64,000 bases of DNA, from the NCBI GenBank assembly GCA_050014195.1, contig JBEKDT010000020.1:1-64000 (forward strand), in the 5' to 3' direction. The position numbers and the translations under genes were made by a program. The notes under the pieces are model-generated. The model had not been told where the DNA came from. It worked only from the letters and a program-made list of their open reading frames with translations, and did not search any database. Of this stretch, positions 1 through 64,000 are shown one piece after another; the first letter of the stretch is position 1; the number at the start of each line of letters is the position of its first letter. The stretch comes from Desulfomonilia bacterium (lineage in GTDB: Bacteria > Desulfobacterota > Desulfomonilia > UBA1062).

Positions 1-1357
1 CGCTTTGCCGCAGCGACTCCTCTGTTTGCTTGCGCTCAGTAATGTCGCGAGAAACCCCGAGAATATCCATAGGCTTACCCTCATCATCCCGTCTGAAGGT
101 TGCTGTGAACTCGATCCAGACAGTATTACCGTCTTTGCGGATCAGTTCAAACTCCATGGTCCTTGGTCTGTCCGGATCAATAGTTTCCCCGCTGTTTTCT
201 TTGGCCAGCTCTTCCGATAAGACCTGAGCTGCAAGGGCATAGGATGAGGATGTAAGCAGTTGTTCAAGGCGCAGGTTCTGTATCTCTTCCAGGGTATACC
301 CAGTAATCCGCACAACTGATAGGCTCACGTAAGTGAATTGTAAGTTCAGGTCTATGATCCAGATGGTATCGTGTACGTTTTCAGCGATCATCCGGTAGCG
401 ATGTTCACTCTCCTTTAGTGACTCCTTGGCCCTTACAAGGTCCTGGACCTTTTCTTCCAATAAAAGATTCGTCCTTGTGAGTTCAGATGTCTTCACCTTC
501 ACCTGGCGGCGAAAAAAGAAACTGAAGGAAAGGAGTAGAATGAATGTCGCAGCGATGATCCCGAAGATAATCCATACATATTTCAGATATACCGGTTTCA
601 TGAGTGCCGTTCCGAACCACTTATTATCGATTGCCTGGTATTCATTGTTTGTGATCTGGTTGAAACCATCCTCAATCTTTTCAAGGAGAGCCTTCCTCCC
701 TTTCTTCACTGCACGGTGGAATTCTCCGGTATAGAGTGGCACAGAATAACGGAAGTATTCATCGATCTTGTACTTGTTCAAGAAGTACAGCGCAGGCGGC
801 TTGTCCATGCAGAAAACCCGCAGCTTCTCTAAAGAGGCATCCTTAATGATATCTTCATAGCTATTATACTCCACAAGGCCGTTGATGATTCCCTGGCTCT
901 TGAATATATCAATGCATGCATCTCCCTTCTTGACACCGACGGTAAAACCCTGGACCGATTTAATGCTGTTAATGCCGCTTATGTTCTTATGAAAGAAAAT
1001 TGGGACTTCGATCTTGGCATAGGGCTTGGAAAAATCATAGATCTGTGCACGCTTCTCAGTGAGGAATATAGTATCGATGACATCAGCCTTGCCCTGTTCT
1101 ATAATTTCTTGAGCTTTGGCCCAGTCAGTGGCGATAAGCGTTACTCTGATCCCTGTCTTTTTCTCCCATAATTTCCATTGATCTACAAGGATTCCCTGGA
1201 TATTGCCATCTGTATCCCTGAATATATATGGGGGATAGTTATCATCTGACACTACTGTGATTTCATGAAAAGAACCACCCAGTTTTGGTGACGCTAAGCA
1301 CTCTACGGGTAAGTATAAAATAAAAAGAATGATCAAAAATCTTTTAGAATTCTTCAT
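1..1357 (-). CDS. Membrane sensor protein: periplasmic solute-binding (PBP family 3-like) domain + TM + PAS/PAC; 3' end (likely kinase or cyclase) lies outside the window
   Basis: Not in the ORF track because it runs off the window. ATG at 1357 (MKNSKRFLIILF...). The same frame near position 1 reads ILGVSRDITERKQTEESLRQS (PAC motif); SDDNYPPYIF motif near the N-terminus. Confidence 0.8.
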   Translation of the reverse strand, partial: MKNSKRFLIILFILYLPVECLASPKLGGSFHEITVVSDDNYPPYIFRDTDGNIQGILVDQWKLWEKKTGIRVTLIATDWAKAQEIIEQGKADVIDTIFLTEKRAQIYDFSKPYAKIEVPIFFHKNISGINSIKSVQGFTVGVKKGDACIDIFKSQGIINGLVEYNSYEDIIKDASLEKLRVFCMDKPPALYFLNKYKIDEYFRYSVPLYTGEFHRAVKKGRKALLEKIEDGFNQITNNEYQAIDNKWFGTALMKPVYLKYVWIIFGIIAATFILLLSFSFFFRRQVKVKTSELTRTNLLLEEKVQDLVRAKESLKESEHRYRMIAENVHDTIWIIDLNLQFTYVSLSVVRITGYTLEEIQNLRLEQLLTSSSYALAAQVLSEELAKENSGETIDPDRPRTMEFELIRKDGNTVWIEFTATFRRDDEGKPMDILGVSRDITERKQTEESLRQS

Positions 1358-1705
1358 GGAACTCCCTTTAATGATTATCGGCCTAATACCAGCGAAGCTG
1401 TAACCAAAGGCAAGGTAGCGTAATATCGCTAATAATATCATCAGATTTTGTGCCATACACAACGCTGTGCCCATACTGAATATATCTTTTGATAATCTTC
1501 ACAAGTCGATGAACAGGGGAGGCTGTAGATTTTTATAAGGAATACATAGTCATCCCCCCTATAAGGCAGATATAGCGCCCATGGTGTCATGTATGAATAT
1601 TTACCCAGATCTCCAACAATTACGTTCGCGGATCGTTTGCGGTATATACAGAAAACATGGCCTGGTGCAGTTGTTAACAAATTATCTGCTTAAGCATTCT
1701 GCATC

Positions 1706-1729
1706 GTCGCGCCTAAAGCCGCTCCTACA
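1706..1729. repeat. REP-like palindromic repeat (GTAG type)
   Basis: gtcgcgcctaaagccgctcctaca, 23/24 identical to 18572-18595. Confidence 0.65.
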
Positions 1730-1783
1730 CTATGTGTGAACATTTTACTAACCGGAGCTGAACTGTCTTTGTAGCCGGCGTGC

Positions 1784-3181
1784 TTACCTGCGCCTGAACA
1801 GGTTCCAGTCAAGGTCGGGCCAGGGGTTGTCCACATCCTCGATCTGCTGCAGCGCCGCCTCTGAAAGCCTGCCATGGTCCGAGAGGTCCTTTGCGGCCCA
1901 GATGAGTTTCAAAAATCGCTGGTGGTGATGGTGGAAGCGCTGGTTGGCATATTCCTTGGCCTGGGTCGTAAAGAGGAGAAAGGGCCAGTCGCTTCCCTGC
2001 ATGAGGAGAAGCTCACGGGCCATCTGCCGCATGATGCGCTCTCCGCGATCATCGTTCGGCCGCACCTCTTTGAACAGCTGCTCCGCCTCTCTGGAACTCG
2101 CATTGATGTAGGGCCAGATCCAGCCGTGTTCGGGATTCTGCCAGACCGTATAATCCGAGTTCAGCCCCCAGGTGCTGGGCTGCATGATGATGGTTGAAAA
2201 TGCCCCGCCGTGCTGATCAACGTATTCGCCCTGGGCCCTTAATGAAACAGTCTTCTCCTTATCAAGCAGCCGGTAGACCTGTTCAAGCCAGTGCACGCCT
2301 TCGTGCCACCAGTGGCCGAACAGCTCGCAGTCGTATGGGGAAACGATAATGGGCTCTGTATCAGGGATGACGGTTCGATCGAGAATGCGGGTAATGAGTG
2401 AGACGAAATGCTGCGCATGACTCTCCACACGCTCATGTGCCTTCTTGGGCTCATAGACCTGTTTATCGTCCTGCCCGGTGACTCGAGAGTAATGCAATCC
2501 CGACTCGGGGTCCTTGCGGTGGAATTCAAGATAGAAAGGGTCTCCGGGGTAGCCCTGATCAGGGGACCATACCTGTTTGCCGGTTGCCTCATTGCGCCCG
2601 AACACCGAGACACCCGATGCCAGCTTATAACCGCGAAAAATGGTGGGGGCGGCTTCCTGATGGCGGTTTTCTCTGAAGGATGCGCGTGTAATGCCGACAT
2701 TCTCCGCAAAGAAGTACTCGATCCCCTCCCCGGCAAGCCACTCATCGATGCCCTTTCTCATGCGCTGCTCTCTGACCGACCACTCTGCCGGCCTGTAGGC
2801 GCACTCGGGCAGCCAGAACCCGCGTGGTAAGCGGCCGAAATAGCGCTTGTAGGTCTCAACACCTATGCGCACCTGGGCAAAGACCATGCTGTCTGATTCC
2901 ATAAGCGGCAGAAATCCATGGGTGGCTGCCGAGGTCAGAACCTCGATCACCCCTTCGTCCTGGAGCCATTTCAAGGTGCCCAGGATATCACGATAAAAGT
3001 CAGAGGTGTAGGCCTTGTAATTACTCTCAAAAAACTCCAACCAATACCGGGCGACCGAGCACAAGGCAGGGTCCGCCTGAAAGCGCCGTATGTCATTGCG
3101 GGCACGGTGTATCTTGTCTTCCATATAGGCACAGAAACGGCCTTTCATGTACTCGTCGGCGAGCTGTTCCATAAGTATCGG
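1784..3181 (-). pseudogene. GH57 1,4-alpha-glucan branching enzyme (DUF1957), C-terminal part, interrupted by IS
   Basis: GH57 motifs ATHGFLPL, GFWLPECAY, PYDCELFGHWWHEG, ARELLLMQGSDWPF. Joins in frame (PIL-MEQLAD) with 5711-5893 once the IS is removed. Confidence 0.92.
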
Positions 3182-3189
3182 GACGAGTC
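3182..3189. repeat. Target-site duplication, left copy (gacgagtc)
   Basis: Identical 8-mer at 5711-5718, each copy abutting a TIR. Confidence 0.93.
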
Positions 3190-3199
3190 GGTAGTGGGG

Positions 3200-4153
3200 T
3201 CATAATGTGTTGCTAGTAATTAATTCTTGGATCGTCCACACATGATCCGTGATTTTTGCTTCCATGCAGGGTGTTACCTTTAGCGTCGAGTGAATCCGGC
3301 AGAAATTGTAATAGGCAAATTGAAGTGCATAAGCCCATTTCAAATTCAGCCATTTTTTACTGAAGCCATTAGTCAGGCGTGTCATTCTCCGCATTGACAT
3401 ACGAACAGTCAAGTTTTGTCTTTCAATGTGAGATGTGGACGCCCTCTCTAAATCTGGATTCCCAAAAACGGCAATCTTCTCACATCCTACACACGTACTA
3501 GGCGAATATCGAGTTTCTTTATCCGAATTGCCTTGAAAGAGCTTAATAACTTGAGCGAAGTCTACAGATTGTGAGCCGAGACTATAAACAACTGCATCTC
3601 TGTATGGGGTAAAGCCATCAGTATTGATTTGGAAATTACCTTTTGTTGCTCGTGCCAGCTTTTCAGTAAAAGCGACTGTGTCCGTTACTGTTCTATGACC
3701 AAGATGCCATGCAAGAATAAGTTTAGTATGACGCTCCATACCAATAAAGCACCAGGCGTCCCCTTTTTGATTATCATTACATGCCTTGCGCGACTTCGTA
3801 CGAGCTTTCATTCCGACATATCCCCATATTTCATCACACGCACATTCTCTGATGCTCAGACCTTTAATTTTATCTTCCATTAATTTCTCGCATCGTTGGC
3901 CAACCAAGGACAACAATGTGAGGATTGTGCGCTTTTCGACGCCCGTGATTCTCTCTGTTGTCCTAATGCTGCATCCTTCTATGAGATGTTGAATAACAGA
4001 AACGGCCTTCTCCAAAGATAAACGCATATCATCAAGTGGCCTATGGTGAGGCTCAAGAAAGGTTTTCTTACAAGAGATACAGCGGAAACGCTGTAAGCCA
4101 TGCCTATCTTTTCCAAACCTATTTGCGTTTTGATTGCAGATTGGACAATTCAT
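3200..4153 (-). CDS. IS1-family DDE transposase (single ORF: zinc ribbon + HTH + DDE)
   Basis: CPIC...QRFRCISCKKTF zinc ribbon; EGCSIRTTERITGV HTH; CDEIW, NTDGF and TSHIERQNLTVR catalytic motifs; stop codon lies inside the TIR. Confidence 0.92.
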   Translation of the reverse strand: MNCPICNQNANRFGKDRHGLQRFRCISCKKTFLEPHHRPLDDMRLSLEKAVSVIQHLIEGCSIRTTERITGVEKRTILTLLSLVGQRCEKLMEDKIKGLSIRECACDEIWGYVGMKARTKSRKACNDNQKGDAWCFIGMERHTKLILAWHLGHRTVTDTVAFTEKLARATKGNFQINTDGFTPYRDAVVYSLGSQSVDFAQVIKLFQGNSDKETRYSPSTCVGCEKIAVFGNPDLERASTSHIERQNLTVRMSMRRMTRLTNGFSKKWLNLKWAYALQFAYYNFCRIHSTLKVTPCMEAKITDHVWTIQELITSNTL

Positions 4154-4173
4154 TTTTATCACCCCTACAACAC

Positions 4174-4202
4174 ACTATTACCGTTTTGCTAAAGCATGTC
4201 AA
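4174..4202 (-). promoter_or_regulatory. Putative sigma70 promoter of the transposase
   Basis: Minus strand TTGACA-N17-AATAGT, about 20 nt before the ATG with GGGGTGAT SD. Confidence 0.5.
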
Positions 4203-4252
4203 GAAAAAAATATTGAAATATAATTTTTTTGGTGCTATAAATCCGATAAAGA

Positions 4253-4326
4253 TGGAGCCCCCGACCAGATTCGAACTGGCGTCATAAGGGTTCGGGCCCT
4301 ACGCTCTTCCATTGAGCTACGGGGGC
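4253..4326 (-). tRNA. tRNA-like gene, 74 nt, encoded CCA, atypical anticodon loop (CCCGAAC; CGA at 34-36), identity undetermined
   Basis: GCCCCCG TA GCTC AATGGAA GAGC G TAGGG CCCGAAC CCTTA TGAC GCCAG TTCGAAT CTGGT CGGGGGC T CCA: all four stems pair, with GG in the D loop and a TTCGAAT T loop. Confidence 0.85.
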
Positions 4327-4335
4327 TATAGTTAG

Positions 4336-4386
4336 AGTGGATCAAGGTAAGGATTTGCCGTCAACACCTCCTATCCTTGATCCACT
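4336..4386. other. Long inverted repeat/hairpin between the passenger gene and the tRNA
   Basis: agtggatcaaggtaagga...tcctatccttgatccact (16/18 complementary, outer 12 perfect). Confidence 0.7.
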
Positions 4387-4399
4387 TTTTATTATTAGC

Positions 4400-5245
4400 T
4401 CATTGCTGAGATCCTCCCTTGGCTGTAATAACTTTAGCTAGCCCCTCGAATAAAGCCGCTATCCTGTCTGGTTGCCAGCCCTGCATTTCTGCCATTGCCA
4501 CTTTTATATTCACTGAAAATGTTATCCCATCTACTGAGGGTGGTAATGTGTCGTTGACATTTTGCTTCGGAGGCACATCATTAGAAGGTACATCGGGAGA
4601 AGGCGGAACATTTGTTTTAACAATAGTTCCGATGGTATTTCCATTGGGTCCAGGAGGGTTTACAGCACTAGACTTTACGATATTAATCATATCTCCTTCA
4701 CGCCTTACTATTCCAGAAAAAATAAGGAATTCTACTAATATTTGCAGTGGGGATTGATATTCTTTTGTTGCAGAAGATACTGCTGCCAGTTTAGCTATCA
4801 CTTCCTTTTCTGGCAATGGAGCGAATGATAATCTGTTCCGTATTTCTGTGGCAAACCAAGTGTCTTTTATTATCGGCGAAAGCTTCAAGCCTGCGGTATC
4901 AGGTCCCCATTCATAAGCATTATTGAAAGCAAAAACAGCTTCAGATGGGGTGTATCCATTGGGTCCTTTTATAATAAGACCTATGTCAGAAAAAAATGGG
5001 TTGGCAGTTGAAATTGATGCTGGATGAACTTTGAGCATATCGGCTAATGCTTGATTCATAACGGGCTTTCTATCATTACCGCTTAATATCGCATATGCCC
5101 GTATAAGATGAACCTGCTTTTCAAAAGAAAGCCTGTCTGACGGAAGTATCTTTGATGGTTTTGGCTTCTTTATTTTTTCTTGAATGTTGAGTTTTTCGGG
5201 TTCTGCCTCTTTGAGGACCTTATTCTCTTCCTTTATTTGTTCCAT
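4400..5245 (-). CDS. Hypothetical protein, IS passenger (possible winged-helix domains + Pro-rich linker + C-terminal helix)
   Basis: 281-aa ORF with AGGAGGT SD; ALADMLKVHPASISTANPFFSDIGLI resembles a wHTH. Confidence 0.7.
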   Translation of the reverse strand: MEQIKEENKVLKEAEPEKLNIQEKIKKPKPSKILPSDRLSFEKQVHLIRAYAILSGNDRKPVMNQALADMLKVHPASISTANPFFSDIGLIIKGPNGYTPSEAVFAFNNAYEWGPDTAGLKLSPIIKDTWFATEIRNRLSFAPLPEKEVIAKLAAVSSATKEYQSPLQILVEFLIFSGIVRREGDMINIVKSSAVNPPGPNGNTIGTIVKTNVPPSPDVPSNDVPPKQNVNDTLPPSVDGITFSVNIKVAMAEMQGWQPDRIAALFEGLAKVITAKGGSQQ

Positions 5246-5380
5246 CTTTACACCTCCTATAAAGACTAAATATTGCCGTCAATTTTCTTATCGCATAGAA
5301 CCGCAAATGAGTCAAGTGGATAATCGATGCGAAGCGATGTATTGTAGGTTATTGTAGGTTGATTTAATAATTAATTAATA

Positions 5381-5635
5381 TTATTGATTATTATTCTTGT
5401 CCCATCTCGCACGAGCCGCTTTTAGGGCTATTTCTTTCCGCTGCTCAGGGAGTAATTTCTTCTTGCGAGCCTTGCCGCTCCGAAGGCCACCTCTGCGGCC
5501 AGCCTTTACTCGATAATCAAGCTTCTCTGGTTTAGGGGCTGGTTCCTGGGGAATACCATCTCGCTCAGCATCACGCCTGATTATTTGTTGAAGAGCATCA
5601 AATGCGATTTGGTTTTCATCTTTGCGCTTTGGCAT
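5381..5635 (-). CDS. Small basic protein (GGxxxGKAR...PEQRKEIAxKAAxARW motif), IS passenger
   Basis: 84-aa Lys/Arg-rich ORF; TATAAT 6 nt upstream of the ATG and no SD. Confidence 0.75.
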   Translation of the reverse strand: MPKRKDENQIAFDALQQIIRRDAERDGIPQEPAPKPEKLDYRVKAGRRGGLRSGKARKKKLLPEQRKEIALKAARARWDKNNNQ

Positions 5636-5710
5636 ATCTGCATTATAGTGAAGATCATAATAAAGTGCATCTGTTATTTTAAGGCATCAACACTCTATGA
5701 CCCCACTACC

Positions 5711-5893
5711 GACGAGTCCGATCATCATCCTTGGATGAATCCCGTCGAAATGGAGTGCGCGCATGGTCTTCAGAAGCGGGATATACGTCTCATTCATGGC
5801 CTCAAAGAGCCACTCCTCACCCGCAGGCCATACCCCTGATTTGCGGCAATAGGGGATATGGCTGTGCAGCATCAATGCAAAGATACCCTTCAT
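5711..5893 (-). pseudogene. GH57 branching enzyme, N-terminal 61 codons
   Basis: MKGIFALMLHSHIPY...GEEWLFEAMNETYIPLL (GH57 CSR-1 HSH and E-x-Y motifs); the TSD copy lies at 5711-5718. Confidence 0.92.
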
Positions 5894-6114
5894 CTATCCA
5901 TCCTTATGTATCAATCATGAGAAAGCCTTATATCCCACAGAATCGACGCCGGCCAGATGGATGTCCAAATTCAGGGCAGCCGAGGTCTTTCATCATATGT
6001 ATCCGAATATCCCTGCATCCTCTCTGCGGTTCTTGCTTGAAGCACCGAGCCTTTCGGTTTATTAAAGGTTAAGGGGCTTTAAAAGATACATTTTGTTTTA
6101 ATATCAATATCGAT

Positions 6115-6736
6115 ATGAAGCTGTCCATAAAGAGATTTTTGTATAATTATATAGTCCCCTACATGGGTCTGATTATTATTAGGCTTATTTCTATGACGTA
6201 CCGAATTATTGTCATTAATCCCGAGATTGAAAAATCTATCTTTGCTAAGGGAGAGGTGCCTGTCTATATATCATGGCATCAGCGATTTTTCCCCGGGATC
6301 ACCTTCTTTGCCGAAAGGCACCGCATCTCCATCATGATAAGCAAAAGTAAAGATGGAGACTATATTTCAAAAATCGTTCATATCCTGGGATGGACTCCGG
6401 TGAGAGGATCATCAACAAGGGGCGGGAAAGAAGCCCTTGATGAGCTCAAAAGACGTGCGCAGGAGGGGTGTACCATCGGGCATATCGTTGATGGACCCAA
6501 AGGGCCGTTCGGGGTGGTAAAACCCGGTCTTCTTGTTATCGCTCAGCATTCAGAAATGCCGATTCTTCCCGCTATTGTTTCATCCGAGAAGAGATGGGTG
6601 TTTAACAGCTGGGATAAATTTATCGTATATTGACGGCGATGAATTTGAAAGGCTCCGCCTATCCATACAGGAAAGGCTCTATGAGTTATACCAAGAGGCA
6701 AACGATTACTGGACCAAGACAAAAAACAACATATGA
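6115..6736 (+). pseudogene. DUF374 lysophospholipid acyltransferase family protein with internal deletion/frameshift
   Basis: WHQR, MISKSKDGD, VRGSSTRGG, VDGPKGP, FNSWDKF motifs; stops at 6633, and a C-terminal helix (IDGDEFERLRLSIQERL) continues in another frame to 6736. Confidence 0.7.
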
Positions 6737-6810
6737 AAAGGCATGGCTTAATTTGAGGAACATAACATGATAAAAATAATATGCGAGCACGAGATAAGGT
6801 GGGTTAACGT

Positions 6811-7545
6811 ATGTTCTTGCTTAAAAAAATAATCGGCTTTTTGCTCATGCCGATGTCTATTCTCCTTGTTCTCTTCTTCTTCGGTATTATCACACTCTGG
6901 TCAACGAAGAGGCAGCGTGCGGCAAAGATAATCCTCACGCTCACCTGCCTCCTGCTTGTGTTCCTGAGCTATGGCTTTGTATCCTATTGGCCCCTGGAGA
7001 AGCTGGAAAGCCTTTACCCGCCCCTTGATGTGAAGATGACCGGATTGAACAAGATCAACTGGGTTGTCGTGCTTGCCGGTGATGACCAAGAGACAGCGGT
7101 TCGTCTTGCAGAAGGAATACGCATCTATAGGAGCCTTCCCGGAGCAAGACTCCTTGTGTCAGGAGGAAAGGTAAACCCCACAGCCCCTGCACCTGCTTCG
7201 GAAGAGATGGCCAGGATGGCTGTAGAACTCGGTGTAAACCCTGCAGACATCGTTCAGGAAAGTATATCAAGGGATACCAAGGATGAGGCGAAGATCATCA
7301 AATCGATGCTCGGTGAAAAGCAGTTTATCCTGGTGACATCAGCTTATCATATGCCGCGCTCCATGGCACTCTTCATGGCACAGGGCATGCGACCAAACCC
7401 GGCTCCGACAGGGTTCCTCATAAAAGAGGCTAACCATCTTTCCCCTGTCCGGTTCTTCCCGAGTGCAGAGAGTATCCATGATGCCGAGCTCGTTGTTCAC
7501 GAGATCCTTGGTATTCTCAGTGCCAGGATCATGGGGCAACTGTAA
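6811..7545 (+). CDS. YdcF/ElyC (DUF218) family envelope protein
   Basis: N-terminal TMs; VVLAG, LLVSGG, ESISRDTKDEA, LVTSAYHMPRS, HEILG motifs. Confidence 0.88.
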   Translation: MFLLKKIIGFLLMPMSILLVLFFFGIITLWSTKRQRAAKIILTLTCLLLVFLSYGFVSYWPLEKLESLYPPLDVKMTGLNKINWVVVLAGDDQETAVRLAEGIRIYRSLPGARLLVSGGKVNPTAPAPASEEMARMAVELGVNPADIVQESISRDTKDEAKIIKSMLGEKQFILVTSAYHMPRSMALFMAQGMRPNPAPTGFLIKEANHLSPVRFFPSAESIHDAELVVHEILGILSARIMGQL

Positions 7546-7603
7546 AAGCAGCCTCATTATATTGCCTGTCCCCTTTCTCTTCCTATCACGGGGTCTCCTA
7601 TCG

Positions 7604-8728
7604 CTAACCCACTATCTCCAGTTCATATTGGGAGCTCCCGAGGCCGAGCTTTTCAGCCTCGGCAATCTGCAGCCTGCCGTCTTTTTTGTGGAGAAGGCTT
7701 AAGATATCCCACCCTTCTTTGAGACTCAGATCCGAAGCCCTGGAATCGGGGAGAGGGCTTACCTTGCTCAAGATGTCGAGCGTCGCAGAATCGATAGCCA
7801 CAGGGTCATGGGAAATAAGTATCCCCTGATCCTGTGCGATGGGAGGATCGGCAAGTGGCATGCAATCACACTCGGGTTGCATCTCCAGGAGAAAATTTAT
7901 GTACACAATCCTGTTCGGTTCGAATGTCTTTAAGATAGCATTCGCCCCTTCCGCAACGGCCTTCATGAAGAGCTCATGCGATACCGGGACTTCGATGGCT
8001 TCCACCGGGCAGACCCGTGCACATCTCCCGCACCGCCAGCATTTATTTTTATCAACGGTATAGACATCATCCGGGAACGAGATACATTCGACCGGGCATA
8101 CGTTCATGCAATCGAAACACAGAACACATTTCGATTCATTCCATTGCATGGTTTCACCCATGAGGAAGTGCATCTTTCCCCTTCCCTGGTGCCAGTCGCC
8201 CCCTCTCGGTGCAGAGGATATCCCTCCCATGGAGATGTTTTTGATGGCCCCACCGAGAACCGCCTGTATATGCCCTTTTACATGGGTCAATACGACCATT
8301 GATTTTGCATCATGAATCGCCGAGGCCACAGCCATCTCACCTAAAGTCTCACCAGCATAAACCTTTATGGAATCGTTGCCGAAGATCCCATCCGCCATGA
8401 TCACCGGGGCATCGAGTGTCAGATGGGTGTATCCAGCGTCCTTGGCTATCTCAAGGTATTCATAGCCGGGGACCCGCACCGAATCGGTGACAAAGGGCTT
8501 TGCAGGGACCCTTTTTATCGCGTCGACCACCTTTTTGACAAACTGGGGGCGTATGGTTTTGAATGCCCCATTATTGCCGAGGTGCATTTTCAAAGGGATA
8601 AGTTCATTTTCAGGGATAAACCTCTTCAGATCGAACTTCTCGAGAAATTTTTCAAATTTACCCATGAGCCCTGACTCGTAAGCAAAAGATTTCGATTGGG
8701 CTGTAATCTGGTATACCTTTGATTTCAT
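7604..8728 (-). CDS. DUF362 family Fe-S protein with 2x[4Fe-4S] ferredoxin insert
   Basis: KMHLG, THVKGH, GGAIKNISMG, CVLCFDCMNVCP / CWRCGRCARVCP, PECDC, DPVAID. Confidence 0.88.
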   Translation of the reverse strand: MKSKVYQITAQSKSFAYESGLMGKFEKFLEKFDLKRFIPENELIPLKMHLGNNGAFKTIRPQFVKKVVDAIKRVPAKPFVTDSVRVPGYEYLEIAKDAGYTHLTLDAPVIMADGIFGNDSIKVYAGETLGEMAVASAIHDAKSMVVLTHVKGHIQAVLGGAIKNISMGGISSAPRGGDWHQGRGKMHFLMGETMQWNESKCVLCFDCMNVCPVECISFPDDVYTVDKNKCWRCGRCARVCPVEAIEVPVSHELFMKAVAEGANAILKTFEPNRIVYINFLLEMQPECDCMPLADPPIAQDQGILISHDPVAIDSATLDILSKVSPLPDSRASDLSLKEGWDILSLLHKKDGRLQIAEAEKLGLGSSQYELEIVG

Positions 8729-8740
8729 AACTCCTCCTGC

Positions 8741-9253
8741 CTATGCATATTTTTCATAACACACTATTTCTTCAAGGCTCTTCCTTGATTTCATCAGCGG
8801 CGGTTGATCCGGATAACCAAGGGGTATCATAGTAACAACACGAATGTGTCCGGGTATGTTGAGGATATCCTTTACCTCACCTTCATGGAAAGCCCCGAGC
8901 CAGCACGTGCCTAATCCCAGTTCGAAGGCCTGCAGGATCATATGGGTGCAGGCAATCGATACATCCACGGTATATGCACTTTGCCCGCAGGCCATGACAC
9001 GCTCTGCCTCGGTCGCGCAGGCAACGATCACAACCGGGGCCTGGGCCACAAAAGACTGCCCTAAAGCCGCCTTTTTAAGCTTCTTCCTTGTTTCTCCGTC
9101 TCTTACAACGATAAACTTCCATTCCTGGCGATTGCTTGCAGATGGTGCAAGCCTGGCGGCATCCAACACCTTCTTAAGTTTCTCGTCTTCCACTTCGTAA
9201 TCTTTGTAGGCCCTCACGCTTCTTCTGTTACTGATTGCGGTAAAAACATCCAT
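8741..9253 (-). CDS. Nitroreductase family protein
   Basis: [31 protein letters not shown]. Confidence 0.92.
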
Positions 9254-9502
9254 ACGATTTTTCTCCTTTTGTGTGTATCGGTTTGAAAAAACCGATCGAC
9301 CTCCGACTTATTATAAGGCCGGCTATGATATTTTCAATTTCTTACCCTTGAATATCCCTATCACCTAAGAGAAAATCGATTCTCATTCATAGCTCCAGAT
9401 TCAGCTTCAGGGATCAGAATATCTGTGATATGCTTCTAAGATGACTCACGATAAACCTCTTTTCTCATCAACACCCTTCAATAAAATCTTTTTGGTACCC
9501 TC

Positions 9503-10930
9503 ATGAAAAATAGGCCTTGGTTTTGGCTGATGATTGTTATTTTTATCCTGTTCCTCTGCGGGTGTGCCCACTATACGCTTGTCCGGGAGGCACCTCCGGT
9601 AAAGAATGGATACCTGATCAGGGATGTTTCTGTCTTTACAGCCCTTCCGGAAATCCCGGTGCTGGAGGACAGGGATGTGTACATCCAGGGTGAAACGATT
9701 GCCCTCGTCTCTGAAGAGAGATTGAATATCCCCGGGGCTGAAGTTATTGACGGTAGGGGAAAGATGCTTCTCCCGGGGTTAATCGACTTTCATACCCATA
9801 TCACCAGCGGCATGATCATCCCGTGGGGCGACATTATTCCAACTATGCAGTTTAATATGGAGGGGTGCCTTTACAGCGGGATTACGGCTGTTGTGGACAT
9901 GAGTGGAAAATCCCCTGCGGAGATGGCGGCGTTGGCTGAGGATATAGAGGCAGGCAGGCTCATCGGGCCGCACCTGTTCCACTGCGGCATGGGATTCACC
10001 GGCAAAGGCGCACATCCTATTCCGATGATGGAGAAGGTTAAAAATACCTATTCCTGGTTCATCCGCCCCTTCTTTCCTGAGGTCGTCATACAGGTGAAGG
10101 ATGTTACCGATATGGCACGCCTTGAAAAGCATCTCGAGTCAAATCCTGATTTCACCAAGATCTTTCTTGATGACATCCCGGATGGTACACCCAAGATGAG
10201 CCATGAGATTGTCAGGGAGATCGTGAAGCGTTCCCATGAGCAAGGAATCCCGGTTGTCATCCATATCGGCAGGAATGAGGATGTGAAGGTAGCTCTAGAA
10301 AGCGGTGCAGATGGGCTTGTGCACGATGTCTATAAGGAGCCGCTCGACCCGGAACTTGCCAAGGAACTCTCAAAAAGAAAGATGTTTGTCATCCCTACCG
10401 TGTATGTATTTCACAACCTGAATGTCTTCATGAACGAAAAGAACTACACGCACTATACCAAACTTGAATGGGAAACCATGTATCCATCTTGTGTCAAGGC
10501 GTTACAAAACCCCAGGCCATACATTGTCCCGGAGGGTGACCCATGGGGTAACTATTATAAACATTTTAAAGACTCATATGACCGTGTACTGCATCCGAAT
10601 GTCAAGACCTTAAAAGATGCAGGGGTGACGATTATTGCAGGAACCGATGCACCCAACCTTGGAATTGCAACGGGGGGTTCCCTGCATGTGGAGCTCCAGC
10701 ATCTCGTGAAGAGCGGGCTTACCCCTACAGAGGCATTGATGTCTGCAACCTCCACACCGGCAACCACACTTAAGCAGGTCTTTCACAGGAACGTGAATTT
10801 CGGAACAATCGAAAAAGGGAAAGCCGCTGATCTCCTCCTCGTACAGGGTGATCCCACGAAAAATATCCAGGACACACAAAACATCATTGAGGTTTTCTAT
10901 CGGGGAAATCGGTTAGTGAGGCACAAATAA
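9503..10930 (+). CDS. Amidohydrolase family lipoprotein
   Basis: Lipobox LCGC; LPGLIDFHTH; AGTDA; GTIEKGKAADLLLVQGDP. Confidence 0.88.
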   Translation: MKNRPWFWLMIVIFILFLCGCAHYTLVREAPPVKNGYLIRDVSVFTALPEIPVLEDRDVYIQGETIALVSEERLNIPGAEVIDGRGKMLLPGLIDFHTHITSGMIIPWGDIIPTMQFNMEGCLYSGITAVVDMSGKSPAEMAALAEDIEAGRLIGPHLFHCGMGFTGKGAHPIPMMEKVKNTYSWFIRPFFPEVVIQVKDVTDMARLEKHLESNPDFTKIFLDDIPDGTPKMSHEIVREIVKRSHEQGIPVVIHIGRNEDVKVALESGADGLVHDVYKEPLDPELAKELSKRKMFVIPTVYVFHNLNVFMNEKNYTHYTKLEWETMYPSCVKALQNPRPYIVPEGDPWGNYYKHFKDSYDRVLHPNVKTLKDAGVTIIAGTDAPNLGIATGGSLHVELQHLVKSGLTPTEALMSATSTPATTLKQVFHRNVNFGTIEKGKAADLLLVQGDPTKNIQDTQNIIEVFYRGNRLVRHK

Positions 10931-11430
10931 CCGGGCATGTCTGATTAAGGTCGAGCATCCGGATCTTGATGAGAAGGATTGTGATGAAAGGATTAAACCT
11001 GTTGGACAAAGATTATCGCATGATCTATACATTAAGACGGTTAATACCTCGGGCCTTACCATGCGAGATGTCGGTGTCGGTGTTGAAAAATATTTGACTA
11101 TGGGAGATTCCTATCTCATCGAACTGAAATTGCATATGTAACACAAGGGTGTCGGCTGCCATTTCGAGGGCTCAGCTGCCGCCCAAATCTTATTCGATAC
11201 GTGTTTACTTCAAGATCCAGGCATTCATGAATAAACCCCTGTAATTCAAAAAAGGAATCATCAGATAAGACCGATACTAGAAAGCGAACATCCCCGCGGT
11301 TTGCTGTGGGCATGTTCGCTTGTGTCTTCTTCAAATGAAACAGGAGAATCCGGGTGCAGGCACTTGAGTTTTTATTCACAAGATACTATTAATGTTACAA
11401 TTTTATTATACTCATGAAAAGGAGCGAGCG

Positions 11431-12921
11431 ATGAAGCGATATCCTTATTACCTCTTTGCGGTTATATTGTTCTTTGCAATATCCCTCAATGCCTGCACGA
11501 AACCCAGCGCACCAACCACGAGCCCTGCAGCCCCGGGCTCAGGAGAGGCGAAGGTTACGCAGGTAACTCAGGCCCCTCCCTCGAAGTCTTTCATGAGCGA
11601 GAGAGATTTCCGCAATGCAATTATCAATGTGGCAAAGCAGAATATTCCGGCAGTGGTGCACATCGAGGTGACCCAGCGCCAGGAGATTGTGAATCCGTTT
11701 TCACCGTTTGAAAGCGACCCGTTCTTCCGCCGGTTCTTCGATTTTCCCCAGGACCCCAGAAAGTTCAAAAGAGAGCTTAAAGGGATCGGTACCGGCATGA
11801 TCATAAACGAAGATGGATACATCCTGACGAATAACCATGTGGTGGCCGGTGCAACCCAGATACAGGTGATCCTCTCCGATGAAAGACAATTCGACGCCAA
11901 GGTCATCGGGACCGACCCGAAGACCGATCTGGCCGTGATAAAGGTCTCTGCAAAAGAAAAGCTCCCCTCTGTCACCTTCGGCGATTCGGACAAGGTCCAG
12001 GTGGGTGAATGGGTTGTTGCCATAGGTCACCCGCGTGGCCTCGATCAGACCGTTACACAGGGCATCATCAGCGCCAAGCACAGGCAGGGAATAACCGACC
12101 CGAACACATACCAGGATTTTCTCCAGACCGACGCTGCAATAAACCCCGGCAACAGCGGAGGACCGCTGCTCAACCTCGACAGCCAGGTCATCGGGGTTAA
12201 TTCCATTATCGCATCACAATCGGGCGGTTCCGAAGGGCTTGGGTTCGCCATACCAAGCAACATGGCGCTGCACATAGCAAAGTCCTTGATGGGAACCGGC
12301 AAGGTTCAGCGGGGTTGGCTCGGGATATCGCTTCAGGATGTATCTTTTGATAAGATGAAGTCACTCAAGCTCAATACACCCAAAGGGGCTTACGTGATGG
12401 ATGTGGTGAAGGATGGTCCTGCCTCCAAGGCCGGGATCAAGGCAGGGGACGTGATCATGAGCTTTGATGGGAAGGATATTGAGGATTCCGGTGCATTAAG
12501 GAACCTGGTTGCCGGCACACCCCTTGGGAAAGAGGTGAAGCTCGGCATCATGCGCGATGGGAAGAAGATCACTATTCCAGTGACGGTCGGAAACATAGAA
12601 GATGCAGCCAAGTTAATGGCCGCCTCCCTGAGGGATAAGTTGGGGGTGGATGTGAGGCCGATGAATGAAAATGAAAGGAGCAGATACGGCCTCGAGCAGG
12701 ATCAGGGAGTTGCCGTCAAATGGCTCGATCCGAATGGCCCGCTGGCCAAGGCGGGCTTTGAGATCAACGACATTATCTTAAGGATAAACGACCAGACAAT
12801 CGACAGCGTGGAGAACTTCGCATCCATTGTGAGTACCCTGAAGCAGTACCAGAAGATCACCATTTTTGTTGTCGATCATAGAACCGGTCAGACGGGTTAT
12901 ATTCAGGTAGAGATACGGTAG
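11431..12921 (+). CDS. Do/DegQ (HtrA) family serine protease with two PDZ domains
   Basis: LTNNHVV, DLAVIK, QTDAAINPGNSGGPL; SD aggag before ATG 11431. Confidence 0.95.
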   Translation: MKRYPYYLFAVILFFAISLNACTKPSAPTTSPAAPGSGEAKVTQVTQAPPSKSFMSERDFRNAIINVAKQNIPAVVHIEVTQRQEIVNPFSPFESDPFFRRFFDFPQDPRKFKRELKGIGTGMIINEDGYILTNNHVVAGATQIQVILSDERQFDAKVIGTDPKTDLAVIKVSAKEKLPSVTFGDSDKVQVGEWVVAIGHPRGLDQTVTQGIISAKHRQGITDPNTYQDFLQTDAAINPGNSGGPLLNLDSQVIGVNSIIASQSGGSEGLGFAIPSNMALHIAKSLMGTGKVQRGWLGISLQDVSFDKMKSLKLNTPKGAYVMDVVKDGPASKAGIKAGDVIMSFDGKDIEDSGALRNLVAGTPLGKEVKLGIMRDGKKITIPVTVGNIEDAAKLMAASLRDKLGVDVRPMNENERSRYGLEQDQGVAVKWLDPNGPLAKAGFEINDIILRINDQTIDSVENFASIVSTLKQYQKITIFVVDHRTGQTGYIQVEIR

Positions 12922-12937
12922 GGTTTTATCTGATAAA

Positions 12938-12974
12938 AAGAAGGGGACGTCTTTGCTCCGGCGTCCCTTTCTTC
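12938..12974. terminator. Probable bidirectional intrinsic terminator
   Basis: aagaaggggacg...cgtcccttttctt hairpin with A and T flanks after the protease gene. Confidence 0.7.
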
Positions 12975-13151
12975 TTTCCCCTTGCCGCCTACTATCGACT
13001 CCTAGCTCTTAAACAATTATGTTGTCGGCTGGTTGGAAGACAATCCTGTGTCTCGGTTGAAAGGTCTTCAGCCCGGCACGGTTTCCCTGGCCTGTTTTAG
13101 TTGCCGGCAGGAGATGGCGGAGGAAGTATGTTCTAAAAAGGTGTAAATAAG

Positions 13152-13253
13152 CTATCTGCTCTTTTTCTTTTCAAGCTTTGCCTGCTTCTTCTCTTTTGCT
13201 GTTTTCAGCGGTTTCTTCTTCTCTTGTTTTCTGGTATCTTGTGATTTGGCCAT
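13152..13253 (-). CDS. Small Lys-rich protein (33 aa)
   Basis: MAKSQDTRKQEKKKPLKTAKEKKQAKLEKKKSR, SD aggaaaggaa; below the ORF-track cutoff. Confidence 0.65.
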   Translation of the reverse strand: MAKSQDTRKQEKKKPLKTAKEKKQAKLEKKKSR

Positions 13254-13450
13254 ATCATTTCCTTTCCTAAAAACCTCTTGATATCATTATTTTATCATCT
13301 GTCATCACTCAATAACAACCCCTTTTGATCATTTCTGATAAAGGCTTCAACGATAGACTATAAAACAGCCTCATCTCAGAGAGATCAAATTCCGATACGT
13401 TACTATGTATTCAAGAAAGAATTGGGTTTAGGAAATTCGGGGATGGGCTG

Positions 13451-13855
13451 ATGCGATACTACAAACAGTTGCACAAATGGAAATATATTTATCTTATTGT
13501 GCTGGGTCTTGGTGCTGTGTGTCTTTATTCGGCATTTTTTGATTCAGGACTTGATTCAAGCATTATATTTCTCTCCAGTGGGTTGGTCTGCCTGATGAGC
13601 GGCTGGATAATACAAAAAGGTCATACACACTACCTTGAGATCAACGATGAAAAGATAATACACCGGGGATTTAGAAACTGGACAATCCGTAGATCCGATG
13701 TGACTCGCGTCGAACGCGGGAAAAAGGGATGGATTGATGATAATGAACTCTACCTCAAGATCGTTGCAGACAAGGAAGAGTTCGAGGTGGATGACGGCTT
13801 CCTTACTGATGAAGAACACGTGCAGGAACTAACGAAAGCTATAGGCTCACGATGA
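13451..13855 (+). CDS. Hypothetical membrane protein (2 TM + small beta domain)
   Basis: 134-aa ORF with two hydrophobic segments and a GGGGA SD. Confidence 0.7.
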   Translation: MRYYKQLHKWKYIYLIVLGLGAVCLYSAFFDSGLDSSIIFLSSGLVCLMSGWIIQKGHTHYLEINDEKIIHRGFRNWTIRRSDVTRVERGKKGWIDDNELYLKIVADKEEFEVDDGFLTDEEHVQELTKAIGSR

Positions 13856-13886
13856 TCGCAAGAATCTTAAAATTCAATTCAATCAG

Positions 13887-14846
13887 TCAATTACTTGCGG
13901 GCGTTCCTTCCTGCCTAGCAGGCACATCTCCTTCCTTGCCCTTGGACTCCCCATCCTTGGCTGGGGCGTTCACTTCCTTACTTGGAGTATTCACTTCCTT
14001 AGTTTGATTTTCTGCAGGATCGAATCTTACCATAAGGACCCGGAAATTTCCCAATGTATGGCTGGCTTCGATTTTAAGCACATCCTTAAGCTCATCGGCA
14101 GAAACATATATTTTCGTTCTCACCTGCTTCTTTTTTGAGGCTTGAGCCTGTTTGTCCGGGTCCAGGTTTGTCACTGTCGGAATAATCACATATGCATTGC
14201 GTTTCTCGCCGGCGATATCAATAGTCGCCATACTCTCACACTTCAGCCTCAACTCATATTGGTATTTCCCAGGATATACATCAAAGACTTTTTCCACTCC
14301 CACTTTCCACTCGAGTCCTCGCACCAGGTAGGTTGCAGAAAACGGATCCAACGTAAATCTTTCGGTCTGAATCCTTCGAACATCATAATTAACGGTAGCT
14401 CCATTCTTCGATTCTATCTCCGTAGTTTTTATTGTCCCATTATCTTGAAATTTTATGGTCGTGTCTTTTTCAGACGATCTGACCTCCTGCTGCATCTTTG
14501 TCTCTACCGATGATACAGGCTCGCTGTTCATAAGGGCTTCTCCCCTGTAGCGCAGCCTATACAAGCGTTCGACCATGCCGATTGTTTGGGCAAGAACCTG
14601 TATCTTATAAAGATCACCTTCGCGATCTATCACGATACTTGCAGTGCCAATACTCACGTTGTTAAAATCAACTCGGTAATAATACGTGCCTAATCGCGGC
14701 TTGAAATCAGGATCAACCGGTAGAGTGTTTATGGTGCCATCCCCATCTGAACCAAGTGCGATACCCTGTCTAAACAATGTTGCACAGGCGACAATCAGAA
14801 TGCCTGTGATTAAAGCACTTGATATTTTTCTCATTTCTTTCCTCAT
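13887..14846 (-). CDS. DUF3108-like exported protein
   Basis: Signal peptide; TLDPFSATYLVR; KIYVSAD motif. Confidence 0.7.
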   Translation of the reverse strand: MRKEMRKISSALITGILIVACATLFRQGIALGSDGDGTINTLPVDPDFKPRLGTYYYRVDFNNVSIGTASIVIDREGDLYKIQVLAQTIGMVERLYRLRYRGEALMNSEPVSSVETKMQQEVRSSEKDTTIKFQDNGTIKTTEIESKNGATVNYDVRRIQTERFTLDPFSATYLVRGLEWKVGVEKVFDVYPGKYQYELRLKCESMATIDIAGEKRNAYVIIPTVTNLDPDKQAQASKKKQVRTKIYVSADELKDVLKIEASHTLGNFRVLMVRFDPAENQTKEVNTPSKEVNAPAKDGESKGKEGDVPARQEGTPASN

Positions 14847-15007
14847 CTGTGATTCATACTCCCTTTTGTTTACCTACCCCTATTTTTTGATCATGGCAAA
14901 AAGACAAAGATTCATCAAGCAAAGATCATACCACTGCCGGGATCAACCAGAGGGCGGGAGCATACGGCAACAGGGAAAGTCGGTTACCGCTATCTTTAAA
15001 AATGATC

Positions 15008-15046
15008 TTGACATTAAATAACGGTTGTTATATAACAACCGTTATT
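15008..15046 (+). promoter_or_regulatory. Promoter overlapped by a perfect 30-bp palindromic operator
   Basis: TTGACA (15008-13)-N17-TATAAC (15031-36); aataacggttgttat|ataacaaccgttatt at 15017-15046. Confidence 0.8.
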
Positions 15047-15058
15047 AGGGATGAACTT

Positions 15059-15718
15059 ATGCCTGAAAAGAAATTCAGTACAACCGACATCATCGAGGCG
15101 GCCTTCAGCGTTATCCGCAAGCAAGGATGGGATAAGTGCTCTGCCCGCGCCATCGCCCAGGAGCTGGGGGCTTCCACCATGCCCATCTATTCCGGGCTCA
15201 AATCCATGAAGAACCTTGAAGACGAGATCGCCAAGAGGGCCAGCGATGTACTCATCCGTTACCAAACGAAAAAATGGTCGGGTCTCGGCTTCCTCGATAT
15301 GGGGGTGGGCTATGTCATGTTCGCCCAGGAGGAGAAGAATCTCTTCAGAATGATGTACTATCATGAGACGGGCGAAGAGGATGATACTCAAAGACAGAAG
15401 AAATACCGTGGGTATGTGTTTGATATCCTCATGCAGAGGCTCGAGCATGAAGAGATTATGACAGGGTTGTCCACCGCTCAGCGCAAAGAGGTATTGAATA
15501 AGATGTGGGTCTTCTCCCATGGGCTGGCAGTGCTCCTCAACGATGGGGTCATAGAGCCGATGAATGAGAAAGAGATAACGCGTTTTCTTATGGATACCGG
15601 GTCGCTCATTATCACCGGTGAGAGGGCGCGGCCCAAAGGCGAACCGACCTGTGCCTTGTCCGGGAAGATAAAATGGCAGCCTGCGGAAAAAACGAACAAA
15701 AAGAGAGGCAAGAAGTAA
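15059..15718 (+). CDS. TetR/AcrR family regulator (WHG-like C-terminus)
   Basis: IIEAAFSVIRKQG...SARAIAQELGASTMPIY HTH; WVFSHGLA. Confidence 0.88.
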   Translation: MPEKKFSTTDIIEAAFSVIRKQGWDKCSARAIAQELGASTMPIYSGLKSMKNLEDEIAKRASDVLIRYQTKKWSGLGFLDMGVGYVMFAQEEKNLFRMMYYHETGEEDDTQRQKKYRGYVFDILMQRLEHEEIMTGLSTAQRKEVLNKMWVFSHGLAVLLNDGVIEPMNEKEITRFLMDTGSLIITGERARPKGEPTCALSGKIKWQPAEKTNKKRGKK

Positions 15719-15762
15719 GCGGATCCGTTCGTTATTCTTCAAAATATAAGGAGGAACCATCA

Positions 15763-16854
15763 ATGAATACTCACAATGACGTCTATGGGCGATTGGCAAA
15801 GGTCCTGGATACGCTCCCTAATGGGTTCCCATCGACCGATAGTGGTGTGGAAATCAGGATGTTGAAAAAAATCTTCTCTCCTGACGAGGCCGATCTCTTT
15901 TGCGATATGAGGCTGACCTTTGAGACAGCCGAGCAGGTGGCCCAGCGCACCGGACGCCCCCTGGAAGGCCTTCTGGAGAAGCTGATGACCATGGGCCAGC
16001 ATGGACAGCTCTGGGCTCTCCAGTTTGGCGACGCCTGGTATTTCAAGATGCTGCCATGGGTCTTCGGGATCTTTGAGTTCCAGCTCCCGCGCCTCGACAA
16101 GGAGATGGCCGAATTGGCCGATCAATATATGCATATCTACGGCATGCAGTTTTTTGCCAACAAACCCCAGCTCATGCAGGTTCTCCCCATAGAGGAAACA
16201 ATCTCATCGGGGCAGGAGGCCCTTCCCTATGAACAGGTCTCGGCCCTTATTGAGAAGAGCAAGTCGTTTTTGGTGAATGAATGCATCTGCAAGAAAGAGC
16301 AAGCCTTGCTTGGCAAGCCGTGCGACAGACCGCTGGAGGTCTGCCTCGCCCTCGCCCCGGTTCCGGGGGTATTCGATAACTCTCCCATGGGCCGTGTTCT
16401 CACAAAGGATCAGGCCTATGAGCTGCTGAAAATGACTGAATCAGTAGGGCTCGTGCACCTGACCAACAACCTGCAGAACGGGCAGTTCTTCATCTGCAAC
16501 TGCTGCAAGTGCTGCTGCGGGCCCTTAAGGGCCATCAATGATCTGGGCCTCCCGGCGTGGGATGTGGTCAATTCACATTACTATGCCACAATTGATCCGG
16601 ATACATGCATCAGCTGCGGGCTTTGCGCAGAGGAGCGCTGCCAGGTGGGGGCCATCGAGGAAGGTGAACAGGCATACCATATCACCCCTGAAAAATGTAT
16701 CGGCTGCGGGTTGTGCATCAGTACCTGCCCGGTGGAGGCCATCAGCCTCGTGCGGAAAGAAAAGGAAAAGATCGTTCCTCCGCCGATAACTGAGAATGCC
16801 TGGTTCGATGAGAGGGGAACTCTTCGCGGTGTCGATTTCAGCAAATATAAATAG
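15763..16854 (+). CDS. 4Fe-4S binding protein (CxC...CNCCxCCC + 2x[4Fe-4S])
   Basis: ECICKK, ICNCCKCCCG, CISCGLCAEERC, CIGCGLCISTCP; SD aggagg. Confidence 0.85.
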   Translation: MNTHNDVYGRLAKVLDTLPNGFPSTDSGVEIRMLKKIFSPDEADLFCDMRLTFETAEQVAQRTGRPLEGLLEKLMTMGQHGQLWALQFGDAWYFKMLPWVFGIFEFQLPRLDKEMAELADQYMHIYGMQFFANKPQLMQVLPIEETISSGQEALPYEQVSALIEKSKSFLVNECICKKEQALLGKPCDRPLEVCLALAPVPGVFDNSPMGRVLTKDQAYELLKMTESVGLVHLTNNLQNGQFFICNCCKCCCGPLRAINDLGLPAWDVVNSHYYATIDPDTCISCGLCAEERCQVGAIEEGEQAYHITPEKCIGCGLCISTCPVEAISLVRKEKEKIVPPPITENAWFDERGTLRGVDFSKYK

Positions 16855-16954
16855 ATTCAAGGCGTAATCAGATATCACAGGAACGTACTGAAGCCGCGAT
16901 GAAGGTCGTGCCCGGAAGGTGCTTTTACAAAGTGTACTGGGCCTCAATGTCCTT

Positions 16955-18316
16955 TCATTTCATCCCTGACTTTGCCGCTATGAGGAGCGGGTCCCATACG
17001 GGTGCGAAAGGCGGGGCATAAGCCATATCGAGGCTGTAGAGGTCATCCAGGGTCATATGTGCTGTGATGGCAGCCACCAGGGTGTCGAGCCTCATGGCCG
17101 ACCCCCCTTTGCCGATAATCTGGCCGCCTACGATGACCTTTGAAGCATCATCAAAATATATCTTCACCCACAGATCGGATGAGCCCGGGTAGTATCCCGG
17201 AAGATTCTTTGCCTGTATCGCAACCGATCTGATGCCGGTCAGCTTATAGTGTTCGATGTCGGATTGGCCTATGCCGGTCTTGCCCACCTCCAGATTGAAC
17301 ACCTTGGTGACGGCCGTCCCAATGATGCCGGGAAACGGCTTCTGTTCGTTTCCTGTCAGTTCGGCCACCAGGTTTTCCCCGCACATCCTGCCCTGTCGGT
17401 TTGCAGTGAGACCCAAAGGGATGAACACATCCCGTTTGAGGATACGGTGGTATGCCGTGCTGCAATCTCCTGCGGAATAGATATCCGGGTCGCTGGTCGT
17501 AAGAAAGCGATCCGTCTTTATGGCCTTTCGCTCACCGAGTTCCAGGCCTGCATCGGCGGCAAGAGCACTGTTTGGAGCCACCCCGATGCTGAGCAGTACG
17601 ACATCCGCCTCCAGCGCGCTTCCATCATCTAGGAGCACCTTTTGAACATTCTCAAGGCCTTCAAACCCTATAACCTTTTTCCCTGTGAGGATCTTTACGT
17701 TGTTTTTCAACATCTCTTCAACGACATGTCCGCTCATGTCATCATCCATTATGGTCATGACCCGGGGCAAGGCTTCCACTAATGTCACCTCAATGCCGAG
17801 CCTCCGGAAGGTTTCCGCAACCTCCACCCCGATATACCCTCCACCGACGATAACGGCCCGGTAAGGTTTGGTGCTTTCGACAAATTTCTTCAGATCAAGC
17901 CCGTCCTGAAATTGTTTCATGGTGAATATACCGGCAAGACCGATGCCCGGCAGGTCGGGGACGATAGCCCTTGCACCGGTGCCGATAACGAGCTTGCCGT
18001 ATTCCTGATCAAAGGTCTTGCCGCTTGCAAGCTCCCTCACCGAGACCATCTTCCCGGCACGCTCGATACGGAGAACCTCGTGGAGTACCCTCAGATCGAT
18101 ACCCCTCTTATGAATGGCCTCCTCAGCCGTTATCGCCAGGAGCTTCTCTGGATTATGTATCAGCCCGGATACATAGTAGGGCATCCCTCAGGCGCTATAC
18201 GATATATGCGGTTCCATTCCGAACACAATGACCTGCTGGTCTTTGATCTCGCGTTTGATCACGCTCGCCGCACTCATCCCAGCAGCAACTGCACCGATTA
18301 TGACGATGGGCTTCAT
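16955..18316 (-). CDS. CoA-disulfide reductase/NADH oxidase family flavoprotein, selenocysteine at codon 43
   Basis: MKPIVIIGAVAAGMSAA...HISYSA-TGA-GMPYY is in frame with the 409-aa ORF; TGA (18188-18190) aligns to the catalytic Cys of SFANCGLPYY; GGGYIG and YAPPF motifs. Confidence 0.88.
18154..18175 (-). promoter_or_regulatory. SECIS-like hairpin
   Basis: TATGTATC-CGGGCT-GATACATA, perfect 8-bp stem starting 12 nt after the UGA, G-rich loop. Confidence 0.7.
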
Positions 18317-18535
18317 GTATCGGAGACCTCCTCGATGTGGATTCTACAAGTATATAAGATAATAAGGCATAAAAACGACCCTGCAAGTAGGAAAGCGCTG
18401 TAAAGATATTTGAGGGGTTGCGCTGAAGCTCCGTGCACCCTTCCGGCTACGGCAGGCATAAGGCCTGCCCCTATTATAATCATTTGTCGGGGTTCGCTAA
18501 CGCTACCCCCGAGAACATGCAACATATTATTGAGA

Positions 18536-18595
18536 TGTAGGAGCGCCTTCAGGCGCGACCCATTTTTAGATGTCGCGGCTAAAGCCGCTCCTACA
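18536..18595. repeat. Inverted pair of GTAG REP-like elements (REPIN-like)
   Basis: tgtaggagcgccttcaggcgcgac ... gtcgcggctaaagccgctcctaca. Confidence 0.7.
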
Positions 18596-18683
18596 ATGAC
18601 ACCGGAATACACCGCCTCTGTAAAGTGCCCAGCCACACCAGTGTCGGGTAAGGCCGATCCGGCTGAGAAGATTGCAGCCGCTA

Positions 18684-19073
18684 TCAGACGATGACCACCG
18701 GGCGGTTGGAATTGTATATTATATGCTGGGCCACCGAGCCGAGGAGGAACTTCTCGACCCTGGTCCGTTTCTCCGTCCCGATGATGATCTCATCCACGTT
18801 CTTCTCTGTTGCAAACTTCACAACGTCTTCCCCCGGCTCAAGGCCGCGGATCAAGAGGTGTGTCTCGCAAGGGATATTCTCTTTTTCGAAAACGGACTTT
18901 ATGTATTCAAGTTCGTTCTCTCTCTGTTCTATCTCCCCGAGTCGCGATTCGTCACCCTTATGGAGTGAGGAAACAACGTCAACCTTTGCGTTGAAGGCCT
19001 TTCCATGCAGCTTTACAATGGGTATGGCCTCCTTTGATTCCTCAGAGCCGTCATAATACATCAGGATCCTCAT
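18684..19073 (-). CDS. Universal stress protein
   Basis: MRILMYYDGSEES; IIIG...FLLGSVAQHII...PVVIV. Confidence 0.9.
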   Translation of the reverse strand: MRILMYYDGSEESKEAIPIVKLHGKAFNAKVDVVSSLHKGDESRLGEIEQRENELEYIKSVFEKENIPCETHLLIRGLEPGEDVVKFATEKNVDEIIIGTEKRTRVEKFLLGSVAQHIIYNSNRPVVIV

Positions 19074-19217
19074 GGTCACCTCCTGGTTTTTACATCTCTA
19101 CCAACATCTCACTATAAAACTAATTCCGATATTTATGCTGTCAATGGATTCATCCCCACCTTTTGATGTTTCTCTTTCTCATTCCTCTGCGTTACTGCCT
19201 GTGATAGGCTTCGGATC

Positions 19218-19880
19218 ATGCGGCTGATGATTCGACACCAGGTATGGCGCTGTGTGAATGAGGGCTGTAAATTGCGATTTCCCATGGTGGAAGGCCATGC
19301 AGGAGATCGGCGATGTCCCCGGTGCGGTTCTCCCACCATTACCGCCGGCGAACCTTATGAAGAACACAAGGCCCCGCTCATGGTCCATCTCTCGGCATTA
19401 CCGCGGATGGAAGTTCTGCTGGACAACATCAGGAGCATCTACAATGTTGGTTCCATATTCAGGACGGCAGACGGCGCAGGTATCTCTTACCTGCATCTGT
19501 GCGATATCACGCCGACGCCTGATAACCCGAGACTGAAGAAAACGGCCCTTGGTGCCGATAAAGCCGTCGGCTGGACCCACTACGCCGACGGATACGCTGC
19601 CGCAGAAGCCCTCAAGACACAAGGCATGCGATTATGGGCGCTGGAGGGAGGAGAACGTTCTCTGCCCATTCACCGGAACATGCCGGAGATGGATGGCCGG
19701 CCTATCGTGTTGATAGTGGGCAACGAGGTCTGCGGGGTAGACCCCGGCATCCTGGATCAGTGCGAGAAGATCTTTTCAATCCCCATGCAGGGGGTCAAGA
19801 CATCCCTGAATACGGCCGTGGCCTTCGGTATCGCTGTTTATAGCTTACGCCTTCATCTAGACATATCCGGAACGGAATAA
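19218..19880 (+). CDS. TrmH/SpoU RNA methyltransferase with N-terminal zinc ribbon
   Basis: LDNIRSIYNVGSIFRTAD, VGNEVCG, IPMQGVKTSLN; CVNEGC...CPRCG. Confidence 0.88.
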   Translation: MRLMIRHQVWRCVNEGCKLRFPMVEGHAGDRRCPRCGSPTITAGEPYEEHKAPLMVHLSALPRMEVLLDNIRSIYNVGSIFRTADGAGISYLHLCDITPTPDNPRLKKTALGADKAVGWTHYADGYAAAEALKTQGMRLWALEGGERSLPIHRNMPEMDGRPIVLIVGNEVCGVDPGILDQCEKIFSIPMQGVKTSLNTAVAFGIAVYSLRLHLDISGTE

Positions 19881-19891
19881 GGAGGACCCCT

Positions 19892-21574
19892 ATGGGAACT
19901 AAACTCTTGATAATAGGCGGCGTAGCTGGCGGCGCAACCGCAGCGGCCAGGGCCCGCAGGATCGACGAGAGTGCACAGATCATCCTCTTCGAGCGCGGGG
20001 AATACATATCCTTTGCCAACTGCGGCCTGCCTTACTACGTAGGCAATGTCATCAAAAGACGTGATTCCCTGCTCGTCACCTCACCGCAGGCCCTCATGAA
20101 GCGATATCGTATCGATATAAGGGTCTTCAATGAGGTCATTGCCATCGACAGAACCGATAAATCCCTGAAGGTCAAAGATCAATCCACAGGCCGTATCTAT
20201 ACCGAGCACTATGACAAGGTCATCCTTTCACCGGGGGCGGAACCCGTCAAACCCGGGATAGAGGGTACTGATATTGATGGCATCTTCAACCTTCGGAACA
20301 TCCCCGACTCGGACAGGATCAAGGCCCTGGTTGATGAGAAAAAGCCGAAGCATGCCGTTGTCATAGGCGGCGGGTACATCGGCATCGAGATGGCAGAGAA
20401 TTTGATGGAACGCGGGGTGAAGACAACCGTTCTTGAAATGCTTGACCAGGTGATGTCGCAGTTCGATTATGAGATGGCAGGGCTCATTCATGCCCATCTC
20501 AAGGAAGCGGGCCTTACGCTCATGCTCGGGGATGGGGTGAAGTCCTTCTCGCGCCGGGACGGCGGCATCATGGTCAATACCACAAAGGGCCTGAGCCTGC
20601 CATGCGATCTGGCTGTCCTGTCTGTCGGAATCAGACCGGAAAATGTCCTTGCAAGAGAAGCGGGGCTCGAGCTCAGCGAAAAAGGCCACATCATAGTGAA
20701 TTCCTCCATGGCAACCTCCGACCCGGACATCTATGCCGTCGGTGATGCAGTGGCCGTGAGGGATTACCTCATGGGGATACCGGTTAATACGGCACTGGCA
20801 GGCCCGGCCAATAAACAGGCGCGAATTGCCGCAGACAATGCACTGGGCAGGAGGGCCCTTTTCCGCGGCACGCTTGGCACGTCAATCGTGAAGATATTCG
20901 GGCTCACCGCCGCTTCCACGGGTATGAACGAGAAGACCCTCAAGTCGCATGGTGTGCCCTACCATGTCAGCTACACCCATCCGGGCTCGCATGCATCCTA
21001 CTACCCCGGCGCCGAGATCATGTCGATTAAGCTGATTTTTGCTCCTTCAACCGGCAAGCTTCTTGGCGCGCAGATAGTCGGGGGAGCGGGAGTGGACAAG
21101 CGCATCGACGTGCTGGCAACGGCGCTGCACGGCAACATGAGCGTGTTTGACCTTGAGGAGCTTGAGCTTGCATATGCCCCTCCCTACTCCTCAGCCAAGG
21201 ACCCGGTGAACATGGCGGGCTTTGTCGCCGCCAACATGCTTAAAGGGGACCTCACGACCATCAACTGGGATGAGCTGGCCCGACTCGACAGGCAGGAAAA
21301 TGTGCTCATCGACTTGAGAAATGCCGAAGAGCTTCATGAATCGGGCATCATCGAAGGGGCGCTGCACATACCGCTGAACGACCTGAGAGACCATCTGGAT
21401 GAACTTGACAAGAACAAGACCTACATACCCTTTTGTGCAGCCGGACTGCGTGGATACATCGCCCACCGCATCCTGGTCCAGCATGGATTCAAATCTCGAA
21501 ACTTAAGCGGAGGATACTGGACATATCTGGGAGTTATAGAGAAGATCATGATCGGGATTTCCGCTCAAGCCTGA
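19892..21574 (+). CDS. CoA-disulfide reductase with C-terminal rhodanese domain
   Basis: GGVAGGATAA, SFANCGLPYY, YAPPYSSAKDP, FCAAGLRGY. Confidence 0.92.
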   Translation: MGTKLLIIGGVAGGATAAARARRIDESAQIILFERGEYISFANCGLPYYVGNVIKRRDSLLVTSPQALMKRYRIDIRVFNEVIAIDRTDKSLKVKDQSTGRIYTEHYDKVILSPGAEPVKPGIEGTDIDGIFNLRNIPDSDRIKALVDEKKPKHAVVIGGGYIGIEMAENLMERGVKTTVLEMLDQVMSQFDYEMAGLIHAHLKEAGLTLMLGDGVKSFSRRDGGIMVNTTKGLSLPCDLAVLSVGIRPENVLAREAGLELSEKGHIIVNSSMATSDPDIYAVGDAVAVRDYLMGIPVNTALAGPANKQARIAADNALGRRALFRGTLGTSIVKIFGLTAASTGMNEKTLKSHGVPYHVSYTHPGSHASYYPGAEIMSIKLIFAPSTGKLLGAQIVGGAGVDKRIDVLATALHGNMSVFDLEELELAYAPPYSSAKDPVNMAGFVAANMLKGDLTTINWDELARLDRQENVLIDLRNAEELHESGIIEGALHIPLNDLRDHLDELDKNKTYIPFCAAGLRGYIAHRILVQHGFKSRNLSGGYWTYLGVIEKIMIGISAQA

Positions 21575-21824
21575 TGGTTACCAGATTATCGCTGTCCGGG
21601 CAGCTAAGCTCTATGACATCACCCTGCCACCACGGCAAGCTGCCGCCGAACTGGAAGCACTCCAGAGAAGGAAAGATGTCATGATAGAAGAAGCCGCATA
21701 GACCAGCAGGGTCATGACAGCTGATCTCGAATGTCTCTCCTACCCTGTGACCTGCACTGCATTCGCCCTTTACGGATAAAACCGTGGCCATCACCTTGTA
21801 TCCGATGCCCGGGTCCTTTGCCAT
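21546..21824 (-). CDS. TIGR04076-like small Cys-rich protein
   Basis: KGECSAGHRVGETF, GLCGFFYHDIFP, CPD; overlaps the 3' end of the convergent gene by 29 bp. Confidence 0.8.
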   Translation of the reverse strand: MAKDPGIGYKVMATVLSVKGECSAGHRVGETFEISCHDPAGLCGFFYHDIFPSLECFQFGGSLPWWQGDVIELSCPDSDNLVTIRLERKSRS

Positions 21825-21980
21825 ATCCTTGTCCTCCCAATTTATTAATACATAAACACCTGAAACCGGTCAATGAAAGCCAAAGTGCAAAAAGGGCTGT
21901 GTTGACCATCTCCCCAATTTTCATGTATTATTACGGATAGACCTCCGGCAAGATTTTTATAACGGGTCGATGAGTATGGA

Positions 21981-23246
21981 ATGACTATGAAATTATCAGG
22001 CATTGATACCAAAGATTCGATCACAGAACGCTTCTCAAACCATGTCTCCAGCGGCAAGGTGGAGTTCTTTAAAGGTGCGGGCATAGACTTCGTTCTGGGC
22101 CGGCGCGAGGGCCCCTATATATGGGATGTAAGCGGGACCAAACGGCTCATCAACTGCAACAGCAACGGCGGTGTCTTCAACCTCGGACATAGAAACCCGA
22201 AGATCATGCAGGTCCTCAGGGAAAGCATGGAGGAGCTGGACATCGGCAACCACCACCTCATCAGCGAGCATCGCTCCCTGCTCGCCCAAAGGCTCGCCGA
22301 GCTCACGCCCGGCGACATTACCTACACCGTGTTCGGCGTCGGCGGGGGAGAGGCCGTGGACTGTGCCATCAAACTCGCACGGGGCTACACAAAAAGGCCC
22401 AAGATCATATCCGCTCTTGGGGGTTATCACGGCCACACGGGATATTCACTCGCCACCGGTGACGAGAAGTACCGCAGCCTCTTCGGACCCCAGCTTCCCG
22501 GCTTCATCCAGGTTCCCTTCAATGATAAGGATGCCATCAGTGCTGTTCTAGATGTCGACACGGCGGCGGTCATCTTCGAGACCATACCAGCTACGCTGGG
22601 CATGCCGATACCGGATGCGGATTATTATGCATATGTGAAAGGGTTATGTGAGAAAAACGGCACGCTTTTCATCATCGATGAGGTCCAGACCGGTCTCGGC
22701 CGCACCGGCAGGCTCTGGGGAATCGAGCATTACGGTGTGGAGCCCGACATCATGGTAATTGCCAAGGGTCTCTCCGGCGGCGTCTACCCCATCAGCGCCA
22801 CATGCTTTACACCCGAGCTTCAATCCTTCTTCCACGAACACCCCTTCAGCCACCTCTCGACGTATGGAGGGGCCGAGCTGGGGTGCCGTGTGGCGCTTGC
22901 CGTTCTCGAGGAATCCTCCAGCCCCGCGTTTCTCGATCATGTCCGGAAGATCGCCGGCATCTTCACCCACGCGTTTGAGAAGCTCAAGGAGAAACACCCC
23001 GAGATCCTTGTGCGCTTTCGCCAGCTTGGTCTCATGATGGGCATGGAAATGGTGAATGAGGACTGCGGACCGATCTTGTCCAAGGCATGCTACGATAATG
23101 ATGTCTTGTGCATATATGCCAACAACGATACCCGCATAGGCCAGCTCCTCCCCCCGCTCATAATCAGCGAGGGGCTTGCATATGAGATCATCGAGCGGGT
23201 CGATAAATCTCTCGATGAAGCCAAGAGGTTCCTCGGCCTTGCATGA
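21981..23246 (+). CDS. Class III PLP aminotransferase (putrescine/acetylornithine-like)
   Basis: GGEAVDCAIK, GYHGHT, IDEVQTGLGRTG, PDIMVIAKGLSGG. Confidence 0.92.
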   Translation: MTMKLSGIDTKDSITERFSNHVSSGKVEFFKGAGIDFVLGRREGPYIWDVSGTKRLINCNSNGGVFNLGHRNPKIMQVLRESMEELDIGNHHLISEHRSLLAQRLAELTPGDITYTVFGVGGGEAVDCAIKLARGYTKRPKIISALGGYHGHTGYSLATGDEKYRSLFGPQLPGFIQVPFNDKDAISAVLDVDTAAVIFETIPATLGMPIPDADYYAYVKGLCEKNGTLFIIDEVQTGLGRTGRLWGIEHYGVEPDIMVIAKGLSGGVYPISATCFTPELQSFFHEHPFSHLSTYGGAELGCRVALAVLEESSSPAFLDHVRKIAGIFTHAFEKLKEKHPEILVRFRQLGLMMGMEMVNEDCGPILSKACYDNDVLCIYANNDTRIGQLLPPLIISEGLAYEIIERVDKSLDEAKRFLGLA

Positions 23247-23256
23247 GAGCGGTGCT

Positions 23257-24231
23257 GTGATCGAGCAGCGCATCGATTACGATCTCCTTGCCCGGTTCGA
23301 AAAGGGCTTGAATCCCAGATACCCCGAGAAGAGTGCGATCCCTGCACTCATTCTCGGATACGGAGAGATCAGCACCATATTCGAGATCCTCCATGAGAGC
23401 CAGAAAGGGCTGGCCTTCAAACGCATGCCCATATTCAAGACAGAGGATGAAATGGCACGGTATGAGCGCCTGTTCAAAGAGTACAACAGGGCATTGAGCG
23501 AAGATATCGGCATCAAGGTCCCTGACCATGCATCGGCAAGGATTTACCCGGAATCAGGGAATAAGGTGATATACAACATTCAGGAGAAGCTCCACTCCGG
23601 GTCATTCTGCCATCGGGTGATCCATAAGATCAATAAGGCCTCTTCGGAAAAGCTTTTACTCATCATCCTTGGAAAGATGCTTAGGGTGTGGGAGTTTAAC
23701 ACCGGCGGCGGTCCCGTTGCCATAGGACTTGACGGTCAGCTCTCCAACTGGGCTGTCAAGGATTTCGATCCTGAACACCCTTCCATTACCGACGAGACGG
23801 AGCTCCTGTACATCGATACAAGCACACCGCTTATGAGGGTCAAAGGGCAAGAACAGCTTGAGGCCGATCTCTTCCTGCGGAGCGCCCCATCTTTTTTACT
23901 TTTGCTCATCAAGGCCGTCTTCCTCCAGGATATCCTCGATAGGTACTATAACTTCCATCTGGTCGTAGTGGATCTCATCGGGAATCTTTATAAGGAGCAG
24001 CGACCCGATCTGATCCCTTCGTTCATCAGGTCTGCAAACACATTCTTCGAAACCGATGCAGAGCGCTTCAAGACAAAGCCCATCACGGGAAAGGAGGTGA
24101 AATCGTACTACCTGGAAGATGCATTCATATTCGAGCTTTTTCTTGTTGTCAGGAAGCTGGACCGCTTTATCAGCACGCGCATCCTCCACAAACCATACCC
24201 ATACATACTCCCGGGGAAGATTAAACGTTAG
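23257..24231 (+). CDS. Hypothetical protein (DUF6206-like, kinase-like fold)
   Basis: LGYGEIS, FKRMP, GLDGQLSNW, YIDTSTP; probable GTG start. Confidence 0.65.
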   Translation: MIEQRIDYDLLARFEKGLNPRYPEKSAIPALILGYGEISTIFEILHESQKGLAFKRMPIFKTEDEMARYERLFKEYNRALSEDIGIKVPDHASARIYPESGNKVIYNIQEKLHSGSFCHRVIHKINKASSEKLLLIILGKMLRVWEFNTGGGPVAIGLDGQLSNWAVKDFDPEHPSITDETELLYIDTSTPLMRVKGQEQLEADLFLRSAPSFLLLLIKAVFLQDILDRYYNFHLVVVDLIGNLYKEQRPDLIPSFIRSANTFFETDAERFKTKPITGKEVKSYYLEDAFIFELFLVVRKLDRFISTRILHKPYPYILPGKIKR

Positions 24232-24313
24232 TTTTTCATGAACCCCTGTTTTTGGGTTCTCTCTGTGAAGCATACTTTTATAGTTTGCATCCTTTTTACT
24301 GCCCATTGTTCTT

Positions 24314-24439
24314 ACCACGAAGGACACGAAGAGCACGAAGATGATCATAGAAAATCAGAACGGACACTCGTGGATCTCTTGCCTCAGTCGGAGATTTCAA
24401 GAGGATTCTTTTCTTCGTGTCCTTCGTGCTCTTCGTGGT
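24314..24439. repeat. Inverted triple 9-mer repeat element
   Basis: accacgaag-gacacgaag-agcacgaag (24314-24340) and an inverted cttcgtg triplet (24413-24439). Confidence 0.75.
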
Positions 24440-24568
24440 GCAGTCTTCCTCTGCGTACTCCTTAATCATCCAAGTATGCATTACTGTGATGAACCTGTTT
24501 TACCTTTGGTATAGATTCATTGAGGGATTGATGGAGCCGATGAGCACTTAAGAAACATGGAGCACGGG

Positions 24569-25654
24569 CTAGTTCAACCCGTATACACGCTTGGCCTTGA
24601 ACCTGAAATAGCCGGCCTTCTCCTCGCCGGCCACTGTGGCTGCATCATTGCCGAAATATTTCCGCCTCAGTTCGTCGAGCAAGCTATCACGGGCCACACC
24701 TTGAACCGAATCAACGATCTTCTGCCGCTCTTTCATATACATGAGGCCCTTTTCCCAACGTTCGTCACGGACCTTTTCAAGGGCATCCCCTTGTGCAATG
24801 GTACCCTCATCCATCCCCAAGGACCGGCGGACGGTCTTCAGGCTCTGTCTCCGCTCCTGGGGCTGCATCTTCTTAAGATCGGCCTGGACGCTCTCCAGGT
24901 TTAAAAAGCGATTCAAGAGCTCCTGCTGATGGTTTTGTATAAAGGGATCTGCATCTGAAGCATATTCCTGCCGGATGGTGTCCTCGAAAAAAGCCAGCTT
25001 ATCTTTCAGTGAGGAATTCTTTACCTTGTTTAACCCTGAAAGGACCTGATTGATTATTTTTGTCTTCTGGTCGTCCGCCCAAATTTTCTCCGCATCAATA
25101 CCGAAGATCTCGCGGCGCTTGCTCCAGACAATACTTTCTTTCTCCTTCTTGCTCTTAGAAAACAGCGGATCCCACACCCCCTGGAGCCATGTCTCATAAC
25201 GCTCAAGGTTATCAGACATCTTTAAAAGCCGCTCGGTGTTATCAGGGAACACCAATCCGATGGCCTCTGCAGTCTTCTCATGAAAGTTCTCAGGGTATTG
25301 GGGTTCCAGGATTCGCTGGATCTCTTCAATGGCCCGAACCTGAACCTTGGGGCTGCTCAGGTCTTTGCCGTATCTGCTGCGCAGGTGTGAGATCAGTTCC
25401 CTGTCGAGCTCCAATTTGCCGTCATGTTCAGTAACCCGTGCCCTATAGCCTGCAACGCCCTTGGAACCGCCACCCGAGAAAATAGAAACGACAGCATTTT
25501 TTATAGCTGAACCCGGATGAAACAAGGCGGACTCGGAATTGAAAGACATGATGGCAGCAAGCTGCATGGCTATCCCGGCAAATACACTCACCACCAGGAT
25601 CGCCGTAAGGACCCTCCAGAGTTGGAACTTGTCGCTCTCTTTCACCTTGTCCAT
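24569..25654 (-). CDS. Hypothetical membrane-anchored helical protein (lipase-chaperone-like C-terminus)
   Basis: Single N-terminal TM; RREIFG..., RDERWEKGLMYMKERQKI...LRRKYFG. Confidence 0.6.
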   Translation of the reverse strand: MDKVKESDKFQLWRVLTAILVVSVFAGIAMQLAAIMSFNSESALFHPGSAIKNAVVSIFSGGGSKGVAGYRARVTEHDGKLELDRELISHLRSRYGKDLSSPKVQVRAIEEIQRILEPQYPENFHEKTAEAIGLVFPDNTERLLKMSDNLERYETWLQGVWDPLFSKSKKEKESIVWSKRREIFGIDAEKIWADDQKTKIINQVLSGLNKVKNSSLKDKLAFFEDTIRQEYASDADPFIQNHQQELLNRFLNLESVQADLKKMQPQERRQSLKTVRRSLGMDEGTIAQGDALEKVRDERWEKGLMYMKERQKIVDSVQGVARDSLLDELRRKYFGNDAATVAGEEKAGYFRFKAKRVYGLN

Positions 25655-25762
25655 ATCTGATCCCTTGATCGGCAAAATGTCAAGCAAAGGACAGAGGAAA
25701 AGATGTAAAGGAGAGATATGGAGCTCATCAAAAAAACTGTCAGAAGCACGGACGGTCTTTTA

Positions 25763-26236
25763 TCATGCTAAAATGGAATCAACCTTTGCATTCCTTAATC
25801 TTGCAAGGAATTCACTCACATTTGGTGTGTCTTCTTCAGGCGACCACGCAGCAAACTCTGATGATCGAGCATCGTATGGGCCTTGCTTCGTCTCGAAAAA
25901 TACCGATCCATCAGCCATGGGGACCCAGGAATGCCATATATTGGGCTGTATTTCAAACCCTATTATATCCTCACCGGGACCGATAGAGGCACGTTCGATT
26001 ACCCGACCCGCATCATCAAACACTATGACATCAAAGAGACCTCGAATGACAAGGACAAACTCCCACTTCTCGGGATGCCGATGCGGACGGAAATATGATT
26101 CCAGAGCGGAGGCTATGAATAATCTCTGGACCGGATCAGACAGTGATTCATGTATATTGTAATTGATGCGCTGCCTGGCATTCGCGCCCGCCCGAACAAT
26201 GAGCTCATCGATCAAATTGGATGTGATCTGTTTCAT
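25763..26236 (-). CDS. WbuC family cupin-fold metalloprotein
   Basis: RQRINYNIH, VQRLF, YFRPHRH, WHS, FETKQGPY. Confidence 0.88.
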   Translation of the reverse strand: MKQITSNLIDELIVRAGANARQRINYNIHESLSDPVQRLFIASALESYFRPHRHPEKWEFVLVIRGLFDVIVFDDAGRVIERASIGPGEDIIGFEIQPNIWHSWVPMADGSVFFETKQGPYDARSSEFAAWSPEEDTPNVSEFLARLRNAKVDSILA

Positions 26237-26352
26237 ACCGGTCACTGCGTCTTCAGCATCTCCCAATACTTCTCGTATGTCACGATGGCGTCGCCCACGT
26301 CAGTCTGGAACTCACCAGATAACGATGCCTAAAACTTAAAACCTCAAACCCA

Positions 26353-27267
26353 TTATTTCACGGTCTTCATCACCTCAAGAGCCTCCTTATAGTCCGGGAT
26401 TCCCGCCCTGCCTCCATACTCCCTGCAGGAGAGGCTTGCCACGGTGACGGCAAAGCGCACTGCTTGGTGAAGGTCATACCCCCTGCTGACGGCCAGGGCA
26501 AATGCACCATGGAAGTTGTCACCCGCACCGGTAGTGTCTCTGACCTGGACCTTGGGAGGATGCACTTGAACCAGGCTCTCTCCATTAAGGTAATATGAGC
26601 CGTATTCGCCGTCCGTCACGATGAGGCGGCCTTTAAGCATGCCTGCCAGAGAAATTATCTTCTTATGTTTTGATGGCCTGTTTACGGAAGATCCTATTGA
26701 ATCAAGAAAACCGTAATGCGGTACAAAATAATCAGCCAAGCCCATCATGTCCTCAAGACCCGGCCGGTTTCGCTCGCAGTCGTAGACCACGGGCGGCAGA
26801 CCTTTCATCTTCATCAGGGGCCCAGCCAAGTTCGTGGCCTGGGGCCCAAACAGGATCACCCCTGCATGCGAAAGGAGATCGGACAGGACATGATTCAGCT
26901 CGATGACCGGGAGCGTACCGGACTCATAGACTATGGTCCTTCTGCCGCTTGAGCCGGTGATGAGGACATATGCATAGGGTGTGCGTCCCCCTGCAATGAC
27001 ATTCACGTGGGTGGTGTCCACACCGAAATCGTTGAGCCTCTTGAGGCAGAACAGGCCCTCCTCATCATCACCCAGACATCCCACATAGGCCGCCCTTCCC
27101 CCGAGCCGTGCCACGCAGCAGGCGGCAGTGGCGCCTTGGCCGCCGCCCTCCACGAGCCTCATGGACATGGGCACCTTGGCATCTTCATCCGGGTATTGAT
27201 CAACTATGCACAGGTGGTCCATGCATGCCCTGCCCACAATAACGACCTCAAATTCATTCTTTCCCAT
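26353..27267 (-). CDS. PfkB family carbohydrate kinase
   Basis: GGGQGATAA, GDDEEG, DTTGAGDNFHG. Confidence 0.92.
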   Translation of the reverse strand: MGKNEFEVVIVGRACMDHLCIVDQYPDEDAKVPMSMRLVEGGGQGATAACCVARLGGRAAYVGCLGDDEEGLFCLKRLNDFGVDTTHVNVIAGGRTPYAYVLITGSSGRRTIVYESGTLPVIELNHVLSDLLSHAGVILFGPQATNLAGPLMKMKGLPPVVYDCERNRPGLEDMMGLADYFVPHYGFLDSIGSSVNRPSKHKKIISLAGMLKGRLIVTDGEYGSYYLNGESLVQVHPPKVQVRDTTGAGDNFHGAFALAVSRGYDLHQAVRFAVTVASLSCREYGGRAGIPDYKEALEVMKTVK

Positions 27268-27409
27268 GGAGACTGCTCCTGTCCTTCCCGGTCATGGCAT
27301 CATACCACTATCTGCATCTCGTCACCAGTGGGGGGGAACATCCGGAACCCAATTTTATCAGCTATGAGATGCCCTCATCCTTGACTATTGGATGAAAAAA
27401 GACCGGCTC

Positions 27410-28891
27410 TCATAAAGACAATCGGTGCGAGGACACCCGGAGGGGTTGCTCCATCTCATCACTCCTGCCGGTATAAAACCACTTGGGGAAATTGAAAAAT
27501 GATGTGATGGACTTGGGCAGCAAGAGCGCCGCCTGGAGGAAGGCCTCGAGGTCGGGTACGTTGTAGATATTAACATCATATCCCCAGTTCTGCAGCTGGA
27601 TGATAATCCTTCTGCTTGAAGGTGTGTTCCAGTTCACGGAAAAGCGGTCGATTCCCCAATGTGCAAGCATACCAAGATATTTTCTTGCCTCCGGAGGAGA
27701 TTCTTTCATCATCTGGGAAAGGCTATCCACCGGGCATTGCTTGATGGCCTTAGGGAATGTATCCAGGATGAGCTGTAAGCCCCCTCTGCGCATTTCTTCC
27801 ATGTTGATGGTAAACCAGATCTTTTCATCAGTGAACCCGGACGCTTTCAGTAACTCGAGAACCCTGCCGGTCATTCCCGGGTCCTTAAGATCGAGCTTCA
27901 CTCCCCTGCCGGCATCACCAAGGATATAGAGAAAATCGTCCAGCCGCGCAGGATTCTCATCCGGAGCCGGCGGCATTTCCGCATAGGGTTTTCTCCGCAA
28001 GATAAGATCCTGGCTGTTTATATGCTGACGGACATGGAGCTCGGCCCACTGCACGGATGAGATAAGAAACTGCCGCAGAATAGACTCGTCATCCACCCCG
28101 TGCCAGACAAACTCGATGTGCTCGGGTAGTTGCTGGCGGCTGATAAGATCCGTAAGATCAAAAAAATTTCTTCTCATTACATTATTCCCTGCACGAGCAG
28201 GGGAGGATTTGATAATGATGTCGGCATGGAGCAGGAGCATCTCACTTGCAGGATCACTTGTGGCTATTGCCTCAAGATTTTCCGGCTCGTTATCGATCAC
28301 GGCAACAATGCGATAACCGAGATCCTTAAAGTGCCTGATACCGTCTAGTTTGCCTTGAGGTATGGGGAGTCCGTTGTTCATGGAGAGCAGCGCATCATCG
28401 AACTTTACATGATATTCCTCGCCCAGGGTGTTTAATATCCTCAACGTATCTGTACGGAGAGACTCTGAACGTGAAGAGTTCAATCCTACGAAGGTATTCG
28501 GCTGCAACTGGAACCACCTGATTACATCCAGCACCCCGTGAAAAGGTTTGTGTGAACTTAAGATTGCCGCACGGGACCAGTAATTTTCTTTGCACCATGC
28601 AGCGATTCCCTCACGGGAGGCTGCCGGGATGGCAAATTCCCTCAGTATCGTGCCTATATCATGAGCAGGCATTGTGATGTCATCGTAACCCAGATTTGTG
28701 AAAAACCGTGTTCCATGATCATGGTCATAGTCTTTCAGTACGGAAACGATTATATGGCGCACATCAAAGATCGTACCGTCAATATCGAAGACGATCATGA
28801 GCTTATCATCGGGGTGTGACGCCCTCATGGCCTCATAGTGGAATGCAAGATCGCGCATCCAGCCTATATTCTTTCTCGTATTCATCTGCAT
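27410..28891 (-). CDS. HAD-like hydrolase fused to a PLC-like/GDPD-type TIM-barrel domain
   Basis: FDIDGT and IDNEPEN HAD motifs; C-terminal WHGV...WAELHVR...GVKLDLK. Confidence 0.7.
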   Translation of the reverse strand: MQMNTRKNIGWMRDLAFHYEAMRASHPDDKLMIVFDIDGTIFDVRHIIVSVLKDYDHDHGTRFFTNLGYDDITMPAHDIGTILREFAIPAASREGIAAWCKENYWSRAAILSSHKPFHGVLDVIRWFQLQPNTFVGLNSSRSESLRTDTLRILNTLGEEYHVKFDDALLSMNNGLPIPQGKLDGIRHFKDLGYRIVAVIDNEPENLEAIATSDPASEMLLLHADIIIKSSPARAGNNVMRRNFFDLTDLISRQQLPEHIEFVWHGVDDESILRQFLISSVQWAELHVRQHINSQDLILRRKPYAEMPPAPDENPARLDDFLYILGDAGRGVKLDLKDPGMTGRVLELLKASGFTDEKIWFTINMEEMRRGGLQLILDTFPKAIKQCPVDSLSQMMKESPPEARKYLGMLAHWGIDRFSVNWNTPSSRRIIIQLQNWGYDVNIYNVPDLEAFLQAALLLPKSITSFFNFPKWFYTGRSDEMEQPLRVSSHRLSL

Positions 28892-28919
28892 GCCCCCTCC
28901 ATACGGAATAGGTCCGATG

Positions 28920-29126
28920 CTATCCTCTCATGAATGTATCAGTATGCATTGCCTTGTTTCTTCGAACCGTTATGAGTCTTCTCTTCTTGGTGAAAAGGTA
29001 TCTGAAGATCCTCTCGATGACCGAGTTGTATCCATAAATCTTTCTCGTCCGAAGGATGAAGAAAATCCTTGATGCCCCCCTGGTAAATCCGCCCAGCACA
29101 TTGTATGAGGATTTTACATTTTTCAT
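28920..29126 (-). CDS. Small hypothetical protein
   Basis: 68-aa ORF with GGAGGT SD, upstream of the HAD fusion gene. Confidence 0.4.
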   Translation of the reverse strand: MKNVKSSYNVLGGFTRGASRIFFILRTRKIYGYNSVIERIFRYLFTKKRRLITVRRNKAMHTDTFMRG

Positions 29127-29539
29127 ACTACCTCCGCTGTTCTTTTCGGAAGAATACGCTATGATTATTAATCAGAAAATAAATTTCATGACCTTATGTG
29201 AATCGAATATATTCCGGCACAGGATAATTTCTAAAAACCATGATGATGCCCAGAGCTGTTCCGCAAACAGTCAACACAGCTAATTATCCGATATCTCATG
29301 CAATTTCTAATAAAGTCATATTGACAAGTCTCGAGAGAGGAACTTTACAGCTCGACAGACAGGGCAAGGAGGGAATACATTAAAAAATCCCTGGACGATA
29401 ACGACGCCATCTACTGGCAGGCATGAGGCAGCGGTATAAAAGCCGCCTGCATTCCTTAAAAGATCTTCCTGTTTACCCCTTAAGAAGATTCCATACCTGT
29501 TACAAGTGCACTTTCAATGTTTTTTAGACCTCTCTTTAT

Positions 29540-30583
29540 TTATCTCCCCTGTACATCTTCAACAGGTACCACGCGGATCTCAATGCGTTCGACCCTGCGA
29601 ATGATGGTAAGAATAATCTCTTCACCAATGGGCCATTCCGAGAGGAACCGATGGAGGTCGTCCACGCTTGAGACCCCCGTGTCGTGCACCGCAACAATGA
29701 AATCGCCCATGTGGATGCCTGCCTTTGCCGCCGGGGAGTCCCTTTCTACCGAGAGAACCTCGATGGCAAAGTTGCTCTTAAGGTTATGATACCTCATGAG
29801 CCTGCGATTCAGGGGCCGCTGCCGTCCTGAGATACCCAGGAAGCCCCTTCGTACCCTGCCGTGGGTGAGCAGTTGTGAAACAACCCACCTGGCCATGTTT
29901 GCCGGCACGGCAAACCCGATTCCCTGGGCCATGAAGATGATAGCCGTATTAATGCCCATTACATTACCCGCCGAATCCACCAAAGGCCCGCCTGAATTTC
30001 CCGGGTTCAGGGGGGCTGTGTGCTGGATGATGTTCTCAATGAGCCTGCCGTCCCTGCTCCTGAGAGCCCTGCCAAGTGCGCTCACCACTCCGGTTGAGAC
30101 CGTGGACTGGAATCCGAAGGGATTGCCTATGGCAATCACCAGCTGCCCGGGTTTGAGCTGACCAGAATCACCAAGCTCAGAGTATTCAAGGGAGGATGCA
30201 TTGGCCCCGATAACCGCCAGGTCGGTGGCAGGGTCTGTACCTATAGTGGAGGCCGCCATGGTGCTCCCATCGGTAAACGTTACACGGAGCTGTTTTGCGC
30301 CGTGTACTACATGATCATTGGTGAGGATGTAGCCATCCGGGGTAAAGATTACACCGGAACCTGCAGCCGATTGCTCGGGGTCATCCTTATGCTGCTGATG
30401 ATTTCCGCTATGGATGCTGACCACCGAAGGGCTCACCTTTTCAACAACCGAGATAACAGCCTTGGAATAAGCATCCAGGAGCTCCGCATCTCTAGTTTGT
30501 CCTGCAGCCGGGGTTATTGCCTGGGCATGTCCGGGGGCCTTATCGCTAATAAATTTCAACGCATTCTCAGATCTCGTTTTCAT
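29540..30583 (-). CDS. HtrA/HhoA-like trypsin protease with one PDZ domain, no signal peptide
   Basis: GSGVI, LTNDHVV, DLAVI, LNPGNSGGPL. Confidence 0.92.
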   Translation of the reverse strand: MKTRSENALKFISDKAPGHAQAITPAAGQTRDAELLDAYSKAVISVVEKVSPSVVSIHSGNHQQHKDDPEQSAAGSGVIFTPDGYILTNDHVVHGAKQLRVTFTDGSTMAASTIGTDPATDLAVIGANASSLEYSELGDSGQLKPGQLVIAIGNPFGFQSTVSTGVVSALGRALRSRDGRLIENIIQHTAPLNPGNSGGPLVDSAGNVMGINTAIIFMAQGIGFAVPANMARWVVSQLLTHGRVRRGFLGISGRQRPLNRRLMRYHNLKSNFAIEVLSVERDSPAAKAGIHMGDFIVAVHDTGVSSVDDLHRFLSEWPIGEEIILTIIRRVERIEIRVVPVEDVQGR

Positions 30584-30729
30584 GGCCTTTACCCATCACT
30601 TGACACACTATTAACTCCAGTATGACAAACATATTGGTACAAATGCTTAATAACTATTCTTCTATAGGGTCTTATGCTGCGGATTCAATGGCAGGACTTA
30701 TCTTGAGTTCAGTTCGATTGGCTGAACGA

Positions 30730-30767
30730 GAAGAAGCTCCCCGTCCATGGATGCGGGGAGCTTCTTC
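30730..30767. terminator. Strong hairpin downstream of the ABC SBP gene (terminator or IS200/IS605-type end)
   Basis: gaagaagctccccg-tccatggatg-cggggagcttcttc, perfect 14-bp stem. Confidence 0.6.
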
Positions 30768-30795
30768 CTTACCGCATATTCTCTTAATCGTTCAT

Positions 30796-31812
30796 TTACT
30801 TGGCAGGTTTTGCGATCTGGAGGATCTCCATGGGGAACTGGATATCTAAGGCTTTCATCCGTTCGGTATCCACCATGATCTTGAGGTCCTCCTGCTTGAG
30901 GATAGGCAGCATCTCAGGTTTCTTGCCTTCTTTAAGTATCTTCAGCGCGTTTTGCCCCCCAAGTTCACCCACCGTATCAAAGTCAGTGCCTACTGAGAGC
31001 ACAGCTCCTTTTGTGTGCTGGAACACAAAACTGATGATCGGCATCTTGTTGGCCCTGCAGAATTCATCAAGGTCATTAACGTTCTGGTAATTCTTGATGC
31101 CATAGTAGGTATCGAGCGGGATTGCATAAGCCTCAGCACCCTGGTCTTTGAGTGCCTTTATGGCTGGTTTTATACTATCCTTTTTGCTCACTTGTTTTGA
31201 TATGACGGTCATACCAAAGCCAGGGGCATTTTTCTTGGCATCCTGCACATGGGCGATGCCGTTTTCATCCTCACTGCTCACCATGCCGATGGTCTTGAGG
31301 TTGGGGAATGCAGCCTTGACTATTTTCAGAGCGCTCTTCATATCAAAATAGAGCGTAGCGCCGGTAACACCAGGGCCTCCATTGGCAAGAGAAGGACACC
31401 CCGCAGCTTGGGGAATCGCCACGGCTATGAAAACAAGGGGGATGCCTGCAGAGGTGATCTTGTCCCGGGCATACTTGGTTGCAGGTGTACCGATGGTGAC
31501 GGCAAGATCGGGCTTTGCAGAGGCAATACGGGATGCCTCGGATTTGATCTTAAAAAGAACACCCATCTTGTCCAGAAAACCGCCGCCCTCAACGTTGTAG
31601 TCAATGATGACACGGTTGACCTTGAGGTTCTTTCCCTGGACAATACCGTCTTTTTTCAAGGTGTCGAGGAATCCATCATATGCTATCTGGAATGCTTCGA
31701 TCTTGGCCACCTGGAGGACCTCAATCCTGTAAACCTTTTCTTCAGCGGAACAGGGAACAGAGAGTACAGCGAAGGTAAACAGCATGACGATAAAAGCACC
31801 GATCTTTTTCAT
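30796..31812 (-). CDS. ABC transporter substrate-binding protein (ABC_sub_bind/DUF534 type)
   Basis: Signal peptide; PDLAVTIGTPA, IPLVF, GKKPEMLPI. Confidence 0.82.
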   Translation of the reverse strand: MKKIGAFIVMLFTFAVLSVPCSAEEKVYRIEVLQVAKIEAFQIAYDGFLDTLKKDGIVQGKNLKVNRVIIDYNVEGGGFLDKMGVLFKIKSEASRIASAKPDLAVTIGTPATKYARDKITSAGIPLVFIAVAIPQAAGCPSLANGGPGVTGATLYFDMKSALKIVKAAFPNLKTIGMVSSEDENGIAHVQDAKKNAPGFGMTVISKQVSKKDSIKPAIKALKDQGAEAYAIPLDTYYGIKNYQNVNDLDEFCRANKMPIISFVFQHTKGAVLSVGTDFDTVGELGGQNALKILKEGKKPEMLPILKQEDLKIMVDTERMKALDIQFPMEILQIAKPAK

Positions 31813-32071
31813 TAAACATACCTCCTTATCTTATCTTTTTCAGTACATGTATCAAGGATACTACAAACCTGCTTATAAATATAATGTTAATGTATATTGA
31901 TTTTTAAAATCCAGTACCATGCTTAATGTTTTTTCGATGTAATCACCTATTTGCATTTATTTCATATTTAGTTATCAGTTGCGAGATAAAATGAGAAAAG
32001 CCAATGGATCGTCCCTTGCGTCAAGTCCTGTTCTTGGTTATCCTCATGAGAAGAATGGGATGGAGGGGGTC

Positions 32072-32737
32072 ATGGATACACGTACCATAGGCGCTTTTTT
32101 CGACTTCGATAAAACCCTCATCGACGTGGACAGTCCAAGCCTCGGGATCCGCTACCTGTGGGAGCACCGGCTGATCTCTTTTGCCTACATCCTTAAGGTC
32201 ATGTCGTTCAATTTCTTCTATCAACGGCATCTCATCTCGGATGATTTCATGGCAAGGGTTCTTATCAGCTTCTATCGCGACAAGCCGTTTGCACAGTTTG
32301 AGGCCGGTTCTCAAGAATATTATGAAGAGGTCATCAGGCCTCACCTTGCCCCGAAAATCGTGTCACGTGCCATGGAGCACAAAGACAAGGGGCACATCCT
32401 CGTTCTCATCTCCGCAGGGCTCAGGTACCTCCTCAAGCCCGTGGCTTCAGACCTGGGGTTCGACCATCTCGTGTGCACCGATCTGGAGGTGAGGCCCGAC
32501 GGCGTTCTCACAGGCAGGACCGTGGGGCCGGTCTGCACGGACAACCGCAAGAGGGAACTCGCAAAGAAGCTGGCGGATGAAGTCGGTATGGACCTCGCAA
32601 TATCCTATGCCTACGGTAACCACCAGGCAGACATCCCTTTACTGGAGCTCGTAGGCCATGCCTTTGCCGTAGAGCCTACGGAGCAGCTCAGGAAGACGGC
32701 AATAGAGCGGGGATGGCCGGTCCTGAGTTTTCGGTAG
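32072..32737 (+). CDS. HAD-IB family hydrolase
   Basis: AFFDFDKTL, LISAG, YAYGNHQADIPLLELVG. Confidence 0.9.
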   Translation: MDTRTIGAFFDFDKTLIDVDSPSLGIRYLWEHRLISFAYILKVMSFNFFYQRHLISDDFMARVLISFYRDKPFAQFEAGSQEYYEEVIRPHLAPKIVSRAMEHKDKGHILVLISAGLRYLLKPVASDLGFDHLVCTDLEVRPDGVLTGRTVGPVCTDNRKRELAKKLADEVGMDLAISYAYGNHQADIPLLELVGHAFAVEPTEQLRKTAIERGWPVLSFR

Positions 32738-32921
32738 TCGGTAGCCGGTAGTCGATAGCCCTTGATTTCATGGGGGACGGGGCTATTATTCATCAATACT
32801 GTTTTTCAATAGAGTGAACTATCCTGAACATCACGTTCATCAGCCGGTGAATCATTGATCCTGACTAGACAGTTGTCCTGTTACATTTTTTTTGAAAAGC
32901 CAGGAAGGGGGTTAAAAAATC

Positions 32922-33860
32922 ATGCTGGAATCAACAAAAAATAATAGCAAGCTGTTCGGCAAGGATAAGGATACCTTGGGAAAAGTACTTGAAGGGTACA
33001 TCTATGGGAGGTGGCCGACCCTTTGTATTTATCATACGCGTACCCTGGTGAACAAGTTCCTTCCGGATCCCGGAGTCATCCCCCGCTATCCCGAAGAGAT
33101 GATCCCTCCTGAGATAGATGAGCTGGCCCAGCTGGTGGTTGAAAGGATGCTGCCCACCCTTCTGAGCACGGAAACGAGCGGTTACCACGGCAAGGCCATG
33201 AAACTGGATGAAGCAAAGGCCCTCTTGAGCATTGAGACGGACATATCCCTGACCAACCTGGAAAGGGTGATCCCCTACAAGCATGCCCGGGATATCATTT
33301 TGAAGAACCCGGACCGGATCGCGGTAATCGACTGTCCCTGCAGGTCATCCAAGGAAAACCCTTGTGAGCCCCTGGATGTCTGCCTGGCCGTTGGTGATCC
33401 TGGCGCAAGTTTCATGCTCGAGCACAAGACCAATAATGCCCGCAAGATCAGCCAGGATGAGGCGGTCGCCATTGTAAAGGCAGAGGACGATCGGGGTCAT
33501 ATCCACAGCGCATGGTTCAAAGACTCCTTCGGAGATAGATTATTTGCCGTCTGTAATTGCTGCAAGTGCTGCTGCAATGGCATGAAAGCACATTTCAACC
33601 ACGTACCGTCAATCGCCCCTTCCGGGTATGTCTCTGAAATCAACGAGGAGTGCAACGGCTGCGGCGCCTGTGTCGGGTATTGTCAGTTCGGAGCCATCAG
33701 CATGACGGATGATCGGGCTCGGGTAAGCCTTGAAACATGCATGGGCTGCGGGGTATGTGAATCAAAGTGTCCCGCCCAGGCCATAAGCCTGAAGAGAGAT
33801 CCTGCCAGGTGCGAGCCATTGGATATGAGGATGCTCATTGCACAGAATCACGCGGTCTGA
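32922..33860 (+). CDS. 4Fe-4S binding protein (CPCR...CNCCKCCC + 2x[4Fe-4S])
   Basis: DCPCR, VCNCCKCCC, CNGCGACVGYC, CMGCGVCESKCP. Confidence 0.85.
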   Translation: MLESTKNNSKLFGKDKDTLGKVLEGYIYGRWPTLCIYHTRTLVNKFLPDPGVIPRYPEEMIPPEIDELAQLVVERMLPTLLSTETSGYHGKAMKLDEAKALLSIETDISLTNLERVIPYKHARDIILKNPDRIAVIDCPCRSSKENPCEPLDVCLAVGDPGASFMLEHKTNNARKISQDEAVAIVKAEDDRGHIHSAWFKDSFGDRLFAVCNCCKCCCNGMKAHFNHVPSIAPSGYVSEINEECNGCGACVGYCQFGAISMTDDRARVSLETCMGCGVCESKCPAQAISLKRDPARCEPLDMRMLIAQNHAV

Positions 33861-33911
33861 AGGGCAATGTTCCGTGGGTTATCGCAACGACAGGCATCAC
33901 CTATGGATGTA

Positions 33912-33939
33912 AGCCGTCCGCTGGAGCCGTTGGTTATAC
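33912..33939 (-). mobile_element. Truncated attC (5' arm only) after the cupin cassette
   Basis: GTATAAC CAACGGCTCCAGCGGACGGCT, similar to the 5' arms of the intact attC sites; 3' arm missing. Confidence 0.65.
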
Positions 33940-33945
33940 ACTATA

Positions 33946-34263
33946 CTATAGATAATCCTTTCTTGGCGGACTAAAGAAGTCTAATACTTCACCAGGTTCA
34001 ATGATTTCCATGCGATGTTCTACATCACGAGGGATAGAATATGAATCACCCGGAACTATCATGTAGTCAATGTTACCAATTAATAGTCTATATTTTTCAG
34101 AGATCACATACCCACTCTGCTCATTTGGATGCTTATGAAATGGAACATTGTCCTCTATCTTGTAAAGCATTTTAGTTACCATTGATTCTGGTCCATGCGA
34201 GAGCAGAATAAAATCAACTCCTAGAAAGCTTCTTCTCTGACCCTCGTTCGATTTAACGATCAT
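33946..34263 (-). CDS. Cupin domain protein (gene cassette 4)
   Basis: PFHKHPNEQSGYV, GDSYSIP..VEH, DFFSPPRKDY. Confidence 0.88.
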   Translation of the reverse strand: MIVKSNEGQRRSFLGVDFILLSHGPESMVTKMLYKIEDNVPFHKHPNEQSGYVISEKYRLLIGNIDYMIVPGDSYSIPRDVEHRMEIIEPGEVLDFFSPPRKDYL

Positions 34264-34281
34264 ACTGTCTCCTTGTATGGT

Positions 34282-34306
34282 GTATTACGTGCGGATCACC
34301 GTCAGC
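34282..34306 (-). mobile_element. Degenerate attC remnant (3' arm, mutated core GTAATAC)
   Basis: GCTGACGGTGATCCGCAC GTAATACAC; differs by one base from GTTATACAC, the complement of the cupin cassette R'' region. Confidence 0.55.
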
Positions 34307-34458
34307 TATAAGTCCCGGCCTATACAGATAAGAACAATTACAACTGGTACTAAGATTCCAGTTGTTTCAAATATTTTGGCAATGCCTGAAACAATAAGAC
34401 CGATCAAAACAAGAAAGATAATAGCAGTGCTCTCAGCCTTTGTAATTCTACGTGGCAT
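34306..34458 (-). pseudogene. Small 2-TM protein, probably a truncated cassette gene (cassette 3)
   Basis: AGGGAGGT SD right after attC; MPRRITKAESTAIIFLVLIGLIVSGIAKIFETTGILVPVVIVLICIGRDL (50 aa) runs into the attC remnant. Confidence 0.6.
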
Positions 34459-34474
34459 TAGCACCTCCCTTTAA

Positions 34475-34540
34475 GCATAACACACGGCTCAGCGGGAGTG
34501 GCCGCCTTTTGCCACGATCCGCTGCAGCCTATGGTTAAAT
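34475..34540 (-). mobile_element. attC site (66 bp)
   Basis: ATTTAAC CATA GGCT-G-CAGCGG...GTGGC/GCCAC...CCGCTG AGCC GTGT GTTATGC; the upstream stop codon lies in R''; one unpaired base in the L box. Confidence 0.85.
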
Positions 34541-35167
34541 GCTCCCTTTATCAGTCATTTTGGCGTGCTCCCAGATTTGCTCTAATGGCGATATGTCGTT
34601 CGGCAGATCATTTAGTGCTGCGGCTGTGAGGGATATCAAAAGGTCAAACACTCCCCGCCGACCTATCAGGTTGACGAGCCTCTCCGCAGCTTCTTTACGT
34701 TCAGCACTATCAAACACCATAGAGAGTTCCGGTACTTCGGATACTATATCCTCATGAATCGCCTCGAAAACCGTCTTGTTCAGTTTGAATAGCTCACGCA
34801 GTCGAGAACTTACCGATTGGCTCTCGAAGCTGCCTTCCATCGCCGAGTGCGCAAACTCGTTTCTGATTTTTCTGAGTAGATGGAGGCTCGACCGAACTGA
34901 CAGTCGAATGAGACCGATGCGGTACGCAAAATCTATTTTTGCAGAAAAGGTGGATAGAGGCGCGTAGGGGCCTGAGAACAATTCATCATCTCGTTCAGGA
35001 GATGGAACAAGTCGTGCTGAGAGCATATGCTCAAGGGTGTCCTCCAGCAACGCGGCGGCCACGATGACAGCACCGCGGTCCGTCTCACTCCTGAGCTGTT
35101 TTTTGAGGGCGAGAAAACGGTCTGCCATAGCGTGGCTTCTTGCGGTTTCGTCCGAATCGGTTGCCAT
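34535..35167 (-). CDS. MtlR-like protein (gene cassette 2)
   Basis: ETDRGAVIVAAALLEDTL, PLSTFSAKIDFAYRIGLI, LRKIRNEFAH; true start is probably ATG 35167, after the attC. Confidence 0.82.
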   Translation of the reverse strand: MATDSDETARSHAMADRFLALKKQLRSETDRGAVIVAAALLEDTLEHMLSARLVPSPERDDELFSGPYAPLSTFSAKIDFAYRIGLIRLSVRSSLHLLRKIRNEFAHSAMEGSFESQSVSSRLRELFKLNKTVFEAIHEDIVSEVPELSMVFDSAERKEAAERLVNLIGRRGVFDLLISLTAAALNDLPNDISPLEQIWEHAKMTDKGSI

Positions 35168-35196
35168 AATGTTTCCTAAGTGTTTAGGTTCTACGC

Positions 35197-35251
35197 GCTT
35201 AATGCTCGGCGTCAGGCGCTGCAAAGTGTCGCCTGCACGCCGTTGTTGGCC
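35197..35251 (-). mobile_element. attC site (55 bp) with mutated R' core
   Basis: GGCCAAC AA CGGCGT-G-CAGGCG...CGCCTG ACGCCG AGC ATTAAGC (ATT in place of GTT). Confidence 0.82.
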
Positions 35252-35258
35252 GCTTCAT

Positions 35259-35942
35259 TTAGCGCTTTAGATTCACCTTCAAGAACCAGTAACCCTCATG
35301 GTGTTGCTCACCCGCTGGCTCGATCTCCACTATTGAGGAGAAAATCGGACCATCCGTCACAACAGTGTGATACTCACCCAATTCGCCCGACGGATCAATT
35401 CCATTTTCTTCCATATCCACAATTGTCTGAGCCTGTATGGTCTTTCCCAAGAAACTCTTGTCCATCTTCTGTTCATTGATGACGACAATCTTGGCTATAA
35501 ACCCCAGACCAATCAATTCTTCCAGTAGTTCGCGCCGATCTCGTTTCCAGAGGGGATGAATCGGTACGATCCCCGCATCATCACACACACGTCTAACCCA
35601 TTCACGATGGGAGTCCACGTCAATATCCCCGAATACACCAACTTCGATTCCGGATTTCTTGAACTCGTGAAGGGCAGAAACAAATTCCACTTCGTATTGC
35701 TGCCATGTGGCTGAACGGAAAGCGGACAGCAAACCTAAGCTTCTGGCCTGTTCCTCAATCAACGGTTTGGGCAGTGCATGGGAACGCGAAGTTACACCGT
35801 CTTCTGATAGGATAGTGAGAAGGGATTGGGGCTTACCGCCGTTCTGAATGGCGTGATACAGAGCGAGACATGAGTCTTTACCCCCACTCCATGAACAGAA
35901 GAACGGACGCCCAGCAATTGATTCCTCGGTGTTATCTGTCAT
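35259..35942 (-). CDS. PP-loop ATPase, diphthine-ammonia ligase/DUF71 family (gene cassette 1)
   Basis: SWSGGKDS, VFGDID, PLW, DPSGELGEYHTVVTDGPIF. Confidence 0.9.
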   Translation of the reverse strand: MTDNTEESIAGRPFFCSWSGGKDSCLALYHAIQNGGKPQSLLTILSEDGVTSRSHALPKPLIEEQARSLGLLSAFRSATWQQYEVEFVSALHEFKKSGIEVGVFGDIDVDSHREWVRRVCDDAGIVPIHPLWKRDRRELLEELIGLGFIAKIVVINEQKMDKSFLGKTIQAQTIVDMEENGIDPSGELGEYHTVVTDGPIFSSIVEIEPAGEQHHEGYWFLKVNLKR

Positions 35943-35953
35943 TTTGTCTTCTC

Positions 35954-36000
35954 CGGCCAACAATTACTCTACTGCACCTTTGCTTCACCTATCTCGTTAT
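35954..36000 (-). mobile_element. Putative attI-like site at the head of the cassette array
   Basis: GTTGGCC (35954-35960) is the exact complement of cassette 1 R'' GGCCAAC; no attC-type hairpin precedes it. Confidence 0.55.
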
Positions 36001-36015
36001 CCGAAGCACAATTGC

Positions 36016-36044
36016 AGTATATCCGTATATTGAGTGCGCGGCAA
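36016..36044 (-). promoter_or_regulatory. Pc-like promoter facing the cassette array
   Basis: TTGCCG-N17-TATACT on the minus strand. Confidence 0.6.
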
Positions 36045-36132
36045 TATGCTGTTAAATTACTTAAACGCCATAATCCTTAAGATAATCATGAGAATCAGAA
36101 AACCTACAGCCCGGCGCCGGCTTCCATCCTCA

Positions 36133-37023
36133 TCATTTTCTCTGCATGGCCGTCTCAAGCCTTCTGACTGCCAGGGAGCAGGTAAAAGTCAGGATGAAAT
36201 ACATGGCCGTAATGGTGATCCAGATCTCGAATGTGCGATAGGTGGACGACATGATCTCCATGCCCTGGAAGGTCAGATCCTGAATGGATATTACAGAGAC
36301 GATGGCAGAGTCCTTAATGGTAGAGATCAGCTGGCCGGCCAGCGGCGGCAGGATTCTTATCGTTGCCTGCGGGAAGATGATATGCCGCATCTGCTGCCAC
36401 TTGGTAAACCCCAGTGCGCTTGATGCCTCCCACTGCCCCCGCTCGATTGATGTTATGCCCGCACGTACGATCTCGGTGATGTATGCGCCTTCGTAAAGCG
36501 CCAGCATGGCAACTGCAGAGACAAACACGGGCAGTTGCGAAATCGGGGCACAGCAGCCTGCCAGGAATTCCTGCGCCCCCGGCCTGAGGGATTGGAGCAG
36601 TGTGTTGACCCCGAATGCGTTCAAGATCTGGTCGCTGACAAAATAATACACGATGAACACAAGGACCAGAGGCGGCATGTTCCGGATGAGCTCTACATAT
36701 GTCCTGCCGACCATACGGCGGAAGAGCCTCTTACTGACCCTGAACAGGGCCATGATAACCCCGATGATCGTAGCAAGCAGGGTGGACCATATGCTGAGCT
36801 TGATGGTCGTCAGGAAACCCTGCATCAGGAGATTGGGAACCCATCTGCCCTTTCCCATATCAAAGCGGAAGAGATACTGGGGTATGACTTCCCAGTGCCA
36901 GTTATATCGCAGGTCCACCCTGATCTTGTGGACGACCCAGAAGGAGACGGCCGCAAGCACACTGAGAACTATTGCATCCACAATAGTGAGCCTGAGCCTC
37001 TTCTCCACGATCGCCTCATCCAC
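36133..37023 (-). CDS. Polar amino-acid ABC transporter permease
   Basis: YVELIRNMPPLV, AYITEIVRAGI...GQWEA, IKDSAIVS. Confidence 0.92.
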   Translation of the reverse strand: MDEAIVEKRLRLTIVDAIVLSVLAAVSFWVVHKIRVDLRYNWHWEVIPQYLFRFDMGKGRWVPNLLMQGFLTTIKLSIWSTLLATIIGVIMALFRVSKRLFRRMVGRTYVELIRNMPPLVLVFIVYYFVSDQILNAFGVNTLLQSLRPGAQEFLAGCCAPISQLPVFVSAVAMLALYEGAYITEIVRAGITSIERGQWEASSALGFTKWQQMRHIIFPQATIRILPPLAGQLISTIKDSAIVSVISIQDLTFQGMEIMSSTYRTFEIWITITAMYFILTFTCSLAVRRLETAMQRK

Positions 37024-37096
37024 GGTAATGCCGGTGCCGACATTTTTTCAAGCAGGACACATATTGTGCCGGCACCGGAAAAGGGTTTAACTTCTT

Positions 37097-37930
37097 CTAT
37101 TCAATGGAATTCTTCCATTCCTTGGTCTCAAACCAGTAATGCTTGCGCTCCTTGAGCCATCCTTCGGCCTCCACCACAATGATCCAGTTATTCAGGAAGT
37201 TCAGGGTATCCACATCACCCTTGACGATGGCAAACCCGATGGGCTCACGCGTGAAATTTTCCTTCAGCGGCAGGAAGAGCTTGTCCGGGTATTCAAGGGC
37301 TTGGAAGGCAGGCAGAGGTGCCGATGCAATCAGGGCATGGACGCGTCCGTTCAGCAGCTCCTGTACGGCCTGGGATTCGTCATCGAAGAGCCTGAGATTG
37401 GCATTCGGTGTAAATCTCTTGGCCGCTGCTGCCGCTGTAGTCCCGATCCTGGCAGCAATCGTCACGGAGGGTTTGTTGAAGTCCGATAACGTCTTAAACC
37501 CCTTGGCGAGTTTCTTGCTGGCTACAATGGACATCCCTGTATAATCATACGGCTGGGAGAAATTCACCTTGAGGTTCCGTTCGGGTGTTATACCCATGCC
37601 GCCGATAATCATGTCGAATTTGCCTGTGAGCAGCGCCGGAAGGATTCCCGACCATTTGGTAGGCACAAACTCCACCTTGACGCCCATATCCTGTGCCAGC
37701 CTTTTGGCCACATCGATTTCGAAGCCCACTAGGTTGCCCTGTTTATCCTTCATGGCCCAAGGCACAAAGGTAGACATCCCTACCCTGAGCACACCCTTTT
37801 GGAGCACCTGCTCGATGGTGCTCTGGCTCAAAAGTTCATCCCTGACGCTCTTGGCTGCAATCAACAGCCCTGCACACAAAATGATGACAAGCACGAGAGC
37901 CGCCGTGATTGAAACTCTCTTCTTTTTCAT
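37097..37930 (-). CDS. Polar amino-acid ABC substrate-binding protein
   Basis: GVLRVG, GFEIDVA, GKFDMIIGGMGITPER, FSQPY. Confidence 0.92.
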   Translation of the reverse strand: MKKKRVSITAALVLVIILCAGLLIAAKSVRDELLSQSTIEQVLQKGVLRVGMSTFVPWAMKDKQGNLVGFEIDVAKRLAQDMGVKVEFVPTKWSGILPALLTGKFDMIIGGMGITPERNLKVNFSQPYDYTGMSIVASKKLAKGFKTLSDFNKPSVTIAARIGTTAAAAAKRFTPNANLRLFDDESQAVQELLNGRVHALIASAPLPAFQALEYPDKLFLPLKENFTREPIGFAIVKGDVDTLNFLNNWIIVVEAEGWLKERKHYWFETKEWKNSIE

Positions 37931-37968
37931 ACGAATAATCCCTCCTTTTTTAATTACCTGCCGCTTCA

Positions 37969-38793
37969 TTATGATCGCACCGCTGTCATTCTCTTTTCCA
38001 TCTCATGTGCAATTGTCGAGAGGCTCATGGTGATGACCAGATAAATTGCCGCCACGGTGAACCAGATTTCAAAGACCAGAAATGTCTCCGCCACGATGGC
38101 CTGACCCTGCATGGTCAAGTCATAGATGGCGATTGTGCTTACAAGGGCCGAGTCCTTGATAAGCGACACGGCCTGGCTTGTCAGGGGTGGTAGGATCCGG
38201 CGGACCGCCTGCGGGAGGATAACGAAGCGGTATGCCTCAAAAGTGGACAGCCCCGAGCTTAAGCCGGCTTCCCACTGTCCCCTGGGTATGGACTCGATCC
38301 CTGACCGAAAGATCTCGGAGATGTAGGCCCCCTCAAAAAGACTCAAGGCGAGTACCGCAGATGTGAAGGCCCCGATACCCACAATGGGTGAGATGACAAA
38401 GTAGAGCAAGAAGAGCTGGATGAGCAGCGGGGTATTTCTGATCAGCTCCAGATATGCCCTTGCAAGCGCCCTGGCGGAGAAAGAGCTGGAAAGCCTCATC
38501 AAAACCGTTACAAGCCCGATGGCAAATGCCATCACCAGGCTCACTCCTGTTATGCGAAACGTCACCATGAGCCCCTTCAGAAGAGGCCCAGCAATGAGAC
38601 CGGCATCGGTTCTTGTGAAGAGATACCTGGGGACCCGGTACCATTGCCAGTTATATCCGAGTGTGGTGGTCCCCTTGATCATGAGGAGAACGACCAGGGT
38701 GACCAGGATGAGGTATTTCCCAAGGTCCATGAACATTCTGCTCGGGGCGATATGTCCAGGCAAAATCTGATTGCGAATAAGTTGTCTCGCCAT
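37969..38793 (-). CDS. Polar amino-acid ABC transporter permease
   Basis: YLELIRNTPLLIQ, AYISEIFRSGI...GQWEA, IKDSALVS. Confidence 0.92.
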   Translation of the reverse strand: MARQLIRNQILPGHIAPSRMFMDLGKYLILVTLVVLLMIKGTTTLGYNWQWYRVPRYLFTRTDAGLIAGPLLKGLMVTFRITGVSLVMAFAIGLVTVLMRLSSSFSARALARAYLELIRNTPLLIQLFLLYFVISPIVGIGAFTSAVLALSLFEGAYISEIFRSGIESIPRGQWEAGLSSGLSTFEAYRFVILPQAVRRILPPLTSQAVSLIKDSALVSTIAIYDLTMQGQAIVAETFLVFEIWFTVAAIYLVITMSLSTIAHEMEKRMTAVRS

Positions 38794-38868
38794 CCGTTAT
38801 TTATCCTTCATACCTTACGGATTAGGTCGACGAAGTTCCATGTCCCGGTGAATGAGCATACGGAAACC

Positions 38869-40521
38869 TCAGATCCCTGCATGGGTAAAAACCTGGGAGA
38901 TGAGGCTACGTGCGCCTTCCTGAAGCTGCTTTAGATGCCCCTGCCCCTTGAAGCTTTCCGCATAGATCTTATACACATCCTCGGTACCCGAGGGCCGTGC
39001 TGCAAACCACCCAGCCTCTGTGGCCACCTTGATCCCGCCGATGGGAGAACGGTTGGCAGGGGCTTCGTTCAGGATCTCGACAATCGGGTCGCCGGCAAGA
39101 TCCTTCTGGGTGATGATACCGGGAGAAAGCTTTCCCAGTACACTCTTCTGAGCCTGGGTCGCCTGGACATCGATACGCTCATAGACAAAAGCGCCGAACC
39201 TGGTCTCAAGATCCTTATAGAGCTCGTGGGGGTCCTTCCCCCGTATTGCCATCATCTCGGCAGCAAGAAGGTCCATGATGAAACCGTCCTTGTCCGTTGT
39301 CCATACCGTGCCGTCCATGCGCAGAAACGATGCACCGGCGCTCTCCTCCCCGCCAAAGCCTAAAGATCCGTCTATAAGACCCTTGACGAACCATTTGAAC
39401 CCCACAGGCACCTCAACGAGCGATCTGCCCAATTGATGAGTGACGCGGTCGATCATAGAGCTGCTTACCAGGGTCTTGCCGACAGAGGCATCCTTCCTCC
39501 ATTTTTCCCTGGTTGTAAAAAGGTATTCAATGGCAACCGAGAGGTAGTGGTTCGGATTCATGAGCCCGCCTGTCTTTGTAACAATGCCGTGCCGGTCAAA
39601 GTCGGGGTCGTTCCCGAAGGCGAGGTCGAAATTTTCTCTCAGACCGATGAGGCCTGCCATGGCATAGGGCGAAGAGCAGTCCATCCTGATCTTGCCGTCG
39701 TGGTCCACGGTCATGAAGCTGAAGGTCGGGTCGGCCTTGCCATGCATAAGCTCGATATCAAGCCCGTAACGCCCCGCTATGTGAGGCCAGAAGGCGAAAC
39801 CCGAGCCGCCAAGTGCGTCTGCGCCAAGCCTAAGTCCGGCCGAAGATACGGCATCCATGTTGATGATACTGGAGAGCCCTTCCACATACGGGCCGATATA
39901 ATCATACACAGTCGTGGTGGGCGCCTTGATGGCCCGCTCAAAGGGTATGCGCCTCACTTGGGCATTATGGCCTTCGAGAAGCTCATTGGCCCTTCGGGCA
40001 ATCCATGCGGTGATATTCGTGTCCGCAGGTCCTCCCTCGGGCGGGTTGTACTTAAAACCCCCGTCTTCGGGCGGGTTGTGGGACGGAGTGACCACGATGC
40101 CGTCTGCAAAAGAACTTTTCCTGCCTCTATTATAATCAAGGATGGCATGTGATATCACAGGCGTAGGGGTGAACCCCCCGCCCTCGGCGATCATGACTGT
40201 TACGGCATTTGCTGCAAGGACCTCCAGTGCCGTCCGGAAGGCCGGCTCGGAGAGTGCATGGGTATCCTTGCCCAGGAAAAGCGGGCCGTCGATGGACAGC
40301 TCTTTCTTATAGTCGCAGAGGGCCTGGGTAATGGCGAGGATATGGTCCTCATTAAAACTGTACTGGAGGGAAGAGCCCCGGTGGCCGGAAGTGCCGAATG
40401 ACACCCGGTGGCTGGAAACAGTCGGGTCAGGATGAAATGAATAGTAGGCATCATTGAGTGCCTCTACATTCACAAGCATCTCAGATGGTGCCGGCTTGCC
40501 CGCAAGATGATGCACTCCCAT
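38869..40521 (-). CDS. pgm: Phosphoglucomutase (alpha-D-glucose-1,6-bisphosphate-dependent)
   Basis: FGTSGHRGSS, TPSHNPP, NDPDFDRHG, GGEESAG, ARPSGTE. Confidence 0.95.
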   Translation of the reverse strand: MGVHHLAGKPAPSEMLVNVEALNDAYYSFHPDPTVSSHRVSFGTSGHRGSSLQYSFNEDHILAITQALCDYKKELSIDGPLFLGKDTHALSEPAFRTALEVLAANAVTVMIAEGGGFTPTPVISHAILDYNRGRKSSFADGIVVTPSHNPPEDGGFKYNPPEGGPADTNITAWIARRANELLEGHNAQVRRIPFERAIKAPTTTVYDYIGPYVEGLSSIINMDAVSSAGLRLGADALGGSGFAFWPHIAGRYGLDIELMHGKADPTFSFMTVDHDGKIRMDCSSPYAMAGLIGLRENFDLAFGNDPDFDRHGIVTKTGGLMNPNHYLSVAIEYLFTTREKWRKDASVGKTLVSSSMIDRVTHQLGRSLVEVPVGFKWFVKGLIDGSLGFGGEESAGASFLRMDGTVWTTDKDGFIMDLLAAEMMAIRGKDPHELYKDLETRFGAFVYERIDVQATQAQKSVLGKLSPGIITQKDLAGDPIVEILNEAPANRSPIGGIKVATEAGWFAARPSGTEDVYKIYAESFKGQGHLKQLQEGARSLISQVFTHAGI

Positions 40522-40583
40522 ATGAGGATTTACCCCCTCGGTGATTTTTTCATGGCATGCATGGGCCGTTCTACCAACAATAA

Positions 40584-40700
40584 GTAGGGAACGGTCGCGA
40601 CCGTTTCTTTTTATATTAACTCTCTTATATTAACTGATAATAGAGGCCGGGGGAAGTCTTAGATTGCACAAAAAGGGAACGATCGCGATTGTTCCCTACA
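40584..40700. repeat. Inverted pair of GTAG REP-like palindromes
   Basis: gtagggaacggtcgcgaccgtttc ... agggaacgatcgcgattgttccctac. Confidence 0.65.
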
Positions 40701-40714
40701 CATCGCATTCATAC

Positions 40715-40744
40715 TTGACAACTACTAGACGACCGGTCTATTAA
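40715..40744 (+). promoter_or_regulatory. Promoter with TetR operator TAGAC-N5-GTCTA
   Basis: TTGACA 40715-20; palindrome tagacgaccggtcta 40726-40740 overlapping the spacer and -10. Confidence 0.65.
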
Positions 40745-40767
40745 GTGAATTCTCAGAGGTTCCATCC

Positions 40768-41358
40768 ATGGCAAAGGATACCACCAAGCTTTCCATTATC
40801 AAACATGGCGCTCGCCTGGTGCATGCTAAGGGATACAACAATACCGGCCTGTCCGACATCCTTCGCTCAGCAGGGGTCCCCAAGGGATCGTTCTACTTCT
40901 ACTTCAAGAACAAGGATGACTTTGGTCTCGCCATCATTGACCACTACTGGGAATTTATTGCCGGCATGGGTGAAACATATCTTGGCGACACAAGCAAACC
41001 TCCCTTAGAAAGGCTTTCCAACTTTATAGATGCCTACCAGGATCTCTTCGAGAAGATGAGGCTGCGCTGCGGATGCCCCATCGGAAACCTTATGCAGGAG
41101 ATGAGCGACTTGAGCGATGCCTTCAGGGAGAAGATCGATGCTATCTACTCAAACATGAAAGCCCTTTTGCAGCAATGTCTTGCTGAGGCGCAAGAGAGAG
41201 GGGATATCTCCGTGGACATCGATCCGGCACGGACCGCCCAGTTCATCCTCAACAGCTGGGAAGGTGCCATCATGCATATGAAGCTTGTGAAAGACAACGA
41301 GCCTTTGAAGGTTTTTAAGCAAATGATCTTTGAGCGCATCTTGAAAAAGGGAATTTAG
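40768..41358 (+). CDS. TetR family regulator (NemR/LmrA-like)
   Basis: GYNNTGLSDILRSAGVPKGSFYFYFKNK, GCPIGNL, WEGA. Confidence 0.92.
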   Translation: MAKDTTKLSIIKHGARLVHAKGYNNTGLSDILRSAGVPKGSFYFYFKNKDDFGLAIIDHYWEFIAGMGETYLGDTSKPPLERLSNFIDAYQDLFEKMRLRCGCPIGNLMQEMSDLSDAFREKIDAIYSNMKALLQQCLAEAQERGDISVDIDPARTAQFILNSWEGAIMHMKLVKDNEPLKVFKQMIFERILKKGI

Positions 41359-41370
41359 GGAGGGAATAAA

Positions 41371-43608
41371 ATGGGCGAATGGAAAAAGACGGGCTGTGTG
41401 CTCTGTGCACAGAACTGTGGGCTTGAAGTGCTGGTAGAGGACAACCGGATCACCAAGGTAAAGGGCGACAAGGACAACCCCCGCTCCAAAGGCTATGTCT
41501 GCCGCAAGGGCGCCAACATCGCCTTTCATCAGCATCACAAGGACAGGCTGACCCATCCCCTTAAGCGTGTGGGAGACAAATTCGAACGTATCACATGGGA
41601 TACGGCAATCAGCGAGATCGCCGGCAGACTTAAGGAAATCGTCGGGACATACGGACCGAAAGCATATGCCTATATGGGCGGAGGCGGCCAGGGCTGCCAT
41701 TTCGATGCAGCCTTCGGGGTAAGGCTCATGCGGGCGCTGGGTTCACGCTATCACTACAGCCCGCTTGCCCAGGAACTCACCGGCATATTCTGGGCCAGCG
41801 GCAGATTAACAGGCAGGCAGTACCTGTTCGGTATACCCGACGAGCACAGATCCGACATGCTGCTCGCCATCGGGTGGAACGGCATGCAGAGCCACCAGAT
41901 GCCCAGGGCTCCCCTTGTACTCAAGGAGTTTTCCAAAGACCCGGACAAGCTGCTCGTTGTCATTGACCCGAGGCGCTCCGAGACGGCGGAGATCGCCGAC
42001 ATCCACCTGGCTATCCGGCCCGGTACGGACGCCCTGCTCGCCCGTGCCATGATAGCTATTATCATCCAGGAAGGCTGGTACAATAAAGAATACATTGATC
42101 AGCATGTGAGCGGTTTTGCAGAGATCGAGCCGTGGTTTAAGGGGTTCGATGCAAGGAAGGCCATTGAGATCTGCGAACTCGACTACGACCGGATTCGCGA
42201 GGTGTGCAGGCTGCTGGCCACCAGGAAATGGTGCATGCATCCCGACCTCGGGGTTTACATGAACCGCCACAGCACTGCCGCCACATATCTCTACCTCATC
42301 TTGAGCACCATCTGCGGCAGGTTCTGTGTGCCCGGCGGCAACGTAATCCCGGGCCACCTCATGCCTTTGGGGGCGCATACGGACGAGCGCAACCCAAAGA
42401 CCTGGCGTACCGTAACGACCGGCTTCCCGGCACTCATGGGGGTATTCCCGCCGAATGTGCTTCCCGAAGAGATCATGGGCGACCATCCGGACAGGACCAG
42501 GGCCGTGCTCTGCTGCCAGTCGAATCCGCTGCGCTCCTATGCGGACACCACAGCCTACGAAGAGGCCTTCAGGAAGCTCGATCTGCTGGTCACCTGCGAG
42601 CTGGCCATGACCGAAACAGCGGCACTCTCACACTATGTCCTGCCCGCGATGTCGGGCTATGAATCCTGGGACGGCACCTTCTTCACCTGGACCTTCCCCG
42701 AAATCTACTTTCAGATGAGACGGCCTGTTGTGGAGCCTGTAGGAGAACCACTCCACCTGAGCGAGATCCTGGTACGGCTCGCAGATGCACTCGGCATTAT
42801 CCCTGCTATCCCGCAGTCCCTGTCCGATGCAGCTTCGAAGGACCGCATGACCTATGGCATGGAGCTCATGAAGTTTGTCCAGGAAAACCCGGCCGCCCTC
42901 GGGGATATGCCCTACATCCTTGCCAAGACCCTGGGCAGGACCCTTGGATCGCCGAATCTTGCAGCGCTCTGGGGCCTGCTCCAGGCCGCCCCGAAGAGCT
43001 TCCGCAAGGCGGCGGCCCGCGCAGGGTTCACCCCCGGCATCACCCTGGGAGAGGAGGTCTTCCAGTCCATACTCGACCACCCGGAAGGGGTCATCATCGG
43101 GAAGGCCGATACGGATGATAATTTCGCCATGCTGGCCACCGATGACGGCCGCATCCACATCCACATCCCCGAAATGGAGGAATGGGTCAAAGGCATCGAA
43201 CCTGCATCCGAAGAGGCATCGCTCCGGCCCGACCCGGCCTACCCGCTCATCCTCCAGGCAGGCCGCCACATGAGCATGAACGCCAACACCATCATGCGCG
43301 ATCCTGCATGGAACCAGGGCAAACGGGCATGCACCCTGGCCATGCACCCTGAAGATGCAGCAATCTTGAGCCTGACAGACGGTCAGAGGGTACGCATCGT
43401 GACCGAGGCCAGCCGGGCCGAGATCGAACTGGAGCTGACACCTGCCACCCGCAAGGGCCAGGTGATCATCCCCCACGGGTTCGGACTGGTACACGACGGC
43501 AAGACCTACGGTGCGAATGTGAACCGCCTCACCAAGAACACCTACCGGGACAAGTTTGCAGGCACACCGCTGCACCGGTACGTGAGATGCCGGGTCGAGG
43601 CGGTATGA
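41371..43608 (+). CDS. Molybdopterin-dependent oxidoreductase with N-terminal 4Fe-4S cluster
   Basis: CVLCAQNCG...GYVCRKG, VIDPRRSETA, IRPGTDA, C-terminal MHPEDA dinucleotide-binding domain. Confidence 0.92.
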   Translation: MGEWKKTGCVLCAQNCGLEVLVEDNRITKVKGDKDNPRSKGYVCRKGANIAFHQHHKDRLTHPLKRVGDKFERITWDTAISEIAGRLKEIVGTYGPKAYAYMGGGGQGCHFDAAFGVRLMRALGSRYHYSPLAQELTGIFWASGRLTGRQYLFGIPDEHRSDMLLAIGWNGMQSHQMPRAPLVLKEFSKDPDKLLVVIDPRRSETAEIADIHLAIRPGTDALLARAMIAIIIQEGWYNKEYIDQHVSGFAEIEPWFKGFDARKAIEICELDYDRIREVCRLLATRKWCMHPDLGVYMNRHSTAATYLYLILSTICGRFCVPGGNVIPGHLMPLGAHTDERNPKTWRTVTTGFPALMGVFPPNVLPEEIMGDHPDRTRAVLCCQSNPLRSYADTTAYEEAFRKLDLLVTCELAMTETAALSHYVLPAMSGYESWDGTFFTWTFPEIYFQMRRPVVEPVGEPLHLSEILVRLADALGIIPAIPQSLSDAASKDRMTYGMELMKFVQENPAALGDMPYILAKTLGRTLGSPNLAALWGLLQAAPKSFRKAAARAGFTPGITLGEEVFQSILDHPEGVIIGKADTDDNFAMLATDDGRIHIHIPEMEEWVKGIEPASEEASLRPDPAYPLILQAGRHMSMNANTIMRDPAWNQGKRACTLAMHPEDAAILSLTDGQRVRIVTEASRAEIELELTPATRKGQVIIPHGFGLVHDGKTYGANVNRLTKNTYRDKFAGTPLHRYVRCRVEAV

Positions 43609-43616
43609 ATTTTTAT

Positions 43617-43710
43617 CCCCCCTCACCCCACTCTCTATGGGGGCGAGGAAAATCAATTGAGACACATTCCCCTCTCCCCATCCCATGGGGAGAGGGCCTT
43701 CGGTGAGGGG
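43617..43710. repeat. Nested palindromic intergenic repeat (ccctcacc...ccctctccc/gggagaggg...ggtgaggg)
   Basis: Outer cccctcacc/ggtgagggg arms and inner ccctctccccat/atggggagaggg stem. Confidence 0.65.
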
Positions 43711-43732
43711 TCCATTATTAAGGAGAAGACAT

Positions 43733-44302
43733 ATGAACATAGGACCATACGGTTTTGATGAATTCATGGAAAAGGTGAAGGCGTTCCACGGCAGCATAGC
43801 ACCGGGGATCGTGGCAGGAGGAATCATGGTGGATATTGCTAAGGCCAACCTACCCGATGGCGAGTTCTTCGACGTTATCTGTGAGAGCCAGCATTGTCTG
43901 CCCGATGCCGTGCAGCTCCTTACCCAGTGCACCATCGGCAACCGCTGGCTCAAGATTGTCGACACAAGCCGCTATGCGCTTACCTTCTACAACAAGTATA
44001 CAGGCGAAGGCATCCGGGTATACCTCGATGCAAAAAAACTAAAGGACTGGCCTGCCATTAAAGCATGGTTCCTGAAGGAGAAACCGAAGAAAGACCAGGA
44101 CCAGCAGCAGGTCCTCGATGAGTTCCACAGGGCGGGTACGGGCATCTACAGTACATTGAAAGTCATTGTGAAGCCCTCATACATAACCTCTCCAGGTAAA
44201 AAACGTTCCGGGATCGCATTGTGCACTTCCTGCGGCGAGGCCTATCGGACGAATCTTGGAGAGACTTGCCCGGCATGCCAGGGGAAAGGGCCCTTTGTGT
44301 AA
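43733..44302 (+). CDS. FmdE family protein with C-terminal zinc finger
   Basis: FHGSIAPG, CLPDAVQLLTQCTIGN, CTSCGEAY...CPACQG. Confidence 0.88.
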   Translation: MNIGPYGFDEFMEKVKAFHGSIAPGIVAGGIMVDIAKANLPDGEFFDVICESQHCLPDAVQLLTQCTIGNRWLKIVDTSRYALTFYNKYTGEGIRVYLDAKKLKDWPAIKAWFLKEKPKKDQDQQQVLDEFHRAGTGIYSTLKVIVKPSYITSPGKKRSGIALCTSCGEAYRTNLGETCPACQGKGPFV

Positions 44303-44343
44303 AAGTATTATTGACAGAGAGCACCCACGGCGGTGCTACGTGT

Positions 44344-44370
44344 ATAGGGCGACCCTCCGGGTCGCCCTAT
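44344..44370. repeat. REP-like hairpin/terminator between convergent genes
   Basis: atagggcgaccc-tcc-gggtcgccctat. Confidence 0.6.
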
Positions 44371-44456
44371 GTTTTCAATACATGATTAATCTTCTCCGGC
44401 GCAGTAATACTTTTGCGTGATTGGCTTCGTAGTGCATTACCAATCCTTCAGAAGAG

Positions 44457-44786
44457 TTAGAAGCGACGTCTGCCGCCGCCGCCTCCACCACCGCCACCGC
44501 CAGGCCTTCTGCCTCTGTCACCACCGCCTCCGCCGCGATTGTCGGCACGCGGACGGGCTTCATTGACATTGATTGCCCGTCCTTTCAATTCTTTGCCGTT
44601 CAATCCGGCGATGGCAGCCTGGGCAGCGGCCTTGGCTGGCATTTCCACAAAACCGAAGCCTCGTGAATCACCGCTGAATTTATCGCGAATCACATTGGCG
44701 GATGTTACCTCACCGAACGCCTGAAACGCCTGTTGCAGATCCTCATTGGTAACATCGCGTGACAGATTTCCTACAAAGATATTCAT
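44457..44786 (-). CDS. RRM (RNP-1) RNA-binding protein with Gly-rich tail
   Basis: IFVGNL, SRGFGFVEM, NVNEARPR. Confidence 0.95.
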   Translation of the reverse strand: MNIFVGNLSRDVTNEDLQQAFQAFGEVTSANVIRDKFSGDSRGFGFVEMPAKAAAQAAIAGLNGKELKGRAINVNEARPRADNRGGGGGDRGRRPGGGGGGGGGGRRRF

Positions 44787-45031
44787 GTGACCTCCAATTT
44801 TTTTGTGTTGACCTCTTGATCTTCACCGGGAGTCTACTGAGGGTTCCTAAGATGTGCCGCCTTTAGGCCTCCGAAGAAGTCACCTATTATTATACTCTCA
44901 GCTTTCTGGTGATTCAATATAAACTCATCATCTTTTTTTAAATCTTTAATTTTATGGCATCACCTCCAGTTTTTGTTACTATATATACATAGATTTGTGA
45001 CCCCTTATTACAATAACGCGAAGGCATTAAG

Positions 45032-45667
45032 ATGGGCTATTACAAGCAACCGATTGTGAACGGTCATAAAGAGGCGGACTTGAACCTCATCATGGATGAA
45101 AATCATTTAAACACTCTATCCATCATCTTACAGCAGGGTTTTCTCCTGAAGGCTCAGGTAGGATGCTCCATGAAAAGGTTTCTCATCGAGGGTATCGGAT
45201 TAAGTCCTGAATATATCGCTGAAAGGATACAGACGATCTTTCTTGATGGAAGTCCTGTTGATGATCTCGATTCGGCAATCATCAAGGATGGATCTCATCT
45301 GGCCCTTTCAGCGGCCATGCCGGGGCTGGTAGGGGCCGCCATGAGGCGTGGCGGGGTCTACTCTTCTCTGAGGAATTCCATTACCTATCAGGAAACAGGA
45401 GAGCAGGGTATTCTTAAGGAAGGATCTGTTACTATAAAACTCTTCAATCTCCTCATGAAAGACCTGGGGCCGTACTTTCTTAAAAAAGGAATCTTTATAC
45501 CATCTCCGGATCTTGCAGCATACTTCTCCAAACAGACGGAAAGTTTCTGGAAAGGATGCAAGGGGATTTTTTTCAATGGGAAGCCGCTTGTCAAAGACGT
45601 GTTGCTCAAAGGAAAGATCTTATTACCATATGCACTGATACATATATCCGTCAGGACTGAGTCCTAA
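45032..45667 (+). CDS. Hypothetical protein (ubiquitin-like/MoaD-like core)
   Basis: IQTIFLDGSPVDD...DGSHLALSAAMPGLVGA; start uncertain. Confidence 0.6.
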   Translation: MGYYKQPIVNGHKEADLNLIMDENHLNTLSIILQQGFLLKAQVGCSMKRFLIEGIGLSPEYIAERIQTIFLDGSPVDDLDSAIIKDGSHLALSAAMPGLVGAAMRRGGVYSSLRNSITYQETGEQGILKEGSVTIKLFNLLMKDLGPYFLKKGIFIPSPDLAAYFSKQTESFWKGCKGIFFNGKPLVKDVLLKGKILLPYALIHISVRTES

Positions 45668-45730
45668 GAAACAGCAATATCCTGTAACCTTAACCCGTGA
45701 ATAGATTTTTTACTTGATATGTCGGACTCC

Positions 45731-46549
45731 CTATAATTTAAGCGTTTCCATATCCATATCCAGTATATTGAAAAAGAGCATCCGCCGGGTAAGACATTTC
45801 CCCATGCCGAGCAGGACCTTGCAGACTTCAGCTGCCTGAAGGCTCGCTATGAGTGCAGGTGAAAAAGCAGGATTTCCCAGGTCCTTCTCTATGCCTTCCT
45901 CGCCTGAATAATCCTGATATATCTCCCGGATAGTATGCTCACCAGGCATCTGGGTTGTTACCTGCCCATACCAGCCGCCTATGGAACCATGGATAATCGG
46001 GATGCCCGTATTACTGCAGACCTCCCCTAACTGGATTCTCACGGGTATGCTGTCCAGACCATCCACCACGACCTGTACACCCTTGAGCATCTCCGGCCCC
46101 TTTTCCTTCGAGAATGCATCTCTCACTGGAACGACCTCAACCGCAGGATTTATCTCCCGGATTCTGGTCAGGGCGACATCGACCTTTGCCATGCCAAAGA
46201 CATTGATCGTGCATAATATCTGACGGTTAAGATTATGTTCTTCAAAGCTGTCAGGGTCGATGACAGTCATCTTCCCGATACCAATCCTGGCCAACCCCTC
46301 AATGGCGCATCCCCCCAATCCCCCACATCCGATGACAGCCACATGACTCTTCAGTAATGTCGCCTGATCGGCAAGGGAGAGGGTGTTTCGATTTTTCTGG
46401 TAACGCCCCGGCATTATTCCTGCCGCCAGCGCTGTAAGCTCAACTTCCTGATAGGTAAGGGAGAACTCCTGTGCGGCCTGCTCTTCCACAACCCAGGTGA
46501 GTATACCGTCCTGGGTATGGGTTATGAGAAAATCATGGATCTTGTCCAC
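45731..46549 (-). CDS. HesA/MoeB/ThiF family adenylyltransferase
   Basis: VIGCGGLG, DPDSFEEHNLNRQ, VVDGLDS; GTG start just after the MoaD stop. Confidence 0.9.
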   Translation of the reverse strand: MDKIHDFLITHTQDGILTWVVEEQAAQEFSLTYQEVELTALAAGIMPGRYQKNRNTLSLADQATLLKSHVAVIGCGGLGGCAIEGLARIGIGKMTVIDPDSFEEHNLNRQILCTINVFGMAKVDVALTRIREINPAVEVVPVRDAFSKEKGPEMLKGVQVVVDGLDSIPVRIQLGEVCSNTGIPIIHGSIGGWYGQVTTQMPGEHTIREIYQDYSGEEGIEKDLGNPAFSPALIASLQAAEVCKVLLGMGKCLTRRMLFFNILDMDMETLKL

Positions 46550-46550
46550 A

Positions 46551-46775
46551 TCACCCTCCCCCGATGGGTGGGAATAGGGCCAGGGTGTCGCCATCTGCAA
46601 GCAGATCTTCCAAGGAGGCATGCCGGCCGTTCACAAAGACAAGCCTTATCTCCTTTTCCGGTATGCCGATGTCCCGTACGATACTCCTGCCGGTTATTCC
46701 CGAGGCATATACCCGGGTATCTTCGTCAAACCGGCCTTTACGCAGACTGGCAAAGAGTTTTACCGTGATGGGCAT
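46551..46775 (-). CDS. MoaD/ThiS sulfur carrier protein
   Basis: VKLFASLR...FVNG...LFPPIGGG C-terminus. Confidence 0.92.
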   Translation of the reverse strand: MPITVKLFASLRKGRFDEDTRVYASGITGRSIVRDIGIPEKEIRLVFVNGRHASLEDLLADGDTLALFPPIGGG

Positions 46776-46841
46776 TGCATATTTATATACACCTGCACGG
46801 AAGAGTCTTCAATGGCTCTTCCGTGCAGTTTATCAAGGCTT

Positions 46842-48578
46842 CTACCAGTTATAGACCTTGTCGAGATCTTCGTCCTTTACCTTGAAGGTCACGTTGTGGG
46901 GCGCGATGGGCTGGGTTTTGAAATAACCGGGCAGGCGGTCCTGCTGGCTGGTAAAACCGGCCCTCTTGTTGAAATCCCTTTCCATGCTCAGGACCTTCTT
47001 CCCATACTCCGCCACGTTATCAGCGGTAAAGCTAAGCCCTAAGCAGGAATTCAGGAGATCGAGGTAGGCCTGGAAGGTTTCGGGCTGGTCCAGGATCGCA
47101 AAGGCGATGAACAGGCACATGCCTGTCGAGTCGATAAATGCAGTTGCGATCTGGAGGTTACGGGAAAGCTCGACCTGGCCCTCGGGTTTCAAAGGATCGA
47201 CAAACCCGCCCACCTTGAGGATGTTGGTGGCCACTGCATACCCTGCCGTGTGATCAGCCCCCATGGTGGTTGTGGCATAGGTAACCCCCATTCCTTCGAC
47301 CGCTCGCGGGTCATATGCAGGCATGGCCTGGCCCTTTACGACCGGGACCCGCTCAACACCGAAGATCTTGCCTGTCACCGCCGCACCGCTCCCGATGATC
47401 CTTCCCAACGGCGTCCCTTGACCGATTTCCTTAACCAGTTTGACGGCTGCGTCTGCATCACCGAATTTCAACAGGCCGGCCTCCATTGCAACACCGATGG
47501 TGACACCGGTCTCAATGGTATCCAGGCCGATGTTGTCTTCGAGGAAATCCATCATGGCGATCTTGTCCATATCATCGATGCCGCAATGACCGCCGTGCGC
47601 CCATACCGTTTCATACTCGGGCTGCTTGGTAAGATAATGGCCGTCTTTATCGTGATAGGTACCGGAGCAGCGGATAACGCACCCCCGATGGCAGCCGTGG
47701 GTCGCAAGACCTCCCCGTTCGGTTTCCAAGGCTGCTTCCGTTTCACCGCTTATCTTTGAAGCACCCGCAAACCTGCCTTCCTTGAAATTATACGTGGGGT
47801 AACCGCCTGCCTCGTTCAGGATGTTGGTGAGGACATTGGTCCCATAGGCAGGAAGACCCTGGCCGGTAACGCTATGTTTCTTGAGACCATCCGTGAATTC
47901 CTTGTTGGCCTTTTTGAATTTGTCAGGGTCCTTGGGCTGGCGCATTGGCATTCCCGTATCATCGAGCACGATCACCTTGACGCCTTTGGAGCCCATGACC
48001 GCACCTACCCCGCCTCGTCCTGCATGGCGGGTCGGCCGCAGTTCCATGTCCGTACAGGCGACAGAGGATGCAGCAAGTTTCATCTCACCTGCAGGGCCGA
48101 TGGATATACAGGCGATCTTGTCGCCGTATTCGGCCTTCATCTTTTCCACCAGGTCATAATTGAGCATCATCTTCAGGCTGTTGTCCGGGGTTATCGTGAC
48201 CCCATCCTTATTGATAAATATCCTGTACAAGTCATTGGCTTTGGATGCGCCTTCCAGGATGATTGCTGCAAAACCGAGGCGAGCGAGAACCTGGGCAGGT
48301 TGACCTCCGGAATTCGCCTCCTTGATCCCGCCCGTAAGAGGGCTCTTGCAGCCAACCGATAACCTGCCGGACATGGCTGCCGCCGTCCCGCTCAGGAGGC
48401 CCGGCGCTATGACGAGCTTGTTGTCTGCGCTCAAGGGGTGGCATTCCGGCGGCACTTCTTTCGATATGACCGCTGATGTCAGAGCCCTTCCCCCTAATCC
48501 GGCATATTCCCCGATGGGTACCGCCTTCGCCTTTGGACCGCCTGCTGCACCCATATCTATCCTTAAGATCTTGTCCAT
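46842..48578 (-). CDS. aor: Aldehyde:ferredoxin oxidoreductase (tungsten-pterin)
   Basis: KSPLTGGIKEANSGG, AGRGGVGAVMGSK, PEYET, GLDTIE, AYDPR, GADHT. Confidence 0.93.
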   Translation of the reverse strand: MDKILRIDMGAAGGPKAKAVPIGEYAGLGGRALTSAVISKEVPPECHPLSADNKLVIAPGLLSGTAAAMSGRLSVGCKSPLTGGIKEANSGGQPAQVLARLGFAAIILEGASKANDLYRIFINKDGVTITPDNSLKMMLNYDLVEKMKAEYGDKIACISIGPAGEMKLAASSVACTDMELRPTRHAGRGGVGAVMGSKGVKVIVLDDTGMPMRQPKDPDKFKKANKEFTDGLKKHSVTGQGLPAYGTNVLTNILNEAGGYPTYNFKEGRFAGASKISGETEAALETERGGLATHGCHRGCVIRCSGTYHDKDGHYLTKQPEYETVWAHGGHCGIDDMDKIAMMDFLEDNIGLDTIETGVTIGVAMEAGLLKFGDADAAVKLVKEIGQGTPLGRIIGSGAAVTGKIFGVERVPVVKGQAMPAYDPRAVEGMGVTYATTTMGADHTAGYAVATNILKVGGFVDPLKPEGQVELSRNLQIATAFIDSTGMCLFIAFAILDQPETFQAYLDLLNSCLGLSFTADNVAEYGKKVLSMERDFNKRAGFTSQQDRLPGYFKTQPIAPHNVTFKVKDEDLDKVYNW

Positions 48579-48833
48579 ACCTGAACCTCGCCTTTAGGAA
48601 TTTGATAAGTTCTATATTAATTGCATAATATCCAAATGCAACGGTGAAATCGGGAATAATTATGATTTTTGATTATATTATGCTTGATAGAGCAGATTAT
48701 AATCCGATTTTGTTATTTTTTGTTATTTTTTTCTTGCTTCTGAATCCTTAATCGATATTTTCTGGCTGGTATCAATTCATTAATCATCTTAAGATCGTGT
48801 ATCCGAACGACAAAGGATTTTTCATGCAGGATC

Positions 48834-48992
48834 TCAGTACGTGGCCCCGCCCTCGTCGTAGATCCTTCTCAGGAGCTCCCGGTCTACCGTTGAACCGTCA
48901 ACAAAATGGTTGGGCTCAGCACCGCAATAGGGACAGTTGGAATCAGGATCTGTAATTATCTCCCCGCAAATACCGCACACGATTTCTTTCAT
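48834..48992 (-). CDS. Small zinc-ribbon/rubredoxin-like protein (52 aa)
   Basis: MKEIVCGICGE...NCPYCGA; SD aggagagg; missed by the ORF track. Confidence 0.7.
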   Translation of the reverse strand: MKEIVCGICGEIITDPDSNCPYCGAEPNHFVDGSTVDRELLRRIYDEGGATY

Positions 48993-49304
48993 GACAGCAT
49001 CCTCTCCTTTCATGACCTGTTTCCTTCCCTAAGAAAGCGGTCCCAGCCTCGATGTCAATGCTCATAAAAACCCATCCTTCCGCAGAGCTGGGTTTAAGTT
49101 GACATTATATTGGCTTGATATCATATTCAACGGGTGATACAAAAGCAACAAGGATGCAATGATCACCTTTAAGATCCATAACTCGTGAGAGAAGGAGTCC
49201 GACAGCCCTCATGATGCACCCCGGTGGATTATAAGAACGCAGGTGGAAAACCCACGGGCAGTAAACAGCCGAGTGGAAGAAGTAGCTTAAGAAGGAGGTT
49301 TCAA

Positions 49305-49532
49305 ATGAACATAAATCAAGAGATTGAAAAAGTCGCTTATGAACTTTATGAGAAGGATGGCTGCATACCAGGCCGGGATCGGGAACACTGGCTTGAGGCC
49401 GAAAAGATAGTGCATGCCAGATATTCAGTATCCTTTGACGAGAAACAGGCTAAGACCAAAAAGTCTTCCACCTCTAAGCCATCAACAAAAAAAGTCACAG
49501 CAAAAGAAAGTAAGACGACCACCCGAAGCTAG
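49305..49532 (+). CDS. DUF2934 domain protein
   Basis: IEKVAYELYEKDG..PGRDREHWLEAE; SD aggagg. Confidence 0.85.
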   Translation: MNINQEIEKVAYELYEKDGCIPGRDREHWLEAEKIVHARYSVSFDEKQAKTKKSSTSKPSTKKVTAKESKTTTRS

Positions 49533-49571
49533 ACTGCAAAAAATGATGTATTAAGCATTCCACCATTTGCC

Positions 49572-49613
49572 CCTCTGGAGAAGCGCTCAGGCCTTCGATT
49601 CTCCAGAGGCTTT
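49572..49613 (+). terminator. Probable intrinsic terminator
   Basis: cctctggagaa...ttctccagagg stem followed by cttt. Confidence 0.5.
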
Positions 49614-49750
49614 CGGCTGTTCTTGCCTTTTTAAGAGCTGCGCAATGTGTTAACGAATCGTAAATACCGATGAAAAGTCGTCCGTTGCTTGTTGCACCCC
49701 CATTGCATCAGAAGCGCGTTTGCGCATATATACTGGCAGGAGGGTAAGCC

Positions 49751-50527
49751 ATGCCTGCCGAGATCGAGACAAAGCTTGTTGTCCTGGGGGATGAATCAGA
49801 GGCCATCTTGAAAGAGATTGCATCCTATGACGTTATCGGCATGTATAAACTCCTGCGTGGGAAAACGAAAATGCTTCAGGATACTTATTTTGATACACCC
49901 GCCAAGGCCCTCTTCGGAGAGGGTATCGCCCTGAGAACTCGAGAGCAGGAAGGCTCTGTCGTTATCTGCATCAAAAAGGATGAACATACTGATGAGCATG
50001 GGACAACACATAGAGATGAGACAGAACTTTCCTGGTCATCGGAGTCCTTGGCTTATATCTTGAAAACCCTGCCGGATATCCCCGTACCGGCCGGAGCAAG
50101 CGATATTAAAGCGAGTACACCCAGGAAGTACCTGGAAGGGCTTGGGCTTATATCAATCCATGAGCGGCAGACACGAAGACTTACAATGGATGTGGTGGCC
50201 CTTATTGAGCCTGAAAAAGGCATCATTGCGGAGATAGCCCTCGATAAGGTCAACTACCTCATCGGTGGCTCACGAATACTTCATTACGAGATCGAGGTTG
50301 AGGCAAAGGCACCCAGTGCTGTGGAACACATCATTCACCTGACCAATTTTTTTAGAAAGACCTATGGGAATAAAATCATTCCTTGGGATCACAACAAGCT
50401 GCTCACCGGATTCGCCATGGAGCAACTCTATTTCCAAGGGAAGCTCTCCATCCCTCCCGGAGAAACCTTATCCATGAGCCGAGATTCATACGATGCCGTC
50501 AATGTGTTTTTAAAACATGCTTCTTAA
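49751..50527 (+). CDS. CYTH domain protein (triphosphate tunnel metalloenzyme)
   Basis: EIETK, DTYFDT, ALRTR, EIALD, EIEVE. Confidence 0.88.
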   Translation: MPAEIETKLVVLGDESEAILKEIASYDVIGMYKLLRGKTKMLQDTYFDTPAKALFGEGIALRTREQEGSVVICIKKDEHTDEHGTTHRDETELSWSSESLAYILKTLPDIPVPAGASDIKASTPRKYLEGLGLISIHERQTRRLTMDVVALIEPEKGIIAEIALDKVNYLIGGSRILHYEIEVEAKAPSAVEHIIHLTNFFRKTYGNKIIPWDHNKLLTGFAMEQLYFQGKLSIPPGETLSMSRDSYDAVNVFLKHAS

Positions 50528-50569
50528 TGTCCGGCATGAACCGTTAAGGCAGATTTGAATCTCCAAATT

Positions 50570-50608
50570 TGTGAGGAAATGATGAAGATTGTATGAATAA
50601 TGTGTGAA
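50570..50608 (-). promoter_or_regulatory. Pho-box-like array in inverted orientation upstream of phoB
   Basis: Minus strand TTCACA, TTCATA, TTCATC, CTCACA at exact 11-bp spacing. Confidence 0.55.
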
Positions 50609-50708
50609 TTCATACATGTTCTCTTGCAACTGATCTGCACACGGGATATATGACCCATAAAACTTTCCAAGATACATTCCATGCCGATGTTAGGGTATTG
50701 CTTAAAGG

Positions 50709-51395
50709 ATGGAATTGATGGGTAGCCGTATAGCTGTGGTAGATGATGAACCTGATATCATCCACCTGGTAAGTATACACCTCAAGAAGGCCGGGTTCTC
50801 TGTGGACAGCTTTCTCAATGGAAGCTCCTTGTTTAATTTTCTCTCTGCAAACATCCCCGACCTCGTCATCCTTGACCTCATGCTGCCCGATCTTGATGGG
50901 CTCACCGTGTGCAGGATGATGAAAAATGATTCAAGATACTCATCCATCCCCATCATCATGCTTACGGCAAAGGGACAAGAGATCGACAAGGTGTCCGGAC
51001 TAGAGCTTGGGGCTGATGACTACGTGACCAAGCCTTTTTCACCCAAAGAGCTTATCGCACGCGTCAAGGCGATACTGAGGAGGACGGCGCACAAACTGGC
51101 AGAACCCATCTCCGTCGGGGACAAACTCTTCATCGACCCGGAAAGATTTGAGGCCAAGGTTGACGATGAACCCGTGATGCTGACGGCTGTCGAATTCAAA
51201 ATACTCCTTCTGCTTGCTACAAACCGTGGCAAGGTCTTCAGCAGAGAGCGCATCCTCGACCATCTCTGGGGAAATGAGAAGGCCGTTTTAGACCGGACTG
51301 TGGACGTTCACATCAAGAACTTACGCGATAAACTCGGTCCTGCAGGTGACTTCATCAGAAACGTACGCGGCGTGGGCTATAAACTACAGGCATGA
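50709..51395 (+). CDS. phoB: OmpR/PhoB family response regulator
   Basis: VVDDE, DLMLP, MLTAK, GADDYVTKPFS, RTVDVHI; pst context. Confidence 0.88.
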   Translation: MELMGSRIAVVDDEPDIIHLVSIHLKKAGFSVDSFLNGSSLFNFLSANIPDLVILDLMLPDLDGLTVCRMMKNDSRYSSIPIIMLTAKGQEIDKVSGLELGADDYVTKPFSPKELIARVKAILRRTAHKLAEPISVGDKLFIDPERFEAKVDDEPVMLTAVEFKILLLLATNRGKVFSRERILDHLWGNEKAVLDRTVDVHIKNLRDKLGPAGDFIRNVRGVGYKLQA

Positions 51396-53107
51396 GAAGA
51401 CCCATTTTTTTCAAGATCTTCGCAGGGTTTCTGGTAATGACGGTTACCCTTGCGATTCTCATCCTTATCCTATCGTATGAGATTATCCGGTCGCATTATA
51501 TAAGGACCACTGCACAAAATCTTCAAAATATCGGCCTGCCCCTGAGGCAGGATATTATCCCTCTCCTTGAAAAAGGCGATACTGAAGCCCTGAATGAAAC
51601 AGCCAGGCTCTACGGGCATGAGCTTGAGATCAGGGTGACCATTATCGATGCCTCGGGCAAGGTGCTTGCAGACTCGGAAAGGGACCCGGCAACCATGGAG
51701 AACCACCGGGACAGGCCCGAGGTAAAACAGGCCCTCGTTGGGGCTTTAGGCCAGAGCATAAGATACAGCACGACCCTCGAACAGGAGCTTCTCTACATTG
51801 CACTGCCGATAAAGGTGCATGACAAAATCGATGGCGTGCTCCGGCTGAGCATGACACTCAAGCACATAAGCGACCTCCTCGGTACCCTGCTAAACAGGCT
51901 TATATGGCTCACAGCGATCATCATCGTACTGTCTCTTATGTTCTCAGCCATCTTCTCCCACCTGCTCTCGACACCCATCCGGGCCTTGAGCAAGGCTGCC
52001 GGCAACGTCGCAAAAGGCGACTTCTCCGTGCGGGTAGCTCCGGGCGGCAATGATGAGATCAGGGACCTCAACGAGAGCTTCAACGAGATGGCGCAAAGGC
52101 TTGAAGCATTCTTTCATGAGTTAAATGCCCAAAAGGAAGAGCTCGAGAGTATAGTTGCATCCATCAGCGAGGTTCTGCTCGTGCTCGATGGTGAGGGTAA
52201 GGTAACTCTATTCAATGTAGCAGCCAGCAAAATCATCGATGCCGAGGTCATCATCGACAGGTATTACTGGGAGATACTCAGGTCAGCCAAGCTCAATACC
52301 CTTGTGGAAGAGGCTGCACAAAATCCGTCGACCGGAGAGGTGGATCTTGCAGGGAAGACATATCTCTGCAGCATAACACCCCTTGCGACAAAACAGGCAA
52401 AAGTGATGGTCCTCCACGATATCACTGAGATGAAGCAGATCGAACATATCAAAAAGGACCTGGCAGTAAACGTCTCACACGAGCTGAGGACACCACTTAC
52501 TGCTATCAAGGGCTTTACCGAGACCCTGATGGATGAGGCAGGCTCATCATCACAGGAATACCTCAGGATCATCCACAGGCATACGGAGCGGCTCATTGCC
52601 ATGGTGAACGATCTGCTCATACTCTCGGAGATGGAAGAGAAACCAAGTCTTGCCCTTGAGGATGTGAATATATACGACCTTATGAAGGGGCTGATATCCA
52701 TCTATGAACCCAGGATAAAGGCAAAGGGTCTTGCATTAAACGTAAGGTGCCCTGCCATCATCATCAAGGCGGACCCCTTCAAGCTCGAACAGCTTCTCAC
52801 AAACCTTATCGACAATGCCCTGAAGTACACGGAGAAAGGAGAGATCTCTGTTACCGTAGAGATCCAAGGTGATGCGGTCATTATCTCCGTGAAAGATACC
52901 GGGGTCGGGATACCCAGCGAGCACGTTTCACGAATATTCGAGCGATTTTACGTGGTAGACAAATCAAGGTCCAGGAGTATGGGCGGCACGGGGCTGGGCT
53001 TGGCAATTGCAAAACATATCGCAACGCTCCATGGTGGAAAAATCGAGGTGGAAAGCACACCATACATGGGAAGCGCCTTCACCGTTTCCATACCAGTGAA
53101 GCATTAA
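51392..53107 (+). CDS. phoR: Sensor histidine kinase (HAMP-PAS-HisKA-HATPase)
   Basis: MENHRDRPEV, NVSHELRTPLT, NLIDNALKY, FERFY, GGTGLGL. Confidence 0.88.
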   Translation: MRRPIFFKIFAGFLVMTVTLAILILILSYEIIRSHYIRTTAQNLQNIGLPLRQDIIPLLEKGDTEALNETARLYGHELEIRVTIIDASGKVLADSERDPATMENHRDRPEVKQALVGALGQSIRYSTTLEQELLYIALPIKVHDKIDGVLRLSMTLKHISDLLGTLLNRLIWLTAIIIVLSLMFSAIFSHLLSTPIRALSKAAGNVAKGDFSVRVAPGGNDEIRDLNESFNEMAQRLEAFFHELNAQKEELESIVASISEVLLVLDGEGKVTLFNVAASKIIDAEVIIDRYYWEILRSAKLNTLVEEAAQNPSTGEVDLAGKTYLCSITPLATKQAKVMVLHDITEMKQIEHIKKDLAVNVSHELRTPLTAIKGFTETLMDEAGSSSQEYLRIIHRHTERLIAMVNDLLILSEMEEKPSLALEDVNIYDLMKGLISIYEPRIKAKGLALNVRCPAIIIKADPFKLEQLLTNLIDNALKYTEKGEISVTVEIQGDAVIISVKDTGVGIPSEHVSRIFERFYVVDKSRSRSMGGTGLGLAIAKHIATLHGGKIEVESTPYMGSAFTVSIPVKH

Positions 53108-53254
53108 AATTATCGCCCATAACTCTATCCTGCATCAAACAGAAAAAATCCCCTGGAAATTGGCTACATCGGTGCTTGACTGATCAGGGTAATCCTTATA
53201 AGAAAATCCTGATACTATCGAAACAACATCTTGAGAGGGATTGAGGAGGAGGAT

Positions 53255-53881
53255 ATGGGGTTCAGCTTTCTCCCTAAGGATCAGAATTTCTTCGTCCTGT
53301 TCAACAAGCAGGTTCAGTATGCGGTAAATGCAGCGGTCCTGTTCGCAGAGATGACCGCAAAGGGCACCTTCGACACCGATATGGTACAGAAGATGCGCGA
53401 TATCGAGCACGATGCCGATGAGGTCGCCCACGAGATCATGAGCCGCCTCAACAAGACCTTCATCACCCCCTTTGACCGTGAGGACATACACGCACTGGCA
53501 TGTGAGCTCGACGACGTAATCGATATGATCTACACCATCGCCAACCGCATGAAGGTCTATAAGATCGTAACAATAGATGCAGACCTCATCGAATTCTCCA
53601 CTGTCATGGAAAAATCGGTTCATGCCCTTGCCAAGGCCATCGAGGGATTAAGCAACCCCAAGCGGCCGCAGACAACGCTCGATGCCTGTATCGAGGTAAA
53701 CCGGCTCGAGAATATCGGGGACACCATGAGGGATGCAATCCTGGCCAACCTATTCGAAACAGTGCAGGACCCAATCTTCCTGATCAAATGGAAGGAGATC
53801 TACCAGTTCGCCGAGACCGTGCTGGATATCTGTGAGGACGTTGCCCACATCGTGGAATCCATCATCGTTAAGCAAGCATAG
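53255..53881 (+). CDS. DUF47 phosphate transport regulator (PhoU-like)
   Basis: EHDAD, FITPFDREDI, LENIGD, IKWKEIY. Confidence 0.92.
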   Translation: MGFSFLPKDQNFFVLFNKQVQYAVNAAVLFAEMTAKGTFDTDMVQKMRDIEHDADEVAHEIMSRLNKTFITPFDREDIHALACELDDVIDMIYTIANRMKVYKIVTIDADLIEFSTVMEKSVHALAKAIEGLSNPKRPQTTLDACIEVNRLENIGDTMRDAILANLFETVQDPIFLIKWKEIYQFAETVLDICEDVAHIVESIIVKQA

Positions 53882-53884
53882 GCA

Positions 53885-54865
53885 ATGACCCTTTACATCA
53901 TCTTCCTGATCCTCCTTGCGCTCACGTTCGACTTTTTAAATGGGTTTAACGACTCTGCAAACTCTATTGCAACCGTTGTGTCCACTCGTGTTCTCACGCC
54001 GCGGCGGGCAGTCATCTGGGCCGCCTTCTTCAACTTCATCGCCTTCCTTTTTCTGGGGCTGCACGTGGCCAATACTATCGGCAAGGGGATCGTTGATGTC
54101 GGTGTTATTGACCCGCACATTATCTTTGCGACATTAATCGGTGCATGCCTCTGGGATATCATCGCCTGGTACTTCGGCCTCCCGACGAGCTCATCGCACG
54201 CACTCATAGGCGGACTGGTGGGTTCGGCCCTTGTCAAGGCAGGGCCACATGCCCTTGTTTACAAGGGTATTTTTAAGACAATTTCATTCATCTTTATCTC
54301 ACCCATGGTCGGACTTATGCTCGGCTTGGCCATCGGAATGGCTGTATACCGTTTCTTCAAGAAGTCCACCCCGCTGCATGTGGACCATGTCTTCAGGAAG
54401 GGCCAGCTCGTCTCTGCCGCCCTGTTCAGCCTGGGCCACGGCGGAAACGATGCCCAGAAGACCATGGGCATCATCGCAGGCCTCCTGTTCAGCGCAGGGC
54501 TCTTGGGTGACAAATTCTACATCCCGTTCTGGGTGGTCATCTCATGCCAGGCGGCCATTGCCTTGGGGACCATGTTCGGTGGCTGGCGCATCGTGAAGAC
54601 CATGGGCCAGAAGATCGCCAAGCTCAAGCCGGTGGACGGCTTCTGTGCCGAATCCGGTGCAGCCATCTCCCTGTTCATTACTACGGCTATGGGTATCCCG
54701 GTGAGCACCACGCATACCATCACCGGCGCCATCATGGGCGTGGGGTCATTGCGCCGCATGAGTGCGGTGCGCTGGGGGGTGGCGGGTCGTATCATCTGGG
54801 CCTGGATCTTCACCATCCCCTGCTCCGCCACTGTCTCCGCTATTACCTACCTTATTGTCGGGTAG
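53885..54865 (+). CDS. PiT family inorganic phosphate transporter (copy 1)
   Basis: NGFNDSANSIAT, PTSSSHA, HGGNDAQK, PVSTTH. Confidence 0.93.
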   Translation: MTLYIIFLILLALTFDFLNGFNDSANSIATVVSTRVLTPRRAVIWAAFFNFIAFLFLGLHVANTIGKGIVDVGVIDPHIIFATLIGACLWDIIAWYFGLPTSSSHALIGGLVGSALVKAGPHALVYKGIFKTISFIFISPMVGLMLGLAIGMAVYRFFKKSTPLHVDHVFRKGQLVSAALFSLGHGGNDAQKTMGIIAGLLFSAGLLGDKFYIPFWVVISCQAAIALGTMFGGWRIVKTMGQKIAKLKPVDGFCAESGAAISLFITTAMGIPVSTTHTITGAIMGVGSLRRMSAVRWGVAGRIIWAWIFTIPCSATVSAITYLIVG

Positions 54866-54953
54866 ACCTCCACATCAGACAAACGATACATATGTGAGTT
54901 GCATTACTTCTGAGATTTTTCTCCAAAGCAATATCAGGATCAATATTCATTTC

Positions 54954-54992
54954 TTCATGAAAAATTAACCAAATATTCATTATTCATTAACA
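54954..54992 (+). promoter_or_regulatory. Pho-box array upstream of pit copy 2
   Basis: TTCATG, TTAACC, TTCATT, TTAACA at 54954/65/76/87. Confidence 0.7.
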
Positions 54993-55108
54993 ATGACTAT
55001 TCTATACATACATAAAACCACCGGTATGATACAAAAACGACAGGGTACATTTTACACCACAGCCAAGACTCCGGTAGCTCGGTATTCATCCCGGGGGATG
55101 AACCGGAT

Positions 55109-56104
55109 ATGACCGCTTACATCTTTTTTCTGATCATGCTTGCACTTACGTTTGATTTTCTGAACGGGTTCCACGACTCTGCAAATTCAATAGCCACCAT
55201 CGTCTCCACGCGAGTTCTTTCGCCGAGGTATGCCGTGATCTGGGCCGCCTTTTTCAACTTTGTCGCCTTTCTGTTCCTCGGGCTGCACGTGGCCAACACT
55301 ATAGGGAAGGGGATCGTGGATGTGGGTATCATAGATCCCACTATCATCTTCGCTACACTGGTAAGTGCATGCCTCTGGGATATCACAACATGGTATTTCG
55401 GTCTGCCCACAAGTTCCTCCCATGCCCTTATCGGGGGGCTGGTGGGTGCAGCTCTCGTGAAGGCAGGCTCGGGGTCGCTTGTGATGAAAGGTATCGTGAA
55501 GACAATCCTTTTTATCTTTGTCTCCCCTACCGTCGGGCTTATCCTTGGGCTTCTCATCGGCATAGTCGTCTACCGGACCTTCAGAAAATCGACTCCACGC
55601 AATGTAGACCACATCTTCCGGAAAGGTCAGCTGGTATCGGCTGCACTCTACAGTCTCGGTCACGGCGGCAATGACGCCCAGAAGACCATGGGCATCATTG
55701 CCGGGCTCCTTTTCAGTGCAGGCCTCCTGGGTGACAAATTCTATATCCCGTTCTGGGTGGTCATTGCCTGTCAAACCGCCATTGCACTTGGAACCATGTT
55801 CGGAGGCTGGCGCATCGTGAAGACCATGGGCCAGAAGATCGCCAAGCTCAAGCCGGTAGACGGATTCTGTGCGGAGACGGGCGCGGCCTTAACCCTGTTC
55901 CTCTCAACGGCTATGGGGATCCCGGTAAGCACGACCCATACCATCACCGGCGCCATCATGGGGGTCGGGTCGCTGCGTCGCCTGAGCGCTGTGAAGTGGG
56001 GCGTTGCAGGCCGCATCGTTTGGGCGTGGATACTCACCATCCCTGCTGCTGCAATCATATCCGCCATCACTTACCTGCTTGCCAGGCAGGGTTTTTTAAA
56101 ATAG
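55109..56104 (+). CDS. PiT family inorganic phosphate transporter (copy 2)
   Basis: NGFHDSANSIAT etc.; closely similar to copy 1. Confidence 0.93.
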   Translation: MTAYIFFLIMLALTFDFLNGFHDSANSIATIVSTRVLSPRYAVIWAAFFNFVAFLFLGLHVANTIGKGIVDVGIIDPTIIFATLVSACLWDITTWYFGLPTSSSHALIGGLVGAALVKAGSGSLVMKGIVKTILFIFVSPTVGLILGLLIGIVVYRTFRKSTPRNVDHIFRKGQLVSAALYSLGHGGNDAQKTMGIIAGLLFSAGLLGDKFYIPFWVVIACQTAIALGTMFGGWRIVKTMGQKIAKLKPVDGFCAETGAALTLFLSTAMGIPVSTTHTITGAIMGVGSLRRLSAVKWGVAGRIVWAWILTIPAAAIISAITYLLARQGFLK

Positions 56105-56151
56105 AAAGCCTTTATAGCATTCTTAAACATCATTCCAATAAAGTACGAGGC

Positions 56152-56190
56152 TTAACGAAGAATTAACACACTCTTTATTCAACATTAACA
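56152..56190 (+). promoter_or_regulatory. Pho-box array upstream of pstS
   Basis: TTAACG, TTAACA, TTTATT, TTAACA at 56152/63/74/85. Confidence 0.72.
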
Positions 56191-56229
56191 TTTAAGCTCT
56201 ATCTGAAATAAAAACAGTGGAGGAATTTC

Positions 56230-57063
56230 ATGAAAACGAGATTGTTCTCAAAGATAACATGGTACGTTATGGCGGCCCTGATCATTGCCATGCCAGCCGC
56301 AATAGTCCATGCTACCGGGAATACCATTACCATCAAGGGCTCTACAACCGTACTGCCCGTAGCACAAGCGGCATCCGAGGTCTTTATGGAAAAGAACCCC
56401 GAGGTGAAGATATCGGTGCAGGGCGGCGGCTCCGGTGTGGGCATAGCCTCGCTCCTGGACAAGACCACTGATATTGCCGACTCATCGCGCAAGATCAGTC
56501 CCGAGGAGATCGAGAAGGCAAAGGCTGCAGGGGTCAACCCCAATGAGATCCCCATTGCCCTTGACGGCATCGCTGTCATCGTGCACCCGACCAATGCCGT
56601 CAAGGCACTGACCAAGGCCCAGATCAAAGATATCTTCACAGGCAAGATAACAAACTGGTCCGAGGTCGGCGGCAAGAATGCAAAGATCGTGGCCGTGAAC
56701 CGCGATACTTCAAGCGGCACCTTCGAGGCATTCGAGACACTTGCCCTGAACAAGGAGAAGGTCCGCCCCGATGCCCTGACCACGGCCTCCAATCAGGCTG
56801 TTGCCCAGACCGTTGCACAGACCCCGAACGCCATCGGCTATGTGGGGCATGGATTTTTAAGCCCGAAGGTAAAGGCGGTGACCGTTGACAAGATAGCATG
56901 CACCAAGCAGACCATCCAGTCTGAGAAATACCCCCTCTCCCGGTACTTGTACGTGTATACGAATGGCAAGCCGGCGGGGAACGTTCAGAAGTTCATCAAC
57001 TTCCTCCTGAGTGCCGAAGGCCAGAAGCTCGTGGTGCAAGAGGGTTTCGTCGAGGTAAGGTAG
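56230..57063 (+). CDS. pstS: Phosphate ABC substrate-binding protein
   Basis: KGSTTV, GGGSGVG, RDTSSGT, AIGYV, YPLSR. Confidence 0.93.
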   Translation: MKTRLFSKITWYVMAALIIAMPAAIVHATGNTITIKGSTTVLPVAQAASEVFMEKNPEVKISVQGGGSGVGIASLLDKTTDIADSSRKISPEEIEKAKAAGVNPNEIPIALDGIAVIVHPTNAVKALTKAQIKDIFTGKITNWSEVGGKNAKIVAVNRDTSSGTFEAFETLALNKEKVRPDALTTASNQAVAQTVAQTPNAIGYVGHGFLSPKVKAVTVDKIACTKQTIQSEKYPLSRYLYVYTNGKPAGNVQKFINFLLSAEGQKLVVQEGFVEVR

Positions 57064-57126
57064 TAATCCGATGCCTCCATACAGGAGGAAGGACTTCGTG
57101 CCCTTTCTCCCGTATGAAAGACTTCC

Positions 57127-57165
57127 TTAACCGATAATTCATCCAATCTTCATTTTGCCTTAACA
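57127..57165 (+). promoter_or_regulatory. Pho-box array upstream of pstC
   Basis: TTAACC, TTCATC, TTCATT, TTAACA at 57127/38/49/60. Confidence 0.7.
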
Positions 57166-57198
57166 ATTCTTCCCTACGTATTAATATGAGACGAGGGA

Positions 57199-58104
57199 GT
57201 GAAAGTGGACAGGAAAACCTTGCGAATACTCAAAGAGGCTTTTTATAAGTGGCTCTTCGCCATCCTGGCCTTTGCCTCACTCGTATTTCTGATAGGCATC
57301 ATCATTACGCTCCTCAAAGAGTCTTTGCCTGTATTTGCCAAGGTCAGGCTTACATCGTTCCTCTTCGGACAGAGCTGGTACCCGACAGCAACACCTCCTG
57401 AATTCGGCATATGGCCCCTCATCATAGCATCATTCACCGTCACCGCAGGTGCCATGATTGTCTGCGTCCCTATCGGGATCGGGACCGCGCTGTTCATCCA
57501 TGAGCTAGCAAGCCGGTCTCAGCGGGCATTCCTCAAGCCTGTCATCGAGATCCTGGCAGGCATCCCTTCCATTGTGTACGGCTTCTTCGGCATGGTCATT
57601 GTGGCCCCGTTCCTGCAGAACCTTCTCGGAATACCCACTGGTTTATGTGCATTCACAGCCAGTCTTGTGCTCGGCATCATGGCAACGCCGACCGTAGCAA
57701 GCCTTGCGGAAGACGCCTTGAGCTTCGTGCCCAGGAGTTTCAGAGAGGCGTCTTTGGCCCTGGGTGCAAACCGGTGGCAGACACTCACAAAGGTTGTCAT
57801 GCCCGCAGCGGGTTCCGGCATCTCCACGGCCATCATCCTAGGCATGGGCAGGGCCGTGGGCGAGACCATGACGGTGCTCATGGTGGCGGGCGGTGCGGCC
57901 ATGGTGCCTAAGAGCATCTTTGATCCTGTCCGGCCCATGACCTCCACTATCGCCGCCGAAATGGGCGAGGCAGTGCTGGGAAGCCTCCATTATCATGTGC
58001 TCTTTGCCATCGGGCTGATCCTCTTTCTGATCACGCTCGGGGTAAATATCATCGCTGAGATCTTGAGCAGGAGATACAGACTCAAGCTGGGGCTCGGGAG
58101 ATGA
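57199..58104 (+). CDS. pstC: Phosphate ABC permease
   Basis: [26 protein letters not shown]. Confidence 0.93.
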   Translation: MKVDRKTLRILKEAFYKWLFAILAFASLVFLIGIIITLLKESLPVFAKVRLTSFLFGQSWYPTATPPEFGIWPLIIASFTVTAGAMIVCVPIGIGTALFIHELASRSQRAFLKPVIEILAGIPSIVYGFFGMVIVAPFLQNLLGIPTGLCAFTASLVLGIMATPTVASLAEDALSFVPRSFREASLALGANRWQTLTKVVMPAAGSGISTAIILGMGRAVGETMTVLMVAGGAAMVPKSIFDPVRPMTSTIAAEMGEAVLGSLHYHVLFAIGLILFLITLGVNIIAEILSRRYRLKLGLGR

Positions 58105-59030
58105 CATCTCAAAACGGCATCACGGAAAATATCACCGGCACCTTGCCGGATAAGACCTTCGGACAGAAGAAGCTCATCAGGTTGAGTGATGTCACACAGG
58201 CCCTTGGGTTTCTCTTCCTGATTCTTTGCATCCTTTTCGCTCTCTTCTTTCTCGGATCCATCATCTACTTCATCACCTCTCGGGGGATAGCGGTCATATC
58301 CTGGGAGTTCCTCACCGATGTGCCCAGGAAGGCCATGACCAAAGGCGGCGTGGCCCCGGCCATCGTAGGTACATTTTATCTTACTATGGGCGCCATTGCA
58401 TTCTCCCTGCCGCTCGGGCTTGCCAGTGCCATCTATCTGTGCGAGTACAGCCCAAGCAACGTTGCGGTGAACATAATCCGCCTCTCCATCAACAACCTGG
58501 CTGGCATCCCATCCGTGGTGTTCGGCCTTTTCGGGTTCGCGGTCTTTGTCAAGATATTCGGCTTCGGAGTCTGTATCCTCTCCGGCAGCCTTACACTTGG
58601 GATAATGGCCTTGCCGGGTATCATCTCCGCCTCACAGGAGGCGATCCTGGCGGTACCCCAGTCTTACAAAGAGGCCTCCCTTGCCCTGGGCGCCACACAC
58701 TGGCAGACCATCAAGAAGGTGGTGCTGCCCACAGCCCTGCCGGGCATACTCACCGGCGTGATCCTGAATGTAGGCAGGGTGGCGGGTGAAACAGCTCCGA
58801 TCCTGTTTACCGCAGCCACCTTTTATACCCGGGACTATCCGAAGTCGGTTTTCTCCGAGGTCATGGCCCTGCCCTATCACATCTACGCGCTCATGACCGA
58901 GGGCACGCACCCGGAGGTGCAGACAGCAATCGCATACGGCTGTTCGCTCATCCTCCTGGCCCTTGTGCTTGCCATATCGGCCTGCGCCATTATCCTGAGG
59001 CAGAGACAGAGGATAACCTATGGATCCTAA
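58101..59030 (+). CDS. pstA: Phosphate ABC permease
   Basis: [26 protein letters not shown]. Confidence 0.93.
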
Positions 59031-59781
59031 GGTGAAAATCAGCGCACAGAATATCAACTTCTTCTACGGCAAGACCAAGGCCCTGAAGAACATATCTCTC
59101 GATATCTACGAGAAACAGGTCACGGCCTTCATCGGTCCTTCTGGCTGCGGCAAGTCCACCTTCATCAGGCTTTTGAACCGCATGAATGACCTCATACCAG
59201 GCTCAAGGGTGGATGGCCGGATCATGATGGACGGTTTCGACATCAACAACCCGAAGACCGATGTAGTGGATTTAAGGCGCCGCGTGGGCATGGTCTTTCA
59301 GAAGCCGAACCCCTTCCCCAAGACCATCTTTGAAAACATGGCCTATGGGCTCAGCATAGGCGGCATCAGGGACAAGAACTTCATAGAACAAAGGGTGGTC
59401 ACATCGCTCAAAAGGGCGGCGCTCTTTGAGGATGTAAAAGATCGTCTGAACGACAGTGCCCTGATGCTCTCGGGCGGACAGCAGCAGAGGCTCTGCATCG
59501 CCCGGTGCCTCGTGGTGGAGCCCGAGGTGATCTTGTTCGACGAACCCTGTGCCAGCCTTGACCCCATCTCCACACGCAAGATCGAGGAGCTTCTCCTGGA
59601 GCTCAAGAAAGACTACACCATCGTGATCGTAACCCATAACATGCAACAGGCCGCCCGCGTCTCGGACTACACCGCTTTTATGTACTTAGGCGAGCTCATC
59701 GAGTATGATCTCACAGAGAAGATCTTCACCGTGCCCAAGGAGCGTATGACCGAGGAATACCTAAGCGGCAAATTCGGATGA
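59020..59781 (+). CDS. pstB: Phosphate ABC ATPase
   Basis: [35 protein letters not shown]. Confidence 0.95.
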
Positions 59782-59790
59782 GGAGCATTC

Positions 59791-60450
59791 ATGTTAGAAG
59801 AGACCAAACTGACAAACCTTAAGAAGACTCTCATGGAATTCGCTACCTTGGTGGAGTCCATGGTGGACCAGAGCATCACCGGCCTTAAAGTGAAGAAAGA
59901 GGATCAGCTCGCAGATGTCATACACCTTGACGAGCCGAGGGCGAACACCTATGAGATCGAACTCGATGAGAGGTGTGTGTCCATCATTGCCCAGCACCAG
60001 CCTACTGGCAAGGCCTTGCGCACCATCATCATGATCCTGCACATCAACAGCACCCTGGAGCGGATCGGAGACCATGCGGTCACCATAGCGGAGAGCGGCC
60101 TATTTCTCATCGAACGGCCCCCGGTCAAGTCTCTCATCGACATCCCGAGGATGGCCGATGTGGTGAAGTCCATGATATCGGACAGCATCACATCTTTTAT
60201 CAATGAGGATGCCGAGCTCGCCCGCAGCGTGTGCGAGCGCGACAGCATCGTGGACGGCCTGCGGACCCAGATCATCAGAGAGCTCATCACCTTCATGACT
60301 TCCGACCCCACCACCATAGAGCGGGCACTGCAGATCATGAAGATCGCGAGCAACCTCGAGCGCATCGCAGACCTCACCACCAATATATGCGAGGATGTGA
60401 TCTACATGGTCAAGGGTCAGGTGATAAAGCATCACAAAGATAGCTTATAA
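59791..60450 (+). CDS. phoU: Phosphate signalling protein
   Basis: LERIGDHA and LERIADL repeats. Confidence 0.93.
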   Translation: MLEETKLTNLKKTLMEFATLVESMVDQSITGLKVKKEDQLADVIHLDEPRANTYEIELDERCVSIIAQHQPTGKALRTIIMILHINSTLERIGDHAVTIAESGLFLIERPPVKSLIDIPRMADVVKSMISDSITSFINEDAELARSVCERDSIVDGLRTQIIRELITFMTSDPTTIERALQIMKIASNLERIADLTTNICEDVIYMVKGQVIKHHKDSL

Positions 60451-60639
60451 AATTAGTACTATATTATCAATATTAACATGGCATTATAAATACTAACCCA
60501 CATTCTTGATCGTGCGATAATTAGGCTATAATTACATAACAGATTATCTTATTTATTTTTCCCGCTTCCGTATTTCTTTAATTGGGCTACTTCTTATTCA
60601 CCTTTTGGCCCAACCGGGCACGGGTTTCAGAAACGGATC

Positions 60640-61611
60640 TTACAAAAGCGCTGCCACATAAAAGTCCAGCTCGGGCGCGGCCTTTCGAACAACAGAGAAT
60701 TTTCTGCCGTACATTGTGTGTTCAAAGCATTCGCAGGCACGTATTTTTCGGGAAAGTTCCGCAAGGTCTTCCGGTTTGCCTTGCTCAAGATTTCGCTCTA
60801 CATCAATATAGTGTTTGACCGCCTGGGATGCCTGCCACGACGGTTTCTGCTCAACAAACGGGTCCATTTGCATGGCCTGAAGGGCGTCCGCGCTGGCACC
60901 GACCAGTGTTGCGCCGCCGGAGATAATGATGATACGGTTTTTGCTCTTATCTACCGTGGAGGCGTTTACCCACCCCAGATTATAGTGCACTCCGCTAAAC
61001 CCACACATTTCGGGATCATCTTCCCGCTTATAGACCGGGGCATGGATAGCCTGAATAAAACAGCCAAGCAGCTCGATAAACGGACTGGGCGCCCACCTCG
61101 GGATACGTTGTGGATTCTGCCCGGCATCCACCCAGCCATAATAGTCATAATAAGTAATCCCGCTTGCGCAAACCTTCACCGCATCGAAACCGGGTGGAAA
61201 CGCATTGCCGAAATTCGTATTTGTCTGTCCCACAACCATGGATTTTTTATCGATATACAACACTTCGTCACAGTATCGATTTCTTGCATATGCATCACGG
61301 AGAAATGGGCGCATATACTCGTATAACCGCAATTCCTTCTTAATAGCGTTATCTACGGGCACCGCGCCGGTTGCGCCGACAACACCGTTTCCTGCCTTTC
61401 CTTCGTCCGGCGCCCAGATGCAGGATATATTTTCCTTCCATTGATATTGCGGGGCCATGCTGTCGATGTCCGTATCATAGGAAGACACATTGCGAAACAG
61501 CGCTTCCATCCGGGTCGCGATCTCCTGCGAAGTTTTTCTGGCCTCCACCGCCGAGGACTGGATCTCTTCAGCAACCCATTCAATTTCCTCGATGATATTT
61601 TTCATACTCAT
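60640..61611 (-). CDS. Hypothetical protein with a Cache-like domain, no TM
   Basis: NPQRIPRWAPSPFIE...IHAPVY...GFSGVHYNL resembles the dCache W..PY.D...I.APV motif. Confidence 0.55.
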   Translation of the reverse strand: MSMKNIIEEIEWVAEEIQSSAVEARKTSQEIATRMEALFRNVSSYDTDIDSMAPQYQWKENISCIWAPDEGKAGNGVVGATGAVPVDNAIKKELRLYEYMRPFLRDAYARNRYCDEVLYIDKKSMVVGQTNTNFGNAFPPGFDAVKVCASGITYYDYYGWVDAGQNPQRIPRWAPSPFIELLGCFIQAIHAPVYKREDDPEMCGFSGVHYNLGWVNASTVDKSKNRIIIISGGATLVGASADALQAMQMDPFVEQKPSWQASQAVKHYIDVERNLEQGKPEDLAELSRKIRACECFEHTMYGRKFSVVRKAAPELDFYVAALL

Positions 61612-61655
61612 ATCACCTTAACATGATCAGACCATGTTCATTGTAATCTCATACC

Positions 61656-62825
61656 TTAGTGTTGTTTCTTGTAATCCGGATTCACAGAACAGTGCATTTT
61701 ACTCTCACCATGTAACCAGAAACAACACTTGTTGCATCGGATACATTTTCTTATCTCTCCTTCTTTGCCTTGTGCTGACTTCCTTACAAAATCCTGGTCT
61801 GCAACCTGACTTCTTCCGATTGCAATGAGATCCGCTTTCTTTTCGGTAAGTATGGATTCTGCTGTCTTAAGACTGGTAATCGAACCAACTGCTATGACAG
61901 GTAAATTCGTATATCCTTTTATTTGGGATATTATCTCGACATGGGGGGCTTCGCCGAGATCTTTGCCCGGCATGCATCTCTTAAATGATTCCGTCTGAGT
62001 CCCTACAGATACATGGAAGATATCAACTCCGGCTTTTTCAAGAATAGGGATAATCGTTTTATAGTCTTCCGGCTCAAGCCCGTCTTCCAAAAAATCTTTA
62101 GCACTTATTCTGACAGAAATAATGACATCATCACCTATTTTCTTTCTGCTCTGTTTAATGATCTCTTTTAAAAAGCGAGTCCTATTTTCAAGGCAGCCAC
62201 CATACTTATCTTTCCGTTTGTTTGTGCGGGAAGATAAGAAGCCATGTAATAAATAGCCATGTGCTGCATGAAACTCGATCACCTGAGCTCCAGCCAGCGC
62301 ACCTCGGTAAGATGCCTCCACAAATTGATTGCGTACCCGCTCAATGTCTTCTTTCGTCATTTCTCTTAATTTGTACCCTGAACTTAATTTTGAAAGAACA
62401 GGATCAGGTACATTACTCGCGGCAATAAGCGCGTCTACCCCGGGAGGCGGAGCTAATGCCTGCCTCCCATTGTGCGCAAGCTGGAGTGAAACACCGCATC
62501 CATACCCTTTCAGCATAGTAAAAAGTTTCTTCAAGCCGGGTATGAACTCATCTTTGTCGATCCTTATTGATCCTTCATAGCCGGGAGGTACTTCGCCCAC
62601 GATTCCTGCTGCGCCAACGGTGATAAGGCCTGCTCCACCTTCAGCCATTTTCAGGTAAAAGCTCGTAAGTTCATCAGACACCTTGCCTTGATTTGCAAAG
62701 TTTACCACCCATGGAGGGACAACAATTCTATTTGGCAATGTAAGTTTTTTTATTGCCAGAGGTGAAAAAGTCTTCGGAAAATTTGATTGTGCATATTGCA
62801 TGTTGTTGAGATCTACTGTCATCAT
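61656..62825 (-). CDS. NADH:flavin oxidoreductase (Old Yellow Enzyme family)
   Basis: LPNRIV, QLAHNGR, EFHAAHGYLL, NKRKDKYGG, CIRCNKC. Confidence 0.92.
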   Translation of the reverse strand: MMTVDLNNMQYAQSNFPKTFSPLAIKKLTLPNRIVVPPWVVNFANQGKVSDELTSFYLKMAEGGAGLITVGAAGIVGEVPPGYEGSIRIDKDEFIPGLKKLFTMLKGYGCGVSLQLAHNGRQALAPPPGVDALIAASNVPDPVLSKLSSGYKLREMTKEDIERVRNQFVEASYRGALAGAQVIEFHAAHGYLLHGFLSSRTNKRKDKYGGCLENRTRFLKEIIKQSRKKIGDDVIISVRISAKDFLEDGLEPEDYKTIIPILEKAGVDIFHVSVGTQTESFKRCMPGKDLGEAPHVEIISQIKGYTNLPVIAVGSITSLKTAESILTEKKADLIAIGRSQVADQDFVRKSAQGKEGEIRKCIRCNKCCFWLHGESKMHCSVNPDYKKQH

Positions 62826-64000
62826 TCATTTCCCTCGTTTTGCCATTTCCTCAGCACGCAGATCCTTCCTTAATATCTTGCCAACCGTGCTCTTCGGGAG
62901 AGACTTCCTGAACTCGACTTCATCAGGCCATTTGTATTTTGCCAGTTTATCCTTGCAGAAGGTTATGATTTCATCAGGAGTGGCAGTATCTCCATCCTTC
63001 AGAACAACAAAGACTTTTACTGACTCACCGCGACTTGGATGCGGCACACCAATGGAACAAGCTTCTGCCACTTTCGGGTGCTGGTAGAGCACCTCATCAA
63101 TATCCCGCGGATACACATTTAATCCTCCGGATATGATCATATCTTTAAGTCTGTCCACGATATAGAAATATCCGTCATTATCCATCCTGGCGATGTCTCC
63201 GGTATGGAGCCAGCCGTCCCGGAGGGTCTCGTCGGTTTCTTCAGGCTTTCCCTTATAACCGCGCATAACCTGCGGACCTTGTATGATAAGCTCTCCTGAT
63301 TCACCGACAGAAACATCAGTCTTCCGGTCATTGATATCCACCAGGCGGCACTGCGTATCCGGCATTGGGATGCCGATGCTGCCAAGCTTCGTCTTACCTT
63401 TCGCAAATGGGTTGCAATGGGTCGCTGGAGAGGATTCGGTCATACCGAACCCTTCGCAGATAACAACCCCGGACTTTTCCTCGAATTGCCTTATTACATC
63501 TACTGGGAGCGGAGCGCTGCCCGAGAAGCAGCCCGTAACATAAGAAAGATCGAGGTCATTTATTTTCGGATGATTGAGTATCCCGATATACATAGTAGGA
63601 ACCAGGGGCAGGAATGTGGGTTTGAATTTTACAAGAGCCTCAAAGAGCTGTTCAGACTGAGGCCTTGGTACAAGGATATCACTCCAGGCCATGTAAACCG
63701 CGTAATTCATGGCGACCGTCAGCCCGAACACATGGAAAAATGGTAAAGCACCAAGCATGACCTCTTTCCCTTGTTTGAGTTTGGGAAACCACGCTGCAAT
63801 CTGCTGGACGTTCTTGCTCAGATTTCCGTGCGTAAGCTCTACACCTTTAGAAACACCTGTTGTTCCTCCGGTATATTGGTATTGCGCAATGTCATCCAGC
63901 GCAAGCTTAACCTCAATATTTTCCGGTTTATATTGCGCGATCATATCCTTCCACCGATATACATTTTCTGCTGGTTTCACATCTGCGGTTAGCTTCTTCT
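62826..64000 (-). CDS. Long-chain acyl-CoA ligase (5' part outside the window)
   Basis: QYTGGTTGVSKG, EGFGMTE, WLHTGD, DRLKDMII, LPKSTVGK. Confidence 0.93.
   Translation of the reverse strand, partial: KKLTADVKPAENVYRWKDMIAQYKPENIEVKLALDDIAQYQYTGGTTGVSKGVELTHGNLSKNVQQIAAWFPKLKQGKEVMLGALPFFHVFGLTVAMNYAVYMAWSDILVPRPQSEQLFEALVKFKPTFLPLVPTMYIGILNHPKINDLDLSYVTGCFSGSAPLPVDVIRQFEEKSGVVICEGFGMTESSPATHCNPFAKGKTKLGSIGIPMPDTQCRLVDINDRKTDVSVGESGELIIQGPQVMRGYKGKPEETDETLRDGWLHTGDIARMDNDGYFYIVDRLKDMIISGGLNVYPRDIDEVLYQHPKVAEACSIGVPHPSRGESVKVFVVLKDGDTATPDEIITFCKDKLAKYKWPDEVEFRKSLPKSTVGKILRKDLRAEEMAKRGK

What the first reader, a model, noticed from the sequence alone, without database searches (positions are those of the whole stretch)
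3190..5710. IS1-family element mobilising a three-part cargo: basic protein + unknown protein + tRNA-like RNA
Seen: complete element boundaries (23-bp TIRs, 8-bp TSD gacgagtc) and an intact transposase. Between them, co-oriented upstream of the transposase, lie an 84-aa basic ORF, a 281-aa ORF, a long hairpin and a CCA-ending tRNA. Known: the ISMhu11 subgroup of IS1 includes members with passenger genes. Inference: a tRNA passenger inside a simple IS is not something I know to be described. The module could be a protein-RNA system (toxin with RNA antitoxin/decoy, anti-phage module, or translation modulator) spread by the IS. This is the best candidate for a new system in the window.
Basis: partly seen in the sequence, partly recalled or inferred. 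Interest (0 to 1): 0.85.

Follow-up and report, generated by a model that had tools for sequence, protein, structure and literature searches.

The report
Insertion sequence carrying an irregular tRNA
A small jumping gene that landed in a glycogen-branching gene of a peat or wetland bacterium carries, besides its transposase, a protein-hairpin-tRNA module whose tRNA anticodon does not fit its body; the same module recurs in unrelated jumping genes and its purpose is unknown.

Summary
Window 3190-5710 is a 2,521-bp IS1-like element with 23-bp ends (21/23 matching) and an 8-bp target duplication. Removing it in silico restores a 526-aa GH57 branching-enzyme gene.

The cargo is not one three-part system:
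- **The 84-aa basic protein** belongs to the transposase backbone. It occurs in 10 IS1-type relatives whatever their middle cargo.
- **The 281-aa protein** belongs to a large unnamed tandem winged-helix family (779 clusters).
- **The downstream RNA** follows its homologs in order: a long U-tract-less hairpin in 12 of 15 loci, then one or two irregular tRNAs 3-17 nt later (8 of 15 clear, 2 weak).

This module lies inside the inverted repeats of both IS1 and IS1595 elements.

The window tRNA is well folded (59 bits) and resembles tRNA-Arg. It carries a Ser anticodon (CGA) on a short-arm body and has C33. Eight of nine related tRNAs show the same anticodon/body mismatch.

The closest published class is the allo- and irregular tRNAs of Mukai et al. 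2017. I did not find the partner protein, the hairpin or the in-IS architecture in print.

Function is inferred only: most likely a co-transcribed, RNase P-released, trans-acting non-cognate tRNA. The main rival is a cis-acting RNA-processing signal.

The parts
3182..3189 (.). Target-site duplication, copy 1 (8 bp)
   Evidence: Identical to 5711-5718. Removing the element plus one copy restores a 526-aa ORF.
3190..3212 (.). Terminal inverted repeat at the transposase-proximal end (23 bp)
   Evidence: Matches the other end at 21 of 23 positions. The same motif bounds relatives L026 and L027.
3200..4162 (-). IS1-like single-ORF transposase, 320 aa (probable start ATG at 4153)
   Evidence: Pfam DDE_Tnp_IS1 scores 30 bits (cut-off 24.1). 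NCBIfam IS1/IS1595 Zn-binding domain scores 36.8 bits (cut-off 28). The IS1 equivalog scores 85.1 bits, below its cut-off of 100. Relatives of 50-75% identity occur in MAGs labelled Nitrospira, Acidobacteriota and Fimbriiglobus.
4174..4202 (-). Promoter-like site for the transposase, overlapping a TIR-like motif
   Evidence: Consensus scan gives a 10 of 12 match. The same -35/-10 region is conserved upstream of the transposase in L021-L023. Function is inferred.
4253..4326 (-). Irregular tRNA: 74 nt, 7/5 cloverleaf, anticodon CGA, C33, U73, encoded CCA
   Evidence: ARAGORN and Rfam 59 bits. Its closest host tRNAs are three tRNA-Arg genes at 74-77% identity. The host has its own 91-nt tRNA-Ser(CGA).
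4337..4385 (-). Conserved stem-loop, 14 nt after the 281-aa stop codon and 10 nt before the tRNA; no U-tract
   Evidence: (z = -6.8). Equivalent hairpins occur in 12 of 15 homologous loci, plus L006 and L027.
4400..5245 (-). p281: tandem winged-helix protein, disordered Pro-rich linker, conserved C-terminal helix
   Evidence: No Pfam, NCBIfam, PHROG or PADLOC family. 779 representative clusters at E<=1e-3. AF2 model has pLDDT 85.
5381..5635 (-). p84: small basic three-helix protein, a backbone component of this IS1 subgroup
   Evidence: 141 homologs at E<=1e-3, all either unnamed or labelled 'hypothetical protein' by their source. Profile hits in 10 IS1-type loci plus L006. AF2 predicts three long helices, pLDDT 86, pTM 0.39.
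5654..5682 (-). Promoter-like site upstream of p84
   Evidence: Consensus scan gives a 9 of 12 match. Function is inferred. The scan found no such site between p281 and the tRNA.
5688..5710 (.). Terminal inverted repeat at the p84-proximal end (23 bp)
5711..5718 (.). Target-site duplication, copy 2 (8 bp)
1784..3172 (-). 3' part of the interrupted GH57 1,4-alpha-glucan branching enzyme gene
   Evidence: Pfam Glyco_hydro_57 (106 bits) plus BE_C (82.6 bits).
5687..5893 (-). 5' part of the interrupted GH57 gene
   Evidence: Pfam Glyco_hydro_57 matches profile positions 1-37 at 20.3 bits, just under the cut-off of 21.2. Joins in frame with 1784-3172 once the element is removed.

Best explanation
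What it is (shown): a 2,521-bp IS1-like 'transporter IS' (an IS with passenger genes) inserted in a GH57 branching-enzyme gene. It has two parts.
- Backbone: p84 plus a single-ORF Zn-ribbon/DDE transposase with its own promoter-like site.
- Separable passenger module: p281, then a stem-loop, then an irregular tRNA.

How it most likely works (inferred):
1. p84, p281, the stem-loop and the tRNA are transcribed as one RNA from the promoter-like site inside the p84-proximal end.
2. RNase P cuts about 10 nt after the stem-loop. This releases a CCA-ended tRNA and leaves the p281 mRNA capped by the stem-loop.
3. The released tRNA acts in trans. It has a folded, tRNA-Arg-like class I body but reads the Ser codon UCG. 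It lacks the long variable arm that SerRS needs, so it is a non-cognate adaptor, probably weak because of C33. It would either mis-decode or titrate translation factors.
4. p281 is its dedicated nucleic-acid-binding partner, acting as regulator or sequestering factor. It has a DNA-recognition-like tandem winged helix, a disordered linker and a conserved C-terminal helix.
5. Together they give the element a selfish benefit, such as retention or control of expression, rather than supplying a missing codon reader.
For: Structure and insertion.

The module is conserved and separable. Counted over 15 distinct p281-homolog loci with at least 240 nt after the stop codon:
- 12 have the U-tract-less hairpin.
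- 8 have a tRNA above Rfam's gathering score, starting 3-17 nt after the hairpin.
- 2 more have weak tRNA-like folds.

The module lies inside identified inverted repeats of two IS1 elements (window, L041) and two IS1595 elements (L008, L013).

The tRNA fold is under selection:
- The 26 nt visible in L006 carry three compensatory D-stem pair changes relative to the window tRNA (by inspection).
- The six UGG tRNAs keep the anticodon while acceptor and anticodon stems differ.

The mismatch is systematic. 8 of 9 cloverleaf tRNAs with 7-nt loops pair a class II body with a Pro or Ala anticodon, or a class I body with a Ser anticodon. That class II means Leu, Ser or Tyr in bacteria is established knowledge.

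Not a codon supply: the host has its own tRNA-Ser(CGA), and the element uses UCG for 5 of 41 Ser codons against 14.6% in the host.

Precedent in the literature: natural mismatched allo-tRNAs are processed, charged according to body identity, and decode according to anticodon in E. coli. Their induction causes growth arrest and death (PMC5389517, section 15 read). Irregular tRNA polycistrons were seen in peat and forest metatranscriptomes (same paper, section 16 read).

p281 fold: residues 26-195 align with the DNA-recognition domains of N.BspD6I, FokI and BpuJI at Z 8.0-8.8 over 155-161 residues. Foldseek also lists the SelB winged helices bound to SECIS RNA (E 1e-4, TM 0.2-0.4).
Against: - There are no expression, processing or charging data for this element.
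- C33 replaces the near-universal U33. An alternative register gives a 6-nt loop.
- All four IS1-borne tRNAs have aberrant anticodon loops or arms: window (C33), L027 (6-nt loop), L041 and L042. This fits a non-decoding role better.
- Partner genes do not avoid the codons their tRNA would misread.
- 5 of 15 homologous loci have no detectable tRNA.
- L027 has the hairpin and tRNA without p281.
- IS1 relatives with other cargo have no tRNA, so the module is dispensable for transposition.
- The p281 fold matches are middling (Z about 8) and point to DNA binding rather than RNA binding.
- Co-transcription rests only on a simple promoter scan.
Confidence: 0.45

Rival explanations
1. The RNA is a cis-acting punctuation or insulator signal. 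The stem-loop and the tRNA-like fold serve only as processing sites (RNase P, perhaps RNase III on the 13-20 bp stem). Cleavage gives the upstream mRNA a protective 3' hairpin. It also uncouples the transposase, or a convergent gene, from read-through transcription. The anticodon would be irrelevant.
For: - The order is fixed and the spacing tight: hairpin 3-17 nt before the tRNA 5' end, no U-tract.
- The unit is always intergenic within an operon, including L027 where it lies between p84 and another cargo gene.
- In L041, L042 and the first RNA of L015, the acceptor/T-arm minihelix is kept while the anticodon arm is degenerate. An ACCA end is encoded in L041 and L015 but not in L042.
- All four IS1-borne tRNAs have aberrant anticodon loops.
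- The transposase has its own conserved promoter-like site just downstream.
- It is established that IS elements guard against outside transcription.
- Mukai et al. found some irregular tRNAs charged but not used in translation (PMC5389517, section 16).
Against: - The UGG anticodon is invariant in 6 of 6 class II tRNAs (about 5 lineages), with canonical U33/R37 loops, while their stems vary.
- The anticodon/body mismatch is systematic (8 of 9). Neutral drift of a mere processing signal does not predict this.
- Tandem pairs of tRNAs (L010, L015) are not needed for a cut site.
- Loci L011 and L013 keep the hairpin without a tRNA.
Confidence: 0.3
2. The tRNA is a spare or substitute reader carried to help element or host genes. 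It would either supply a codon reader or replace a host tRNA attacked by a tRNA-cleaving toxin, as phage tRNAs do.
For: The tRNA folds well and has an encoded CCA. The element is AT-richer than its host, 41.5% against 50.2% GC. Toxin-antitoxin-type genes lie near some module copies: a MazE-like gene in L010, and the same is reported in the literature (PMC5389517, section 16).
Against: The host already has a canonical tRNA-Ser(CGA). UCG is not enriched in the element. A class I body cannot be a normal SerRS substrate. C33 and the mismatched bodies argue against a faithful replacement.
Confidence: 0.08
3. The tRNA is a decaying fragment of a chromosomal tRNA-Arg gene captured by chance, and it has no function. 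The p281 adjacency would reflect common descent only.
For: The closest host tRNAs are tRNA-Arg genes at 74-77% identity. The loop looks like a CCG Arg loop that has lost U33 (by inspection). Five of 15 homologous loci have lost the tRNA.
Against: The Rfam score is as high as for genuine tRNAs (59 bits). Compensatory D-stem changes separate the window tRNA from the L006 copy. The hairpin-tRNA order is kept across p281 homologs of 30-50% identity and across two transposase families.
Confidence: 0.07

Closest known systems
Allo-tRNAs and 'irregular tRNA' polycistrons of soil Acidobacteria (Mukai et al. 2017, NAR, PMC5389517; abstract and sections 6, 13-16 read; figures and supplements not seen)
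   Same: These are tRNAs whose anticodon disagrees with the body identity. They come from soil and peat metagenomes, sometimes in tandem, with extra-long variable arms or Sec-like D-arms. L042 here has a 9-bp acceptor stem and a 6-bp D-stem with a tetraloop. The paper reports them near transposon-related genes and toxin-antitoxin loci. Some are active and toxic missense suppressors in E. coli; others are inactive.
   Different: The window tRNA is a plain 7/5 class I cloverleaf, not 8/4 or 9/3, and has no long variable arm. The text I read names no conserved partner protein, no upstream hairpin, and no placement inside the inverted repeats of IS1 or IS1595 elements.
Transporter IS (tIS): IS1595 and IS1 (ISMhu11-group) members with passenger genes. 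'tIS' is defined in a passage of PMC7986276 that I read. Siguier et al. 2009 (Res Microbiol) is only recalled and seen in a reference list.
   Same: A simple IS with a DDE transposase carrying an N-terminal Zn ribbon, short inverted repeats, an 8-bp duplication, and extra genes between the ends.
   Different: The passenger includes an RNA gene (a tRNA) plus a conserved RNA hairpin. The same passenger module appears in two transposase families. My searches found no description of this.
tRNA genes carried by phages and integrative elements
   Same: A mobile element brings its own tRNA gene.
   Different: Those tRNAs are normally cognate and serve codon supply or escape from tRNA-targeting defences. 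Here the anticodon and body do not match, position 33 is C, and the carrier is a 2.5-kb IS.
tRNA-punctuated RNA processing (mitochondrial punctuation; MALAT1-mascRNA 3'-end formation; RNase P cuts in bacterial polycistrons); recalled, not read
   Same: A structured element followed by a tRNA-like fold at the 3' end of a coding RNA. RNase P would create the mature 3' end.
   Different: This has not been shown here. The conserved anticodon in the UGG group goes beyond what a cut site needs.
SelB winged-helix domains bound to the SECIS hairpin; type IIS restriction-enzyme recognition domains (FokI, BpuJI, N.BspD6I)
   Same: A tandem winged-helix arrangement of p281 residues about 26-195. A hairpin and an unusual tRNA lie next to the gene, loosely recalling SelB, SECIS and tRNA-Sec.
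   Different: p281 has no GTPase or nuclease domain. The scores are middling: Z 8.0-8.8, and TM 0.2-0.4 for SelB. No sequence similarity was found (best E 0.57).

Membership tests
IS1 family insertion sequence | DDE transposase of the IS1 type | tested here: met
   Pfam DDE_Tnp_IS1 scores 30 bits against a cut-off of 24.1. However, the NCBIfam equivalog transpos_IS1 scores 85.1 bits against a cut-off of 100. It is therefore IS1-like, not a canonical IS1.
IS1 family insertion sequence | N-terminal zinc-binding domain | tested here: met
   NF050000 IS1/IS1595 Zn domain scores 36.8 bits against a cut-off of 28. Pfam Zn_ribbon_InsA scores 19.8 bits, below its cut-off of 26.1.
IS1 family insertion sequence | Terminal inverted repeats and a short target duplication (8-9 bp; this figure is recalled) | tested here: met
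   23-bp repeats matching at 21 of 23 positions, an 8-bp duplication, and an ORF restored on removal.
ISMhu11 subgroup / transporter IS | Single uninterrupted transposase ORF and passenger genes between the ends (the subgroup definition is recalled) | tested here: met
   A 320-aa ORF without a frameshift, and three passenger features inside the repeats. A comparison with ISfinder entries was not possible with these tools.
tRNA (Rfam RF00005) | Cloverleaf scoring above the gathering threshold | tested here: met
   59 bits against 29; also found by ARAGORN.
Canonical elongator tRNA-Ser | Long variable arm (class II body), the main SerRS identity element | tested here: not met
   The variable loop is 4 nt. 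The host's tRNA-Ser genes are 88-93 nt, each with a long variable arm.
Canonical elongator tRNA | U33 in a 7-nt anticodon loop | tested here: not met
   Position 33 is C. An alternative register gives a 6-nt loop.
Allo-tRNA (Mukai et al. 2017) | 8/4 or 9/3 acceptor/T-stem composition, long variable arm, Sec-like D-arm | tested here: not met
   The window tRNA is 7/5 with a 4-bp D-stem and a short variable loop. A relative, L042, does show a 9-bp acceptor stem and a 6-bp D-stem with a tetraloop.
'Irregular' or missense-suppressor-type tRNA (loose class) | The anticodon disagrees with the body class or identity | tested here: met
   A class I, tRNA-Arg-like body with anticodon CGA. The same holds for 8 of 9 module tRNAs. 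Charging was not tested.
Intrinsic terminator (for the hairpin) | A G+C-rich stem followed by a U-tract | tested here: not met
   No T-run follows the stem, and the terminator scan did not list it. The same is true of the homologous hairpins. Only L016 has a U-run.
Known toxin-antitoxin or anti-phage defence systems | A protein matching a known toxin, antitoxin or defence family | tested here: inconclusive
   No PADLOC, Pfam, NCBIfam or PHROG family matches p281. p84 has only a weak PHROG match of unknown function (E 2.7e-4).
SelB-like SECIS-binding protein | EF-Tu-like GTPase domain preceding the winged helices | tested here: not met
   The p281 model has only two winged-helix units, a linker and a helix. 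No GTPase family was hit.

The most novel reading that the evidence does not exclude
The p281-hairpin-tRNA unit is a new kind of two-component selfish module in which the harmful partner is an RNA. A stable, anticodon/body-mismatched tRNA mis-decodes or jams translation. p281 is its labile controller. Its build resembles an antitoxin: a DNA-binding-like tandem winged helix, a disordered linker and a conserved C-terminal helix. The module rides inside small IS elements of at least two families and enforces their retention, or lets them reprogram decoding under stress.
Probability: 0.17. Interest if true: 0.9.

Novelty: new variant of a known kind. Interest (0 to 1): 0.64.

Why it matters
Irregular and allo-tRNAs have been known since 2017, but their biological role and carrier are still unknown. 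This locus gives them a concrete, bounded genetic context.

- **A minimal vehicle.** The carrier is a 2.5-kb IS with mapped ends.
- **A conserved protein partner.** p281 comes from a large family (779 clusters) that no domain library names.
- **A conserved hairpin.** It sits immediately upstream of the tRNA.

This turns an open question into a small set of clonable constructs: are these tRNAs decoders, toxins, regulators or processing signals? It also adds an RNA gene to the kinds of cargo a simple IS can carry.

If the tRNA proves to be a working mis-decoder controlled by p281, mobile elements would be spreading deliberate, regulated violations of the genetic code.

Tried and rejected
**Tests that gave no support**
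- Codon supply. UCG accounts for 5 of 41 Ser codons in the element against 14.6% in 1,063 long host ORFs. There is no enrichment or avoidance.
- Self-protection. p281 genes next to UGG tRNAs still use CCA and CCG, for example 4+5 in L007 and 1+12 in L008.
- Programmed missense in the transposase. The four UCG codons fall at three variable columns and one invariant Ser column. None falls where relatives need another residue.
- Homology of the alternative cargo proteins to p281. hhalign probabilities were 0.2-1.0%. The only hint was a 33-column C-terminal match to the DUF5343 protein of L023, E 0.053.

**Steps abandoned**
- A covariance model of the hairpin. MAFFT alignments (A3, A6) do not keep the stems in register because the internal loops differ. 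RNAalifold found only 7 consensus pairs, 6 of them with compensatory changes. I report per-sequence folds instead.

**Searches that found little or nothing**
- Sequence search of solved structures: best E 0.57.
- Longer, fused forms of p281: none among the 8,000 candidates scored, which is weak evidence.
- Genomes holding p281: only the window's own genome among 401 of its phylum. 0 of 5 genomes holding IS1 relatives. 5 of 401 in the phylum of G401, two of them strong. 1 of 39 in the order of G568. 2 loci in viral contigs.
- The p84 model is three long helices with pTM 0.39. I did not search folds with it.
- Literature searches found no description of a tRNA-bearing IS or of this protein family.

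**Sequencing runs**
- No RNA holder was listed.
- Contigs of four DNA runs showed the element at the same site and no contig bridging an empty site.

- Supplements and figures of PMC5389517 (Figure 4A, S5, S6) could not be seen. They may already draw some of these loci.

**Loci dropped from the 15-locus count**
- L003-L005: identical to the window, same insertion site.
- L006: only 93 nt after the stop codon.
- L018, L019, L047: partial matches at contig ends or fragments.
- L043-L045: weak matches, E 1e-9 to 1e-11.

Full report
**1. The element is real and is a true insertion**

- Window 3190-5710 is bounded by 23-bp inverted repeats matching at 21 of 23 positions, and by identical 8-bp direct repeats.
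- Leaving out the element and one repeat copy in a script fuses the flanking ORF pieces into a single 526-aa ORF.
- The pieces match Glyco_hydro_57 (106 bits) and the branching-enzyme C-terminal domain (82.6 bits).
- The element is single-copy in its 4.2-Mb, 29-contig genome.
- It has 41.5% G+C against 50.2% for the genome.
- It sits at the same site in three metagenome contigs and in contigs of four DNA runs from peat or wetland samples. No contig bridged an empty site.

**2. Gene content**

All features lie on the minus strand.

| Feature | Coordinates | Notes |
|---|---|---|
| Promoter-like site | 5682-5654 | Upstream of p84 |
| p84 | 5381-5635 | 84-aa basic protein |
| p281 | 4400-5245 | 281-aa protein |
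| Stem-loop | 4337-4385 | 19 pairs, z = -6.8 |
| tRNA | 4253-4326 | 74 nt |
| Promoter-like site | 4202-4174 | Upstream of the transposase |
| Transposase | 3200-4162 | 320-aa ORF |

- The transposase passes Pfam DDE_Tnp_IS1 (30 bits, cut-off 24.1) and the NCBIfam IS1/IS1595 zinc domain (36.8 bits, cut-off 28).
- It falls below the IS1 equivalog cut-off (85.1 against 100).
- It is therefore IS1-like with a single uninterrupted ORF. The ISMhu11 label is recalled and could not be checked against ISfinder.

**3. p84 belongs to the backbone, not to a three-part cargo**

- p84 has 141 homologs at E<=1e-3, many of them 60-74% identical. All are either unnamed or labelled 'hypothetical protein' by their source.
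- A profile of 44 of them hits ten IS1-type loci: the window, L021-L024, L026-L028, L041 and L042. It also hits L006, whose contig ends before any transposase.
- It hits no IS1595-type locus.
- In L026 and L027 the gene is the first one inside the inverted repeat.
- Between p84 and the transposase the cargo varies:
  - a DUF5343 protein (L023);
  - a 273-aa protein with no Pfam match (L021; its helix-turn-helix-like look is my reading of the sequence only);
  - 152-180-aa proteins, one with an AbiEi-type winged helix (L022, L024, L030);
  - Bro-N (L024);
  - P63C (L025, L026);
  - HTH plus ImmA/IrrE (L028);
  - or p281.
- The AF2 model of p84 is three long helices (pLDDT 86, pTM 0.39).
- Look-alike clusters in the ESM Atlas are automatically named 'Histone H1 family'. 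This is a lead only.

**4. p281 is a member of a large unnamed family**

- It has no Pfam, NCBIfam, PHROG or PADLOC family.
- An exhaustive HMMER scan finds 779 representative clusters at E<=1e-3, 519 at 1e-10 and 179 at 1e-30.
- Yet it is rare in species-representative genomes:
  - only the window's own genome among 401 of its phylum;
  - 5 of 401 in the phylum of G401, the genome of a Blastocatellia-labelled MAG;
  - 1 of 39 in one order.
- This patchy spread fits a mobile gene.
- The AF2 model (pLDDT 85, 102-row alignment) shows two winged-helix units at residues about 40-190, a disordered Pro-rich linker, and a conserved helix at 259-277.
- The best whole-domain matches are the DNA-recognition domains of N.BspD6I, FokI and BpuJI: Z 8.0-8.8 over 155-161 residues. 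The tool itself calls such scores middling.
- Foldseek also ranks the SelB winged helices bound to SECIS RNA: E 1e-4, TM 0.2-0.4.
- I read p281 as a nucleic-acid-binding protein. Whether it binds DNA or RNA is open.

**5. The hairpin and a tRNA follow p281 homologs**

I counted 15 distinct loci with at least 240 nt after the stop codon: the window, L007-L017, L041, L042 and L046.

| Feature downstream of p281 | Loci | Count |
|---|---|---|
| Long hairpin without U-tract, starting within about 25 nt of the stop | all except L014, L016, L017 | 12 of 15 |
| tRNA above Rfam's gathering score, 3-17 nt after the hairpin | window, L007, L008, L009, L010 (two), L012, L015 (two RNAs), L046 | 8 of 15 |
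| Weak tRNA-like fold | L042, L041 | 2 of 15 |
| No tRNA found | L011, L013, L014, L016, L017 | 5 of 15 |

- Hairpins have 13-20 pairs and -19.6 to -33.6 kcal/mol.
- L014 and L017 have no significant fold, and L016 has a terminator-like hairpin with a U-run.
- L042 scores 29.8 bits on the tRNA-Sec model (E 0.04). Its fold has a 9-bp acceptor stem and a 6-bp D-stem with a tetraloop.
- L041 has an 8-bp acceptor stem and an ACCA end but no Rfam hit.
- L006, the closest homolog at 52% identity, ends 93 nt after the stop. It still shows the hairpin and 26 nt of a tRNA 5' part.
- That 5' part has the same acceptor strand as the window tRNA and three compensatory D-stem pair changes (by inspection).
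- The hairpin stems differ in sequence from locus to locus.
- The tips share a U-G-closed UGSC-type tetraloop in most copies, and G-U pairs occur on the sense strand: 22 in 14 hairpins. This favours an RNA-level element.
- Rfam has no family for it.

**6. The module rides inside IS elements of two families**

- In L008, perfect 25-bp inverted repeats (1198-1222 and 3528-3552) enclose a p281 homolog, the hairpin, a tRNA and a convergent IS1595 transposase.
- L013 has a 25-bp, 96% matching pair enclosing a p281 homolog, the hairpin and an IS1595 transposase.
- L041 has a 19-bp, 95% matching pair enclosing p84, p281, the hairpin, a tRNA-like RNA and an IS1-like transposase that is only 41% identical to the window's.
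- L042 repeats this order, though its repeats were not identified.
- L007 and L046 end in IS1595 transposase fragments, and L009 has a DDE_Tnp_1/DUF772 transposase.
- In total, 8 of the 15 loci have a transposase gene next to the module.
- All four IS1-type elements with p281 (window, L006, L041, L042) have the hairpin plus a tRNA(-like) RNA.
- IS1 relatives with other cargo have no tRNA at Rfam E<=1. The exception is L027.
- In L027 the hairpin (4532-4578) and a tRNA (4582-4655, 49.7 bits) lie between p84 and a different cargo gene, inside 25-bp repeats.

**7. What kind of tRNA**

- The window tRNA is a 7/5 cloverleaf with a normal D-loop and T-loop, U73 and an encoded CCA.
- Its anticodon loop has C33.
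- Its anticodon CGA (Ser) sits on a class I body.
- Its three closest host tRNAs are tRNA-Arg(CCG, ACG, CCT) at 74-77% identity.
- By inspection, the loop looks like an Arg CCG loop lacking U33. An alternative register gives a 6-nt loop.
- ARAGORN reports exactly such a 6-nt loop for the L027 tRNA.
- The host has its own 91-nt tRNA-Ser(CGA).
- SerRS needs the long variable arm (established knowledge), so serylation is unlikely. Which enzyme, if any, charges it cannot be told.

Elsewhere the module tRNAs are as follows:

| Locus | Body | Anticodon |
|---|---|---|
| L007, L008, L009, L012, L010 (second), L046 | Class II, tRNA-Leu-type D-arm, A73 | UGG (Pro) |
| L015 (second) | Class II, Ser-like | UGC (Ala) |
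| L010 (first) | Class I | UUG |

- The anticodons of L046 and the second tRNAs of L010 and L015 are read by inspection.
- Thus 8 of 9 tRNAs with 7-nt loops are mismatched by class alone.
- UGG is kept in 6 of 6, from about five lineages because L009 and L012 are close. Their acceptor and anticodon stems differ.

**8. Reading**

- The mismatch and the conserved UGG point to a trans-acting role in which the anticodon matters.
- Published tests show such tRNAs can be processed, charged according to body identity, used by E. coli ribosomes, and toxic when induced. Others were inactive (PMC5389517, sections 15 and 16).
- Against this, all four IS1-borne copies have aberrant loops or arms, and partner genes do not avoid the target codons.
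- The fixed hairpin-tRNA geometry fits a pure processing signal equally well.
- I put the trans-acting non-cognate tRNA with p281 as its partner at 0.45.
- I put the cis-acting processing or insulator signal at 0.30, a spare tRNA at 0.08, and decaying junk at 0.07.

**9. Novelty**

- The tRNA class and its loose link to transposons and toxin-antitoxin loci are in print (PMC5389517). IS elements with passenger genes are known too (PMC7986276, passage read).
- I did not find three things in print:
  - the conserved p281 partner family;
  - the conserved hairpin;
  - the placement of the unit inside mapped IS1 and IS1595 elements.
- The figures and supplements of the 2017 paper were not visible and may overlap with these loci.

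Noticed in passing
window 4165-4190 (minus strand) and 3199-3212: The inner part of the terminal repeat (the ...TGTGTTG motif) recurs between the -10 region and the start of the transposase gene. The same repeat-like motif lies just upstream of the transposase in L021-L023 and L027. This suggests a shared binding site and autoregulation.
   Followed up: partly
L027:4026-6957: An IS1 relative in a Fimbriiglobus-labelled MAG, with a 53% identical transposase. It carries p84, the same type of hairpin and a 74-nt tRNA for which ARAGORN reports a 6-nt anticodon loop. A different cargo gene follows instead of p281.
   Followed up: partly
L046:5058-6033 (IMG/VR contig): A truncated p281 homolog (C-terminal 142 aa), the hairpin, a 103-nt UGG tRNA and an IS1595 transposase fragment lie inside a contig filed as viral.
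   Followed up: partly
L010:3-260 and L015:2-223: Small divergent genes lie upstream of p281 homologs. One matches MazE-like antitoxins (24.8 bits). The other looks RelE/Gp49-like by eye but had no Pfam hit. This echoes the published link of irregular tRNAs with toxin-antitoxin loci.
   Followed up: partly
L026:4828-5859 (minus): The P63C-domain cargo protein begins with the same basic '...GGKARA...ARW'-type motif that ends p84 (p84 profile hit, E 5.9e-6). The motif may be a portable nucleic-acid-binding peptide.
   Followed up: no
   Followed up: no
window 1784-3172 and 5687-5893: The GH57 branching-enzyme gene is knocked out by the insertion in the genome, in three metagenome contigs, and in contigs of four further runs. 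No contig bridging an intact allele was seen.
   Followed up: partly
own genome, contigs C1 and C4: There are four tRNA-Gln genes (three CUG, one UUG) with normal U1-A72/G73 features, and one doubtful 92-nt ARAGORN call on C14.
   Followed up: partly

What the first reader, a model, noticed from the sequence alone, without database searches (positions are those of the whole stretch)
4253..4326. IS-borne tRNA with intact cloverleaf but a non-canonical anticodon loop and conflicting identity elements
Seen: 74 nt with all stems paired, a 4-nt variable loop, U73, A15/C48, A20 and encoded CCA. The anticodon loop is CCCGAAC: C33 replaces the near-invariant U33 and positions 34-36 read CGA (Ser), yet there is no long variable arm, which SerRS requires. 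An alternative register gives a 6-nt loop CCCGAA (Arg CCG-like), and the A at -1 could pair with U73. Known: 74-nt length, short variable loop and U73 are typical of tRNA-Gly; A20 is an Arg determinant. Inference: preserved stems with only the loop altered suggest selection for a tRNA shape with non-standard or no decoding, e.g. a missense/frameshift suppressor, a decoy for anticodon nucleases or acceptor-end toxins, or a processing signal.
Basis: partly seen in the sequence, partly recalled or inferred. Interest (0 to 1): 0.85.

Follow-up and report, generated by a model that had tools for sequence, protein, structure and literature searches.

The report
Odd tRNA carried inside a transposon
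A well-folded but mis-wired tRNA-like gene sits inside a 2.5-kb jumping gene, and relatives of this jumping gene in other bacteria carry similar odd tRNAs at the same spot, so the RNA probably serves the element rather than ordinary protein synthesis.

Summary
It is not an assembly error: three metagenome contigs and contigs of four runs give the same letters. It is truly IS-borne. Empty sites in three congeners define a 2,521-bp IS1-family transposon (3190-5710) with 23-bp inverted repeats and an 8-bp target duplication.

The genome already has a full canonical tRNA set, so this one is extra. Its body is tRNA-Arg-like.

Related transposase genes often have a tRNA just upstream on the same strand: 10 of 38 loci by Rfam's gathering score. 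Another eight carry an Ala/tmRNA-like mini-tRNA. Stems covary and stay paired (97.6% of cells), while anticodon loops are altered. The elements' own transposases use the cognate Ser codons at invariant Ser sites, which argues against missense decoding.

Best reading: a structurally selected, probably non-decoding tRNA-like module of an undescribed IS1-type transposon lineage. A role as an RNA-processing or insulating signal ahead of the transposase promoter is inferred, not shown. Expression could not be tested. The nearest precedent is Mukai et al. 2017.

The parts
3182..3189 (.). Target-site duplication, copy 1 (GACGAGTC)
   Evidence: Present once at the empty site of G003:C9 (L089) and twice in the window, flanking the insert.
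3190..3212 (+). Terminal inverted repeat on the transposase side (GGTAGTGGGGTCATAATGTGTTG)
   Evidence: Matches the reverse complement of 5688-5710 at 21 of 23 positions. The same GGTAGTGGG... start bounds the G003 element and many other family members.
3200..4162 (-). IS1-family transposase, 320 aa (P0001), single ORF with an N-terminal Zn ribbon
   Evidence: Pfam DDE_Tnp_IS1 30 bits against a cut-off of 24.1. NCBIfam IS1/IS1595 Zn domain 36.8 bits against 28. The NCBIfam transpos_IS1 equivalog scores 85.1, below its cut-off of 100. It is 45% identical to the G003 element's transposase.
4168..4182 (.). Internal repeat resembling the inner part of the terminal repeats (GGTAATAGTGTGTTG on the minus strand), between the promoter-like site and the transposase start
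   Evidence: the repeat finder pair I7, 87% complementary to 3198-3212. Reading it as a transposase-binding or operator site is my inference.
4174..4202 (-). Promoter-like site for the transposase (TTGACA, 17 nt, AATAGT)
   Evidence: Consensus scan, 10 of 12 matches. The CTTGACA motif is shared with the other family members just upstream of their transposase genes.
4253..4326 (-). The 74-nt tRNA-like gene: Arg-like body, loop CCCGAAC, U73, encoded CCA
   Evidence: covariation and constraint; nearest canonical tRNAs.
4336..4386 (.). Hairpin with an 18-bp stem between ORF2 and the tRNA-like gene
   Evidence: the repeat finder pair I2. RNAfold gives -28.7 kcal/mol. A strong hairpin lies 10-35 nt upstream of each of the 10 element-borne tRNAs examined.
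4400..5245 (-). ORF2, 281 aa (P0002): tandem winged-helix protein of a large unnamed family
   Evidence: No hit in Pfam, NCBIfam or PADLOC. The representative library holds 779 clusters at E<=1e-3. The AlphaFold2 model has mean pLDDT 84.8. The best Foldseek matches are SelB winged-helix domains 2-4 with SECIS RNA (E 8.6e-5, TM only 0.21-0.28) and the BpuJI DNA-recognition domain.
5381..5635 (-). ORF1, 84 aa: small basic protein found at this end of every bracketed family member
   Evidence: Aligns with the 77-98-aa ORF1 of nine other elements, sharing the motif ...GG.KGGKAR..KL.PE.R.EIA.KAA.ARW. The homologue on a Mesorhizobium loti plasmid is annotated 'histone H1'.
5654..5682 (-). Promoter-like site just inside the repeat (TTAAAA, 17 nt, TATGAT), facing ORF1, ORF2 and the tRNA-like gene
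   Evidence: Consensus scan, 9 of 12 matches. This is a consensus match only.
5688..5710 (-). Terminal inverted repeat on the ORF1 side
5711..5718 (.). Target-site duplication, copy 2 (GACGAGTC)

Best explanation
Shown. The 74-nt gene is a passenger of a 2,521-bp IS1-family transposon (3190-5710). The element's layout, reading along its coding strand, is:
- inverted repeat
- small basic ORF1
- winged-helix ORF2
- hairpin
- tRNA-like gene
- promoter/operator
- transposase
- inverted repeat

The tRNA-like gene descends from a tRNA-Arg. It has the Arg-type A20, the acceptor stem of the host's tRNA-Arg(CCU), and an anticodon stem close to that of the host's tRNA-Arg(CCG). Its anticodon loop no longer presents an Arg anticodon. 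The cloverleaf has been kept by selection after that change.

Related elements across the phylum carry other irregular tRNAs at the same position.

Inferred. The RNA does not decode. It works as a tRNA-shaped structural module for the element. The most likely role is as a processing and insulating signal, in these steps:
1. It is transcribed with or after ORF1-ORF2.
2. It is cut out by the host's tRNA-maturation enzymes (RNase P at the 5' end, a 3' endonuclease at the other).
3. Upstream transcription is thereby uncoupled from the transposase mRNA, which starts at its own regulated promoter 50-60 nt downstream.

Any tRNA shape would serve this role. That would explain why the type of tRNA varies between elements while the position and the fold are constant.
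For: Inside a mobile unit:
- Empty sites in 3 of 3 congeners that hold the flanking GH57 locus and were compared, with an 8-bp duplication and 21/23 inverted repeats.
- The homologous tRNA-like gene of G003 (83% identical) lies inside a 2,889-bp element with the same repeat start and its own 8-bp duplication. G000 holds the empty site of that element.

Extra to the cell's needs:
- The genome has 52 tRNA genes, including a normal 91-nt tRNA-Ser(CGA), five tRNA-Arg and three tRNA-Gly.

Arg origin:
-.

Structural selection:
- Six class-I element-borne tRNAs pair in 97.6% of 126 cells.
- 14 of 21 pairs change on both sides, and 0 of 500 shuffles reach that value.
- Window versus G003, which share the odd CGA loop: 2 differences in 42 stem columns against 11 in 32 loop columns, binomial P 0.003.

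Recurrent position:
- 10 of 38 full-length transposase loci have an Rfam-grade tRNA on the same strand within 350 nt upstream. My arithmetic from the tRNA density expects about 0.1.
- All 8 loci of a second transposase clade have a mini tRNA-like 34-60 nt before the start codon.
- Carriage is spread over the transposase tree.
- For six elements the inverted-repeat motifs bracket the tRNA.

Against decoding:
- C33 in 2 of 6.
- A Ser anticodon without a long variable arm.
- UCG or AGY codons at Ser columns conserved in 23-26 of 26 homologues of the elements' own transposases.
Against: - No expression, processing or aminoacylation data exist. No listed run holding this DNA is on record as RNA.
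- A pure processing signal needs only the acceptor and T arms, yet the class-I members also keep their D and anticodon stems.
- All six class-I members keep A20, and four keep C35-U36. These are ArgRS determinants (rule recalled), which hints that charging may matter.
- A hairpin that looks like a terminator lies between ORF2 and the tRNA, so co-transcription with ORF1-ORF2 is not assured. No convincing promoter for the tRNA itself was found.
- Many family members lack a tRNA: 20 of 38 loci have neither a tRNA nor a mini tRNA-like, and 0 of 4 plasmid copies in cultured Alphaproteobacteria have one. The module is therefore dispensable for transposition.
- The six class-I tRNAs may not all be homologous, so part of the covariation only shows that each one is an intact tRNA.
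Confidence: 0.45

Rival explanations
1. Neutral hitch-hiker. A tRNA-Arg gene was picked up with other cargo, lost its anticodon, and is slowly decaying without any function for the element or the cell.
For: - The window copy has C33 and an A15/C48 pair in place of the G15/C48 seen in G003.
- G003 has a C31/C39 mismatch and no encoded CCA.
- The module is missing from many family members.
- Truncated tRNA halves occur beside related genes in L016 and L023.
Against: - After the loop was altered, in the ancestor shared by the window and G003 copies, changes avoided the stems: 2 against 11, P 0.003.
- The window and G103 copies differ at 16 stem positions, yet 100% of their acceptor, D and T cells and 90% of anticodon-stem cells still pair.
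- Irregular tRNAs recur at one fixed position in distant branches of the transposase tree.
Confidence: 0.2
2. Cofactor or sensor. The tRNA-like RNA is bound by the element's own nucleic-acid-binding proteins (ORF1, ORF2 or the transposase), or is charged by a host synthetase that ignores position 34 (ArgRS for the class-I forms, AlaRS through G3-U70 for the mini forms). In this way it would couple transposase expression or activity to the cell's translational state.
For: - All 6 class-I members keep A20, and 4 keep C35-U36 while only position 34 differs from an Arg anticodon.
- All 8 mini forms have G3-U70 and A73, by my reading.
- ORF2 folds as tandem winged helices whose best structural matches are the RNA-hairpin-binding domains of SelB.
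- ORF1 is conserved in every bracketed element.
Against: - The structural match is weak (TM 0.21-0.28) and winged helices mostly bind DNA.
- ORF2 is not the same family in all tRNA-bearing elements.
- The window and G003 copies lack C35 in the normal register.
- No binding or charging data exist.
Confidence: 0.15
3. Decoy or antidote. The RNA soaks up, or replaces the target of, a tRNA-directed toxin or defence nuclease. Candidates would be an anticodon nuclease specific for tRNA-Arg or an enzyme that modifies the acceptor end. The effect would protect the host of the element.
For: - Arg-like body with an altered anticodon loop.
- Mukai et al. 2017 report irregular tRNAs near toxin-antitoxin systems and a transposon-related protein in soil and peat sequences (PMC5389517, section 16 read).
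- One plasmid copy of the element family lies beside a RES/Xre toxin-antitoxin pair, and another lies about 2.4 kb from a Shedu nuclease gene.
Against: - No toxin or defence family was detected among the passenger proteins of the window, G003 or G103 elements. PADLOC and NCBIfam gave no hits, except one weak PADLOC match for the G103 ORF2 at E 0.0022.
- The tRNA types differ widely between elements, which a single toxin target would not predict.
Confidence: 0.12
4. Active decoding tRNA. It would be a missense tRNA reading UCG (AGY in relatives) with a non-Ser amino acid, or a frameshift suppressor.
For: - The cloverleaf is intact, the T loop is canonical, position 37 is a purine and CCA is encoded.
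- The six class-I members all carry Ser anticodons: CGA twice, GCU twice, ACU twice.
- Two of the four UCG codons of the window transposase fall in columns where 25 of 26 and 18 of 26 homologues have Pro. This may be an alignment effect in a divergent stretch.
Against: - C33 replaces the near-universal U33.
- There is no long variable arm for SerRS, and no full identity set for Arg, Gly or Thr (rules recalled).
- All loops are 7 nt, not the 8 nt usual for frameshift suppressors.
- The cognate codons sit at invariant or near-invariant Ser columns of the elements' own transposases, and ORF1 shows no recoding pattern.
- Six allo-tRNA(UAU) species tested by Mukai et al. were inactive in E. coli translation (PMC5389517, section 16).
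Confidence: 0.08

Closest known systems
Irregular tRNAs and allo-tRNA(UAU) of soil and peat bacteria (Mukai et al. 2017, Nucleic Acids Res 45:2776, PMC5389517; section 16 read, plus 'find' passages of the paper and of the review PMC7609411)
   Same: - tRNA-shaped genes whose anticodon disagrees with their identity elements.
- Found in peat and soil metagenomes.
- Seen beside a 'transposon-related protein' and toxin-antitoxin genes.
- Sometimes in tandem.
- Several were inactive in translation, and the authors proposed that they are not used for decoding.
- Two elements here (G158, G256) carry class-II tRNAs with a UAU anticodon.
   Different: - The window's tRNA has the ordinary 7/5 acceptor/T arrangement and a short variable region, not the 8/4 or 9/3 form with a long arm.
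- In what I read, that paper does not define the mobile element, its ends or a fixed position of the tRNA. I could not see its figures or supplements, so an overlap with this IS family cannot be excluded.
IS1 family insertion sequences, single-ORF forms that carry passenger genes (my recollection of ISfinder's grouping; not checked by any search)
   Same: - DDE_Tnp_IS1 domain with an N-terminal Zn ribbon.
- Inverted repeats that start with GGT.
- An 8-bp target duplication.
- Homologues on plasmids are annotated 'IS1 family transposase'.
   Different: - No insA/insB frameshift; the transposase is one ORF.
- The score is below NCBIfam's IS1 equivalog cut-off.
- The element is 2-3.5 kb and carries a conserved small basic ORF, a variable second ORF and often a tRNA-like gene. 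No tRNA cargo is mentioned in any paper found by my searches.
tRNA genes carried by phages and tRNA arrays
   Same: Extra tRNA genes on mobile DNA, some with unusual anticodon loops. My pattern scans found class-I CGA tRNAs in a viral contig (L028) and in an actinomycete tRNA array (L024, loop CCCGAAG).
   Different: Those sit in clusters on large elements and are generally read as supplying codons or evading tRNA-directed defence. Here a single tRNA lies at a fixed place in a 2-3-kb DDE transposon, and codon supply is not supported.
Non-decoding tRNA-like RNAs: tRNA-Other of Bacillus cereus (cited in PMC5389517) and tRNA-like 3'-end processing signals such as mascRNA of MALAT1 (recalled)
   Same: A tRNA fold used for something other than decoding. 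In the second case the fold serves as an RNase P cleavage signal that separates two RNAs.
   Different: No sequence relation. The processing role is only inferred here.
RNAs encoded by insertion elements and used by their recombinases: the bridge RNA of IS110 and the omega RNA of IS200/IS605 (recalled)
   Same: A structured non-coding RNA encoded next to the recombinase gene inside an IS.
   Different: Those RNAs base-pair with target or donor DNA. No such complementarity was found or sought here, and the transposase is an ordinary DDE enzyme with protein-recognised inverted repeats.

Membership tests
tRNA (Rfam RF00005), general fold | Cloverleaf scoring above the family's gathering score | tested here: met
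   59 bits against 29, model positions 1-71 of 71. ARAGORN also calls it.
Canonical elongator tRNA | U33 and a 7-nt anticodon loop with a purine at position 37 | tested here: not met
   The loop is CCCGAAC: 7 nt with A37, but C33. The homologue in G003 has U33, and the one in G103 has C33.
tRNA-Ser | Long variable arm (class II), with G73 in this genome's Ser tRNAs | tested here: not met
   The variable region is 4 nt and the discriminator is U73. The genome's four tRNA-Ser genes are 88-93 nt and end in GCCA.
tRNA-Arg | A20 in the D loop | tested here: met
   The D loop is AAUGGAA. In this genome an A directly after G18G19 occurs in all five tRNA-Arg genes and in none of the other tRNAs I read.
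tRNA-Arg | C35 with G36 or U36 (identity rule recalled) | tested here: not met
   Positions 34-36 read CGA. CCG appears only one position to the 5' side. Four relatives (G103, G318, G319, G482) do keep C35-U36.
tRNA-Arg | Overall likeness to canonical tRNA-Arg | tested here: met
   The three best own-genome matches are Arg(ACG), Arg(CCG) and Arg(CCU) at 76-77%. The acceptor stem is identical to that of tRNA-Arg(CCU). tRNAscan-SE isotype models were not available.
tRNA-Gly | U73, G1-C72, C2-G71, G3-C70, C35, C36 (rule recalled) | tested here: not met
   U73, G1-C72 and C2-G71 are present. Pair 3-70 is C-G and positions 35-36 are GA.
Frameshift-suppressor tRNA | Enlarged (8-nt) anticodon loop | tested here: not met
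   The loop is 7 nt in all six class-I members.
tRNA pseudogene in decay | Substitutions spread over stems and loops alike, with broken pairs | tested here: not met
   97.6% of cells are paired across the six sequences. Window versus G003 shows 2 stem against 11 loop differences, P 0.003.
Allo-tRNA (Mukai et al. 2017) | 8/4 or 9/3 acceptor/T arrangement with a long variable arm | tested here: not met
   The window's tRNA has a 7-bp acceptor stem, a 5-bp T stem and a 4-nt variable region.
IS1 family insertion sequence | DDE_Tnp_IS1 catalytic domain and N-terminal zinc-binding domain | tested here: met
   Pfam PF03400 scores 30 bits against 24.1. NF050000 scores 36.8 against 28.
IS1 family insertion sequence | NCBIfam equivalog model transpos_IS1 | tested here: not met
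   85.1 bits against a cut-off of 100. It is a distant member or a sister group.
IS1 family insertion sequence | Terminal inverted repeats and a short target duplication (8-9 bp for IS1, recalled) | tested here: met
   23-bp repeats matching at 21 of 23 positions, and an 8-bp duplication proven by empty sites. The same holds for the G003 element.
IS1 family insertion sequence | insA/insB arrangement with a programmed -1 frameshift | tested here: not met
   One uninterrupted 320-aa ORF.

The most novel reading that the evidence does not exclude
This IS1-type lineage has made a tRNA-shaped RNA an integral working part of the element. The class-I forms would be chargeable by ArgRS and the mini forms by AlaRS. 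The RNA would be bound by the element's small basic or winged-helix proteins, or by the transposase. Through it the element would read the cell's aminoacylation or translation state, or recruit tRNA-processing enzymes, to decide when transposase is made. That would be a third kind of IS-encoded functional RNA, beside the bridge RNAs of IS110 and the omega RNAs of IS200/IS605.
Probability: 0.15. Interest if true: 0.9.

Novelty: new variant of a known kind. Interest (0 to 1): 0.68.

Why it matters
Insertion sequences are usually thought to carry little beyond a transposase. Here a family of small DDE transposons, found in peat and sediment bacteria and on plasmids of cultured Alphaproteobacteria, repeatedly carries irregular tRNA-shaped genes at one fixed position.

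This gives a defined genetic home, with exact ends, to the 'irregular tRNAs' that were seen in peat metagenomes in 2017 and never explained. It also offers a small cassette of 2-3 kb in which their function can be tested by deletion and compensatory mutation.

If the RNA insulates or regulates transposase expression, it is a new way for a mobile element to use the host's tRNA machinery. If it is charged and decodes, small transposons would be vectors of mistranslation.

There is a practical point as well. Automatic annotation calls this gene 'tRNA-Ser(CGA)', which is almost certainly wrong.

Tried and rejected
Assembly error: rejected.

tRNA outside the IS: I first took the 15-nt repeat pair 3198-3212 / 4168-4182 for the IS ends. 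That would have put the tRNA 70 nt outside. The empty-site comparison showed that the true ends are 3190 and 5710. The inner repeat is an internal site.

Target preference instead of cargo: considered because the G003 element lies 16 nt from tRNA-Leu(CAG), and the G066 element lies about 58 nt from a tRNA-Lys. This may be a real insertion bias. It does not explain tRNAs that lie between the inverted repeats.

Codon supply or recoding: rejected for the transposases. There is no sign of it in ORF1.

Shared upstream protein: ORF2 of the window and of G103 are not detectably related by BLASTP (best E 0.045). The G103 ORF2 has only a sub-threshold DUF5343 match.

The P0002 family as the tRNA's partner: only 2 of 401 genomes of the phylum sample hold a member, and the second (L123) has no tRNA beside it.

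Closer relatives of the window's transposase: none in 401 genomes of the phylum sample. The best hits are 44-46% identical.

Plasmid copies: ARAGORN finds a tRNA in 0 of 4.

RNA evidence: no RNA holder is listed among the 24 runs that hold the stretch, so expression is untested. The laid DNA contigs showed no empty-site joint.

Rows dropped before counts: transposase matches that were truncated, at contig ends or partial were left out of the 38-locus tally. These are L062, L063, L067-L071, L074-L076, L078, L079, L103, L110-L112, L114, L117 and L118. L092 was kept in the tally although its transposase frame holds one in-frame TGA, and it was left out of the codon columns and the tree.

The mini tRNA-likes of the second clade do not reach Rfam's gathering score (0 of 8), and ARAGORN calls only 2 of the 8. 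Their description rests on my reading, and on a sub-threshold tmRNA match of 27.3 bits against 47.

Literature: searches found no paper describing tRNA cargo in IS1-family elements. One search was mis-set (min_terms 1) and gave nothing useful. Supplementary files and figures of PMC5389517 were not seen and may show the same transposase family.

Full report
1. THE OBSERVATION

ARAGORN finds a single tRNA in the 64-kb window, at 4253-4326 on the minus strand, and labels it Ser (cga). Rfam's tRNA model matches 4256-4326 end to end at 59 bits, against a gathering score of 29.

Read from the reverse complement, every item in the finding is present:
- four fully paired stems, with two G-U pairs
- a 7-nt D loop with A15 and A20
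- a 4-nt variable region ending in C48
- U73, an encoded CCA, and A at position -1
- the loop CCCGAAC, that is C33 with CGA at positions 34-36

The letters are not an assembly slip. Three metagenome contigs are identical to the window over the 344 nt compared. Contigs of four DNA runs show no differing letter over 2800-6100, although three of these runs may be the source of the assembly.

2. IT IS AN EXTRA GENE

The window's genome has 29 contigs and 4.22 Mb. It holds 52 tRNA genes and a tmRNA. Among them are a normal 91-nt tRNA-Ser(CGA), five tRNA-Arg and three tRNA-Gly. The stretch 3000-4600 occurs once in the assembly.

3. IT LIES INSIDE A TRANSPOSON

Directly downstream on the same strand is a 320-aa transposase. 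It has the IS1 DDE domain and an IS1/IS1595-type zinc ribbon.

I first mistook an inner repeat (4168-4182) for the IS end. The decisive test was the empty site. The neighbouring GH57 gene has orthologues in G003, G002 and G007, and in all three the window's 3190-5710 is missing.

At the junctions the 8 bp GACGAGTC is present once in G003 and twice in the window. The insert is bounded by 23-bp inverted repeats that match at 21 of 23 positions.

The 2,521-bp element has all its genes on the minus strand. In order along that strand:
- a promoter-like site just inside the repeat
- ORF1, 84 aa, very basic
- ORF2, 281 aa
- a hairpin with an 18-bp stem
- the tRNA-like gene
- a TTGACA-type promoter-like site and the inner repeat
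- the transposase

4. HOMOLOGUES OF THE tRNA

Among 41 related genomes the only close match is in G003: 83% identical, 76 nt, loop CUCGAAA, A73, no CCA. The weaker matches, at 74-76%, are the tRNA-Arg(CCU) genes.

The G003 copy also lies upstream of an IS1-type transposase that is 45% identical in protein. It sits inside a 2,889-bp element with the same repeat start (GGTAGTGGG...) and its own 8-bp duplication. The empty site of that element is present in the window's genome, 16 nt from tRNA-Leu(CAG).

A third member, in G103, has the same acceptor stem GCCCCCG/CGGGGGC and a similar downstream spacer. Its D, anticodon and T stems differ but all still pair, and its loop is CCGCUAA: C33 again, with anticodon GCU.

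5. THE WIDER FAMILY

I searched the transposase in 122 genomes of the class and in 401 genomes of the phylum. I then scanned the 38 loci that hold a full-length match with Rfam at gathering score. Truncated matches were left out; they are listed under Tried and rejected.

Ten of the 38 loci have a tRNA on the transposase strand within 350 nt upstream:

| Type | Anticodon | Genomes |
|---|---|---|
| class I | CGA | window, G003 |
| class I | GCU | G103, G318 |
| class I | ACU | G319, G482 |
| class II | UAU | G158, G256 |
| class II | UAG | G066, G336 |

From the tRNA density, I expect about 0.1 such cases by chance (my arithmetic).

A second transposase clade has eight loci. Each carries, 34-60 nt before the start codon, a mini tRNA-like with a 7-bp acceptor stem, G3-U70, A73 and a canonical T arm. 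This is my reading. ARAGORN calls only two of the eight, as 'Pyl cta' and 'Stop tta'. None reaches Rfam's gathering score, and one gives a sub-threshold tmRNA match.

The inverted-repeat motif brackets the tRNA in the window, G003, G066, G318, G319 and G336.

All ten bracketed elements share ORF1, a small basic protein. A strong hairpin precedes each of the ten tRNAs.

tRNA carriage is scattered over the transposase tree.

Four plasmid copies in cultured Alphaproteobacteria have ORF1 (annotated 'histone H1' in one record) and the transposase, but no tRNA.

6. WHAT KIND OF tRNA IT IS

In this genome an A directly after G18G19 is found only in the five tRNA-Arg genes, by my reading. All six class-I element-borne tRNAs have it.

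The window's acceptor stem equals that of the host's tRNA-Arg(CCU). Its anticodon stem (UAGGG) is one letter from that of tRNA-Arg(CCG) (UAGGC), which the G003 copy matches exactly. The three nearest own-genome tRNAs are all Arg, at 76-77%.

Four relatives keep C35-U36 and differ from an Arg anticodon only at position 34. The two CGA forms look like an Arg N-C-G loop that has lost one letter. In the window CCG sits at positions 33-35, and in G003 UCG does. This last step is inference.

The result is that every one of the six presents a Ser anticodon on a body that SerRS should not accept, because it has no long arm (rule recalled).

7. SELECTION

The six sequences pair in 97.6% of 126 stem cells. 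Fourteen of 21 pairs change on both sides. None of 500 shuffles, and no slid register, comes close.

Any six intact tRNAs would covary like this, so the sharper test is the closest pair. The window and G003 copies share the odd loop and differ at 2 of 42 stem columns against 11 of 32 loop columns (P 0.003). The fold was therefore kept after the anticodon was lost. A simple decaying pseudogene is not supported.

8. DECODING

If these RNAs inserted anything but Ser, they would damage their own element.
- One UCG codon of the window's transposase, and one of G003's, lie in columns where 25 of 26 and 23 of 26 homologues have Ser.
- The AGY codons of G103, G318, G319 and G482 include columns that are Ser in 25-26 of 26 homologues.
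- ORF1 shows no recoding pattern.
- All loops are 7 nt, which does not fit a frameshift suppressor.

Together with C33, this makes a decoding role unlikely, though not excluded.

The class-II UAG tRNAs may be ordinary tRNA-Leu: their CUA codons fall on Leu columns.

9. PASSENGER PROTEINS

Neither ORF1 nor ORF2 matches Pfam, NCBIfam or PADLOC.

ORF2 belongs to a large unnamed family with 779 representative clusters, which is rare in this phylum (2 of 401 genomes). Its model, with mean pLDDT 84.8, is two winged-helix domains followed by a C-terminal helix. The best matches are SelB's SECIS-binding winged helices and the BpuJI DNA-recognition domain, with low TM-scores.

Both passenger proteins therefore look like nucleic-acid binders. 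Nothing ties them to the tRNA directly.

10. MECHANISM

Shown:
- the cargo status
- the fixed position
- the Arg origin
- the structural constraint
- the codon argument against missense decoding

Inferred: the RNA is a non-decoding module.

The reading I favour (confidence 0.45) is a processing and insulating signal. Host tRNA-maturation enzymes would excise it, separating upstream transcripts from the transposase mRNA, which has its own promoter/operator 50-60 nt downstream. This reading explains why very different tRNA types, down to acceptor-plus-T-arm minis, occupy the same slot.

Points against it:
- intact D and anticodon stems
- retained synthetase determinants
- a terminator-like hairpin upstream
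- the module's absence from many copies

The rivals are neutral cargo (0.2), a cofactor or sensor (0.15), a decoy or antidote (0.12) and a decoding tRNA (0.08).

Expression could not be examined. No run holding the stretch is on record as RNA.

11. COMPARISON WITH WHAT IS KNOWN

Mukai et al. 2017 (PMC5389517; section 16 read, passages; review PMC7609411, passages) describe the following:
- irregular tRNAs and allo-tRNA(UAU) in soil and peat sequences
- one of them overlapping a 'transposon-related protein'
- others near toxin-antitoxin genes, some in tandem
- several inactive in E. coli translation

The present case adds a defined IS1-type transposon lineage with exact ends, a fixed slot for the tRNA, an Arg-derived class-I form with C33, and evidence of structural selection. 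My literature searches found no description of tRNA cargo in IS1-family elements. I could not see that paper's figures or supplements.

I therefore file this as a new variant of a known kind.

Noticed in passing
L064, L065, L072, L073, L077, L107, L108, L109 (about 190 nt upstream of each transposase start): A second transposase clade is preceded by a conserved RNA-like region of about 180 nt. It has shared blocks (...GGGGCCATAA..GCGAAG.CCC, a hairpin, then GGGNCGTGGCGATTC) followed by a mini tRNA-like with G3-U70, A73 and anticodon-like loops such as CUCUACA and AUUUACA. One gives a sub-threshold tmRNA match.
   Followed up: partly
L060 (G066) and L101 (G336), directly after their class-II tRNAs: A second tRNA-like sequence follows the first in tandem inside the element. 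This recalls the 'polycistrons of irregular tRNAs' of Mukai et al. 2017.
   Followed up: no
L011 8813-8915 (G003) and L060 (G066): Two elements of the family sit next to host tRNA genes: 16 nt from tRNA-Leu(CAG), and about 58 nt from a tRNA-Lys. This may be an insertion bias towards tRNA genes.
   Followed up: partly
G000 contig C14:93124-93215: ARAGORN reports a 92-nt 'tRNA-???' with a two-letter anticodon. It may be another irregular tRNA in the same genome.
   Followed up: no
G000 contigs C1:336970-337041 and C4:205682-205757: There are two extra tRNA-Gln(CUG)-like genes besides the one at C1:359242. One lacks CCA and has a divergent acceptor stem. They may be island-border copies.
   Followed up: no
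G000 contig C26:4713-4876: A fragment of a G003-type transposase of the same family: 49% identical over residues 263-315 of P0001, and 80.6% identical in DNA to the G003 copy.
   Followed up: no
L092 (G158:C278): The transposase frame next to a class-II UAU tRNA holds one in-frame TGA at codon 47. I did not resolve whether the gene is broken or read through.
   Followed up: no
L017, L022, L024, L025 (genome contigs) and L028 (viral contig): Class-I tRNAs with a CGA anticodon occur rarely elsewhere. ARAGORN calls five full ones among the 15 stretches found in 185,579 species, and one of the five is G003. One of them lies in an actinomycete tRNA array and has the C33 loop CCCGAAG. Another lies in a phage tRNA cluster. 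None of these loci holds the transposase.
   Followed up: partly
L016 (Alphaproteobacteria MAG) and L023 (Syntrophorhabdus MAG): L016 has a transposase of the family with a truncated tRNA 5' half about 190 nt downstream. L023 has an ORF1 homologue and, 1.9 kb further on the same strand, a truncated GCCCCCG-type tRNA half. They look like decayed or interrupted elements.
   Followed up: no
window 4400-5245 (P0002): ORF2 belongs to a large protein family with no name in Pfam, NCBIfam or PADLOC: 779 representative clusters at E<=1e-3, lengths about 260-300 aa, tandem winged helices. Only 2 of 401 genomes of this phylum hold it, so the element was probably acquired from another phylum.
   Followed up: partly
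window 3190-5710: The element has 41.5% G+C. The genome's contigs range from 46 to 54%, and the window's own contig is 49.6%. This is consistent with foreign origin.
   Followed up: no
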